A stretch of 64,000 nt of DNA from Eledone cirrhosa (GCA_964016885.1 OZ024743.1:49104001-49168000); one strand, 5' to 3'; positions 1 through 64,000 are shown, counted from the first letter of the stretch. The notes: generated by a model from the sequence alone, not told the origin. Program-made: numbers and translations.

Positions 1-535
1 TGCAGGAGAGGAGGTTACGTTGGTATGGACATGTGATGCATATGAAGGATGACAGCTGCATAAAAAGGTGCAGAGCACTAGAAGTCGATGGAAGCCGCGG
101 AGTGGGAAGACCTGGGATGAGGTGATAAAGGCTGACTTTACCCAATTGCACCTCAAGAGCAATGACACACGACCGTGACCTCTGGCGTCACGCAGTAATA
201 CAGAAGACCCCCACCCCCACACACCCACCCCCCACAGGAACAAGCCGAAGCTGAAGCATATAGACAATAAGGTCGTGGAGGTGCCACGGCAAAAAAGCAC
301 CCAGCACTCACTGTAAAAGTGGACGTGTAGGCGCCACGGAAAAAAAGCACCCAGCACTCACTGTAAATGAGGTTGGTTTTAGGAAGGGCATCCAGCTGTA
401 GAAATCAAACCAGAATCAGTTCCCGTATGAGCAAGACAAGGTCAGCCGACCGGACACTGCCCACAACAGGACAACCCGTCTAACTCATGCTAGCGTGGAA
501 GAACGGACGTAAAACGGTGATGGTGACGATGATGT
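1..535 (+). mobile_element. RTE-clade LINE 3' fragment (ORF C-terminus plus 3' UTR ending in (GAT)n-like tail)
   Basis: Translates as [23 protein letters not shown]...GSRGVGRP..WDEVIKAD, the typical RTE C-terminal motif. The same tail recurs at 20450, 40110 and 61030. Confidence 0.75.
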
Positions 536-559
536 ATTTAATATTCTCTCATGTTGTTG

Positions 560-900
560 GCAAGAAGAGGATGGATTTGGTGGCTGCTTTGTTTGTTTTA
601 TTTATATGGTACCAGGTGTTTGGTATAGGGTTGGCATAATTGTGCAACTGTCTAAGGAACAGTTGGGTGAGTGGGATGTAATCTGCATATGAAACTGGGT
701 TTATATTTTGAAGGGGGCTTGTAGGAGCAAAAAGGAATGGGTAGAAAAATGAATCATTTTTTAATTCATTTGAGAAATTATAAGTTGTGTTGCTATTGTG
801 CATTACATTAGGTTGGAGATTTAAAAGATAGTTTGGTGTCCACTTTTCAAAGTTCTTATTTAAAGTTGCTGTCCTAGGCAGGTAGGAAAACCATGCTTTT
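560..900 (-). mobile_element. degenerate LINE reverse-transcriptase fragment
   Basis: ORF 549..962(-) contains PFLF..SPLQNINPVSYADYI, resembling the decayed RT motifs P.LF...YADD. Confidence 0.4.
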
Positions 901-1030
901 CCCATGTGATCCATTTTTTGCATGGTACCTTTGGCTGGATGCCCCTCCTTACACCCAACCACCTTATAACAGTTTTGTTTCCTGGTTTTCTTCCAATATC
1001 TCCATCATGACAGAATGATTATCATTAATT

Positions 1031-1216
1031 AGTGGATTGGCAGTATAGGTAGAAGGTCGGACGCCATGCTTTGCACAAAGAGTTACGGCCCTTTATGGTC
1101 TGAGTTCAAATCCCGCCGAGGTTAACTTCACCTTTCATTCTTACGGGATTGATAAAATAAAGTACCAGCAATACACTGGGATAATTGCTGGCCTTGTGCC
1201 AAAAGTAGAAACAATT
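1031..1216 (+). mobile_element. tRNA-head SINE with Deu/Nin-like core
   Basis: A-box-like TGGCAGTATAGG, B-box GAGTTCAAATCCC, core CCTTTCATTCTTACGGGATTGATAAAATAAAGTACCAG. More than 10 related copies occur in the window. Confidence 0.75.
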
Positions 1217-1624
1217 AATTAGTAGAGATAGCTTGAAAGTCATAAGCCTTCGCAATCTCAAAACAGTGACTATCACTGCCTGCCTTACCTTGGTAGGCAG
1301 TCTGAATGTTTTTGTTTGTTTGTTTTTTAAGGCTTAGTCATGGAGTGAAAGGCAGAGCCCATGGCCCTTTTTTTGTTTGTTTTTTTCTGGGTCTCTAAGG
1401 CTGGTGGGAGGATATTATTCCCAAACTTGATGCCTGGCCTGAATGCTTATAACAGAGTGAACTTTGCTAAAGGCATCCAAGGACCAGGTGGTGGTGTTAA
1501 ACTGGGCCACAGATTAAATCTACCACACAATGTATTCGCATTTGTCTTTTATTGTTTTCATCTTCATTATCCAAATTTTTGCACTAATTGATTATTAATG
1601 AAATACTTGTATTTTCTCTGACAG

Positions 1625-4600
1625 GAAGCCACCGAACATATGACAAAACATTGAAGGAATTCAGTGACCGTTACTATTTGGCTAAAACAATTGAAACTGT
1701 TCGCAATTACATAAAAGAATGCCCAGTTTGCCAAGCTTACCGCAGTGGCTACTCAGCCACTTCCACACCTGCTGGCAAGACTCCATTAGAAAGAGAAGAA
1801 CATGTTGCCGAACTTATGGCAGCCTTACCATTTCCAGAGACCTTGGGTGAAGTAATCAATCACTTTTGGCAAAAGGTATTTCTCATTGATTGGTCCTCCT
1901 TAATCAACTCTTCTTGAGTAGACAACAATGATATTGAGTCTAGCACAATATTCTTTCTAAGCTGCATCGGAATGTGTCCGTGGAGCCACTTTATTGGTGT
2001 TCTGTATATCAAAATGTGAAACCCATGAAAATTTCACTATACATGTCACTACATACATCAAAATATTGCTGCACTAATAATTACAGTAAGAAAACAGTGA
2101 CCTGACACAATTACTAGAGTACCAGATTAAATGCCATGTGTTTTTTTCTGGCTCTCTCTGTCCTCAATTTAAATCCTGCCATGGTCAACTTTGCCTATCG
2201 TTCCTTTTGGGTCAATAAATAAAGTACTAGTCGTAGGCATGGAATTGTTAGAGAAATGTTAGAACATTTAATTAATGAGATGCTTTATTGTATTTATTCT
2301 GGTTCTTTGTATTCAAATCACACTGGCTTATTTAGGTGGAATACTTAATCTTTAGCTTAGTCTATTCTCTTGCAAGCACTCTGACAAGATCTCTGGTTTG
2401 ATAACACCTTCCTCAAACCCATGAGTCTTGGAGGTCCTGAAAAGGGTCTTGGACTCAGCCTTTCTCTCCCTGACAGTAAAAAAAAGGGGGGAAGCATCAA
2501 ACATCCCCTGCCCTATTTACCTGGAAAAGTGATTTGGTGAAGGAGCACAAAACTAATTGAAAATGGTTAAGTATTTTGGTGGTTTACAATGTAGCTGATT
2601 TCTCTCGTACTAATACCATGATATTTTCACCAGATTTGATGGTTTAAAATGCTTTTTTTTAATTTTTGTATATTTCTAGGTGGAAGTTGATATTATTGGT
2701 CCTATCAAGGTGACTGGAGGTTCTACTATGCAAATTATCCTCTGTTTAGATGTCTATTCTTTGTGGCCAGAAGCACGTTTTGTCGAGTATAAAGATGGAA
2801 TCATACCTGTGCCAGAAGTCTTACAGTTTATACTCAGTCTTATTGCGAGGTGAGTGCTTTTCAGATTTACCCCAGTTGGGCTCTATGTTTGATAGAGTGT
2901 AGGCTTTGTGTTTGAGTATTGAGTGTAGGCTTTGTTTGAGTATTGAGTGTAGGCTCTGTGTGTGAGTATTGAGTGTAGGCTCTGTGTGTGAGTATTGAGT
3001 GTAGGCTCTGTTTTTAAGTATTGAGTGCAGGCTCTGTGTGTGAATATAGAGTTGGTTGTGAGTGTGATTATAGAGTTGGTTGTGAGTGTGACTATAGAGT
3101 TGGTTGTGAGTGTGTATTAAATGTTGGTTGTCAGTGTGTATTAAATGTTGGTTGTCAGTGTGTATTTTGAATATTGAGTGTTGTCTGTATGAGTTTACAA
3201 AATATATTGCCAAAATTTAGGAAGCTCTGGTTTCTGCTGTAATGGTTACCACTCTGAAGATGTGTTTCATATTTCAGATATGGTGTCATGAAAACCTTGA
3301 CATTCCGTAAAGAATCATTCAGTTGTAGGAAGATTGCTGGTCGCTTTGATTTACTTACTGATAAAGAACATACCATTGATTTAAAGTTTGGTTGTTTCCA
3401 AGATACAAGTATGTTAACTGTTCTTCTTCTTATTATTATTGTTTTCCTACTAGTGAGGACAGTGGATTGGCAAAAGCATTTGAGCTTTGTGGCATTTGTT
3501 CTAAGTCTTTACATTCTGAGTTCAAATCCTGCCATGGTCAAATTTGCCTTTCATCATTCTAGGGTCAATAAAATAAAGTACCAGTCAAATACTGGGGTCA
3601 ATATTATCCCCCCCCCCCCCCCCCCCCCCCCCCAAATCACTGGTCTTGTGCCTAAATTAGAAATTGTTTTACTTGTGCTCATGTCATAAAAAATGAGGAC
3701 AGTTTTATCAATTATAAAGAAAACTTTTAATTCTGAAAATCATTGGAACATATTTTTTATCTATAACACATAATGCTATTTTGTATAACAGTTGTGTCAT
3801 CTGTTTTTTTCCATTTAATCACGTCATACTTCAACAAGCTTCATAACTCTTACTCTCACTCACTGTCAGTTTCCTTCTTTCTTATTCCTTTTTATTTTCA
3901 TTCTTCTACTTCCACAGAATCTCGTTTTTGTGACAGCAAATAAATACACATCACAAATTATTATATATATAGGCATTCCTTCTCAGCACTGGATTAAAAA
4001 TATAGAGATTTAAAAATATTTATTATGACAATTTATTTTAAAAATCAACCATCTTTTTGTTTAGTTTATTCCTGTCATTTATTGATTGTTATTATCATTC
4101 TCTGTTGTTGATTCTGTATCACTGTGATTGTATTATTGATTAAAATTTAGATGGCATGTGGAAAGATCTAGAAACAGACCTAAGGAAGTTTGCTAAATCC
4201 TATCCTCGCAACTGGCATGAAAGTCTTGACCTTTGGTTGATGCCACATCGAATAAATCGACCGCAAGTTGCTGAATATACTCCAGTATACCTTGTACATC
4301 ACAGGTAAGGGGTTGTAATTGAATTCTTTAACATGTTTGACTCTGTGTTTGTGACTAGTTATATATAGACTTCTTCGGGAAACTACATTTATTAATTAAA
4401 CATGAATGATATTTTGTCTGTTGTAGGGAACCATGTCTACCACCAAGTATATCTTATCGTCAGCCTGGATCCGATTTGGACCCAAACCTCTCTGAATCTC
4501 AGATTCAAGCTATTCAAACGAGAATGATGAAAGTAAGCAAAGGTCTGACGGAGAGTTTGCTGGCAAACACGTCAGAACAGTCTAGCAGTTCAGAGAAAAA

Positions 4601-7600
4601 TGTATCCATTGTGTATTTTTACCCAGGAGAAGTGGTTGATGAAAGTGTACCCACAAATCCTGTTGCTGCTACAGAGCTAAATGGGGAAACTGACCACAAT
4701 GAGCTCCATTCTGATATTATTTTAGACCCTCCAACAACAGAAGACAGTACTATTGTTACTGCCAATACTACTAATACTTCTACTATTAATACTACTACTA
4801 CCACTAATACTACCAATACTACTACTACTACTTCTACTTCTACTGTTACTTCTACTACTACTACTGCCAATACAACTACTGCTACTACTACTACTACTAC
4901 TACTGCTACTCCTAGTAGTAGTAGTAGTAGTAGTAGTAGTGTCACTAACAAAACTTCACTCACTCAAGCCTCCTCCACATCTGCCTCTGTTAAGTCAAAG
5001 AAAATGTCCTCTGCAACTAATGATAAACCTGCCAAACCTCAGCGAGGTCGACCACCATCTTCTCAAACCACTCAAACCTCTGTCGAACAAGACACTAGTA
5101 GTATTGCTGTTGATGACGATGAGTGTTTATCAGGTTCAGAGATGTCGCCTGCTCGCCGTGGACGTAAGAAGAATTATCTTGATGTTGTCAATCGTTATTC
5201 ACCCAAGAAAGGGAACAAACGAAAGAAACGAGAAAATCGGGATGTAAGTAATAATCCCTTTATTTTTTTACAACTTGTGGTAGTAGTGTTGATGCCATGA
5301 TAAAATGTAAAGTGGCTGGCATTAGGAAGGGCATCAAGTCATAGAAACCATGCCAAAATTAAACATATGAGCTGTGGTTCTCTGACTTGTTTAATCTCAG
5401 ACCATGACAACCCATCCAACACATGTCAGCATGGAAAATAGACTTAAAACCATGGTGACATTGTAGGGTTGCAAACAGGTACAAACCAGAGACCAGTTCA
5501 GAATGCTTGCTTGCAACAGAGTGTGGTCCACTAAAGGCACCCAAGCGCCTGGTGGAGGTGTTAAACTAAATGACAAAGTTAGCTTCAATGGGATATGAAC
5601 TTAGAGCTCAAAGAACTGAAAGAGGTATCGCACAGCATCTTATCTGATGCTTGAGCAATTCTGCCAATCCACAACCCATTCCTCATTCATCAATTAGTAA
5701 CTTATTGATGCAAATTTTTGCCTGTGTCGATGACAACATTATTACCCTTAATTGAATAATGATTGGGCAGTGGATTGGCAGTATCGGTAGAGGGTCAGAC
5801 GCCATGCTTTGACGTATAGAGTTACGGCCCTTGCCATTCTGAGTTCAAATCCCGCCGAGGTTAACTTTGCCTTTCATCCTTACGGGGTCGATAAAATAAA
5901 GTACCAGTAATGTACTAGGATAATTGCTGCCCTTGTGCCAAAAGTAGAAACAATTATTACCCTTAGTTTAGAAATAAAGGTTTTTAAGTTGAAATCAGTG
6001 TCTAGTTATGTATATATCCAGAAATAGGTCTTGTTGTTGGTCAAAGATCAAAATAGTGTAGATATAAGAATTGTAAATATCTGAAAAATATTACTTATTT
6101 CTGACAAAGTTGGTGGATTGGCATAATCATTATCAATAAAATGCCTTTCAGTATTTGTTCTAAGGTTTTGTCTTCTGAGTTCACCTGTAACTACATAAGT
6201 ACTAAATTGTATTGCCACTTGCCTCTCCTTGGACATCAGTTGTGTGGAGATGGTGAACTACCTCTTGGTCAGTTGCTGTTCTACTGTAAAATAACCTTGC
6301 CAAGGCCTGCACCCTGCAAAGGAACAGATACATTATGAAAACTTTAACTGATAGAGACTTGACTGTTTATAAACTTTCATTATCATTAACATCATTGTCG
6401 TTTTTATGTCCACTTTTCTACGTTGGCATGGGTTGGATGGGATGTTTTGAGACAATGTTTTACAGTGGGATGCCATTCCTCATGCCAACTCTTTTAGTTG
6501 TCTCTTATGTAATGTATGGATATGGTGTACCTATTCTAAAAACTAGGATATATATTCATCATCATCATTTTACTTGCCACGCTGACATGGATTAGATTGA
6601 CCATCATGGATCAAGTCAGTTCTTATTCAGAGTCATTACCCCAATAGATGAGTTTGGAATCATATTTCATTTGTATGATCCATTTTAGACATGGTTTCTT
6701 TGATTAGATGCCCTTCTTAACAGCAACCACTCTACATAGTGTTCTAGGTGAATTTGGTCAATTTTATTAAATTTAAGAATAATGAAGAAATGTTACAAAT
6801 TATAGTTATCTCTCTATTTCTCATTTTCCAAAATGTCACCTCACCATTTTCCACTCAGGTACCATTAGATGACTACTACCTCGCTCTCAAGCTCTATGTT
6901 GAACAGAAACGTTACCCACCTGGTATAAAAGATGACTATAAAAGAGTTATCCGGAAGATGGCTCAGAATTATGTTATTCAAGATGATGAAATGTATTATA
7001 AATCAGGCTCCAAGCTAAAGAAAATTGTTATGGACGAACTGGAACGCTTCAAACTTCTCAAAGCTGCTCATGTGTTGGACAATGGTGAGTATGGTTTGAC
7101 CGTAGTGAATAAACCTTTCTACAGTGATGGCATTTATAATTAAGCATTTATTACATCAAATTATATGTTGAAGAGTGTGGTACTACATGGTAGTGAGATC
7201 TGATTATTGAATGTAGAAAACAGACATGTTTGTGTGTTAAAGATGTTTGCTTTAGAATCACTTCTGGATTCAGTCAACTTTCTATTGGAGAGTCATATCG
7301 CAACAATGATCTGTTCTGTTCACTGTACATCTCTTATTACAACTATTCCATATTAATTTTATTGTTGAATTATGGTCAGCCCCAGTCAAGCTGATCTATT
7401 GCAACCAAATGCTTCCAAATACCCTATCTTATGTGCATCTACTATGGCCTACTTAGTTGAGAGACCCAATGCATCACCTAGTTTAACACCACTACCTGGC
7501 TTTTAGGCGTCTTTAGTAGAATCTATTCTGTTGCAAGCATTTGGACCAGGTCTGCACTTTGAAGATACCTTCTAACTCACCACCAATCTCAGGGGCTCTG

Positions 7601-10600
7601 TCAAGTATCATGGGCACTACCAGCCCTCCACATTGACTAAACATTAAAAATGTGGGGAGAAACAAAAGACATTGTAAACTCTGTAATGCAACACTTTGTA
7701 ATCTGGAGTGCGGCATTCATGCAAGTATGTTGAAGTAATTCCTTCTTTAGTTGAATATGATTTGTTATTTCTTCATAGGAACTCACTTGGGCCGATTAAG
7801 GACTTTAGATCGCCTAAACGACTATTATTGGAAAGGTATGACAATGGACGGTGCTGCCTTAGTGAAGACATGTCCTGTTTGTGAACATGGCAGTGACCGA
7901 AGAAAATCTGAAGCTGACACCAACCCTGCTCAAGAAAGTTTCTTGAATTTAGTCAAGGCTGTAAGTGTCTCTCCTGCTATTTCTGTGTTCACCTCTACAA
8001 TCTCTGTCTTTCTCTTTATATATGTCTTACTCTCAATAACTTTACTGTTGTCAACACAGACATTTGTCACTGCATATCTGCTAGTTGACATCTGCTGTGG
8101 CTCTCTACACTGGTAGTGTGGTGTGGCTTTTGATACTATCAGTGTGGAGTGATTCTCAATGTTAGTAGTGTAGTCTTGTTCTAAACTACTGAATATTTCC
8201 AATGTATCTCTCCTCAAATGTAGGGTAGACTCCAGCCCTATCAACCAAGCAATATCTTTTTAATCATCCTCACTTTTTAAACTACTGAACTGTTAATATT
8301 ACCTGATATAGCTGTTGTGTTTTAAACCATTGTCAACACAACATGATATAACTGTTGTGTTTTAAACCATTGTCAACACAACATGATATAACTGTTGTGT
8401 TTTAAACTATATTGTCAACACATGATATAGCTGTTGTGTTTTAAACCATTGTCAACACAACATGATACAACTGTTGTGTTTTAAACTATTGTCAACACAA
8501 CATGATATAGCTGTTGTGTTTTAAACCATTGTCAACACAACATGATACAACTGTTGTGTTTTAAACTATTGTCAACACAACATGATATAGCTGTTGTGTT
8601 TTAAACCATTGTCAACACAACATGATACAACTGTTGTGTTTTAAACTATTGTCAACACAACATGATATAGCTGTTGTGTTTTAAACCATTGTCAACACAA
8701 CATGATATAACTGTTGTGTTTTAAACCATTGTCAACACAACATGATATAGCTGTTGTGTTTTAAACCATTGTCAACACAACATGATACAACTGTTGTGTT
8801 TTAAACTATTGTTAACATAACCTGATATAGCTGTTGTGTTTTAAACCATTGTCAACACAACATGATATAGCTGTTGTGTTTTATTATCATTAGGCTGAAG
8901 CAGAACCGGAACCACTGAATGAAGAGGTCCAAATCAAGTTATATGAAATTATCAAGCAGTTTCACTTGACTGGTGCCAAGCCAGCAGATTTGACCACTGA
9001 GGAAAATGACTATGCTGACAGAGAATCTCCAAAGTATCGTGTCAATGGTGGTCAGCTTTACTACACAGAAAACCAAACTATTGGACGTTTACGTAAAGTC
9101 CTGATGACAGCAACTGAGAAACAGAATGCTGTTACAGAATCACACATTCTCAGAACAGGTAATATATCTATCAATCAATAAATCACTACTACCTTTTTCT
9201 TCTTCACTTTGTTGTTTATGTACACTAACTTTACACATCCAACTGAGCATGCTTGATTCCTTTCTAACCTTCACATATCCTCCACATTCGCTACCCATGT
9301 CTCACTACCATATACATTGCACTATGTATATAAGCATCATACAACTTATTCTTTGCCAAGAGAGAGAATCCCTTGAGAAGTTGAGGAAGGGTCTCCCTGA
9401 ACTTCCCAATGTTGTTATTTAATGGGTAAGGATGTGTGGAGTGGGGACCTAACAGGATTAAAATTATAATCTGTGAAAGAGCATAAGTGCTTTTCACATA
9501 GAAGTCACTAGCCATACCTGAAGAGGAGACATGTGCCACCAGGTTATCTGTGTACCCTGAAACAGTATATTAAATGTAGAAGATGAAAAATAATTCTGTA
9601 GAATAGTTATGGTTTTCTTACTTCCTACTGCCAATATATAGTAATATAAAAAGTAGAGAGAATGAGATACAGTAGTACTGTCAATATGTAAATAATTTAA
9701 CCCTGTGTTCATTTTACCTCTTATATGAAGTGAGTTAATATTTTGAATCCACCAACCCAGTATTCCACCGATGTTTCACTATATCCTGCCAACCCATTAT
9801 TCCATTTTGTTGCACATTTCTGTTTATTAGTGTTATTTACACTGCTTTCTGTAAGAATCAGTGATTGTTTTATATCATTGCTTTAGCTGGAGCTAAGGCA
9901 TTGCCATGACTTTTTCAAGTTAGTACTTTTTTTTTTCTTTTCAGTTTTAATTAATGAACATAATTTTTTTTATGTGATTTCTATGCAAACACCCAGTGTT
10001 GGAAACTACACACACGACAAGGGGTGGGTCAAGATTCAATGGGTCAACTCTGTAGTTACCACACCCCTTATATAAACTGTGGAGCAAGTCTGTATTTACT
10101 ATATCCTCTATAATGGTAGTTAACCGTATCATGTCTCTGTCTTACCCCAGGTATTCATCGTGGAGTGGAACGGACCAAAGAACTCTTGCATGGTAGCTAC
10201 TATTGGATTGGAATGAATCGTGATCTGAAGGAATTCCTTGAAAAATGTTGTTTAACCCGAGTCTTCCCTGAAGATAAGAAACATAAATCCCAAGAAGAGA
10301 AACTCTCAAAGTTTGCTGAGTTCTTCCAAATGGATATCAGCCCTTTCATTGTAAGTAGTCAAAACTATTTCATAATCAATGTGTTAACAAACATGTCATA
10401 CCTCTTACCTTTACAAGGCTGTTGGTTTGAACATCTATTTTATGTACCCAGTGAAATTCTAATATTTGTAGACGAACCATCAATCATCAGAACATTAGAT
10501 TAAATGCCTTGGTATATGTTCGAGCTCTCTGCACTCTGAGTTCAATCCTGCTAAGACCAACTTTGCTTTTCTTCTTTTTGGGGTCGATAGATAAAGTACC

Positions 10601-13600
10601 AGTCCATGGATGGTGGATAATCAGAATTATTAAAGTCAGGCAAGATGCTTTGCAATACCTGATGTGGCTCTGTACATTCTGAAATCCTGTCACCCCAAAA
10701 ATGGTGACACTTCTACCAGGAGTTGCCCATGGTAGACAGCATCAGCAGTTTAAAAACCAATGGAAACATTTTCCTTGGTCTGATCTGATGATCAGTTCAT
10801 TTCCTTTTTTATTTACGTGTCAACTGACTCTACAGGTTCTGCACATATGGTGTTACCTTTTAATACACTCACAGACCCAGCTAGCTTGTATAATACATGT
10901 CCCTATATACAGATACAAGTGTTTACCATATAACATATAACGAAGGGCACCATAATAAGATAAAAGTCAGATAGAGAAATTATGCAAGAACATCCAGTCC
11001 ACATTAAAGTGGTCTTGTAGGTGTCATGACAAAAAGCACCCAGTCCACGCTGTAAAGTGGTCGTGTAGGAGACACAGTAAAAAGGCTTCCAGTTCATACT
11101 GTAAATGTGGGTGGTGTTAGGAAGGGCATCCAGCTGTAGAAAACCTGCCAGATACAGTCCTATATGAGCGAGACATGGTCACCCAAACAATCTTGCCTCA
11201 AGTGGGACAATTTCCAGTCTAACCCATGTTAGCATGGAAGATGGACATTAAATGGTGATGAAAATATGCTAATCTTGAAGAATAACGTAATTTCTCTAAT
11301 CTTGTTGAGATTGCTGTAAAAAGTATATATGACCAATCAGTTGTATTTATGTTGCAATAATTGTTTCTATTTTTGGTACAAGACCAGCAATTTGAAGGAA
11401 AGGGGAAAGTTGATTAAATCACCTCAATGCTTTACTGGTACTTTATTTTATTGACCCCGTAAAGATGAATGACAAAGCTAACTTAGGCAGGGTTTGAACT
11501 CAGAGCATAAAGGGCCATAACTATGTGCTGCAAAGCTTGTTGTCCAACGCTCTACTGATAATCCACCACCCTACTTTATGTTGTAATGATAAAAAGAATG
11601 ATTATTATACTGACCAGTACATAGAATTACTTGGCTGATTGAACTAAAGTGTTTATAGTCCAGTTATAAGTCTGACTGTTATTGTTATATGAAACAGTTT
11701 GGGAGAAGATAAAGTGATGTTATTTCTGATTCTATAATTATTGTATTTCAGAGCTTAGGAGAACAGACAGCTGAGCTAAAAGGTGAAAAAGAGGAAGGTG
11801 CAACAGTGCTGACATCTGTTGGTCTTAAAGTGAAGAGTCCTTCCCCTCCTCCAACAGAAGAACTTGAAACAAAAATATTGACCAATCAAGAAGAGCGTAA
11901 TATAGAAGATGTCTTCTTAACTTCGGTACAGGTTGTGGAATCAGAGAATATAACCACACCTACAGAAGAAACAACTCTGACAGAAAACGATGCTATTTTG
12001 CCAGCAGAGATCACTGATTCCAGTAAAGCAATCGAGGTTTTGGCACCTTGCATTAAGACATACAATGAGGTTGCCTGTAATACGGAGGATAGTGACAATC
12101 TTGATGAGGTTGATGATGTGGAACTGACAGAACCAAAAACAACTGTGAAGATAAAAACTCAAACTCCATCACGGCGCCACCAAAAGAGTGTTACTCTACA
12201 TGTACCAGAAAAAACTGTTGAAGATCACTTGAGTGAAGAGGTGCAAAGTGCTGTTGACAATATAAAACCTGATGTTAGCGATATCCATATTGCTGATGAT
12301 GTGAGTGCACTAACTTCAATGATTCAGAGAAGACAAAATGCAGCAGATAGTAAGATACAGGAAACCATAGTGTCAACAGTTGAAACCGATGTGGAGATGA
12401 CAAAAGCAGAAGAGATTGTCAAAGAGATTGAACTGGCTGAAGCTGAAGAATTTGAAGAGGCTGTGGAAGGAGGCCAATCTGAAAATGCTGCATCAGTAGA
12501 CATCAAACCATTGTTGACAAAAAAAACAAAAGGAAAACGGATGAAACGAAAGAAACAACTTGCTTGTAATATTTGTGGATTAATGTTTGGAGGACCGGTA
12601 ACATTGCAAGGTGTGTATATATCTCGTTCTATACTCTGTTTATAATCTCTATATATCTGTCTATATTCTATTAATGTAATGAGTGTATATCTGTCTATAG
12701 TCTGTTAATATAGGGGATGTATAACTGTCTCGAGCCTTTATATATAGCTATCTACAGCCTATTAATGTAAGGTGTATATATATATATATAGTTAAAACTT
12801 AGATGGGAACAAAAACAGAGAGGCAGTACAAATAAGAGTTTATTAGGTTCATGCTTTTGAGAGTGGGGGGGAGGGGCGTTTCGGGCATAAGCCCTTCATC
12901 AGGAGAAAAGTGGGTAGGAAGAGAGTTCCGAGGGTGGTGGAAAGACAAAAAAGGGAGGACAAACGATTGAAGAAGTACAAATAAAAATAAAAATAAACAA
13001 GTGGTGGAAGGGTGTGAGGCAGGTGGAGTTAGGAGAGGGAGGCGGGTGGTCCGAGTGGGGAGGGCTGAAGGTGCTGTTTGTGTAGGTGTGTGTGAATGTG
13101 AGAGTTGGGGGAAGAACGAGGTTCCATGTTCAGGAAAAGGTATGTGCGTGGGGTGAGGTGTAAGTCGGTGCGTGTGGATTCCGGAGGCTGAGTGTGTATA
13201 TGTGGGGATGCGCACGTGTGTGTTTGTGTTTATACGTGGCGTGGTTCAAAAAAAAAAGTGAGTGTTTGTTCGTGGGTAAGTTTCTAAGGTAGTTCCGTGT
13301 AGTGTGCGGTGAGATGTTGGATATTTTTTGTGTTATGGAGTGGATGGCTGGAAGGATGACCGGTGGTGTGGAATCCAATGTTGGTGGTGGTCGGAAGTGG
13401 AGAGATGTGGGGTGTGCGCGCAGCAGGAAATGGTCAGAGGGTCAAGGCAGGGTGAAGAGATAGCAGGAGAGGAGGATGACAGGTGGAGAAAGGGTCTGTA
13501 TGTGGTGAGGACTGGGTCTCTGTGTGTGCGTAGGTGCGGTGGACAGGAGAGAGGATGGGTAGGTGTGAAAGGTGGGGAGATGGGGTGTATATTAGTAGAG

Positions 13601-16600
13601 GTGTTAGTGGGATGTGAAGGGGTGTAGGTGGAGCGGGGAGAGAAAAGTGTTGGGGACGGAGGAGGGAGTGTAGTGTACTGGTGTGTGTGTGTGGTAGAGG
13701 GGTTGTTAGTATTACTGGTGGTGGGGAAAGGCTTGAATGCGGGTGTGTAAGTGGGGGTTAGTGGTGGTTGGGTGTGTGTGTGTTCATGTGCATGAGGTTG
13801 GGGGGATGTTAGTTGTGGATGTGTGGGTGAGGGTTAGTGGTGGTAGTAGGGTGTGTGGATAGTGTGAGTGCGTGTATATATGTACAGGTAGGTGTGAGTG
13901 CGTGGGTGTTAGGGGGATGGGTGGGGATGTTAGTATTGTTAGTTGTGGGGTGGGGCAGTGAAAAGAAGGAGTGTGTTAGTGGGGGATGTGGGCGGTCGAA
14001 GGCGAAAGGAATAGGGGTGTGGATTTGTAGGGTGAAGATGGTGTGTTGTTCGACCGTGAGGCGGGTGTTCTGTGGCATTGGAGTATGCCACAGATGGGGG
14101 AGCTAAAGTGGCGGGCGATGGGGGAACTCCTGCCGAAACGAATATCCTGGAGGTGTTCAGTGAAACGGTCCGCCAGGCGACGTCCATTCTGTCCGACGTA
14201 GGTAGCGCTGCACTCCGTGCAGTGAAGTCCATGGACAAGGTTGGAGGAGGTGCAGTGGAAGGCGTGCCGGACAGAGAGAGAGTGGCCGTTGGGATCCTGG
14301 AAGGTGATGGTGTTGGTGATGTGGAAGAAACAATTGTCAGCAATTAAATGTATTAAACTAAGATTTGATTGTTCTATATTTTGTATCTCGGCTCTGTAAT
14401 ACATTTGATAATTTACATTGAGCCTTTTCTCTTACTGGTAACTGGCTAGTGCTTAGTACTACACTCCATATTTATAATTATATATAAACCATATATAAGT
14501 ATAAATATTATTATTATTACTATATATATATAGTAGTGGACAACAGAACAGTGTTGTTGTACTGTGGTGGAGGTGATAGTAGTGGCAGAGTGTAGGATTG
14601 TGATATAACATTGATAATGTTTACTTTTTCTATTGCAAGTTCATATGAGTACACACTCGGGTCAAAAACCTTTTGGTTGTGATGTTTGTGGCAAGAGATT
14701 TACTGAACGGAAGTATGTTCGTATCCATATGAGACGTCACACTGGAGAGAAACCATATTTGTAAGTAGAATTTCTTGTCACAGATTGATATCACAAACTT
14801 CCTAATCCTAACCACCCCTTGTTTCTTTATTTTTTCAAAGTGTGTCTACAGCAACAAGCATTTAAGGCCATTCCACTTCAGGCCTGACAAGATTCTCTAT
14901 TATTTTACCATATTATTTGCAACCCCTCACCAATCTTTCCATCATCTTTAGCCATGTCTTTCTTGGTTTTCTCCTTCCTCATTCATTTCCATCACTCCCC
15001 TCACTCAGTCACTTTCATCCTTCCTCAACACATGACATAACCATTTCATTTCTCTTCACAACATTCATCTCAGGTTTTATTCCTATCATTCTCTGCAATT
15101 CATTGTTTGTCTTCCTCTCTCTCAGTGATACTCCACTCAGTTACCATTCTCTTTCTTTACTGCTCCATATTCATTACCCATGTCCCTCACACATGAAGTA
15201 TACTTCTCTTCAGTTTCAGTGATACTCCCCCTCCACATTAACACACCCCTCAGAACCTCTTCCACTTCTCACTTGAGATACTGTTGCAGACTCTGATCAA
15301 TTCTCTCCAATCAATATGTCACTGAGGTAACAAAATATTTTCACACCTTCCACCTCGATACCATTCCCAAGATCCTGCTCAACATCCCCTCCATCTGTAG
15401 AGCCCCTATAGACACTTTACATTGGACGTATCAATGTGTTCTTTCCTCTTTTTTTTTATGATGGAAGGTTGTGATGATGAAAATTTAACTGTTATTTCTA
15501 GCAAGATGAGCAATCACGTTTAGGATTTCTCATCTTGTTAAAATTGTTATCTGTCCAGGCACATGTTGTTTGATGTTATTGTTACAATATGACACAGATG
15601 TAGCAGCACAGACATATGTTCATCATCATCATCTTTACCATTTTTCCATGTTCGCATGGCTTAGATGAAACTTCTTCAATTCAGCATCTCCAATTGTTTC
15701 TTTCCTTTATCACCTCCTTTGTGAGATGTAGTTTCTTGACATTTTTCACCACTTCTTCCTACGTCTTTCTCTTTCTTGACCGTTCTCTTTGACGTCATCC
15801 TTCTACTAGGAACGCCTAGCACTTCTTCAGTCAACAACCATCATCCATGGTGAATTGGCAGTATCGGTAGAGGGTTGGACGCCTTGCTAGGGTGGTGGAT
15901 TGGCAGTATCGGTAGAGGGTTGGACGCCATGCTAGGGTGGTGGATTGGCAGTATCGGTAGAGGGTTGGACGCCATGCTAGGGTGGTGGATTGGCAGTATC
16001 GGTAGAGGGTTGGATGCCATGCTAGGGTGGTGGATTGGCAGTATCGGTAGAGGGTTGGACGCCATGCTAGGGTGGTGGATTGGCAGTATCGGTAGAGGGT
16101 TGGACGCCATGCTAGGGTGGTGGATTGGCAGTATCGGTAGAGGGTTGGACGCCATGCTAGGGTGGTGAATTGGCAGTATCGGTAGAGGGTTGGACGCCAT
16201 GCTAGGGTGGTGGATTGGCAGTATCGGTAGAGGGTTGGACGCCATGCTAGGGTGGTGGATTGGCAGTATCGGTAGAGGGTTGGACGCCATGCTAGGGTGG
16301 TGGATTGGCAGTATCGGTAGAGGGTTGGACGCCATGCTAGGGTGGTGGATTGGCAGTATCGGTAGAGGGTTGGACGCCATGCTAGGGTGGTGGATTGGCA
16401 GTATCGGTAGAGGGTTGGACGCCATGCTAGGGTGGTGGATTGGCAGTATCGGTAGAGGGTTGGACGCCATGCTAGGGTGGTGGATTGGCAGTATCGGTAG
16501 AGGGTTGGACGCCATGCTAGGGTGGTGGATTGGCAGTATCGGTAGAGGGTTGGACGCCATGCTAGGGTGGTGGATTGGCAGTATCGGTAGAGGGTTGGAC

Positions 16601-19108
16601 GCCATGCTAGGGTGGTGGATTGGCAGTATCGGTAGAGGGTTGGACGCCATGCTAGGGTGGTGGATTGGCAGTATCGGTAGAGGGTTGGACGCCATGCTAG
16701 GGTGGTGGATTGGCAGTATCGATAGAGGGTTGGACGCCATGCTAGGGTGGTGGATTGGCAGTATCGGTAGAGGGTTGGACGCCATGCTAGGGTGGTGGAT
16801 TGGCAGTATCGGTAGAGGGTTGGACGCCATGCTAGGGTGGTGGATTGGCAGTATCGGTAGAGGGTTGGACGCCATGCTTTGACGCATAGTTACAGCGGTT
16901 GCCATTCTGAGTTCAAATCCTGCCGAGGTTAACTTTGCCTTTCATCCTTACAGGGTTGATAAAATAAAGTACCAGTAATGTACTGGGTAATTGCTGGCCT
17001 TGTGCCTAAAGTAGAAACAATTATATGTCTGTACCAATTGCAATCTTTGCTCCTAAAAACTACATCTAATTCCTCTTATACCTATATTTTTCTCTCAGCT
17101 TATCCACGTTTCAACATTCACACATTCAATATTTTGGTCTATATTACCTGTTCCCTTTTATTTTAGTCTATATTACCTGTTCCCCTTTTTTTTTGTCTAT
17201 ATTACTTGTTCCCTTTTATTTTGGTCTATATTACCCGTTCCCTTTTATTTTGGTCTATATTACTTGTTCCCTTTTATTCATTGAGATTTTCCAATGAAAG
17301 TTTGTTTCAGTGGAAAATTTCAAGTGAAAAATGTCTAACTTTGATCTTTAATTTTCAGGTGCAGTGTTTGTGGTAAAGGTTTTCCCAGGACCCAGTCTCT
17401 ATTAGCTCATATGTCAGTCCATGAGAAGGACAAGGATCACATGCAGAAGTGTGAAATATGCAATCGACCATTTGCTTCTGATAATCGGCTGAATGCACAT
17501 ATGGAAGCCAAGCATCCTGCAGTTCCTAAAGTTTACAAATGTGCAGAGTGCAGCCGTGTGTTCACTGCAATGAGTAAGTAATATAACACTTAATTCTTTT
17601 GATACCAAACCAACCCTATTTTTGCAATACAAAGCTGTTTGTTTTAAAGTATTTATATTTATCTAAAACCTGCCCTCATAATTCTATGTAAGAACCTTTG
17701 TTATGCTCCAAATACCAGATAAATAATTAGAAAGTTAGTTACATTACTAAATCACTCCAAATCCTTGCTTATTTGAAAATCATAGGTAGTGTTTTTATTA
17801 GAAATGGTAATGAAAGGGATAATTCTTTCTAATTCTTCACTTCAGTATGGTCATCTTTGCCCCTGCATTTTCTGTTTTGTATAAAGGCAACAAATAGTTA
17901 TTGCTGCAGTCATATTCTTCCACTTTTAAAGGCAAAGCTGAGTACTTTGCATGCCCTAGTCTGTATTGCTAATTTGGTCTATTCCTACTTGATGAATCAA
18001 TGGTGAACAGAAGTTATGGTACCCAAGTGTAGAAATAGTTAGAAAACAATCTCTACCATGAATATATCAAGCCAGTATAGATGACAAAGAAATAGGGAAG
18101 AAACAGTTACCTCACCTGACTTGAGTTAGTAATAATCTATTTATGTGGGTGAACTGGCAGAGTTGTTAAGGTGTCAGATTAAATGCTATGTGGTATTTGT
18201 TCTGGTTCTCTGCATCCTTGAATCCCACTGATGTCAACCTTGCCTTTCATCATTTTGGAATTGATAAATAAAGTACCTCTAGGAGTGCAGGGATGGGCAG
18301 AATTGTTAGAGGGACATTGGACAGGACACCTTGTGGTATCTGTTTTAGCTGTTAGAGGGACATTGGATAGGACACCTTGTGGTATCTGTTTTGGTTGTTA
18401 GGGGGACATTGGACAGGACACCTTGTGGTATCTGTGTTGGCTCTATGCATTCAGAATTGAAATTCCACCTCCTATCATTGTAAAAATGGTAACATGAAAG
18501 ACTTGGGCCTCCTATCATTAAAACACCCAAAAGACCTCCTTCTGGGGCTCCAGCTTGATTTACAAAGGTGTAATAATTACAACAATCTACTTTTTTCTTT
18601 CTTTCTAGGGAGTCTGAAACGTCATATTGAAGCCCATATGGGTTTAAAACGCTACGAGTGCCAGCATTGCGGGCGTCGCTTTTTACGGAAAGAATATCTA
18701 CGTAGCCATGCAGCTCAGCACACAGGAGAAGTATACCCTGCTCCAAAACGAAAGAAGCCAGACTTGCCATGTCCTCAACTCAAGATAACTGTTGGTTCTA
18801 ATACCTATTCTGTTTTTACTTCTGATGCCACTGCTGCTGTTACTCCTGATCAACAAGAAACCTGGGTCGCTGCTGAACTCGTCCAGAATGAAGAACAGAT
18901 ACAGGACCCAACCGAGACAGCACGAGCAACAGAGAGTGTTGAGCAAAGTGTTGAGGCACCTCTATTTTTTATTGCTCCAAACCAAGTTGAATATGAGGTT
19001 GAATGTACTTCGAGTGGTGGTACTGAACTTACTGAGGCAGATCTCACCGCTATTAACATTCTTGCTCAAGCTACACTCAATGCTCCTAACACTCTGCCAC
19101 TCACATGA
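1625..19108 (+). CDS. 5'-partial multi-exon gene: domesticated Gypsy/Ginger-type integrase (GIN1-like) with 3 HHCC zinc-binding modules, AT-hook and 6 C2H2 zinc fingers
   Basis: Exons 1625-1875, 2680-2849, 3278-3408, 4151-4304, 4427-5243, 6859-7084, 7779-7960, 8894-9158, 10151-10350, 11752-12610, 14640-14760, 17359-17573, 18609-19108 (TGA). All introns are GT-AG with matching phases, giving an open frame of 4091 nt. Motifs: [11 protein letters not shown]...CPVCQ; [12 protein letters not shown]...[10 protein letters not shown]...RYGV; NWHESL...[15 protein letters not shown]; KPQRGRPP; six CxxC-x12-H-x3/4-H fingers with HSGQKPF and HTGEKPY linkers. Confidence 0.85.
2680..4450 (+). CDS. integrase catalytic-core-like (rve) exons of the fusion gene
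   Basis: Spliced translation [34 protein letters not shown]...[18 protein letters not shown]...[58 protein letters not shown] follows the Gypsy integrase pattern. Confidence 0.8.
2894..3182. repeat. compound intronic minisatellite (short GT-rich units)
   Basis: Repeats of gagtattgagtgtaggctctgtgtgt, followed by tatagagttggttgtgagtgtg variants. Confidence 0.8.
5766..5957 (+). mobile_element. tRNA-head SINE (full-length copy)
   Basis: Closely similar to the copies at 1031, 16844, 27117 and 41459; B-box GAGTTCAAATCCC. Confidence 0.8.
8304..8882. repeat. 40-bp minisatellite, ~14.5 copies, each unit with an internal inverted repeat
   Basis: Unit tgatatagctgttgtgttttaaaccattgtcaacacaaca. Confidence 0.95.
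11000..11260 (+). mobile_element. RTE-family 3' tail element
   Basis: ggtgttaggaagggcatccagctgtagaaa...aacccatgttagcatggaagatggacattaaatggtgatg, shared with the other RTE tails. Confidence 0.65.
11359..11570 (-). mobile_element. tRNA-head SINE (antisense copy)
   Basis: Reverse complement of the SINE consensus (actggtactttattttattgacccc...tttgaactcag). Confidence 0.75.
12559..18722 (+). CDS. six-finger C2H2 array of the fusion gene (spread over 4 exons)
   Basis: [21 protein letters not shown]; [21 protein letters not shown]; [21 protein letters not shown]; [22 protein letters not shown]; [21 protein letters not shown]; [21 protein letters not shown]. Confidence 0.9.
12795..14345 (-). mobile_element. 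Penelope-like retroelement fragment (GIY-YIG endonuclease plus 3' pseudo-LTR), antisense within an intron
   Basis: ORF 13976..14404(-) reads [36 protein letters not shown]...PIARHF. The 3' end has a CTGATGA...GAAA motif and AATAAA, and abuts (TA)n. Confidence 0.8.
12870..12910 (-). ncRNA. hammerhead-ribozyme-like core in the Penelope pLTR (probably degenerate)
   Basis: Minus strand CTGATGA-a-GGGC-ttat-GCCC-GAAAC; no clear NUH cleavage triplet follows. Confidence 0.5.
15849..16878 (+). repeat. 45-bp tandem array (~23 copies) derived from the SINE 5' head
   Basis: Unit gggtggtggattggcagtatcggtagagggttggacgccatgcta, nearly invariant, continuing into a SINE body. Confidence 0.95.
16844..17023 (+). 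mobile_element. tRNA-head SINE body terminating the array
   Basis: ttgacgcatagttac...gagttcaaatcctgccgaggttaactttgcctttcatcc...gtagaaacaatta. Confidence 0.8.
17137..17278. repeat. pyrimidine-rich minisatellite, 5 copies
   Basis: Repeats of gtctatattac(c/t)tgttccc(c)ttttatttt. Confidence 0.85.
18303..18437. repeat. 3-copy tandem repeat of a SINE-head-like sequence
   Basis: gttagagggacattggacaggacaccttgtggtatctgt x3. Confidence 0.75.
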
Positions 19109-19607
19109 GCCAATTTCTATTATAAATTCTGCTTCAACCATTTTTATCAAACCTTTGGTTTAATTTCGTTTTAATAAGCTAAGCTCAAAAGACTTACAGA
19201 CTTTTAATGAAAGGAAGAAACACTCAAAAAACAACTTCTTGTTTGAAATAAAATTACCAAAAAAAAGCACTACTGAAGCAATCAAAAAAACTCTCATATC
19301 CACTGAAGATTTTCACCTCAACTTTTTACTTCCACTTCTTCCCTATCTATTTCAATTTTAGAGAATGTTTTGTGTGTGTATACACATATACAAGCATATA
19401 TGTGCATATATATATACTTACATGTGCTTGTGTATCTATATATATATATATATATAAACACTCTCACATATATATATATATATATATAAACACACTCACA
19501 TATATATATATATACGTTTAAATTTGGTGGTTTAGCACTGGATAGAATTAGTCATTCTGCAATGTTAACCATGACGTAATATGAGAAAAGCACTCAACGT
19601 AATGCAA

Positions 19608-19657
19608 CATATATATATGTGTGTATGTATATATATATATGTGTGTATATATATATA

Positions 19658-19690
<33 letters not shown>

Positions 19691-19964
19691 GTATGTATAT
19701 ATATGTGTGTACATATATATGTATATATATATATATGTGTGTAATATATATATATATATATGTGTGTTATATATATATATATATGTGTGTAATATATATG
19801 TATGTATATATATGTGTGTGTATATATATATATATATGTGTATATATATATAAGTATATATATATGTGTATATATATATATGTATATATATATGTATATA
19901 TATATGTGTATATATATATATGTATATATATATGTATATATATGTGTGTATATATGTATGTATA

Positions 19965-20011
<47 letters not shown>

Positions 20012-20070
20012 ATGTGTGTGAACAAGCACGTGTGTCTGTATATATATGTATAAATGCATGTATGTATATG
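19608..20070. repeat. long (TA/TG)n compound microsatellite
   Basis: Directly visible. Similar tracts lie at 32965-33275, 55770-55945 and 62635-62860. Confidence 0.95.
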
Positions 20071-20449
20071 CCTGCATACTTTCTGAGTCTTAGAGACTCA
20101 TATTTGAGGAGAATGGTTTGTTATATCTATAAATGTATAAAATGCACAAAATCATTTGGAATTCCCTCCCAGATATTTCCGTCATTTCATGTTTCTTGCC
20201 CCCACCCCCGATTTTGTTACCTTTTGTGCTAGTTAATGGTTTCTTTGTGTGTAAATATTTTCTCACTGCATCCTTCAATATCATTATTAAAATGATTTAC
20301 CATTAATTTGTATTTATTTCTCCTTATTAAGGACACTTGTATTTTTCTATATTCTACCGTGAGATCATCACCCAGTCCGAGAAATGAGTTCAATTCTCAG
20401 ACCGGGTGATGTGTTGTTTCTTTGAGCAAGACACTTTATTTCACATTGC

Positions 20450-20700
20450 TCGTGGAGGTGCCACAGCAAAAAAGCACCCAGCCCACACTGTAAAGTGGAC
20501 GTGTAGGCGCCACAGAAAAAAGCACCCAGCACTCACTGTAAATGAGGTTGGTGTTAGGAAGGGCATCCGGCTGTAGAAATCAAGCCAGAATCGGTTCCCG
20601 TATGAGCAAGGCATGGTCAGCCGACCGGGCACTGCCCACAACAGGACAACCCGTCTAACCCATGCTAGCGTGGAAGAACAGGCGTAAAACGGTGATGACG
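20450..20700 (+). mobile_element. RTE-family 3' tail element
   Basis: Near-identical to 270-530. Confidence 0.75.
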
Positions 20701-21089
20701 ATACCGTGAGAAGTGTGGATTCATGGTTAAGGAGGTCACAACCATGAGTTTATGGGTTCAGTCTCAGTCTAGTCTCTTATCTACCGAACCATTTCACTTC
20801 TACAAGTAAAGAGACATCTATCTTCCCGGTTCACTTAGATCCAGTTAACATATTGAGATGTCTAGATATTTATCTGTTCCTGAATCCCAAGGAAACCCAA
20901 TAGATGTAGCATGGCTGGATAGATAATAGTTTGCTTCATAATCATGACATTCTAGCTTTGGTCTAAGCCTATGGGACAGTGTTACCATAGGCTTGGCTCT
21001 GGAAGTAGATCTGTCCAACCCATCTTAAAATGAGAAGCTGTTGATTAAACAAAGGTCATTATTGAACAGCATGAATTACACAGGTGTAC

Positions 21090-21225
21090 CTGTATTATCT
21101 AATGACAGGTATATCATCTGTATTATCTAATGACAGGTATATCATTTGTATTATCTAATGACAGGTATATCATCTGTATTATCTAATGACAGATATATCA
21201 TCTGTATTGTCTAATGACAGGTACC
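21090..21225. repeat. 28-bp minisatellite (5 copies, resuming at ~21553)
   Basis: Unit ctgtattatctaatgacaggtatatcat. Confidence 0.9.
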
Positions 21226-21552
21226 ATCATCATCACCGTTTTATGTCCATTCTTCCACACCAGCATGGGTTAGACAGGTTGTCCTGTTGTGGGCAGTGCC
21301 AGGTCAGGTGACCTTGTCTTGCTCATACGGAACTGATTCTGGCTTGATTTCTACAGCTGGATGCCCTTCCTAACACCAACCTCATTTACAGTGAGTGCTG
21401 GGTGATTTTTGTCGTGACACCTCCATGTCCACTTTACAGTGTGGACTAGGTGATTTTTGTCGTAACACCTACACAACCACTTTACAGTGGGGGGGGGGGG
21501 ATACTGTCTACATGCTTCAGCTTCGGATTGTACCCGTGGGAAGTCAGGTCTT
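21226..21552 (-). mobile_element. RTE-family 3' tail element inserted into the 28-bp minisatellite
   Basis: Reverse complement of the 61030-61350-type element. Confidence 0.75.
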
Positions 21553-21726
21553 CTGTATTATCTAATGACAGGTATATCACCTGTGTTGTTTAATAACATA
21601 TATCACCTGTAAACACTTAAATGTGTGTGTGTGTGTGTGTATATATATATGTGTGTGTGTGTGTTAAGTATTTCCGAAGAAAAAGCAAAGGAAAAAAGAG
21701 TGCTCTATGTATAAAACAGAGCTATT

Positions 21727-21927
21727 TAATTAGAAAGTGAACAACACGATATATAACTACTCCATTAGCAAAGGTTTCAGGACTCTCGACAATATTAATA
21801 TACGTCTAGTTCGCTCATCAGGCAGAGGGGTTATAATAATAATAACCCCATAACTAGACGTTTGTCTAGGGTCCTGAAACCTTTGGTAATGGAGTAGTTA
21901 TATATCGTGTTGTTCACTTTCTAATTA
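21727..21927. repeat. 201-bp palindromic element with 57-bp inverted arms; probable inverted Penelope-type pLTR pair carrying a hammerhead-like motif
   Basis: 21727-21783 is the reverse complement of 21871-21927 with one mismatch. Confidence 0.85.
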
Positions 21928-22444
21928 TATATATATAATTTATTTCAGATAGAAATGAATTCTACAGAACTAGAACTGTTTCATTCATTTGAAATCAGGA
22001 ATTTCAAACAAATGAAACAGTTTTAATCACGTCAAAGTTGTTTCTCTGTGAAATAATTATGTAATTGTTGTACTTAATGTATAGGAGTACCTGTAGTCTT
22101 TTTCTGTTCCTCAAAAAACTATTTTTCATACATATATACATGCATACATGTATATATATACATACTGTAGAGATAGTTACACAAGCAGGTAAATAGATAG
22201 ATGAAGATTTACCAGAGATAGATAAACAGATGTGTGGATAGACAGTTTGACAAATACATAGATGCATGTTGTTTTTATTGTCCAAAGACAGATGGATAGT
22301 AGCTGATTGACTACTGACTGCTTGTCATCCAATGTGGGTGAGAGAGGTAGAAAGGGAAATATCAAATTGACATTTCCCAAACAAATCTATCACAGCCTGT
22401 TTGACACATGACACATCTTGTTATAAAGCTATACAAGTATATGT

Positions 22445-22850
22445 CTGTGGGTTAAAGTCCTTGAATAGACGGAGGTCACCAGCATCGAGGCCATACTACT
22501 GAAGTCCCAAAAATGTTGGGCAGGGCACGACTCCAGGATAAAGGAACATCACTTACCTAGGATCATGCTATATGGCAAACTTTCCACAGGCCATCAAAAC
22601 AGGGGGCACCAAGGAAAAATACAAGAGCTGTTTGAAAAAAATTCCTAGATGCCTGTCGCATCAACCATTGTCCACTCTAACTGAGAACTGTGATGCCTGG
22701 CATCTCACCATCAACCATGCTGTTGCCTTCTTCAAAACACTGACGAGAACATAAAGCATATGAGGAAGAACCACAACACCAAGTCATCAGACCTTCAGCT
22801 GCAGCAACCATGCCTGCCTGTCCCTGAACAGCCACAAGCGTGTGTGTGCC
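22445..22850 (+). mobile_element. degenerate RTE/BovB-like LINE ORF 3' fragment
   Basis: Frameshifted translation TSIEAILLK...WAGH...LYGKLSTG...G.PR.KYKSCLKK. Confidence 0.6.
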
Positions 22851-24372
22851 AAAGATAAACGGAAAACAACACAGTACAATAAAGATATATTAGGTTGGAC
22901 AGACAGTTCTTGCTGTTTTTTAAATTTTTTATTGATTTTAGCGGTTTTTAAACAGGAAAATTTTACATACATATATATATATATGCACAGGGACATAGAA
23001 ATACTCGGTTTGGTGTCTGAGAACAGGGTTAGTCCAGCAAGAATGAGCTACCCCTAGTTCTTGTTTGGAAATCATTCTAAGAGTAGGAAAACTGATGTAA
23101 AACCTGTGACTCAATAGTAACCAATAATGTTGACTTGTTCTCCTTTTTGGATACCTAGCACCATTGTTCAGAGAGTGGCATTGGTCCAGTACAAGGCCTT
23201 TCTTAACTTAAAATAGCTTCAAGCACAGGAATCATCTGAACGATTTTCATATATGTTATGTGAGCATGGCCTTTTCTGTTTTCACTGTAACATATGCAGA
23301 AAGGAATAAAAGTCCTTGGAGGGCTAAAAAGTCATGTTCGTGCCACCCATGTATGTGAAAAACCAAGATGCAGCCATTATATATATATAATGAAACCATA
23401 CATAAAAGAGATGCAGAGTTCCGCAGCCTGTCTGGGAGGTCAGTGGTCAAGCAACAGTTGTTTGTACTAACTAAGGTCTGTTTGTCTACCTACTTACCTC
23501 TGTAGCTGTCTAGGCCTGTTTATCTATCTACATAACTGTCTATCGCTCTATTTATCTATCTGTTTGCCTGCCTGATTATCAATGTATAGTTATCTATTTA
23601 TGTATATTTACCATTGTATCTATTTTTGGATAAAAAGAACAATAAAACACAAATCCCAATAGCAGTTCAAAGATCGATAGTTAGAACAAAGTCATCATAA
23701 TTTAGTGCACATATGATTATGATTAAAGAAAGTATGGAAGAAAATGATTATTCTGATTGCTGTATACCTGTCACATTCCTAATACACCTTTCCTACCATA
23801 CATGGAAAGTCAAAGATACTCCTCAAGCCAACCCACATCTCCTCCATGAGTTTCAGCAATCTGAGGTCTGCTCTCACCACCTCTGCCCATGTTTTTCATG
23901 GTCTTCCTTCATATATACCTATTCATTTATTATAGCTAAGTAGTGCACTGTGTTACTCTGGAATTTCACCTGTGCAATCGCAGGATCGTCAATATGTATA
24001 TAATATACACATACATATATGTATGTGTATATATATATATATATATGTGTATGTGTGAGCATGTATAAAGGAATTGTGAAGAAATATAAGACATTTTTAT
24101 TAGTATTACATGTTTCAGCAAGTGAAATGTGAAGAATATAGTGATTGGAAAATTTCATTAAGCTGCATTATGTAAGATATGAGTACAACTACCTGAGCAC
24201 ATAACTTTACATCCTTTCTGAATCCTCAGATATTAAAAACAAATTGTCACAGTTTTATTGTTTTTCTCGTTTTTATGCTCAGAATTTACTATATGTACTG
24301 AAACATTGCTTTTACCATATTCTTCAAATTTTATTTTTTGCAACATGTGTAAGACTAATGAAAATGTTTTAA

Positions 24373-24569
24373 CCCTCTAGCATTCACATTATTTTATATA
24401 TACTATTATATTTTCATGGTAAAGGCTTTACCTCACATACTTTCAAAATCTCATAGATTCGATATTATTTATTTTGAGAACAATACCTTAACATCAGTAT
24501 GAGTGACCACTTACAGCCAGTTTCAACAGAAAGAGGTAGAGAATTCTGGCCAGTTTGAACATTAAAGGG
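24373..24569 (-). mobile_element. piggyBac-type MITE copy
   Basis: TTAA-CCC...GGG-TTAA termini. Internal sequence is related to 55332-55544, in the opposite orientation. Confidence 0.6.
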
Positions 24570-24809
24570 TTAAATTCCATCATAATTCCTGTAATTTTTT
24601 AAATTGCTCCATGCACTTACACTCATACAATACCTGGGATTTGTTTACCCAAAGTTTTAATTCTATATGGATTACACCTTTTGTGAATACATTCTATTTA
24701 TTGTAGTTTGAAAGTTACTTGGCATAACTCTATCTTCATCTTTCCACTGTTATCATTTATATATAAATATATGTACGTATGTGTATATATATATATATAT
24801 ATATGCATA

Positions 24810-24894
24810 CAGGGTGTTCCTCAAAAATATATGCACACTTCAACGGCATTCTAATAAATATTGCCTGTGTATACATATTTTTTGGCACACCCTA
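24810..24894. mobile_element. short Tc1/mariner-type MITE
   Basis: TA-CAGGGTGTTCCTCAAAAATAT...ATATTTTTTGGCACACCCTA-TA imperfect TIRs. Confidence 0.5.
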
Positions 24895-24898
24895 TATA

Positions 24899-25310
24899 TC
24901 ATCACCGTTTAACGTCCATCTTCCACGCTAGCATGGGTTAGACGGGAGTTGTCCCACTTGAGGCAAAATTGGTCGGGTGACCGTGTCACGGTCATATAGG
25001 ACTATCTGGCAGGTTTTCTACGGCTGGATGCCCTTCCTAACACCAACCACATTTACAATGTGGACTGGGAGCTTTTTACCGTGTTACCTACACAACCACA
25101 TTACATTGTGGACTGTTTTTTTGTTGACACCTACACGACCTCATTAGTTTGGACTGGATGTTGTGGTACCAACATAACTTTACAGAGAAAGGTTAGTGGG
25201 AGGATAGAGTAGGGGTAGTGGGTTGGGGTGTATATTTGGTTAGGAGGTGCCTACTGACTAGGTTTCGCTTTGTACATAGGCAAGGCAGGTCTTCTGTATT
25301 ACTGCGTGGC
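24899..25310 (-). mobile_element. RTE-family 3' tail element
   Basis: Reverse complement of 40410-40830. Confidence 0.7.
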
Positions 25311-27116
25311 AACAAAGATATGTATATATATATATCATCTTCATCACCATTTAATGTCTTATTTCCTTGCATGGGTTATATCCATATATAATTTCCAATG
25401 GAAAAGAAAGGCCAAACCCAGATATTCCGGACCTAAAGAAAACAAAATACATAACCAAGAAAAAAGTGTTACTGAGTCCAATTTTAACCCAATAAATTTT
25501 GAGATATTTTACCACCTTCACAAAAACCTTCCTATATATAAAGATCAAAAATTGAAAAAAATACTAGAAAAACAAATCATCAAAAATAAGATATTAAAAA
25601 TATTACTGGCACAAAAATACATAAATGAATCCCAACCTCAGTCACAAAATCTGGAGGATCTGTAGTACCTGCTTATACCTAATTGAAGGACCAGAGTTCA
25701 AATTTAAAAATGAACAAACCTTTAGAATAAAAGAAAATTTTATCTGCAACTCTGAGAACTTTATGTGATAACATGTGGATGTCTGAAAAACTAAATTGGG
25801 CAGACTAGATTGATGATAATGAATGACCAGACGATGCCAACAAATCTGTGATGAAAACAGACAAATTCCCTTTGGGTGGTTTTCTACATCAAATAAAATC
25901 GTAATTGACAATATACACAGAAATTGAACGAAGACTGTGTTACACTGTCTTATGTAATCAGTAACGTAATCCATGGTATATTAAAAAAAGACGATATTAT
26001 ATATAAACTGCATTAGGAGAAAATTAGTGAAGGAAATATGTTTATTTAAGCGATCGTTAACCGGAAGTGTTGACATTTGAAAATTTTAAAGAAGTGAATC
26101 GTTAAATAAGCAACAAAATATATTTAATCAAAAGCTACGAAATTTAGTAGATAAATTATGTAATATTCATTAATTATTTATTCAAAGTAATCCAACTTAT
26201 TTTACAAATGGAATAAAAAATTATATTTTGGATGCAGTCCCGTACTCTTTTCTTTCACATATCGAGATTTTGATAACAACACCTTAACATATGTATGAGC
26301 AGCCGGTTAACAGCGGTTTGAACAGAAAAAGGTGAGAGAATTCTGGCCGGACACGGCTGGTTTAAATGCTAAATGGTTAAAAAGCTACATAACAAATGCA
26401 GGAATGAATTACCTAGTTTTAAAATATTCCCCTTCTACAAATGTTCAGATTCAATTACAGAACAAAGAAAAGTAATTTATTAACAAATATAAGCTAAGTT
26501 TGAATGTATAATTGTTATCCATTAGATATCACATAATAAATTAAAGATGTGAGCAAATATATTTTTATGTGTACCCATGTGGTTGTAGGAGCATACATTT
26601 GTATATATGTGGATGTGTAAGTGCCTGTGTGTGTAAACTTACAACACAGGATAAAAGAAAAAAATTATCACATTGCCAAACGCAAGATAAAAAAAATATA
26701 CAGAATTCACACAATTGGAATTTGGGAGTTGATTTATATATAAGCCACACATATATTCATTTAACCTCAAAATAAATGAGTAAACTGTGACGCTTATTAT
26801 TTGGTGAGCTTCACACTAGCATCATTATTGATTTTAAACCCATTTTTCCACACTTGCATGGGTACTCAACTGAATCAACCTATTTGTACCCGCTTCCCAT
26901 TACCTCTTAAAATACCTTCATTTGACTTATCTATCATCTTTATAACTGCTTTAGAGTTGCGACCAGTATTCAGTATCAGCAACTGGAAACATTGTTTCTT
27001 TGTTCTGATTTGACAAGTTCCACCCCCACTCGTTAAGTGAAGTCTGGGATGTTGTCATTGCTATGATGGCTTTGTAAGAGGTAATTTTACAGAAAGTGTT
27101 TCCAACATTATTACTG

Positions 27117-27297
27117 ATGGCAGTATCGGTAGAGAGTCGGATGCCATGCTTTGACGCATAGTTACGGCCCTTGCCATTCTGAGTTCAAGTCCCGCCGAGA
27201 TTAACTTTGCCTTTCATCCTTACGGGGGTCAATAAAATAAAGTACCAGTAATGCACTGGGTAATTGCTGGCCTGTGCCAAAAGTAGAAACAATTATT
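27117..27297 (+). mobile_element. tRNA-head SINE
   Basis: Matches the SINE consensus; B-box GAGTTCAAGTCCC. Confidence 0.8.
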
Positions 27298-28269
27298 ACT
27301 GAATAACTGACTTTACTTCTCACTCCTATCGACCACAAGATAAAAGGGAAACTGTGTATTGGGGCCCAGAATAAACATAAATGTCTACCATTCAATAGAT
27401 TCCTCAATACTGAAATTTAACTTTCAATTCAGGATGTTTTAAACACTTGCAACTATTTGATAACTCTTAACTCTACTTAATACACCAAATATAGAATTAT
27501 TTATTTTGTATGATTTTTAGACAAAAGACAATATTTAACTACACTTCTGTGCATTTCCACTTATTTTACTCCTATTATTAACTGTATTTTTATATCATCA
27601 TCTCTAATGTAAATTTTCCATGCTTGTCATGTTATGAAGCTAACCAAGTCAGGTGACTATGTCTTCCTCACAGATCTGTTTTTGTCTTGGTATTCTACAA
27701 CTGGGTGCCATTCCTAACCACTTTACAGCGTCAACTGGGAGCTTTTCTCGTGGCACCACCATTACCACTTTTCGTCACAGCACTAGGACAACCACCTAAC
27801 AGGGTGCACAGTTACACATACATATCTATATTTAAACAATATTTTTGAAATTCTACAAATGAAGTTATGATTGATTACAAGATCCCTTCATAACATCACA
27901 AACAAAAATGTGATCTCTACGATAAAATAGAAAACAATTGTTTTTCAAATGACAAATTTAATCCTGTACAGATTTATTCAACAAAAAATATATTTACAAT
28001 AAATTAGAGAGAGAGAGAGAGAGAAATATAGAACAGACAGAAAGAATGAGAGAAGAGAGAGAAAGAGAGCCCTAGGAGAAATAAAACAAAACAAAAAAGA
28101 AAAAAAAAGGAGGAAAACACATGATCCTTCCAAGACTGAATCAGCCAAGTTGTTGTATCAGCCAGGTTTTCAAGGGGGCTATAATCAGGTCGGCTAACAA
28201 AATATCTGTCCCTGAGTAGCTGGTAGTTACCTACCCGTCACATTTCTTTAGATAAATATAAATCACTTT

Positions 28270-28575
28270 GATGTGTTGATCTATCTATTGCCTGAAGTCA
28301 GCTTCACATATCATAGTTGTCACATGACAACTCCTCTATATTGATTTATCTGTTGTCTGGAATCAGCTTCATATATTCTAGTTGGGTCTCCTGTGTATTG
28401 TACCTTTTATCTAGTCAGCTTCACATTTCCTAGTTGTCTCTTCTGTGTATTAATTTCTTGCTTGGGATCCACTTCATATTTCCTCGTCATCATATATATA
28501 TATGTGCATGCGCATGTGTGTGTAGATGTATTGATATATCTGCTGTCCGCAGCCTCCTTCGTATTTCCTAGTTGT

Positions 28576-28631
<56 letters not shown>

Positions 28632-28980
28632 ATTCCTGTATATTAAAGTAGCTGCTGTTTGCGGTCTGCTTTACATTTGGTAGTTGCCACACACACATGT
28701 ATATATACAACTTGTGTGTATTTATCTGTAGTTATTGCCTGAGGTCTGCATCACATTACCTAGTTATCACATACATTGACAACTTCTGTTCATTGATGTA
28801 TCTGTTGTCAAAGGTCTGCTTCATATTTTCTAAAGAGAGAACAACTGTGTAATGATATATTTGTTGTCCGAGGTCTTCACATTTCCTAGTAGCCATATAT
28901 ATATATAAATATATATAGACAATTTCTGTATAATGACGTATATGTTGTGTGGAGTCAGCTTCATTTCCTGTTGCTGTCAT
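28270..28980. repeat. degenerate tandem repeat interleaved with microsatellites
   Basis: Recurring tatctgttgtc...tcagcttcatatttcctagttg. Confidence 0.55.
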
Positions 28981-29974
28981 AAATTGACATCATGATTGTT
29001 ATAAAGCAAGTATTTGCTTGGTAGATTGGTAACGAGGTAGGAACTCTAACCATCGGAACCATTGTTTGGGTAGTAATTATAAAGTAATTAAGTCCAACAT
29101 TGCAATATCTTCAAGCTTAAGAAAGAGAAAAAACCCTCCCCAAAATGTCCTGAAACAAGATATAAACCTTGCTGAGAGAATGGGAAGCATAGATGTTGTT
29201 GTTACTTAATCTTGTTATTGCAGAAGTTGCTGGAATCTGTAAGGATTTCATTGATATTTCTACTTTTCCTGCCAACTGGTGAAAGAATGGTTATGAAATC
29301 TTCCACCATAAACAGTTGCTTTCCTCCTTCATATTTCAGAAACAAATGGAAAATTCCCAGAAAGGTATTTAATTTTTTTTTTTTCAAAGTCCAACTTGGA
29401 GATATGGCTTTTATCTGCTTTGAAAAAAATATAGAAATCTTTGGGAATTATTGAACATATAACAATATAAATTTCCATTGTAACGCATGAAATTTAGTAA
29501 ATGAGATATACATGTGTTTGTGTGTATGCATATATACACACACACAAACACACACATATTTACACATATACACATACACACACTCATTTATGCATTTATA
29601 TATATATACATATATACACACCTATATATGTTGATAAATATGTGCGTATATACATATATACATGCACACACACTCTTACATAAAAGCACCAGACAGATTC
29701 ACATATGCTTAGATGTATGTATGATCATGTGGTGAAGTTGTTGATTAAACAACGAAAACAAAAAACGCAACAACAGAGCAGAGAGCTGTTGCCCCACCAG
29801 ACTTGTGTTGTAGAAAGCTGACTCAGTAAGAAAGACTATTGAGCAAACGTATGAAACCATCTGGCAACTAAACAACATGACGCAGTAAAAGAACCCTGCA
29901 ACTGAAAGGAGAATCTGTTGAAGGTGTTGTGATATATGGAGTAGATAGCTGTCATTGTCACAGCCCACACTTCA

Positions 29975-32900
29975 CTATAATGCCTGCACAACTGCCATAC
30001 TCTGCTTGCAATCCACTTTGGTTGAGTCATCATTTAGTACCACGTTCTTGTCCACAAGGAACTGCATGCAGTCATCTCGGTTAGAAAATGACAATTCATT
30101 CTGGATGTGAGATATCAGCAGCATAGGACGAAAGCTATTACAACATTTTGTATTGTGGTTTGGAGAGTAGGGTTAACAACAGGCCAGCAGGGATGAAAAA
30201 GAAGAAAACATAACATGTTAGCACAATAAGATAGAGAAAATATCATCAATTTACAAAGTGGGGAAAACATGACGGAGGGTGGTGGAGTGGGCACTTATTT
30301 ACTCACCTGCTAAAAATCTAAAAGAGGGGGAAATATAGTAATAATAATGAGATATTAAACAGGAGGAGGAGAATAATACTATGATTTCTGTGTAATAGAT
30401 TATACTCACTCCTTATTGTTAACTTACCTCAATACTGATTCTGTATTAGTTTGTGATGAAATACAGACTTATTAGCCAAAAAGTAATGATATACTCGCAA
30501 CAGGTAATATGTTAATTATAAAATAATTGCCTATTTATAGAACCTTTTTTATTATTGGTTGCTATAGTTATTTATTCTCATTGTGGTGCAGTCTCATTAC
30601 ATTTCAGTAATCAACACAGGTTTAATAATCAGCAAATCTTTTACAAATCTAACAACTCCATTTAGTTTTCAAAATAATGCAATCTGCTGCTTGTATCAAA
30701 CATGCACACACACAATAATTCACTAAATATCTTTGTACAGATTTCTAATTTAGGCACAAGGCTAACAAGTTTTGGGGGAAGGCAAAATTGATTAAATCAA
30801 CCCCAGTACTTTATTTTATCAACCCCTGGGAGGATGAAATGCAAAGTTTACCGTGGCGAGATTTGAACTCGGAAAGTAGAGAGAGAACAAATATTGCAAT
30901 GGCATTTTATCCAACACTCTGCCAATCCAGCACGAAAAAAAAGCTAAAGAAAAAAAAACTTTCAAACAGTGGGCACAAGGCCAGCAATTTGAGGGATGAG
31001 GAAAGCCAATTATATCAACCACAATACTTAACTGGTACTTATTTTATCGACCCCGGACGGACGAAAGGCAAAGTTGACTTCAGGATTTGAACGCAGAATG
31101 TTGAGAGTTGTAACTAAATGCCACAAAGCATTTTGTTTGATGCTCCACCGAGACTGCCAATCAATCGCCATAAATATATTTATATTTATAGCTATTTAAG
31201 GTACATGAGACTACCTAATAAAAACACACACACTCTGGTTGTTTTTCACTTCAGCTTAACTACAAATAAATTAGATTAGTTTGCTAATTAATTAATTAAT
31301 TTGTCACACTTCTTTCACCATATCCTGACTTTAGAGATGACGGTGTGGACCTACGTGTACTTCTATCTCATAAACACTCTGTTTTAGGTTCATTTCCCAG
31401 AGTCCACAGTCAGTGTATGAAGGGGTATAATGTCACAGCTTTTGACAAACTGAACAATCAAATGACTGATTACTTGATAAATCTGAAGTGAGAAAATCAA
31501 TCAGTGTGTGGGAGTTTTATTCAGCAAATTCCCAAAGTAAAACAGTATTTGTTTCAATACGCAATTTTACATCAATAATCTTTTAAAATAAATATAGTTA
31601 TTATCTATAATTGCAGAAAGACTTATCTAAAGCAAAACACTGTCATAACTTAATATACATGTTGAAAGGATTCATTATATAAAGACATCTGACTGATCTG
31701 ATAAAGCAATAACACAGCTTCACTAATATTTACTTCAGTAGAACTTTAGCTGTACATCGAGATCACAGAAAGGAGCTTTTTTTTTTACAAAGGTTAATGT
31801 AATATATGTCTACTGTATAAACAAATTACTTCAGCATATTTTATTTATTCCCAGAGTTGCCAGATACATGAATTTAAAAAAAGCAATCCAAAATGAAAAT
31901 ATTGGTAGTAAATATATATATATCATCATTGTTTTTATGTTTTTCCACACTTGCACGGAATAGTAGGTCCTTCTCAGCACAGTATCCCTCCACTTACCGC
32001 ATTCCTTCATCATCTCCTCCGTGAGGCTCACCAATATGAGGTCAGCTTTCATCACCTCTGCCCAGGTCTTCTTGGACTACCTCTACTGGGATTTCCTGGC
32101 ACTTTTTCACCCAGCGATCATCATCCATGTGCATCACATGTCCATCCAACAGTCTGCTCTCATGCATATCACCTCACAGATGGGTTAATGGTAAGGGTGT
32201 TGGATTTACAATCAATGTTGTGGGTTCAATTCCTGAACTGAGTTGTTTGTTGTGTTTTTGAGTGAATACTTCATTTTACATTGCTCCAGTATACTGAGTA
32301 GCAGCAGTAATTGGGGGTTTAGCCCCGCAATGGACTGGCATCATGTCCAGGGGAAGACTTGTACTTTTAGTAATTTAACACCATGGGAACCAAGACAAGC
32401 ATCGGTCAGATGTGCCTGTCAAATGGTTCTAATTTATTTATTTGATAATTTAATATCATATTCAATAGTATTTACCCCCCCCCCCCCCCCCAATATATAT
32501 ATATAGTATTGTGCAATCCTAAAAAAAATAGTGTAATTGGTTGGCTAATAGCGGCCTGATCTGGCAACTCTGGTCATTTATGAAAGGCTGGCTAAAATGT
32601 TACAGATGTTATCTCATTTTTGATATATTACATCTAAGCAGAAATTAGGGACACTATCTCTACAAAACTACGTTCTTACCAAACAAGACATATTAGTTGG
32701 TTATTAAGAAAACAATCAAATCATTAGTTAGACATTGGACATCATAATAAATAAACTGATGCACAACAAATTCTCAGATTTAAGGTACATAAAAGCAATA
32801 TGTTTTATGAATTTGAAGATTTAGTGAAATAGGAAATAAATATAATTAATTAATTAAGATTTTCAATGATGAAAGAGTCCAAAATATTAGGACGATTCAA

Positions 32901-35900
32901 TCAAATTAGAAAATAAAGATGTATTGAATTAAAACTAAGTTCTATATTCACTTTATACTTTTATATGTATACAAATGCATATATATATACATATATATAC
33001 ACATACATATATATACACACACATATATATATACACACACACATAGATATACACATACCGACACACATATATATATTCACATATACATATATATACATAC
33101 ATTATATACACACACATACACATATTATATTCACATATACATATATACACACACACATACGCATATATATTCACATACACACACACAACATATACATACA
33201 CATATATATATATATATATACATACTCACACACACATATATATATATATAAACACACACACACACATATATACATCATCATTTAATATCCATTTTCCTTG
33301 GTAACATAAGTTGTATGTGTCATCATAGACCAAGTCAGTACTTAATCAAAGCTACTGATCTTTCAGATGGACCGGGGGCTGCATCTCGCTAGCATACATC
33401 CCCACACTCTGCAGGGCATATATGTATGTGTGTGTATAATAGCCAAAACATTAAGAACCAATATGAACAACTTATTGTGTATGCAGCAACAGAGGAAAAA
33501 ATAAAGACAGAGCGCGAAAGACTTGTCAGATACATACGATTTCACAATAGTTTTTAACGCTGATATTCTAACTCTCTCCACGAACCAATCCATAAGATAA
33601 CCGGACATTTTTGGAGCACACCGGTAGAGTTTAAAAAACCTATGATAATTATTAAGTGCCCAAGCAGACCTCACATTTAATGAATGAGAGACACACTCAT
33701 CTTTTCTATGATTTGATTTCAAAGATGACAATGCAGTTGTTAAATCTTTAAAAAAATGGTTAAAGAAAAACATTCTGGAATTTGAAATAAAATGTTGCAT
33801 TATATAAATATAGGATGTAAATGTGATTGGTGTTAGGAAGGGCATCCAGCTGTAAAATACTTGGCTAAATTTATAGCCCTTGCCAGAGGAAGGTGTGACA
33901 TGGCTAATCATGGCCTGACTTGCCTCCCAGCATGGACGACCTATCTAACCCATGCAAACATGGAAGAATTGACGCTAAACGGAAATGATAATGATGATGA
34001 TAGGAAAAAGATTGTTGAAAATGCAATTAGAGTCTTTAAGAAGGTTTATTTACAATAACTTATAACTTTATTGGTTTCACAAGTTAAGAGAAATGGAGAG
34101 ATGTGTAATTATCACATCCCTCCATTTTTCTTAATTTTTGAAAATCATGTAACTTATGAAACCGGTAAAGTTATAAGTTATTGCAAATAAAGCTTCTTAA
34201 AGACTCTGCATTTTCAACTTCTTTTTCCACCTATCTGGGATATATTAAAAACTTTACTTTCGGATATATATATATAGAGATATATAAATAAAAAGAACTC
34301 AGGTTATTCTATCATCATTTTGGGAACCATTTTTCCACGCTAACATTGGTTGGATAAGGCTATTTGGAGGCAGTGTTCTACAACTAGATTTCCTTCTTGG
34401 TGCCAATCCTTACTTTATCACATACAAGTAGCTTGGCAGTTTCTGCCCACCAAATTCATTCACAAGGTATTGGTCTGTCTGAGGCTTTTGTAGAAGAAAC
34501 TTGTTTAAGGTGTCAAGCAATAAGATAGAACCCAAGACCACATGATTGCAATCAAACTCTTAACCACTCTGACTTGCCTGAGACTTATATACCTTATAAA
34601 CATAAATAATGACTTGTTCAGAGATTAATGTTTAGGTACATCTGAGTTTTTTTTATAAAATAAACTTCTGGTGGTGCATTGCATCATTCAGCAAAATATT
34701 TTATCTTACCACTCAGCTAGCAAAAATGTGTAGCATCTGTGGTTCAAAGGGCCAGCCTCGTCACACCTTTTGTTATGATGAAACACCCGAGAACTATGTA
34801 TGTTAAGGGTACACATGACTGTGGAATGCTTAGTGACTTGCAGAGTGTTCTGTTGATTGAATCAACAGAACGCTTGTTAGCACGGAGGATCATCCAACAC
34901 ACACAACTGGTGTAAAGCAGAGGGAGAAGTATTTCAACAACAAAGGATACCCAAAGTGTTTGATGTGAATATGTAATAAAGTATTCTGTAGGCTGTAAAT
35001 TCTGCAATGTTTCCATGATGTCCTTCATGGTACAGTAGCTTCAACTGGGTCTGACACTGGTTAAATTCTTCATGGTCTCCCTGAAGAAATAATTACAATT
35101 CTAGAAGTCACGTTTTTATTCACATATAATTTGCAATGTAATTTTATTTGTTGTTATACAGAAGTAGGAGACAATCAAACAATGGGGGGGGGGGGGGGTT
35201 AGCAGGAGAATGACAATAAAAGTGAAGAGTGAGAGAAAATGGATAGAGCAGTAAAAGAGTATGTGTGTATATATATTTATATATAAACATAGTTTAACTT
35301 ATGCATGCCAAAGCCTACATGTTTACATGCTTCTCTAATCTAGATTTTTTAGGTATCTTATTCATAGAGATGTCTCGTCGTATATTAGTGATAAAAAACC
35401 TTTTCTTTTTCTCAGTTGTATGTACGTGTTTATGTGTATATATATATATTTATATGTGTATATATATATATATATATATTTGTTTTAACAGTTTGATTAT
35501 ACACACATACAGCATATTACGTTTTATAGAAAATATTTTATATGATTTTCAAAATTAAGAAAATAATTTTTCCCTATAATTAATAAAACTGTTGACAACA
35601 TGGATACACTAGTAAATATATAAATCATATTTAACTGGGAGAAAATATTATGAACTTACCTTTTCCATAGCAATACGTGCATGAGTTTCATATACTCGGA
35701 CAGTAAAGGTATCTCTTATTCCTTGCAACTGCAAACAGTGAAACATATTCCCTTATCATTTTCATACCATCTCTATTTCTTGGTCCATATGGGACAATTT
35801 TTCAAAGGGTTATTTTTACAGAAAATAATTATTTTTGAGATGTGATTTGTAGTCTATGGCAAAATGTCATGTTAGTAATAACTGTTTCCCAAACTGGCAC

Positions 35901-38900
35901 AAGGCCAGACATTTGGGAAGAGATACGAGAATTAAATCAACTCCAGAGCTTGGACTTTATTTTATCAACTCAAAAAAAGAAAAATGAGTCAGAGTTGACC
36001 TTGGTGGGATTTGAACCAAGAACATAGAGGGCTAATTATGCTGTCAATCCTTTGCCTTAGTGTTTTCAGTAATCATCATCATTTGAGTGAGGTAGCAGAC
36101 AGCAATAATCCTACTCCACTCAATGTAGTTTTCATAATTAGTTGTGGTTTCATGGTTGAGTAATTAAATCTGACCATCAGAAGGATTTGAACACTCGGGA
36201 TATACAGAGCCTGAAGAGATACTGCAAGGTATCTAGTCCAACACTCCGACAATTACGCCAATCCACTATCGATGGACAGAATAAAAGTAATGTTGATCAT
36301 GGTGTGATTTGAATTCAGAGCACAGAGAGTTGGAACAAATACTGCAAGATATTTTGTCTTACAATCCAACAACTTACTGCCCTCTCGAAGAAATGAGATC
36401 AAAGATATATGTCTTAGAGACAAGAAACAAAAGAAAATAAATCATCAATGAAAAAGTTATACTTACTGTCAAATCTTGTCTGATTGACTTCAACTGTTCA
36501 CAAGCATAGTTATAGTCTGATTTACCTCTCCAATGATCCTGTACCATAATTAGGGATCGTTTTAAAACTTCAGTAGGGCGTATGGTCGATGGATCAGGGG
36601 CCTGAAATAATTATTGTCAAAAATATTTTATATTCTTTCTTTTAGCAACCTCTTCCATTAAAACATATAAAAAAATCAGATATTCATCAATGCTTTAAAA
36701 AGGTTTGTCATCTTGTACAGTCTGTGGTCTCCATGTCTGGTTAGACCATAGATATACATCTGTACAGATCTGCTCCAAGGTGCAAGCCTGTAGCAAGGTT
36801 CTTTGTGGAAAATTAGCAGTTGCCAGTGCATAAAAGCCTCTACTCTTTATGACACCAATGTTGTGTAAGGGAAAGGCAAGGCAGATACAGTGAAGCAGTA
36901 TAAAGATGTAAACCTGCTGAAGAAGTTTGCATTTCTATAACATTTTAAATCCATTTTCCATGGTAGCATGGGTTGAACAGTTTGTCATTGTTTGAGGTTA
37001 TATGAGTTGGAGAACATCTTGTTCATATTTTGGTGTCATTTCTACAGCTAGATGCCCTTCCAAACACCAACCCCTTTGCAGATTGTACTGGGTGCATTTT
37101 ATCGTGGCACCAGCACTATCACATTACAGTGAGCATTTTATCATAGCAAGAGCACTGAGGAGATTTTCATGTATTTGGCAAGATGTTGTCTCCATTTAAT
37201 CATCAACCAATTTATGAAGTGTACTAGGTGCATTTTATCATGGCACCAACCCTAGAGAAGTTATGTCCTCGACAGAATCAAAGAACAATAGTATTAAATA
37301 TAATACTTACTGTAGTCAAACGGAAATATTGTTTCTCCAAATCTTGACATTCACCAACAATGACACAACCATCCATGTCAAGCTCATCATCACTTCCAGT
37401 GGTCTGGACAATAGAAGAAATAATAATATAAAGTTAGAGTGGAACATTCATATTTTATCCAACATATCTAATAGTACATAATTACACTGTTTAAAGGTTT
37501 TCTACATAACAAGCAGTCCTTAAATTACATTAGCTAACAGAGAGATGTATGTGTGTGATGATCATTGTCTTATACCTGTGTAGGTTTAGTTGGTCTCAAA
37601 CAAGGTTGGTTGCATTTCATAGAATCTCAGGTGTTTTAATGAAAGGGACTCTTGGGAGGAATGAAAGGCAAAGGCAGAGATATGAGTGTTCAATGAAATA
37701 AGTTTATTATTTATCTCTCTCTCTATATATATATAATCATACAACACAGCATGAGTTTTGAAGACCCTTGCAAAAGCAGGAGTTTACCTTGCAAGCCCCA
37801 TGATAGACTTCATACTCATCATGAGACAATGTTTAACATCTAGATGCCCTTCAGGTGCTAACCTTTTTAGTTGGTTCTGAGGACACATATGGTGTATGTA
37901 TTCTAAACCAAATACACACAGATGGGTTTAGTATGACTCAATATGTAGGTTAATCGAATTAAAGTACACTTCAAGACATAATAACAATAAGGTTAACATT
38001 AAAAAAAAAATTCTCTTTGCAATGCAATGAAATGTAGTTAATGTTGAAGAAAGGAATATAGAAGGAAAACTTACGGTAAAGTTATTGATAGTGAGAGTCA
38101 GTGTTTGACGATACCTCTTGGAATCTGAGGAATTATTTAAATGCTCAACAAATCGTGCAGCCCTTCGCTGTAACTTTTCTTCTTTATCGGGACCATCATA
38201 CTCAAATGACAAGCTAAAGAACATTTACAACAGAAATGAACTATACACCTCAATAACAAAATGGTTTATTACCAATGACATACGATTCAATATAATTTGA
38301 GATGAAATATGTCTGAAGTAATTACATCATGGAAAACTCATTTCATTAAAAAAACAACCATACAACCATTATATTTATCCTCCGTATATTTTTCAGAGTC
38401 AAAATTCCCAGTACACATTTTGTGACCTGGTCACTGACATAGTTCCATAAAATGAATAAAGAGTGAATATAGCAGTTTTATGTGTTTTTTTGAATGGCTA
38501 AATTATTATTACATGATGTGATGACCTTAGTTTTTAACACAATCATTATGGTTAAAATTATTCCTACATAATGTAATTACCTCAGTTTCAATACACATTC
38601 ATAAATGAAACCATTACAACTCTAAATAAAGTCTATTTTTATTAAAAAAAAATTATTGAATTGAGGATACACTAATTGTACAAGGATATTTAGTGTAAAA
38701 CCTAACACTGGACATGGTGAACATATGAACACGATTCTGTGGAAAACAGTTTGAAACCACATAAATGCAACATTGAAGGAGTACCTAACATTTTTAGTCC
38801 CATTTACCCACATGTTTTGTTCAGTAATTTGAGTTTACATCTCTACCATAATACAGCGAGAAATGGGAGATTTTAAAACACTGTTTTTAATGTTAGTATT

Positions 38901-40062
38901 TTAGGGTTCAAACAACAATGATAATAGAAAACAATGTTATTTCACTTGTGAACAACTAATGATAAACTGATACGAGTAGTAGGACCAAATACAGTTGGTC
39001 AATGTGAACACATCAATCAATAAGACTCAGATTGTTAAGTCCAAAATAGTAGAAAGAAAATTTAGTATTTTAATTAATAAAAGTGTGGAGGCACATGGGA
39101 TAGTGGTGGTCATGGATTAGATTCCTGGGCTGGGTTGTGTTCTTGAGCAAAACACTTCATTTCAAGTTGCTCCAGTATACTCAGCTGAAAATGAGTACCA
39201 ACAATAGCTAGGGGATGGTGTTCTGTCCAGGGGGAGTCTTGTACTTCAGTCACTTCACGCCATGAAACCAGGATAAGCACCGGCCTGACAAGTCACCTGG
39301 CTTAAGACAGACTTTTAATTAATAAAATAGGCCTACATCAAATTATAATTGGAAAAAATATAGATATCTACAAACCTAGAATCAAAATATTTCCCCTTTG
39401 AGTAAGAAAAGACCCCCTACCCTAACCCCAAGTTGGAACTCCTTAACTTCATTGGTATTGGTATGAGAGCCTCAAATGACAAACTGAAGAGATTTATCAC
39501 GGAAAACTTCTAGAAATTTTCTCTGCTTTATCTATAAACTATAACAACTGAAAAGATGAGGGGTGAAGAATTGGCAAGACATGTGAAACAGTACTTACTC
39601 TCTGTCTTTCTTTCCTTTCTTGCCACCATAAGAATCATCTCTAAAACGTCCACGTGCAGTTCTACCACGAGCACCACGGCCACGGCCTCGACCTCGGTTT
39701 TTGTTGCCAAAACTATGTTTAGAGATGTACTTCTCTGATGAGCTACTGTCATCAGAAACACTCGAACTATCACTAGGGACAAGAAACAAATATCTAAATA
39801 TATATATCATCATCATCGTTTAACGTCCATCTTCCTCACTAGCATGGGTATATATATATATATAGATATATATAATCATCACTGTTTTGTATCAATTTTT
39901 CATGCTTGCATGAGTTAGATGGGTTGTCATGTTCTGAGAACATGCCTTGCTCATCATAAGTTCAATGGTTGGACGCCCTTCCTAATGCCATCCACTTTAT
40001 AGTGTATTTTATTACGGCATTAGTGCTATCAGTTCACAACATTAGGGCACTTCTTGGCCTAT

Positions 40063-40098
<36 letters not shown>

Positions 40099-43000
40099 CA
40101 CGTATATTACTATTACACATCCGCTGGATGTGTAATAGTAATATACGTGAACGGCAAAACATAAACGAACTAAGGGAGATATTAGGAATAAGAGGGATCA
40201 GATGTTGTTTACTCGAGAGAAGACTACGTTGGTATGGTCACGCGATGCGCATAAAAGACGACAGCTGTATAAAAAAGTGCAGGGAGATAAAAATAGACAG
40301 TAGCCACGGAGTAGGCAGACCCAGAATAACCTGGGACGATTTGATAAATTCTGACCTCACACACTTACACCTCTCCAAGACAATGTCACTGGACCGAGAT
40401 CTTTGGCACTACACAGTAATACAGAAGACCCACCTTGCCTCAGTACAAAGCGAAACCTAGTCAGTAGGCACCTCTAACAAAAATACACCCCCGTCCCACT
40501 ACCCCCACCCCATCCACACCACCCCTTTCAATGTAAAGTTATGTTGGTACCACAACATCTGGTCCTAAATAAATGAGGCCATGTAGGTGTCACAACAAAA
40601 AAACACACAGTCCACGCTGTAATGTGGCCGTGTAGGTAACACGGTAAAAACCTCCCAGTCCACACTGTAAATGTGGTTGGTGTTAGGAAGGGCATCCAGC
40701 CGTAGAAAACTTGCCAGACAGTCCTATACGAGCAAGACAACCAATCTTGCCTCAAGTGGGAAAATTCCTGTCCAAACCCATGCAAGCGTGGAAGATGGAC
40801 GTTAAACGATGATGATGATGATGATGATGATATATAATCATTTTTTAACAACCAATTTCCAAGCGAACACAGTCAAAAACTAGATGGGTCAGATAACCAT
40901 GGTTTGCTTATATGCTCCATATTTTGGCATGATTTAAATGGACAAATGTCCTTCCTAACGCCATTGTCTTTACTGATAGTACTGGGTGCATTTTATTGTG
41001 GAACCAGCACAACCACTTTACAGAGTGTGCTGAGTGCATTTTATCGTGGTACTAGAACTACCACTTTACAGGGCGTATTTTATTGTGCTACCAGCACTAC
41101 CACTTTTATATATATACACACATATCAAATAGAGACAGGTATAGCTGTGTAGCCAATAAGTTTGTTTTAAAAGTCTGTGATTACAGGTCCAATCCCATTG
41201 CACATCACCTTGGGCAAGTATCTTGTACTACAGCTGCGGGTTATGAGTGAAATATGAGAGATGGAAACTGTCATATGTATGTGTGTTTTTATCTCCTAAC
41301 ATAGCAGATGAACAAATACGAATTGATAAAATAAGTGCCGAACTTGAAAAATAAATACTAGAGTTGATATCATGGAGTAAACTCCCTTGAAAGCAGTGCC
41401 CCTAGCACAACTGCAACCAAATGTTTAAAGCCAGTGAAAGAACATAAATATATATCATGGTGGATTGGCTCTACCGGTAGAGGGTCGGATGCCATGCTTT
41501 GCAGCAAAGAGTTACGGCCCTTTATGGTCCGAGTTCAAATCCCGCTGAGGTTAACTTTGCCTTTCATCCTTACAGGATCGATAAAATAAAGTACCAGTAA
41601 TACACTGGGATAATTGCTGGCCTTGTGCCAAAAGTAGAAACAATATATTTATATACATATATGTTAGATTGCTGTTATGGTTCAGACATGCACCTCAGGT
41701 GTTTTTAATGACAAGAGGTGGGATTTGAAATGAGAACATACAGAGCTAGAACAAGCACTGTAAGGCATCTCGTCCAATGCTCTGACAATTATGTTAATCC
41801 ACTTTCCTGGACTGGCGCTTTATGTACTGGCCCTAAAAAGAAGGTAAAATTGATCATGGCTTGATTTGAACTCAGAGTAGAGACTGTCTAAAATATTGCA
41901 AAGCATTTAATCCGCTGCTCTAATGATTCTTCCAATTCAACACATGTAAATATATACATATTTATGTTGTGTATACCCTAGTTTTTAGAATAAGGTCGCT
42001 GTATCCCTGAGTGTTTTGTACGAGGTGACAAAGTGTTGGTGTCACAAAAGGCATCCAACTGTAAAACATTGTCTCAAAAGTCCTGTCCAACCCATGCCTC
42101 CATGGAAAAGTGGATTCCAAAATGAATATTTACTGAAGTTTAAGCACATGTATGATATATGTAAACCTGTTTAATCTTGGGCATCTTCTACAATATTCTT
42201 GTGAATGAATTTGGTAAACAGAAACTGTAAAGAAGCCTGTTTTATATGTGTGTGTAATTGTCTACTTTTGTACAAAACATTTTAAAGCAACTGGCGATAT
42301 TTGCTTATGTCCAGCAGAAACAATACATCCTGCAGCTTATGGTTTGCTGAAGGTCATCCAACTGCAGAAAACACTGCCTCAAAATAATCTTGTTTGACCC
42401 ATGCTAGCATGGAAGAGCAGATGAGGTGATAATGATAAAACCATGATAAAATAAAGAGAAAAAATAGCACATACCTGCTGTGTCGTCTGTGCTTTCGAGA
42501 AACAGATCGTGAATATTTGTCTCTGACAGAAACAACAACTGCAGCAGGTGATCGTGATCTACTCCTCGACTTACTGCGTGAACGTGATGTCCTATAGGTT
42601 GGAACTCGATCTCCATTGTAAGGACAACGGACTGATGAACGATTGTTGGTTGGTTCTGGATCATCTCTTTCCCAACGACTTCGTTTGCGCTTATCTAAAC
42701 AAGAAATGCTAAAAACAGAAGAAAAAGAACATAGGACTTGTTACATTTTAATCAGATTTTTTATTTTTTGAAACATTGTGAATCTGTTTATATTTATCTA
42801 AAATGTTTGATCATAATTTTATGTAACAACCCTTGTATTCCAAACATCAGCTTAATAATGAGAAAGTTAGTTACATTACTAAATCTTTCCAAATTCTTGA
42901 TTTTCAAAAGTATTTGAAAATCATAAGCAGTGTCTTTCATTAAAAATATGGTAATGAAAGGGTTAATTTAAATTTACAATTTTTTTTTTTCTTTGACAAC

Positions 43001-46000
43001 TGTTGGGTTTTAGTCATCAAATTGAAGAGAATATACAAAAGACTTGGTTTGTCTACAACTCCAATTTGACAAGTACTAAAGAAGCATGTTGTGTTTCTTG
43101 CAATACTGTTTAAAACAAACAGCAATGTTTAAGTCTCACAGTTGGCAGAGGTCATTGTTATATACCATACTTGAAAAAATATAGTAGGAGTTGGTGACAG
43201 GAAGGCCATCTGATCAGAGGGTTGTCTTAAAAACGACTCAAACAACTCTTGCCAGCGTGAAAAAAATGTATGTTGAAATTATAATGATGAGTCAAGTATG
43301 AAAATACAATAGTACTTACTTGATGATGATCATAGGGATAATTATGATACTTACTCAGGCAGTGGCTCTTTGTACCAGTCAATATTCCAGGGAGTTTGGT
43401 CATCAAATATTCCCTTCAACTTCATCTTTAGACATCTTTCCATTTCATCTTTCTGGTTTTCTTCAGTGACACTGGCAAATGCTCTTTGTACATAATCTCT
43501 GAAACATTCCACATTGAAAATAATACGGTTGCCACAGCTACACAATATGGCACACATCTTTTTTATGGCTTATAAGGAAATGATACTAACCATACATATA
43601 TTTTACAAAGAAAAGTTAAAAGTTATTTTTCTAGAGTCTAGAGGCTTATCAAGCCAGAGATTATTCCAGAGAGTACAAGACTCTCCAACCTTCCTCACTG
43701 TTGCTGGTACTCATTTTTGCAACTGAGTCAACTGGAGCAACGTGAAATGGATGTGTCTTGCTAAAGGACACAACATGCCACTTGGTTTGTGAATTGAACC
43801 TTAGATCTTGCAGTCATGAGTCCAGCACTCTAACTACTAAGCTAATTCACTTTCACTACCCATATCCTGAACGGAAGTTGTAGTTTAGCCCCAGGTCAGC
43901 TGATTCAGCAGATCAAGAACATACTGGGCATTCCATCTTTGGGTTTTGTTAAAACGATGATGATATATATATATATCATTAATAGGCAACACAGAAGCTG
44001 GTACTTGACTACCAAACCTGCTGTAAATAGTAGCTATATTACCCTTATATCATGCTGCAAGCACCATCATGGTCATTACTATGAGGATAGGGCCACTAAG
44101 TTCTAGAGATAATATAACTGTTTCTACTTTTTGGCACAAGGCCAGCAATTACCCAGTACATTACTGGTACTTTATTTAATTGACCCCGTAAAGATGAAAG
44201 GAAAAGTTAACCTCAGCGGGATTTGAACTCAGAATGGAAAGGGCTGTAACTCTATGCATCAAAGCATGGTGCCCTACTCTCTACCGATACTGCCAATCCA
44301 TCAATTTCACATCTTTATGCAGAATAGAGGAAAGAAGGTTGCTTGGTGACAAGTAATATGTATGGAGGATGACTGTTGGGTGAAAAGATGTCAAGAGTCC
44401 AAGGAGTTGACAAAGGTGCAAAGCAAAGAAAAATAAACAGTAGAAAAAATTGACATGTAGGTATATGTGTACATACACATACATACATTAGTCTAAATTT
44501 AGAAATAATATATGAAATACAACACTTACTTTAAAGACGGAGGCCACTCTCCCTTTTCAATACCTGAAGATTTTGATCTGAAATAATAGAAAATACACAA
44601 GAATAGGTAAATAGGCAAAGTTTCCTGATTGGGCTAGCATTGAAAAATTAATGTAAAAGAAAGAAATATTTTAAATCATCTAGAAAAGTCTGGTGGTATA
44701 TCTAGATCAGAGATATCTTCACAATGGGATTAGGTTATTTAAATGGAAACTGTTTTATTTATATCTCTCGTGCTTTCACTATAAAGCTTATCATCATCAT
44801 TTGCTGGCATGAGTTGGATAGCTTGTTATGGATCAAGTCAGTACTTTATTAGTGCTACTGTCCTTCTAGACAGATGAGGTAACCATGCCTCACTCCATAC
44901 ATTCCATTTTTTGGCATGGTTTCTATGGCTGGATGTGCTTCCTAATATTAACTCTATTACAGATTATACTGGATGCATTTTACAGTAGTACTATCACTAG
45001 AGAGGTTGCTGTGTTTCTGACATAGCTGAAAAACCCTCTCAACACTTTTGGCATGGTGTCTAGAGCTGAATGCTCTTCCTAAAGAGAGTAACAGGTGCAT
45101 TTTATTGTAGCACCAGCACTAGATTTTCATTCCCTAGACAAAACTAGAGAGTCCTCTCTACTCTATTTTGTTCAACAACAAATACCAGCCACTTTACAGA
45201 ATGTATAAAGTGTCTTTTTTAAGGTCTTATTCTGATGTGTGGAGGGTGGACACCCTGACAGAACAAAATACAATGCCTGTCATTAAGGAGGGATAAAAGT
45301 TAACCATCCATCAAACTTATAAATGGAGTGGGGTTCCATTAAAGCTAACCCTCTTGGCAAACCCGAATCCAATTGTCTCTTTCAAACACACTGGATTTTG
45401 TCTTTCCTCAGACCCAAGCAAAATAAACCCCTTGATAACTATGAGCTCCATCAAAGGTTGCTTAAATCAGTCCTGGCTAAAATGATCATCAACTTTTCAC
45501 GTTACTGGAAACAACAGACATGTGTTGTTACTTTGCATATTACTATATCAATATCTTATATTCTTTCTTACTAAAGATTTCTACTCTTTCTGTAATAGTT
45601 GATTAAGAAATCTGCTTTACAACTATGTGGCTTTGGGCTCTATATGCAAGAGTTTTCTGCTGGAGTCTTGGGCAAACTAACACCTTGTGAGTGAATTTGG
45701 TAGACAGAAATTGTAAAAAAGTCAGTTTTATATATACGTGCATATGTGTCAGTTTAACAGGTCTTCATATCAAAAGATGAACAGTATATATATCATACTT
45801 ATAAATAAAATATGGATTCAGGGAGAGCATTCAACTATAGAAAATTGCCTCAAAAAATCTTGTCTAACTCATGCCATCATGGAAAAAAAACAAAAAAAAA
45901 CGACAATGTAGTTGAAACAAATGAATGTGAATCAGTGAAAAATACACAGCTCCACCCATGTATAACACACAGCTCTATTCATGTATAACACACACAGCTC

Positions 46001-49000
46001 TACTCATATATAACACACACAGCTCTACTCATATATAACACACACAGCTCCACCCATGTATAACACACAGCACTACTCATGTATAACACATACAGCTCTA
46101 TTCATGTATAACACACACAGCTCTACTCATATATAACACACAGCTCCACCCATGTATAACACACAGATCTACTTGTGTATAACACACAGCTCTACTTGTG
46201 TATAACACACAGCTCTACTCATGTATAACACACACAGCGCTACTCCACTGGATGTGTACTGAAACAATCTTATAACTTACTCTACAGTGGAAGAGTTCTC
46301 TTCAGTTTGATTATTCTCTGGACTTGACTGATAATTAGACTGCTGTTGCTGTTGTTTCCCAGGATGAGGAGGACACATTTTTTGCTGTGACTGTTGCTGC
46401 TGTTGAGGGAACATTTTGGTTCGGTAACTAGAAATGGCATTAGTATTCTGCACATTGTGACGCTTAGAGATCTGGAAACGAATGCCCAGAGCATTTGCAT
46501 TTCTTACTACAAGTAAAAATAGAAAAGAGACCATTACATTTAATAACATTGAGATTTTCTCATTCACACACTTACCCAATATTGTTATATTTCCCCAAAC
46601 TATCCAGAAAAACAAAATGTTTCACAATTCTATGAGACCTTTAACTAGGTCATCACTAGAAATAATTTCAACATATGTGGGTGCCACAATAAATGCACCA
46701 AGTGCATTCTGTAAAATGGTTGGGAATCTAAGACAACATACAGTAGAGAGGAATCTTTAGTCTCGAGGATTTGACAACCTTTTTGATGTTGGCACCACGT
46801 TAAATACACCCAGTACTCTGTAAAATAGTTGGCGATCAAATGGAAACAGGTCCTCACACAACCACACTACCCCCCTCATACTACACCCCCTCACATTACA
46901 ACACTACAGAACAATTAAGAAATTATCCAACTAACGTTTATTCTTCCCCATTTGAAACCTGGGCATATTAGAAGGATAAGCTGTAGGCATGTCACAATTT
47001 TGGTATTGGTTGCTAGGGGACAACTGCTGCTGTTGAGACTGTTGTGGTGATTGTTGATCTGGCTGGTAATGTTGAGATGGCTGTTGCTGCTGTTGTTGAT
47101 GAAGGTGTGGTGGTGGTTGCTGCTGCTGTTGATGAAGGTGTGGTGGTGGTTGCTGCTGCTGTTGATGAAGGTGTGGTGGTGGTTGCTGCTGTTGTTGTTG
47201 TTGATGAAGGTGGTGAAGTGGGGCTTGCATATGTGGTGGAGGTGGCTGCTGCATGTGTTGCCTCTGCTGCTGTTCTATATTATCTCCAGTGCCAGGAGGT
47301 AATGGTTGTTGGAGTACCATATGAGGTGGTGGAGGAGGTACTTGGTTGGGTGTTCTGCTGTCTGGATGTTGCTGGATGTACAAGTGGAAAGTGGTAAGGT
47401 TATATTTAACAATAACAAAGTCAATAAAAAGGACAAGAAAAAATAAAAATATAAAGAGGAAGGAGAAAAGAAAAATAATAGGAAACAGAAGAGTTTTAAA
47501 GATAGGCAGAGACCTTTTGTGGTATTAAACTGACCCTAGTACTTAACTGGTATTTTTCATTATGAATTCCACAAGGATGAAAGACAAAGGTGACTATGGC
47601 AGGATTCAAAAACGTAAAAAGCCTGAACAAATACTAAATAGCATTTTATGTGACAACTCTAATGGTTTCTAATTTAGAGGAGGGAAAGTTAGTTAAATTG
47701 ATACCAGTGCCGCACTACTATTTATTTTATCAACCCTCAAAGGATGAAAGGCAAAATTGACCTTGGTGGGATTTGAACTGTTAAGATATGTAACAAAATA
47801 CTGAAAGGATTTTTCTCCAGACACTAACAATTCTGCAAACCCACCACACTAATAATGGTTTCTGATTTAGACACAAGGCCAACAATTCTAGGGGAAGTCG
47901 ATTAAATCGACCCCAGTACATTACTGGTACTTTATTTTATTGACCCCATAAGGATGAAAGGCAAAGCGAAATTTTAACACAGAATATAAAGGGCCATAAC
48001 TATATGCCGCAAACGTTGTCCAATGTTCTACTGATACTACCAATGCCCTCCATCACCCTAATAACATATATTTAGTACTTACATTTTGCTGGTACTGTCC
48101 ATATGGTAGATTACCATACTGCTGTGGAACATTGTAATATCTAGTAAAGACAAGACAAAAGAACTGTAATAAACTATGAACATTAAATGATGATGATGAT
48201 AATGGTGAATTTGACAGGCATTGCTGTATTGTTAACAAGTTTGTTTTGCTGTCATGTGTTTTTAGATTTGATCTTACGACATGGCATTTTGGACAAATGT
48301 TCTCTACTATAACCACAGGCCAAACAATGCCCTGGAGTGAATTTGGGAAACAAAATCTGTGAGGAGACTCAATATATATATATATTGGGCGGTGCCCTAG
48401 CATGGCCTCAGCCGGATGGCTGGAACAGGTAAAAGAGTATATATATATAATTTGGACAGGTTGTCACACTGACGCTAGACAGGTCAGATCAACACGTTCT
48501 ATGCATATGTTCCATCCAGGACAATCAGATGGGCTACCTTAATTTTTATTTCACAAATTCACGTATAGGCACTAGCTCCCAATAATGTCTTCAGAGTAGA
48601 ATAAGAAATATTTTTATAGAGCTCAAAACTATAATTAATATATTCTTTAGAGATTAAACAAATTAATATGTATTGAGTACTTATTTAAATTTTTTTTTTT
48701 TTAGTTCTTTAACTAAGAAAATATATACATCATCATCATAGTTTAACGTCCATTTTCCATGCTAGCATGGGTTAGATGAGCTGCCCCGTTGTGAGGCAAG
48801 CCAGGTTGGATGACCCTGTTTGGCTTACACATAACTGATTTTAGTTTGGTTTCTACAGCTGGATGCCCTTCCTAATGCCAACCACATTTACAATGTGTAC
48901 TAGGTGCTTTTTGTCACGACACCTACATGACCACTTTAGTGTGAACTGGGCGCTTTTTGTTGTGACACCTACATGACCACTTTACAGTGTGGACTAGGTA

Positions 49001-52000
49001 CTTTTTGTCATAACACCAATATATATATTTTTTAAAAGTTGTCTTGAGCCATCAGGCTGGTACTTATCCCCAGTTTCATCTTCCACAGGTTTTAAACAAT
49101 TGAAAGTCAAGACTTCCCTCTGGACAGAACACCAGTCTATCACAAAGTTAACTTCCAACTACAACTGATACTAATTTTCAGCTGAGTGTACTGGAGCAAT
49201 ATGAAATGAAGTGTTTTGCCCAAGAACACAATGTGTCCCTTGGTCCAGGAATGGAACCCATGACATTATGATTGTTCATCCAATACCCTAACCACCAGGT
49301 CATGCACTTTCACCCCATATATAAATATATATATATATACATACATAATTTATTTAATGTTCATTTTTTCAAGTTGGCATGGTTTGGACAGGTCATCACA
49401 AACTAAATCAGAGTTATTGTCCCCCCAGATAGGCCAAGGACCACATCTTACAATCCGGTTTGGGGCATGATTTCTATAACTGGATACCCTTCCTATCATC
49501 AACCACCTTACAGTTATCATGTTCTTACACAATGGAAGAATTTTCAACCTGTTTGTTTGGATGTTCTTAATGACCAACCCCTTCATATACACACATGGAT
49601 GGGTGTGTGCATGTCTCTGAACATCATAATTTTTAAAGGAAGTAGTAACATTTGTCTGTCTTGTATAAAAAGTACATCCTACACTTAACTGGTTCAATGA
49701 AGATGAGTGGTGTGTGTGTGTATATATATATATATCATACTTAGAAAGTATGGTCAAGTGTCGGGAAGGGCAACAAGCTATAGAAAAACTGCCTCAAAAT
49801 ATAAAGTCTCATCCAATGCATACTAGTATAGAGAATCAGATGTAATATTAATAGATGTGCAATACTTACTGTCCATAGGGATATTGAGAATACATATTAT
49901 AGTTGTTGTTATTGTAGTAGAAGTTGCTGCTGTAATTACTGCCATTGTTGTTGGTGTTGCTGCTGCTGCTGTTGGCCTGGTCAGGTAAGTTGATGTTAGG
50001 ATGTGGTGGCGGCGGAGGCGGGGGCATCTGTTGCATATTGTGGCCAACATTTGTAGCTGGTGCGATAGATCCTTGGAGGGGGGGAGGAGGAGGCATTGGT
50101 TGACAGGGTAAGACGGTAGCTGGTAAACTGAGGCTCTGTTGAACTGAAAGGACAGCGGCCTTTGTTGGACTCATATCTTTGCATGTCTCAGCCTCAGTCT
50201 TCAACTTCAAACCACTTACAGCCTCCAGTGCTTTCCGAGCAGTTTCCCATTCTGGTTTATTATACACTACATTTTCAGAACTGTTAAAAAAAAAAGAAGA
50301 TAGGTATAAAATATGGGTGTAAAATACAGGTGTAGGATATAGGTGTAAAATCTAAATATGTTAAGAATATTATGTGTTTGACTTTATCTACAAGAAACCC
50401 ATGCTAACGTGGAAGATAGACGTTAAACGATGATGATGATTCAAAGTTCACCTAAACAATTACACTAGTTTATTTTGATGTTTTTTTTTTGTTTTGTTTA
50501 GACAGACAACGAAGGGCAGTGAACCATAATCAATTTCAAGGCCTTGGAGGATTTGTGGGAGGATGAGGATTGTATCTTGAAACCAGAGACCTGTTCTGAA
50601 AAGCTTGCAAGAATGAACCCTACAAGTACCTAAGAGCCATGTAACTATGTTAAACTGGGTGACAAATTAAGTCTACCACCTAAGTAGATCACAGCAGTAT
50701 TTGAAACCAGAATGCAAAGAGCTGGAATAAATACCACAAGGCATCTCATCCAAAGCCCTAATCCACCACTTTGGACTGGTACTATTTTATTTATTGACCA
50801 TGGCAGAATTTCAACTCCACTCTTAACATTGCTGCCAGTTTCTTGTTTACGTTTAAGAGTTTAGGGAAGTGTTACCTCTGTTGGCAACACAGGGCTTCTT
50901 GCTTAGAGTGAAAGGCAAATGATATGACATATTCAAACTGCTATGCTAAATGGCAGCAAGACATGGATTTTAACTGCAGATTTGCAATGGTTAAAAATAA
51001 ATGAGGCATGCATGCTCTGCTGGTAGTACACTCTATAAAGAGGTTGGAAGGGCATCCAACTGCAGAAACCATGTCAAATATAGAATGTATGAGCATGATG
51101 AGGTGCCTCCAGCACGTCCGCACGAGAAACTTATGTATAATAATGATAAAGGACTGCATTATCCGAAGTCTTTTGTTTTTTAAGATAGTGGCGTGTAATG
51201 ACCATATAGAGACTATAGTTATTGAAGGTGAGCGTAAAACAAAAGGAAAAAGTTTTAAAAAAGGGAAATTTGAGGTCAAAATGTGGATAAGCGCCAAATA
51301 TTTTCTTTGTTAAAATACATTAAACATTAATTATCAAATAAGACAGCAAATTTCTAATTGTGTTATTTAATATTTTAAATGACGGATCCGTTAGAATCAA
51401 ACATAATGGCATAACTGGTCACATGGATTGACAGTAATGAATCATAAGTATGGATAATCAAGATTCTCTATTTTCCTCTCGGGTACACCTTACAGTTAGG
51501 GCATTGACGACGCAAAACTGCAGTTGCGTCGCGTTATTTCAAACCAATTCATCATCATCATCAGCATATGCATTTGTATTAAAATGAAAGTATTTGATAA
51601 TGAAAGTATATTCGATGAAAATGGATGGAGGGGGAGAGGTGTTCCTAAATTGGAGTATTAACAATGTCAATTACCACTCGAGTACTGGCTATGACGACCC
51701 GTTCAACCCTTGCTGGCAAGGGAAAAATGGACGTATGACGATGATAATATCCTATAATTAAGATTCAAGACTGTTAATCACCAGTTGAGCCAACACTGAT
51801 TATTAACAATAAATATGGCACCAACAGAGTTCTAATTATGCTATAAAATATTTTAAATGGAGCATAACTAGTTTTGTGTCTTCCATCTGACTGTTTCCTT
51901 GTATCTTGCCTAATACTGCACACTTAAAATAAAATTAGGTAAATGGGGTTTCGAAGGTGTAGATTACGATGGTGGTGCTGATGAATATATATATATATAT

Positions 52001-52160
52001 AATTCCTATTTTATATACCTCACAGACACACACACACATATATATATTTATATATATATATATACACACACACAATATATATATATATAACCAGTTCCTA
52101 TATGCCAAATACGCATATTTTACATATTTATATATATAAATATCCCCCACTTCACACACA

Positions 52161-52218
<58 letters not shown>

Positions 52219-52436
52219 TTGTATATGATAGATAAGAATCTGCAGATTCTTTATTTGGAGCAATTCCTCGACGCCATATTATACTAAATTAATCAATACA
52301 GAATATTTGATACAACAATAAAACACCATTTTCTGTTCACAATAAAACAATGAATACATTTTAATATATGTTAATAATACCTATCTGATGTTTCCGACCC
52401 TGAATTAGGATTATTATTCCAAGAAACCGAAGACAT
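29975..52436 (-). CDS. LENG8: Leukocyte receptor cluster member 8 homologue (SAC3/GANP/THP3-PCI protein), 16 coding exons, ~906 aa
   Basis: Exons (minus) 52436-52381, 50280-49870, 48140-48083, 47371-46936, 46506-46281, 44577-44530, 43498-43355, 42708-42475, 39772-39599, 38213-38075, 37403-37311, 36601-36467, 35728-35660, 35080-34951, 33745-33538, 30134-29975 (TAG). All GT-AG with consistent phases, 2721 nt. LENG8 hallmarks: [117 protein letters not shown]. Confidence 0.92.
40110..40830 (+). mobile_element. RTE-clade LINE 3' fragment with (GAT)n tail, in a LENG8 intron
   Basis: RWMCN...[29 protein letters not shown]...[13 protein letters not shown]. Confidence 0.85.
41459..41644 (+). mobile_element. 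tRNA-head SINE
   Basis: Matches the SINE consensus. Confidence 0.8.
44117..44302 (-). mobile_element. tRNA-head SINE
   Basis: Reverse complement of the SINE consensus. Confidence 0.8.
45943..46246. repeat. ~22-25-bp minisatellite next to the LENG8 exon 5 donor
   Basis: Variants of acacagctctactcatgtataac. Confidence 0.85.
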
Positions 52437-52750
52437 TCGGAGACTTCTAGGATTTTTAATAAGAAGAAAGAGGATGTGGAATGATACAATTTTCAGCGCA
52501 TGCGTACATTAACATTCGGACAGACAGCTGCTGAGAGTTTCGTATTATTTCTTGTAACATTATTCACTTTTTTATTTACATTTTTATGTTATATAATAAA
52601 TATTTAATCAATTATAGAATTTATTTTTATGTGTCTAAAATTATATTGCCAATGTTAGTAGAATGCTAGCTCTGCTTTATGACACAACTTTATGGCGCCA
52701 ATATTCAATGTTGTTACTTTCGTGTAGTTTGGACTTCATTGTATATCGTG
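52272..52750. promoter_or_regulatory. bidirectional LENG8/MCM10 promoter region
   Basis: Divergent ATGs at 52436(-) and 52751(+). NRF1-like GCGCATGCG at 52496-52504, E2F-like palindrome TGGCGCCA at 52693-52700, YY1-like CGCCATATT at 52272-52280. Confidence 0.65.
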
Positions 52751-55297
52751 ATGGATGATGAGTGTTATAATTTAGATTCTTTGGTTGAATTTTTAGGAGA
52801 GGAGTCATCGGGAGATGAAGAAGTAAAGGACCAAAGTACTGTCGTTTCTTCCAATAATGGAAGTGAATCTCACACAAGTCAGACTATATCGTCTCCCAAG
52901 ACATTTAACAGTAATGTACTGGGAAATGATCAGCCACATCCCAACAATGATTCTCAGGAAAATATTATGGATGAGCTACAGAAAATGAGAAAACGTATGC
53001 AGGAACTTGAACAGAAACTGCAACAACAAAACCCAATACCGTCACAGCCAGTAAATACAAATCTGCCTCAAACCAACACTGATACTAAACACAATCGTTC
53101 GTTTAATACCGAAATTAATCTGTTTGCATCAGAAGGTCAGTCGAAACAAATTTCTTGTTCTAAAAGTACACAATCTCCACCATTAGTTTCTACCAAACTC
53201 TCTACTTCACCCGTGAATAATAGCAGTGAAGCTGCGAATCTGAAAACTGAATTATTTGGTGATAGCGATAGTGATTGGGAGGATTTAGAAGGAGAGAAAC
53301 CAAAATTGAGCGAAGAAGGTAATGAACTGAAGAAATTACTGAAAAAGTCTGCGAACGAACGTATAGCCCACACAGCAACACATGACGTGTCAAGTCTTAG
53401 AGCGAAGGCTGTGAGTAAGAAATCACCGGTTCAAACTATCATCAATATTAATAAATCTCAGTTTAATCAACAAATTGGCCCTAATAGAAAGATTTCTACA
53501 AACAAAACTAATGTTGATACGAACTGTGATATTGATCCTTTCTCTGGAATCCGTATTATTAATCCTAAAGTATCGTCTTCGACCATGAAAACACGAATGC
53601 AAGACAGGAGAATGATTAAATTATCTCACATCCATAGTAAAAATGGCAAGGAATTATCTGACAGTGACTGGGTCACTATTGCAGTTGTGGTACACAAAGG
53701 TGAACCAAGGAAATCTTCCAAAGGAAATACTTATAGCATTTGGAAACTGAATGATTTACAAAACTGTGAACAAAGTGTTTCGTTTTTCTTGTTCGGGGAA
53801 GTATATAAGTCTCACTGGAAATTAGCTGTTGGTACTGTAATTGGTTTATTAAATCCTAATATGATGGATAAATCTGAAAAAAAGCAATCGGATATTGCTT
53901 TCACCATAAGCCATGCTAATAAGTTAATGATAATTGGTGAATCTGTTGACCTAGGAACATGTCAACAACGGAGGAAAAATGGTACCCCATGTACAAATAT
54001 TGTAAATAAGATGCAAGGAGAATCCTGTGTCTATCATGTAACTGCTGCTTACAAACTGACTTGTGCCAAGAGAAGTGAATTAAACAGCTACACTGGTGTC
54101 ACCCCTAAATGCTTTAACAAAAAGCCCTTGCCAAAAGGTGGTATGTTTTTCTATCAGGGTAAATCATTCACATCATTACCCTTAGGCAATACACAACAAA
54201 AAGATAAAATTACTGTGAGCAAGCTGCAACATCAACAGAATAAACTGGGCCAAAGTAAGCTGTCGACAATGAGTCTTCAGAAGATGAGTAACAAAGATCA
54301 AAATATTCTTAATAAATTATCATCAGATAAAGAACAGGCATTCTTAGATATATTAAGTACTCCATCAATTGGATCAATGAACCTTGTGAAACATTTACTG
54401 AAGAAGGAAAAATCTGAAGCGCAATCTAAAGCAAATGTCACTGTTGTTTCCATTAGTCCATCAGATCTTCTCAAAAAACACAAACAACAAATGGAAGTGA
54501 AAAGGACAGCCACCAAATTCTTTAATCCAGTATTAGGAAGGGGCTTAGAGTCTGGATTAAATGTTAACTTAGATTCTGTCAAATCAAGATCATCAAATTC
54601 TAGTGAACTATTAAAACACATAGCTATCAAGAAAATCCAAAATAGTGGAGGACTTCAAAAAGAAGATCCAAATGCTATCCGAAAACAAACCAATGACACA
54701 AAGGTGGTTGAAAAGATAAAAAAAAGAGTCTCCCAAGATATACAGCCAACAATAGAAAAGGTGTCTGCTTCACAACCTCCTCTCGCTAAAAGGTCAAAAC
54801 TGTTAGGAAATGTTGACTTAAATTCACCAGAAATAAAGAAACTGATGAAACTAAAATCATCCCATGCTGGTGCCATTACAGAAATGGAGAATGAGAAACA
54901 GGAAAAATATTTCAATGCTTTGGAGAAAAAAGAGGAATGTGAAGTGAAAATGCAGTCTGTCACTGAAATAAAATGTGCATTGTTCAGTTGCAAGTTGTGC
55001 GGCTATACTGCATTATCAGTTGGCGATAGATGCAAGAAAGAACGTCATCCTGTGAAGAAACACCAGGGTATGAAGCGATTTTTCAGATGTCGCAAGTGTA
55101 AAACACGGCGCATTGCTTTTACAATGATACCTAAAGATCCTTGCAGTGAATGTGGTGAACACAATTTTGAAAAGACATCTATGATGCCAGAAAAATCTGG
55201 TCCTAAACTCCAATCTGAACAACTCTCATTACGGGGGGATGAATCAAAGAATTTAAACAGTTTATCTTATCATATAACTGGTTCCATCGAACTCTAA
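52751..55297 (+). CDS. MCM10: DNA replication factor Mcm10, single coding exon, ~848 aa
   Basis: Uninterrupted ORF. N-terminus MDDECYNLDSLVEFLGE; OB-fold (DPFSGIRIINP...SDWVTIAVVVHK...WKLNDL...FFLFGEVYKSHWK...GLLNP); CCCH finger (TCQQRRKNGTPCTNIVN...CVYH); C-terminal Zn domain (EKYFNALEKKE...CKLCGYT...KRFFRCRKCK...CSECG). Confidence 0.95.
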   Translation: MDDECYNLDSLVEFLGEESSGDEEVKDQSTVVSSNNGSESHTSQTISSPKTFNSNVLGNDQPHPNNDSQENIMDELQKMRKRMQELEQKLQQQNPIPSQPVNTNLPQTNTDTKHNRSFNTEINLFASEGQSKQISCSKSTQSPPLVSTKLSTSPVNNSSEAANLKTELFGDSDSDWEDLEGEKPKLSEEGNELKKLLKKSANERIAHTATHDVSSLRAKAVSKKSPVQTIININKSQFNQQIGPNRKISTNKTNVDTNCDIDPFSGIRIINPKVSSSTMKTRMQDRRMIKLSHIHSKNGKELSDSDWVTIAVVVHKGEPRKSSKGNTYSIWKLNDLQNCEQSVSFFLFGEVYKSHWKLAVGTVIGLLNPNMMDKSEKKQSDIAFTISHANKLMIIGESVDLGTCQQRRKNGTPCTNIVNKMQGESCVYHVTAAYKLTCAKRSELNSYTGVTPKCFNKKPLPKGGMFFYQGKSFTSLPLGNTQQKDKITVSKLQHQQNKLGQSKLSTMSLQKMSNKDQNILNKLSSDKEQAFLDILSTPSIGSMNLVKHLLKKEKSEAQSKANVTVVSISPSDLLKKHKQQMEVKRTATKFFNPVLGRGLESGLNVNLDSVKSRSSNSSELLKHIAIKKIQNSGGLQKEDPNAIRKQTNDTKVVEKIKKRVSQDIQPTIEKVSASQPPLAKRSKLLGNVDLNSPEIKKLMKLKSSHAGAITEMENEKQEKYFNALEKKEECEVKMQSVTEIKCALFSCKLCGYTALSVGDRCKKERHPVKKHQGMKRFFRCRKCKTRRIAFTMIPKDPCSECGEHNFEKTSMMPEKSGPKLQSEQLSLRGDESKNLNSLSYHITGSIEL

Positions 55298-55331
55298 TCT
55301 GGAAATATTCACAAATTGAGAATTATTTTAA

Positions 55332-55544
55332 CCCTTTAGCATTTAAACCAGCCATATCCGGAAAGAATTCTCTCACCTCTTTCTGTTCAAACTGGTCGTA
55401 ACTGACCACTCATACTGATGTTAAGGTATTGTTCTCAAAATAGACATCAAAATCTCATAGATTTGATATTATGTAAGATAATTGTGAGATAGTCTTTACT
55501 GCAGAAATACAATAGGAATATAGAGTAATGTAAATGCTAAAGGG
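55332..55544 (+). mobile_element. piggyBac-type MITE (213 bp) just downstream of the MCM10 stop
   Basis: TTAA flanks at 55328-31 and 55545-48; perfect TIR CCCTTTAGCATTTA/TAAATGCTAAAGGG. Confidence 0.8.
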
Positions 55545-58499
55545 TTAATGTAAAACTTTGATTCTGTTTTACAGGCACTAGCATGTTTTATTCACAGACG
55601 TTCATCATTAGTGAATACTGGAATGATGATTATTGTGAAGAGAAATATTTTGCTATTTCTCTACCATAAACATAGTTTGAATTCACTGCTTTCTGTGTCA
55701 TAAAGAACATTTAATCATTATTGTAATTACCACTGATAATATGGTTGAAAGCAACCTCACCAACATGTGTCTATATATATATATGTCTGTGTGTATAAAT
55801 ATATATGTATATATATATATGTGTGTATATATGTATGCATATATATATGTGTGTATATCTATATATATGTGTGTGTGTGTATATATGTATGTGTGTATAT
55901 ATATATATGTGTGCGTATATATATATGTGTGTGTGTATATACATATACCCTGTCAATCCTTTTTACCAATTACCAATCATTTCAGTAAACATTTCTTAAA
56001 ATATTTATTTCACAAAAGCTGTTTTACTGTTATGTTATTTTCAAAATTCAACTATAAACTATGTTTAGTGTTTCTGGTAACTTTGTTGCTGTGTGAGAGG
56101 AGTAGAGTGTGTTAGGTACAGCTTCAATAGTGTGTGGTATCAGGGTATATATATGATGATTGCATTATCTTGTCAAATGATAGCTGCTTCAACATCACCT
56201 CAAGCATTCCTGAAAGTCAACATCTTTTCATGTGGAAAGAGGTGACTCTTTAATCCAGTAACAAAGACCAGTTCAAAATTCTATCCTTAGTCACTGACAA
56301 CATTCCAACATAGGAAACACCAGCACAGGTGATTGGGGAACTGTGACTGCTCCCATTTATACTACATCTCCCGAGGGGATGAAACTATGGAAGTGGCAAT
56401 ATTTCATTGATGCAAATTTGGATACACCCCAATAGCTGCAGCAATAGGCCCAATGACTATGGTGGCAAGAATTCAGAGTCCTGAATGACAGATGAGAAGA
56501 TGCAAAAGAGATGTGTACATTTTGGGTTATAGTGACAAACGCTTATACAACACGAGTACGACTCCCTAAGTTTGATTATTATCTGAAAGCAAACATGTAA
56601 ACTCCACGTTTTACTTCAGTTTTGCTCTCTTAGAAGAATGCCATAACTTGGGGAAGGAGAGTCGTTTACTCACAGTAGACATACTGTGCACCCTGGGTTG
56701 TCATAATTCTGACAGAAGTCCGATCTACCTCTTTTGAATTGAGAGTGACCTTTCTCCTAAACAGACTGCCACCCATGGGTGATGAGTTCTGTTTACTCGG
56801 AGCAACATAACTCGCCTTTGCCCCTTGTCAGCTCCAGGATTAAAATGCTTAAGGTATGCTTCAAGTCCCTATGGTATCCCTACAACTCCTTCAGGAAGTA
56901 CAGGTTCATGCATGTCGTTTTTACATCCTCTTTTCCATGCGGCCAAGAGTTACATTGGATGTTTTGGGATAATGTTTTACAACTGGAAGCCCTTCTTGAC
57001 ATCAACCCTTTTAGTCACCTAACAATATGTCAGGAAATGGTGTATTTATTCTAAAAACAGATACTCCTGTCATTTATATATATATACACACAGAAACATA
57101 CATATATATATTTATATATAACAAGGATAAAAGTTCAGGTGAAGAAAGTTATGTCAACAAAATTTCAGGCCTAATGTAGGTCCACAATCAACACACACAT
57201 CACTCACGGTCAAAATGAATAAGAGGAGAGTATATATGTGTATAAACAGTTCTGATGACTGGCTGCTATATTTTTTTAGCTTTGTTACTTAACTTCATAT
57301 TGAGTTATTTCCCCTGAACTATGTCTTGTTTTATCTTCAGTTATCACTAAACCTCAATTAACTTAGTATTTTATATATAGTTACTGTAGTATAGGGTGGT
57401 GGCTTTGTAGAATTGATAAACTGTCCAATAAAATGCTATTCTGATATTTGTTCTAGTGCTTTACATTCTGAGTTCAAATCTCGCCGAAGTTAACTTTGCC
57501 TTTCATCCTTACGGGGTCGATAAAATAAATCACCAGTCAAGTACTGAAGTTGATTTAATAACATTTGCTGCACTTGTGACTAAATTAGAAATCAATATGC
57601 GTTCCGGTTATTCCGTGACTTTCTTACTGTTTTCGTCATACCCCCTGCGTTCCTACATCTCGATTTCAGTAATTTCTGTTTATTTCTCTACTGTAATACA
57701 ATAGAGAAAGAGGAAATTTTTAAATATTGTTTATAACATTAGTATTTTATGTTTCAATAACAATGATACCACAAAACATCATTTCACTCATGAACTGTAG
57801 CAAGATCAGATACAATCTGTCAATGTCAACACATCAATAAGACTTGTACAGATTGTTCCAAAACAGAAAGAAAACAAAATAGGCCTGCTTCAAATTTTCT
57901 TTTCAACTTCAGATTGTTTCTCATTATAATTGAAAAAATGTAGAAATCTTGAATCAGCAAATTTATGTGAGGTCATTAACCCCTGATTTATGCTCTGATG
58001 TAATGTTTCATTTAGGTGGTAGGTGACAGAGTAACATAATAATGGAAGGAATGAGGAAATTCTTATGTTGATTCTCTCAGATCACAAGTAGTGACAATGT
58101 ATCAACTGTTTTTTTACTGTGTAGGAAGGGAAGAGCAGTGCCTATGACTGGAAGGAGGAGGTTATCCTGTAGCTGGAGAGCTAACCAAAATACTGGCATC
58201 AGAGTAGACACTGCTCATGGCACTCATGAGCTAGGGAGTGATGTTAAACCTAGTGATGGGTTAACAACCAAATTGGCTATAGCAGGATTTGAACTCAAGA
58301 TAAACAGCCTGAACAAATACCTCAAGATATTTTATCCAATGCTCTAATAATTGCACTGCCCTGGGTTGGTACTTTATTTTATCGACCCCGAAAGGATGAG
58401 AGGTAAAATTGACCTCATTAGAATTTGAACTCAGAGTGTTGGAATAAGTACTGCAAGATATTTTGTTCCATGCTGTGATAACTCAGCCAATTTGCTAGA

Positions 58500-58992
58500 G
58501 ACAAACTAATTAAAGCTCCGACATCTGGCAACTGACTTGGTAAACATCCACAATATTATTAACCATCTTGCCAACAACAACCCTGAGCACCTTTTTGATT
58601 TCCATGTGTCTAACACACGTGGGCATGCCAACAATGTCAGAAAACAGCACAGCTCCCATGACTTTCAGAAACATTTTTTCATGCTCAGAGTTGCTGAAGC
58701 ATGGAACAAACTACCTGGATCAGTTGTTAGCTGTCGAGACACTGCATCCTTTAAAACCTCCATGGAACAAATTAGCTGTCGAGACACTGCATCCTTTAAA
58801 ACCTCCATGCTTCCTGAGATTCGCCAACACTACACCTAATATTCCCCCTCCATACACATACACACATGTATATCATGACTCATACACTGTTCACTTCCCT
58901 GACATTTGTATATTATTCAATGTACTATACATGCACCTTTGATGAGTTGTAGTGCACCTGAGCACTTTACACAATAATTTCATTATTATTAT
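58500..58992 (+). mobile_element. CR1/L2-group LINE 3' fragment with an internal tandem duplication and (ATT)n tail
   Basis: SNTRGHANNVRKQH...HFFMLRVAEAWNKLP..VVSCRDTASFK; ttagctgtcgagacactgcatcctttaaaacctccatg is duplicated. Confidence 0.75.
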
Positions 58993-60481
58993 TAATGACA
59001 ACATAACATTGAAACCAATGTCCTCATATAAGTGATGATGTTTGATTGGCATCATTTTGTACCATAATAGGTTAACAGAAGGTAGTGTAATAGTATCGTT
59101 CCAAGAACATGATTGAGCCACACTATGTTGTTTAACTTTGAGTCAGCTCTTATCCAATAAATTTATGATCAAAGGCACTCCAGTTGTGATCATTCCATCA
59201 TCACTGTTTATCATGTATTTTCTATACTTGCATCGGTTGTCACCAACCGAGACTTGTCAAGTGACCACATCTTGCTAGTGTGCTCCACCTTTCGCTTGGT
59301 TTATATGTCTGGATGCCCTTCCTAATGCCATCTGTTTATATATCAGGGAATACTACCTTTTCCAGTGTATTCTTTCTTATTTTAAGACAGTATGGATTTG
59401 ATTTGATGGAGATTTGTTTACTATTTCTCGCATGTTGGGGCTCATGGAAGTAAGTGAAGCTAAATCTTATTCTTGGTGTCAAAGTTACGTGGAAAGATAG
59501 CATTGGATAAAGGTGATTGATAACATATAGAGTTGGGTAAAGATGTGCCAGGAGTTCCCAGTGGAAGAAGGCCAAGAAAGACTTGGGCAGAAGTGATGAT
59601 AGTGGATTTCAAAATGCTGAATCAGACGAGATAATGAAGGAATACAGTAGGTGGGGGGAAGCTGTGCAGGAAAAGACCCATCTAACCCATGCAAGCATAG
59701 AAAGAAAGACTTAAAAGGATAATGAATTCCATGACTGGACACATACTCAAATATACTTTAAAATGTGTTCTGTAGCCTTGGGCTGGCCAATGCCTTGTGA
59801 GTGAAAATTGCAGAAGCCTATTGTGCATTTAAATAATGTGTGTGTGTGTCTGTTGTTTGTTCAATAAGTATTGATAACATTTTGGGAGAGGCATTAAATA
59901 TTCAATTAGAATGCTACTTCATGGTGAAGTAGACTTACATATAATGTTTAGAGTGACTAACTGATAATCTCCCATAACCTAACACTTCACCCTTCAGCAG
60001 CTATGTACTCCACCTTAGACCTACCTCTCTAATCCCCATCTTGCATAGATGCACTACACCCTCCCCCCCACATCTGATACACCTCTCTTCAACCCATGCA
60101 TGGAAAGGTGGACACAATCCCCAACAATGCTGTTGAAATGGCTAGAAGCTCCCAGTCCACACTGAAAGGTACTTATGCTGGTGACAACAAAAGCCCCTAG
60201 TTGATCATGTAAGGTGCTCATGATGGTGACATGATGAAAAAGTACCTAGTGTATCCTGGTAGTCGGTCATTTTAGTGCCATGATAAAAGTCACCCAGTCC
60301 ACATAGTAAATGTGGTTGGTGTTAAGAAATGCATCCAGCTGTAGAAACCAAGCCAGGAACAGTTCTGTATGAGCAAGACACTGTTACCAGATCTGACTTG
60401 TCTCACAACGGGATAACTTGTCTAACACATGCTAGCATGAAAAAAAATGGACATTAAACGGTGATGATGATGATATATGAA

Positions 60482-60515
<34 letters not shown>

Positions 60516-61029
60516 TGTTCGTTTGTTTGTCTGTTTGTCTCCAATGTTCTTCAAAACCAGTGGACCAATCATGTTCAAACTTGACATGTGAGTTCCTTAG
60601 ATTCAGGAATAGGTTTTTCTCAAACTTGGACCTATACTCATTTGTTTATATGTTTAACTGAGTTTGGAAAAATAATGTTGGTAGTCATGGAGAGAAAGAA
60701 ACAGATAAAAGAACGAAGAAAGTGGACGATACACATTCAAAACTTCCTCCCTCTCTCCTGCATTCAATCAACATATTATCCATCATCCCCACTATTGGCT
60801 GCAGAACCTGTGATCATACATTCTTTATATCTCTTCCATGTGGTTATATCTACTTCATATCTTTCTTGTATATGTGTATATATGCTACATCTTAATATAT
60901 CGCTCCAAAAACAAAAGATGGAATTAAGCAAGTAAGTTAATGAATGAACAAAAAGAAAAAGTGAGTGACATGTGTTTTGATTTATGGAAATACTAGACCT
61001 TTCCCAATTGCACCTCTCAAAGGCGATGA

Positions 61030-61350
61030 TATGACCATGACCTCTGGCGTCACGCAGTAATACAGCAGACCTGACTTCCCACAGGTACAAGCCGAAGCTG
61101 AAGCATATAGACAATATGCCCCTGCCCCCTCCCACTGCAAAGTGGTCGTGGAGGTGCCACGGCAAAAAAGCACCCAGCACTCAATGTAAATGAGGTTGGT
61201 GTTAGGAAGGGCATCCAGCTGTAGAAATCAAGTCAGAATCAGTTCCCATATGAGCAAGACAAGGTCAGCCGACTGGACACTGCCTACAACAGGACAACCT
61301 GTCTAACCCATGCTAGCATGGTAGAACGGACGTAAAACGGTGATGATGAC
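61030..61350 (+). mobile_element. RTE-family 3' tail element
   Basis: Near-identical to 170-530. Confidence 0.75.
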
Positions 61351-64000
61351 TACTAAAAATAGCATCTGTGAAACCTGTAATATTTTTTTACATATTTATT
61401 TCTGTTAGTCTTTTGTTTTTTCTGAAAGTTAATGCAGTGAGTCCTTATTCAATAAAAATTTGACTCAACCATTAGCTTTTGGTTGTTGTTTCCAAAAAAT
61501 AACTGAAAGTTAATGCAGTGAGTCCTTATTCAACAAGATTTGACTTGACTTAGATTCATCATTAAGAGAAAAATAAAAAAATTTCAGATAAATGATATTG
61601 ACTTTGGAAGCTGCAAGCAAAAAATACTTTCTCATTGTTATACACTACTATACATATCCATCAGAGCATGTTCACCCAATTTCTTTCCAGTCTTCACTAA
61701 TCCTCTACATTTAGTACCCATGTCTCTCTTCTTTGCATCATATAATCTGCCTTTCACCCTGAGCAAAAATCCCTTTGTAGCCAGTGAGGTGGTAGCTGCC
61801 TAAATTTTCTACAATCTGTTCTCATCCTTGCTGCTGTACTTTCTGAACATCCACTAAAATGGAGGTATGACTTATATACAAGTATATATGGTAATCAATT
61901 TAATCTGACATGGAATAAGGGACTTTAATACAGTGTTGATGATAATGATAGAGGGGACGATGAGAAGGATGACTAACACATTCAGAATAAACACTTTCAT
62001 TAGGGCTGATGCTGGAATTATTTCCCACTTAATCACACTTCATTGAATGCATTTCTCCTTTCTACTTAGAAACATGTTACATCATCTTCAGCCATGTAAC
62101 AGTGGCTAGTTTACCTGTCTATATTAAACAGTGTTTCCTGAAGTATGTCCAGCTGTAAAACATTCAGGTGCCAACAGTCTAGGGCAATCATAGTGCTAGA
62201 CAATTTTAAATGATTACATCTACCTCAGTCATTAGCTGACTAACTCTGACTTGTAAAACAACTACTGACCTTAGTAAAACTGTTTTTTGTATGTAATTTC
62301 ACATGTATCTCTGCCACCTACTGAAAATGGTTACAATTATTTTGTGTCAATGGTTCACACAAGGACAGTTATCTCTTGACAACACTGCTAAACTTTCTCG
62401 TAAACAATTTCTTTGATTGCATTCTGAGATCAGGATTTTTTTTAAAATCAGTTGAGCCCTTCTTTTCAGTGTTAACCCTGGCATAATTCTCCTTCAACAC
62501 CTCACAATGTCACTTAAGTTAAGTGTTTAATTTTATACTTTATTTACTTTTGTTATGCTTGTTTTGTTTGTAAGTTTTGTTGTTGATTTAAAGAATACTT
62601 TGATGAAAACAACATATCTCTGTTACTGGCCCCATCATACATTCACATACATACATACACACACATATGCATACATACATTCACATATATACATACACAC
62701 ACATATGCATACATACATTCACATATATACATACACATGCATACATACATTCACATATATACATACACACACATATGCATACATATATTCACATACATAC
62801 ATATACATACATACACATATGCACACATACATTCACATATATACATAGATACACACATAATAGCTGCAACTTGATTTTGAGTTATGCCATCGCCTGATAT
62901 TAAGCATGAACATCTTGGACGTGGCTTTTAATCCTGCTAGGGACTTGTCTATCGCCAGCAATGACATGCATCGGAAAAAACGTCACATATCAAGCAATGC
63001 TTCTGCTTGAAGCTTTTTTAAGTGAGGAAAGGCTTTGCATGGAGCCAATCCCACTCTCTGAATATCAGATGCATTTATTTACCCAAAAAGAAGAACTGGT
63101 CTACATTATTGGATGCAAACGAAGTCGCAGGTTTTACATCAGAGTGACCTTCTCCTAGAGAGATGTCTTAATGAAGACTAGGAGTCTCTCGCTCCACAAA
63201 AGAAAAACTTTATTGGATGACAGTTGACTCTCCTGAGTTCCCCTGCCCTTTGGCAGGTCTTGTTTTTCATCCCACAGGGTGTCCAAAATCACCCTCCTCA
63301 CCAAGCAAGTTTGGTGGGGTTGCCGGTTTAGTCACCGGCGTCCCAACCATTCACAGGTTGTACTGGGTTACGTGTTACCAGCAGCGATGAAGAGCAACCT
63401 GACATAAATATACATACATACATATACACATACAAACTTGCATATGCACATACTTACCTGCATGCATACATACAGAAATTGGACATTAAAACAGAGGGGG
63501 GGGGATTCAGGAAGGGAAGGGCACTGCTCAGGATACTTTTCATCTTCTCCAATACTTGTGGAAGCCTGGAAGCCTGGCCCAAATGCTTGAAACATAGTGA
63601 TGGTGGTGTCAAACTAAAGTATTAAGTCTACAACACAAATAGGTCACAGTGAAATTTTAACTTAAAATGCAAGGTTACGGAAGGTATGTCACATAGCATC
63701 TCATCCAATTCTCTAACAATTCTGCTATCCACCACCCTGAATTGCTGCTTAATTTTATTGATTCCAAAAATATGAAAGGTAAAGTTGACTTCGGCATGAA
63801 CTAATGACTTTGTCAATTTGTCTTCCATAAACCATAAAGAATATAAATTATTATGAATTAATTAAAGACTATTTTATGTGTATATTTTGGGAAAAGTTTC
63901 CACACAGGACTCTTACCTAGAGTTTACAAAGGTAGGAATGAGTCTACCTATTCAAAATAAGATCATGTAATAATATATCTCATTGTTAATATTCAAGTGA

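Follow-up and report, generated by a model that had tools for sequence, protein, structure and literature searches.

Host genes made from Gypsy-like integrases have previously been described in vertebrates and, in 2026, in crustaceans. Transposase capture has also produced the KRAB-transposase fusions of vertebrates, which are chimeric regulatory genes. The vertebrate integrase genes, GIN1 and GIN2, derive from Ginger1 transposases and carry an N-terminal YPYY-HHCC module and an integrase core (PMC2836005, PMC3424704). The crustacean gene, Imagin, is known from malacostracans, where it encodes a cytoplasmic protein of 585 aa whose dead core has been proposed to act as a scaffold (PMC12863088). 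Ginger1 itself is characterized by YPYY, introns and OTU or Ulp1 domains, YPYY being found in some Gypsy lineages as well (PMC2836005). In yeast, a homologous finger lies in the sequence-specific DNA-binding domain of Spt10 (PMC1807970), and repression of TP53 by ZBTB11 depends on its HHCC residues (PMC5384227). Transposon-derived transcription factors of Octopus, Aplysia and Lingula have been surveyed, with six other families reported and, in the sections available, neither Ginger nor Gypsy nor H2C2 named (PMC10027918); ZBTB11 is highlighted in a screen of UniProt for TE-domain fusions, and the supplement to that screen may list proteins of the family described below (PMC12062965).

The gene considered here has 13 of its 14 coding exons in a window of 64,000 nt (the whole stretch of Eledone cirrhosa DNA that was analysed) and belongs to a real, old and undescribed family of host genes, of the kind that arise when an integrase-like transposase is captured. 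Its protein consists of a YPYY-HHCC module, an integrase core, a linker, two more modules, an acidic linker, six C2H2 fingers and a tail. How does this compare with the known systems? GIN1 and GIN2 retain the GPY/F-type end and have neither fingers nor additional modules, and the family lies outside their clade. Imagin, as described, is likewise a single-copy, multi-exon host gene with YPYY, H2C2 and a core without DDE, under purifying selection and with a proposed Ginger1 origin, but it has one module and no described C2H2 array, and is cytoplasmic and crustacean; its independence from the present family rests on range and architecture, no Imagin sequence having been identified among the tree rows. 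With Ginger1 the family has in common an N-terminal YPYY, an H2C2 finger and a core in a stand-alone, intron-bearing gene (PMC2836005), whereas the Eledone family is single-copy and lacks the triad, GPY/F, OTU and Ulp1. Spt10 is fungal, with a GNAT domain and, as described, neither integrase core nor C2H2 array. SCAND3 and KRBA2 are, like the present genes, chimeric regulatory genes formed by transposase capture (PMC3575427); these and the KRAB-transposase fusions are, however, tetrapod and much younger, derive from Ginger2 or other superfamilies, and carry KRAB or SCAN. ZBTB11 also combines an integrase-like HHCC with a C2H2 array in a transcription factor, but with one HHCC, a BTB domain, 12 fingers and no integrase core (PMC5384227, PMC11290676), and is the best functional analogue, probably of convergent origin. 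Full-text searches including six locus or accession identifiers, with subscription journals mostly outside their scope, found no description of the gene, and literature searches found no characterized orthologue with such an architecture; in all database entries looked up, family members are labelled "uncharacterized", "hypothetical", "unnamed" or generic zinc-finger. The features of the gene are listed below, in window coordinates except for exon 1.

G000:C4:49069277-49069574, outside the window: exon 1; ATG, YPYY part and first His of module 1
1625..1875, + strand: exon 2; second His and CxxC of module 1, linker, core start (PF17921, E 3e-8)
2680..2849, + strand: exon 3; integrase core, first acidic position kept (D187 at 2689-2691)
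3278..3408, + strand: exon 4; core, second Asp position is Arg (R250 at 3306-3308)
4151..4304, + strand: exon 5; C-terminal helices of the core, third catalytic position without Glu in either alignment register
4427..5243, + strand: exon 6; core end, post-core helix, Thr/Ser tract, optional AT-hook, basic KKGNKRKKR stretch
4757-4940, + strand: Thr/Ser microsatellite tract, in exon 6
5043-5054, + strand: optional RGRP AT-hook, in exon 6
6859..7084, + strand: exon 7; module 2, YPYY half
7779..7960, + strand: exon 8; module 2, HHCC half (PF17921, E 3e-8)
8894..9158, + strand: exon 9; module 3, YPYY half
10151..10350, + strand: exon 10; module 3, HHCC half, adjacent CC at its end (PF17921, E 1e-7)
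11752..12610, + strand: exon 11; acidic disordered linker, basic KRMKRKK stretch, start of finger 1
14640..14760, + strand: exon 12; end of finger 1, and finger 2
17359..17573, + strand: exon 13; fingers 3 and 4 and start of 5, junctions backed by orthologous proteins
18609..19108, + strand: exon 14; fingers 5-6, basic KRKK, conserved tail motif, stop
18980-19084, + strand: tail motif YEVEC...LTEADLxAINxLAQA, in exon 14

A preliminary description of this DNA had proposed a spliced open frame of 13 exons. The single frame and its introns stand: all 12 introns within 1625-19108 are GT-AG with matching phases, and the 13 window exons yield 1362 codons in a stop-free frame with a single terminal stop. 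The exon count does not, since the gene has 14 coding exons encoding 1462 aa over a span of ~54 kb, with the ATG exon outside the window. The first window exon opens in phase 1, partway through an HHCC finger. Exon 1 (also L005:5277-5574) was located by searching six 10-kb upstream stretches with the module-2 exon, the match lying 34.7 kb before the window; it runs from an ATG to a phase-1 donor, and its translation agrees with the O. bimaculoides orthologue at the N-terminus. Intron 1, between the end of the ATG exon and 1625, is 36,050 bp long. Over their whole lengths, the Eledone protein and Octopus bimaculoides LOC106874323 share 88% identity, which marks the window as octopod DNA. Two small CG-rich patches (L005:5130-5240 and 4270-4400) precede exon 1 and contain the words CCGGAA and GGCCAT/ATGGCC; they could mark a housekeeping-type, perhaps bidirectional promoter.

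Splicing is shown by the skipping of introns in contigs from two sequencing runs, neither recorded as RNA, their RNA status being a guess. In run X1, from a related organism, a 4469-nt contig covers exons 4-8 and 9-12 at consecutive record coordinates (two contig records, treated as one because they agree in length and depth), and the core and the fingers are thus on one spliced molecule. The transcripts therefore did not split the integrase and C2H2 exons into separate genes: the X1 contig links the exons of core, modules and fingers. Two contigs of run X13 show no difference from the window, one with exons 4-6 and the other with exons 6-12, interrupted at the Thr microsatellite. In both runs, ~805-810 bases stand ahead of exon 4, about what exons 1-3 (719 coding bases) and a short leader would give. 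Complete orthologues of 1515 and 1560 aa are encoded by Logan contigs of 5.6 kb and 5.0 kb.

The gene is single-copy in genome G000. A DNA search gave one match, a protein search with the module-2 exon gave one match at E<=1, and one with the core exon gave one strong match, the next being at E 0.08; such searches give lower bounds on copy number. Multiple near-identical copies, as a TIR-bearing Ginger element might have left, were thus not found in one DNA and two protein searches. With a spliced transcript, a single copy in G000 and distant orthologues that have a conserved core, the locus behaves as the host gene it had been proposed to be, and it is almost certainly a domesticated one.

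Of the two neighbours named earlier, MCM10 was confirmed; tests of two ORFs did not confirm LENG8. In animals, genes for MCM10 typically contain introns, and here MCM10 (window 52754-55294, + strand) is one uninterrupted frame of 847 aa with all four Pfam domains, which suggests that it may be a retrogene. The introns of the gene harbour two tandem arrays, one of 40 bp x 14.5 at 8304-8883 and one of 45 bp x 22.9 at 15848-16878 (99% match), the latter made from the head of a high-copy dispersed repeat that is also found at ~1030-1210 and 5765-5950.

The three HHCC modules are well supported: Pfam Integrase_H2C2 is above cut-off on three window exons (exons 2, 8 and 10) and is found three times in each of the five full-length orthologues (5/5). 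The unit, however, is larger than had been described, each "HHCC" being part of a module of ~110 aa that comprises YPYY and HHCC and is divided by an intron. This phase-1 intron splits all three modules in the same glycine, two residues before the second His. In a module tree, 27 of 33 family modules group together, weakly (SH-aLRT 82); together with the common intron, this fits internal duplication after the intron was present. Module 1 begins at residue 6 and aligns to P0052 from the N-terminus of the latter. Module 3 ends in adjacent CC rather than CxxC; the CC form occurs in cephalopods, Haliotis, Batillaria and Littorina, and CxxC in Gigantopelta and Solemya, and zinc binding of module 3 may differ between the two.

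The integrase core had been called "full". A core is indeed present, by BLAST and by fold, but its catalytic triad is gone in 21 of 21 family rows (full D-D-E in 0/21 vs 6/6 references). The first Asp is found in 5/21 rows (cephalopods and Lingula), the second in 0/21, and the third column, which aligns ambiguously, is acidic in 11/21 (Glu in 8, Asp in 3) and not in the octopod. The octopod core keeps, besides the first Asp, a QDTNG remnant of the PQTNG motif. Downstream of the core, the GPY/F motif occurs in 0/20 family rows. A HMMER/Pfam scan recovered Integrase_H2C2 and C2H2, but rve had no match on the octopus core at E<=0.01, and a weak one in Haliotis (E 4e-4, below cut-off). The identity of the octopus core therefore comes from BLAST to an Ulp1-bearing Ginger-type protein (E 1e-18; for Lingula, E 2e-31) and from the fold. 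In an AlphaFold2 model of the Lingula orthologue (57 rows), the core and the three modules are confident, with core pLDDT mostly 85-97, and the best structural matches are the foamy-virus and Ty3 integrases (core vs the foamy-virus core: Z 18.8, rmsd 3.8, 168 residues). The core is thus predicted to retain the integrase fold, a claim based on the Lingula orthologue, the model of the N-terminal 855 aa of the octopus protein (3-row alignment, pLDDT 36) having been set aside.

Core identity to the Eledone protein is 92% in O. bimaculoides, 67% in Sepia and 30-40% in nine gastropod, bivalve and brachiopod rows; for the linker, the corresponding values are 60%, 30% and 3-7%. Between the core exons and run X1, the 24 differences listed (of 38) comprise 20 synonymous and 4 non-synonymous ones. 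The neutral expectation is ~72-74% non-synonymous, and if all 14 unlisted differences were non-synonymous, their share would be 47%. Judged by these identities and substitutions, the core is under purifying selection.

The six C2H2 fingers reported for the Eledone protein are all there. The first three are joined by TGEKP-type linkers, and the protein has three basic KRKK-type stretches. Finger 5 has Arg-Ser at +2/+3 and finger 6 has Arg at -1 in 20/20 mollusc rows; Lingula has fingers 1-3 in common with the cephalopods, but not fingers 4-7. Two features given weight in the preliminary description are less constant: the RGRP AT-hook, which was overstated, is matched in only 5/20 family rows, and the Thr tract, which in the alignment of cephalopods is confined to octopods, is not a conserved feature. 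The C-terminal tail motif is 97-100% identical among cephalopods and 40-60% in other molluscs, and is recognizable but weak in Lingula (E 0.002), where it is modelled, with low confidence, as a helix. An Atlas search returned generic integrase clusters only for the N-terminal part and no usable match for the tail.

Full-length members of the family have the order module, core, module, module, 5-7 fingers, tail. Word searches retrieved them from octopus, a Sepia pharaonis cluster, one cephalopod-like protein, three Haliotis, Batillaria, Littorina, Gigantopelta and Solemya; in one of these searches, one of 11 matches was an unrelated ZNF574 and not a family member. A profile of the N-terminal ~860 residues, run against 1.84 billion representatives, gave 13 matches at E<=4e-64, followed by a gap to 5e-48. 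The 12 of these 13 that could be named come from Haliotis, Babylonia, Batillaria, Lymnaea, Patella, Sinanodonta, Pecten, Nucella, Bulinus, Littorina, Plakobranchus and Lingula anatina. None of the 136 other listed matches pairs a core with at least two fingers, and no annelid, arthropod or deuterostome member was present among 20 of the best 150 matches that were checked by name. A word search with the Lingula N-terminus returned Gypsy Pol-type proteins only, a weak hint that annelids and other phyla lack the family. P0036, a sea-urchin protein, was rejected as an orthologue, having no core and no tail match, and fingers that score below the unrelated ZNF574 control.

The family is thus kept in three mollusc classes, and since it reaches gastropods, bivalves and a brachiopod, its age had been understated. 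Its origin is no younger than the split between molluscs and brachiopods, which is Cambrian or earlier, and a tamed transposon likely gave rise to it over 500 million years ago, before that split. Batillaria and Littorina have two paralogues each. The second caenogastropod paralogue (P0022, P0023, P0031 and P0173) differs in the contact residues of fingers 5-6 in those rows that have fingers, possibly reflecting a change of target.

From what kind of element did the gene arise? In a mixture-model tree of module 1 plus core with 64 rows (of 87, drawn from 109 eligible; 23 near-duplicate or Gypsy-like rows were left out), the family forms one clade (100/100) on a long branch, with Lingula basal and the cephalopods as one clade. 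This comparison, which had been suggested earlier, places the family neither in the clade that unites all 9 RT-bearing rows (99/90) nor in a GIN-like clade (98/94) that contains the fish GIN1 (P0051) and P0044, which we take to be GIN1. It falls in a polytomy with stand-alone YPYY proteins, most of them unnamed and some bearing OTU or Ulp1. P0049 appeared as sister to the family in quick trees and not in the mixture-model tree. The family proteins scanned contain no RT or RNase H Pfam family, and 6/6 Pfam scans found no OTU or Ulp1. The protein starts with a YPYY module, unlike a Pol-embedded Gypsy integrase, and this is more in keeping with a stand-alone transposase. When G000 was searched with a Ginger-like protein, the matches were uninterrupted, multi-copy integrase loci, at least 149 in number; among the 149 of 2356 candidates that were scored, none was a Ginger copy bearing introns. 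Ginger1-5_HM, GIN1 and GIN2 have three introns in common (PMC2836005), and the Eledone gene has introns at codons 100, 184, 240, 284 and 335. Taken together, the sequences favour a Ginger1-like origin, which we consider probable. Elsewhere in the tree, P0054, a protein of 477 aa with one module and a core with degenerate-looking catalytic positions, is sister to P0057, in which D-D-E is intact, and is possibly another domestication.

What might such a protein do? Integrase cores dimerize, and this, together with canonical fingers whose contacts are kept and with the precedents of ZBTB11, Spt10 and Imagin, leads us to read it as a nuclear regulator. Before molluscs and brachiopods parted, a stand-alone YPYY-type transposase would have lost its mobility; two further copies of its N-terminal module would have arisen within the gene, and the finger array and tail would have taken the place of its SH3-like GPY/F end. 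The fingers, in molluscs above all fingers 5 and 6, would read a fixed DNA motif, the dead core would dimerize or act as a scaffold, the part that BTB plays in ZBTB11, the HHCC modules would add contacts to DNA or partners as in Spt10 and ZBTB11, and the tail helix would dock a co-regulator. The result would be a nuclear, sequence-specific regulator in which the dead core serves as a dimer or scaffold domain. Against it counts that Imagin, the nearest analogue, is a cytoplasmic protein (PMC12863088). Function as a transcription factor is quite likely from these features; dimerization through the dead core, argued by analogy, is about an even call. The reading as a whole, namely a single-copy mollusc/brachiopod host gene with a dead integrase fold, three YPYY-HHCC modules and six C2H2 fingers, likely derived from a Ginger1-like element and likely a sequence-specific transcription factor, is one that we hold to be probable.

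Several other explanations deserve weighing. The protein might control transposons, its modules and dead core binding Ginger or Gypsy ends or integrases and its fingers tethering a silencing complex. Integrase-derived domains could conceivably bind element ends or mix into integrase multimers, integrase-like elements occupy at least 149 loci in G000, and Keightley et al. raise recognition of viral DNA by cellular HHCC domains as a possibility (PMC5384227). A single copy under purifying selection, with finger contacts kept across molluscs, is however unlike an arms race, and the authors of the Imagin study argue likewise for their protein (PMC12863088), so that we consider this role unlikely; the decoy idea put forward earlier has little support. 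Some C2H2 arrays bind RNA, and a nucleic-acid-binding scaffold outside transcription, such as a germ-line RNA-binding protein, would find its model in Imagin, which has the same YPYY-HHCC and dead core and accumulates in the oocyte cytosol (PMC12863088). Imagin is described without fingers, though, and six fingers with conserved contacts, three of them TGEKP-linked, and three KRKK-type stretches make such a role quite unlikely.

The similarity to ZBTB11, which also has an N-terminal integrase-like HHCC and a C-terminal C2H2 array (PMC5384227, PMC11290676), might instead mean that these genes are its invertebrate orthologues, with an integrase core in place of BTB. This is very unlikely: BTB was found in none of 6/6 family proteins scanned, there are 6-7 fingers rather than 12 (fingers being compared by count and description only), and the best 150 profile matches include none with one module and a 12-finger array. 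Finally, a still-mobile Ginger element or a still-catalytic domesticated recombinase could be imagined from the first Asp and QDTNG remnant of the octopod and from the 1-4 introns that Ginger1 transposase genes may have (PMC2836005), but one copy, the ~54 kb span, loss of the second Asp in 21/21, and a tree in which cephalopods form one clade and the brachiopod is basal have largely refuted it, and we regard it as extremely improbable.

The reading as a sequence-specific regulator can be taken further, in a form that we advance tentatively and rate somewhat below even. The dead core would then be a dimerization domain in the place of BTB, KRAB or SCAN, and the triplicated YPYY-HHCC a second, sequence-reading DNA-binding array beside the C2H2 fingers; the genes would represent an undescribed lophotrochozoan transcription-factor family, among the oldest integrase domestications, and YPYY-HHCC an overlooked animal regulatory domain that has been captured repeatedly. 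The family is distinguished by its age, by having its module in triplicate and by combining a dead core with a finger array. It offers a test case for the role of a catalytically dead integrase core in a host and for the target of a cellular HHCC module. The cephalopod repertoire of C2H2 fingers is known for lineage-specific expansion, and here is a deeply conserved C2H2 gene that can be annotated in cephalopods.

The idea of repeated capture comes from other proteins: fish, crayfish, sea urchin and a second family from bivalves also have the module, in tandem arrays fused to THAP, CaRF and C2H2 domains. In a separate fusion with several modules, represented by P0038, P0046, P0065, P0067 and P0112 (the one looked up is from Salminus, a teleost), three YPYY-HHCC modules accompany two THAP domains and a D-Tyr-tRNA deacylase-like domain. 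Two CaRF/ALS2CR8 domains alternate in P0074, from the crayfish Cherax, with two modules that group with a GIN1-like module (SH-aLRT 86). The sea-urchin protein P0036, from Lytechinus, has at least four HHCC modules and 8 C2H2 fingers without a core, and looks convergent. Lastly, P0043, P0053, P0056, P0061, P0063 and P0088, of which the one looked up is from the bivalve Dreissena, form a second family with 2-3 modules, at most three fingers and no core.
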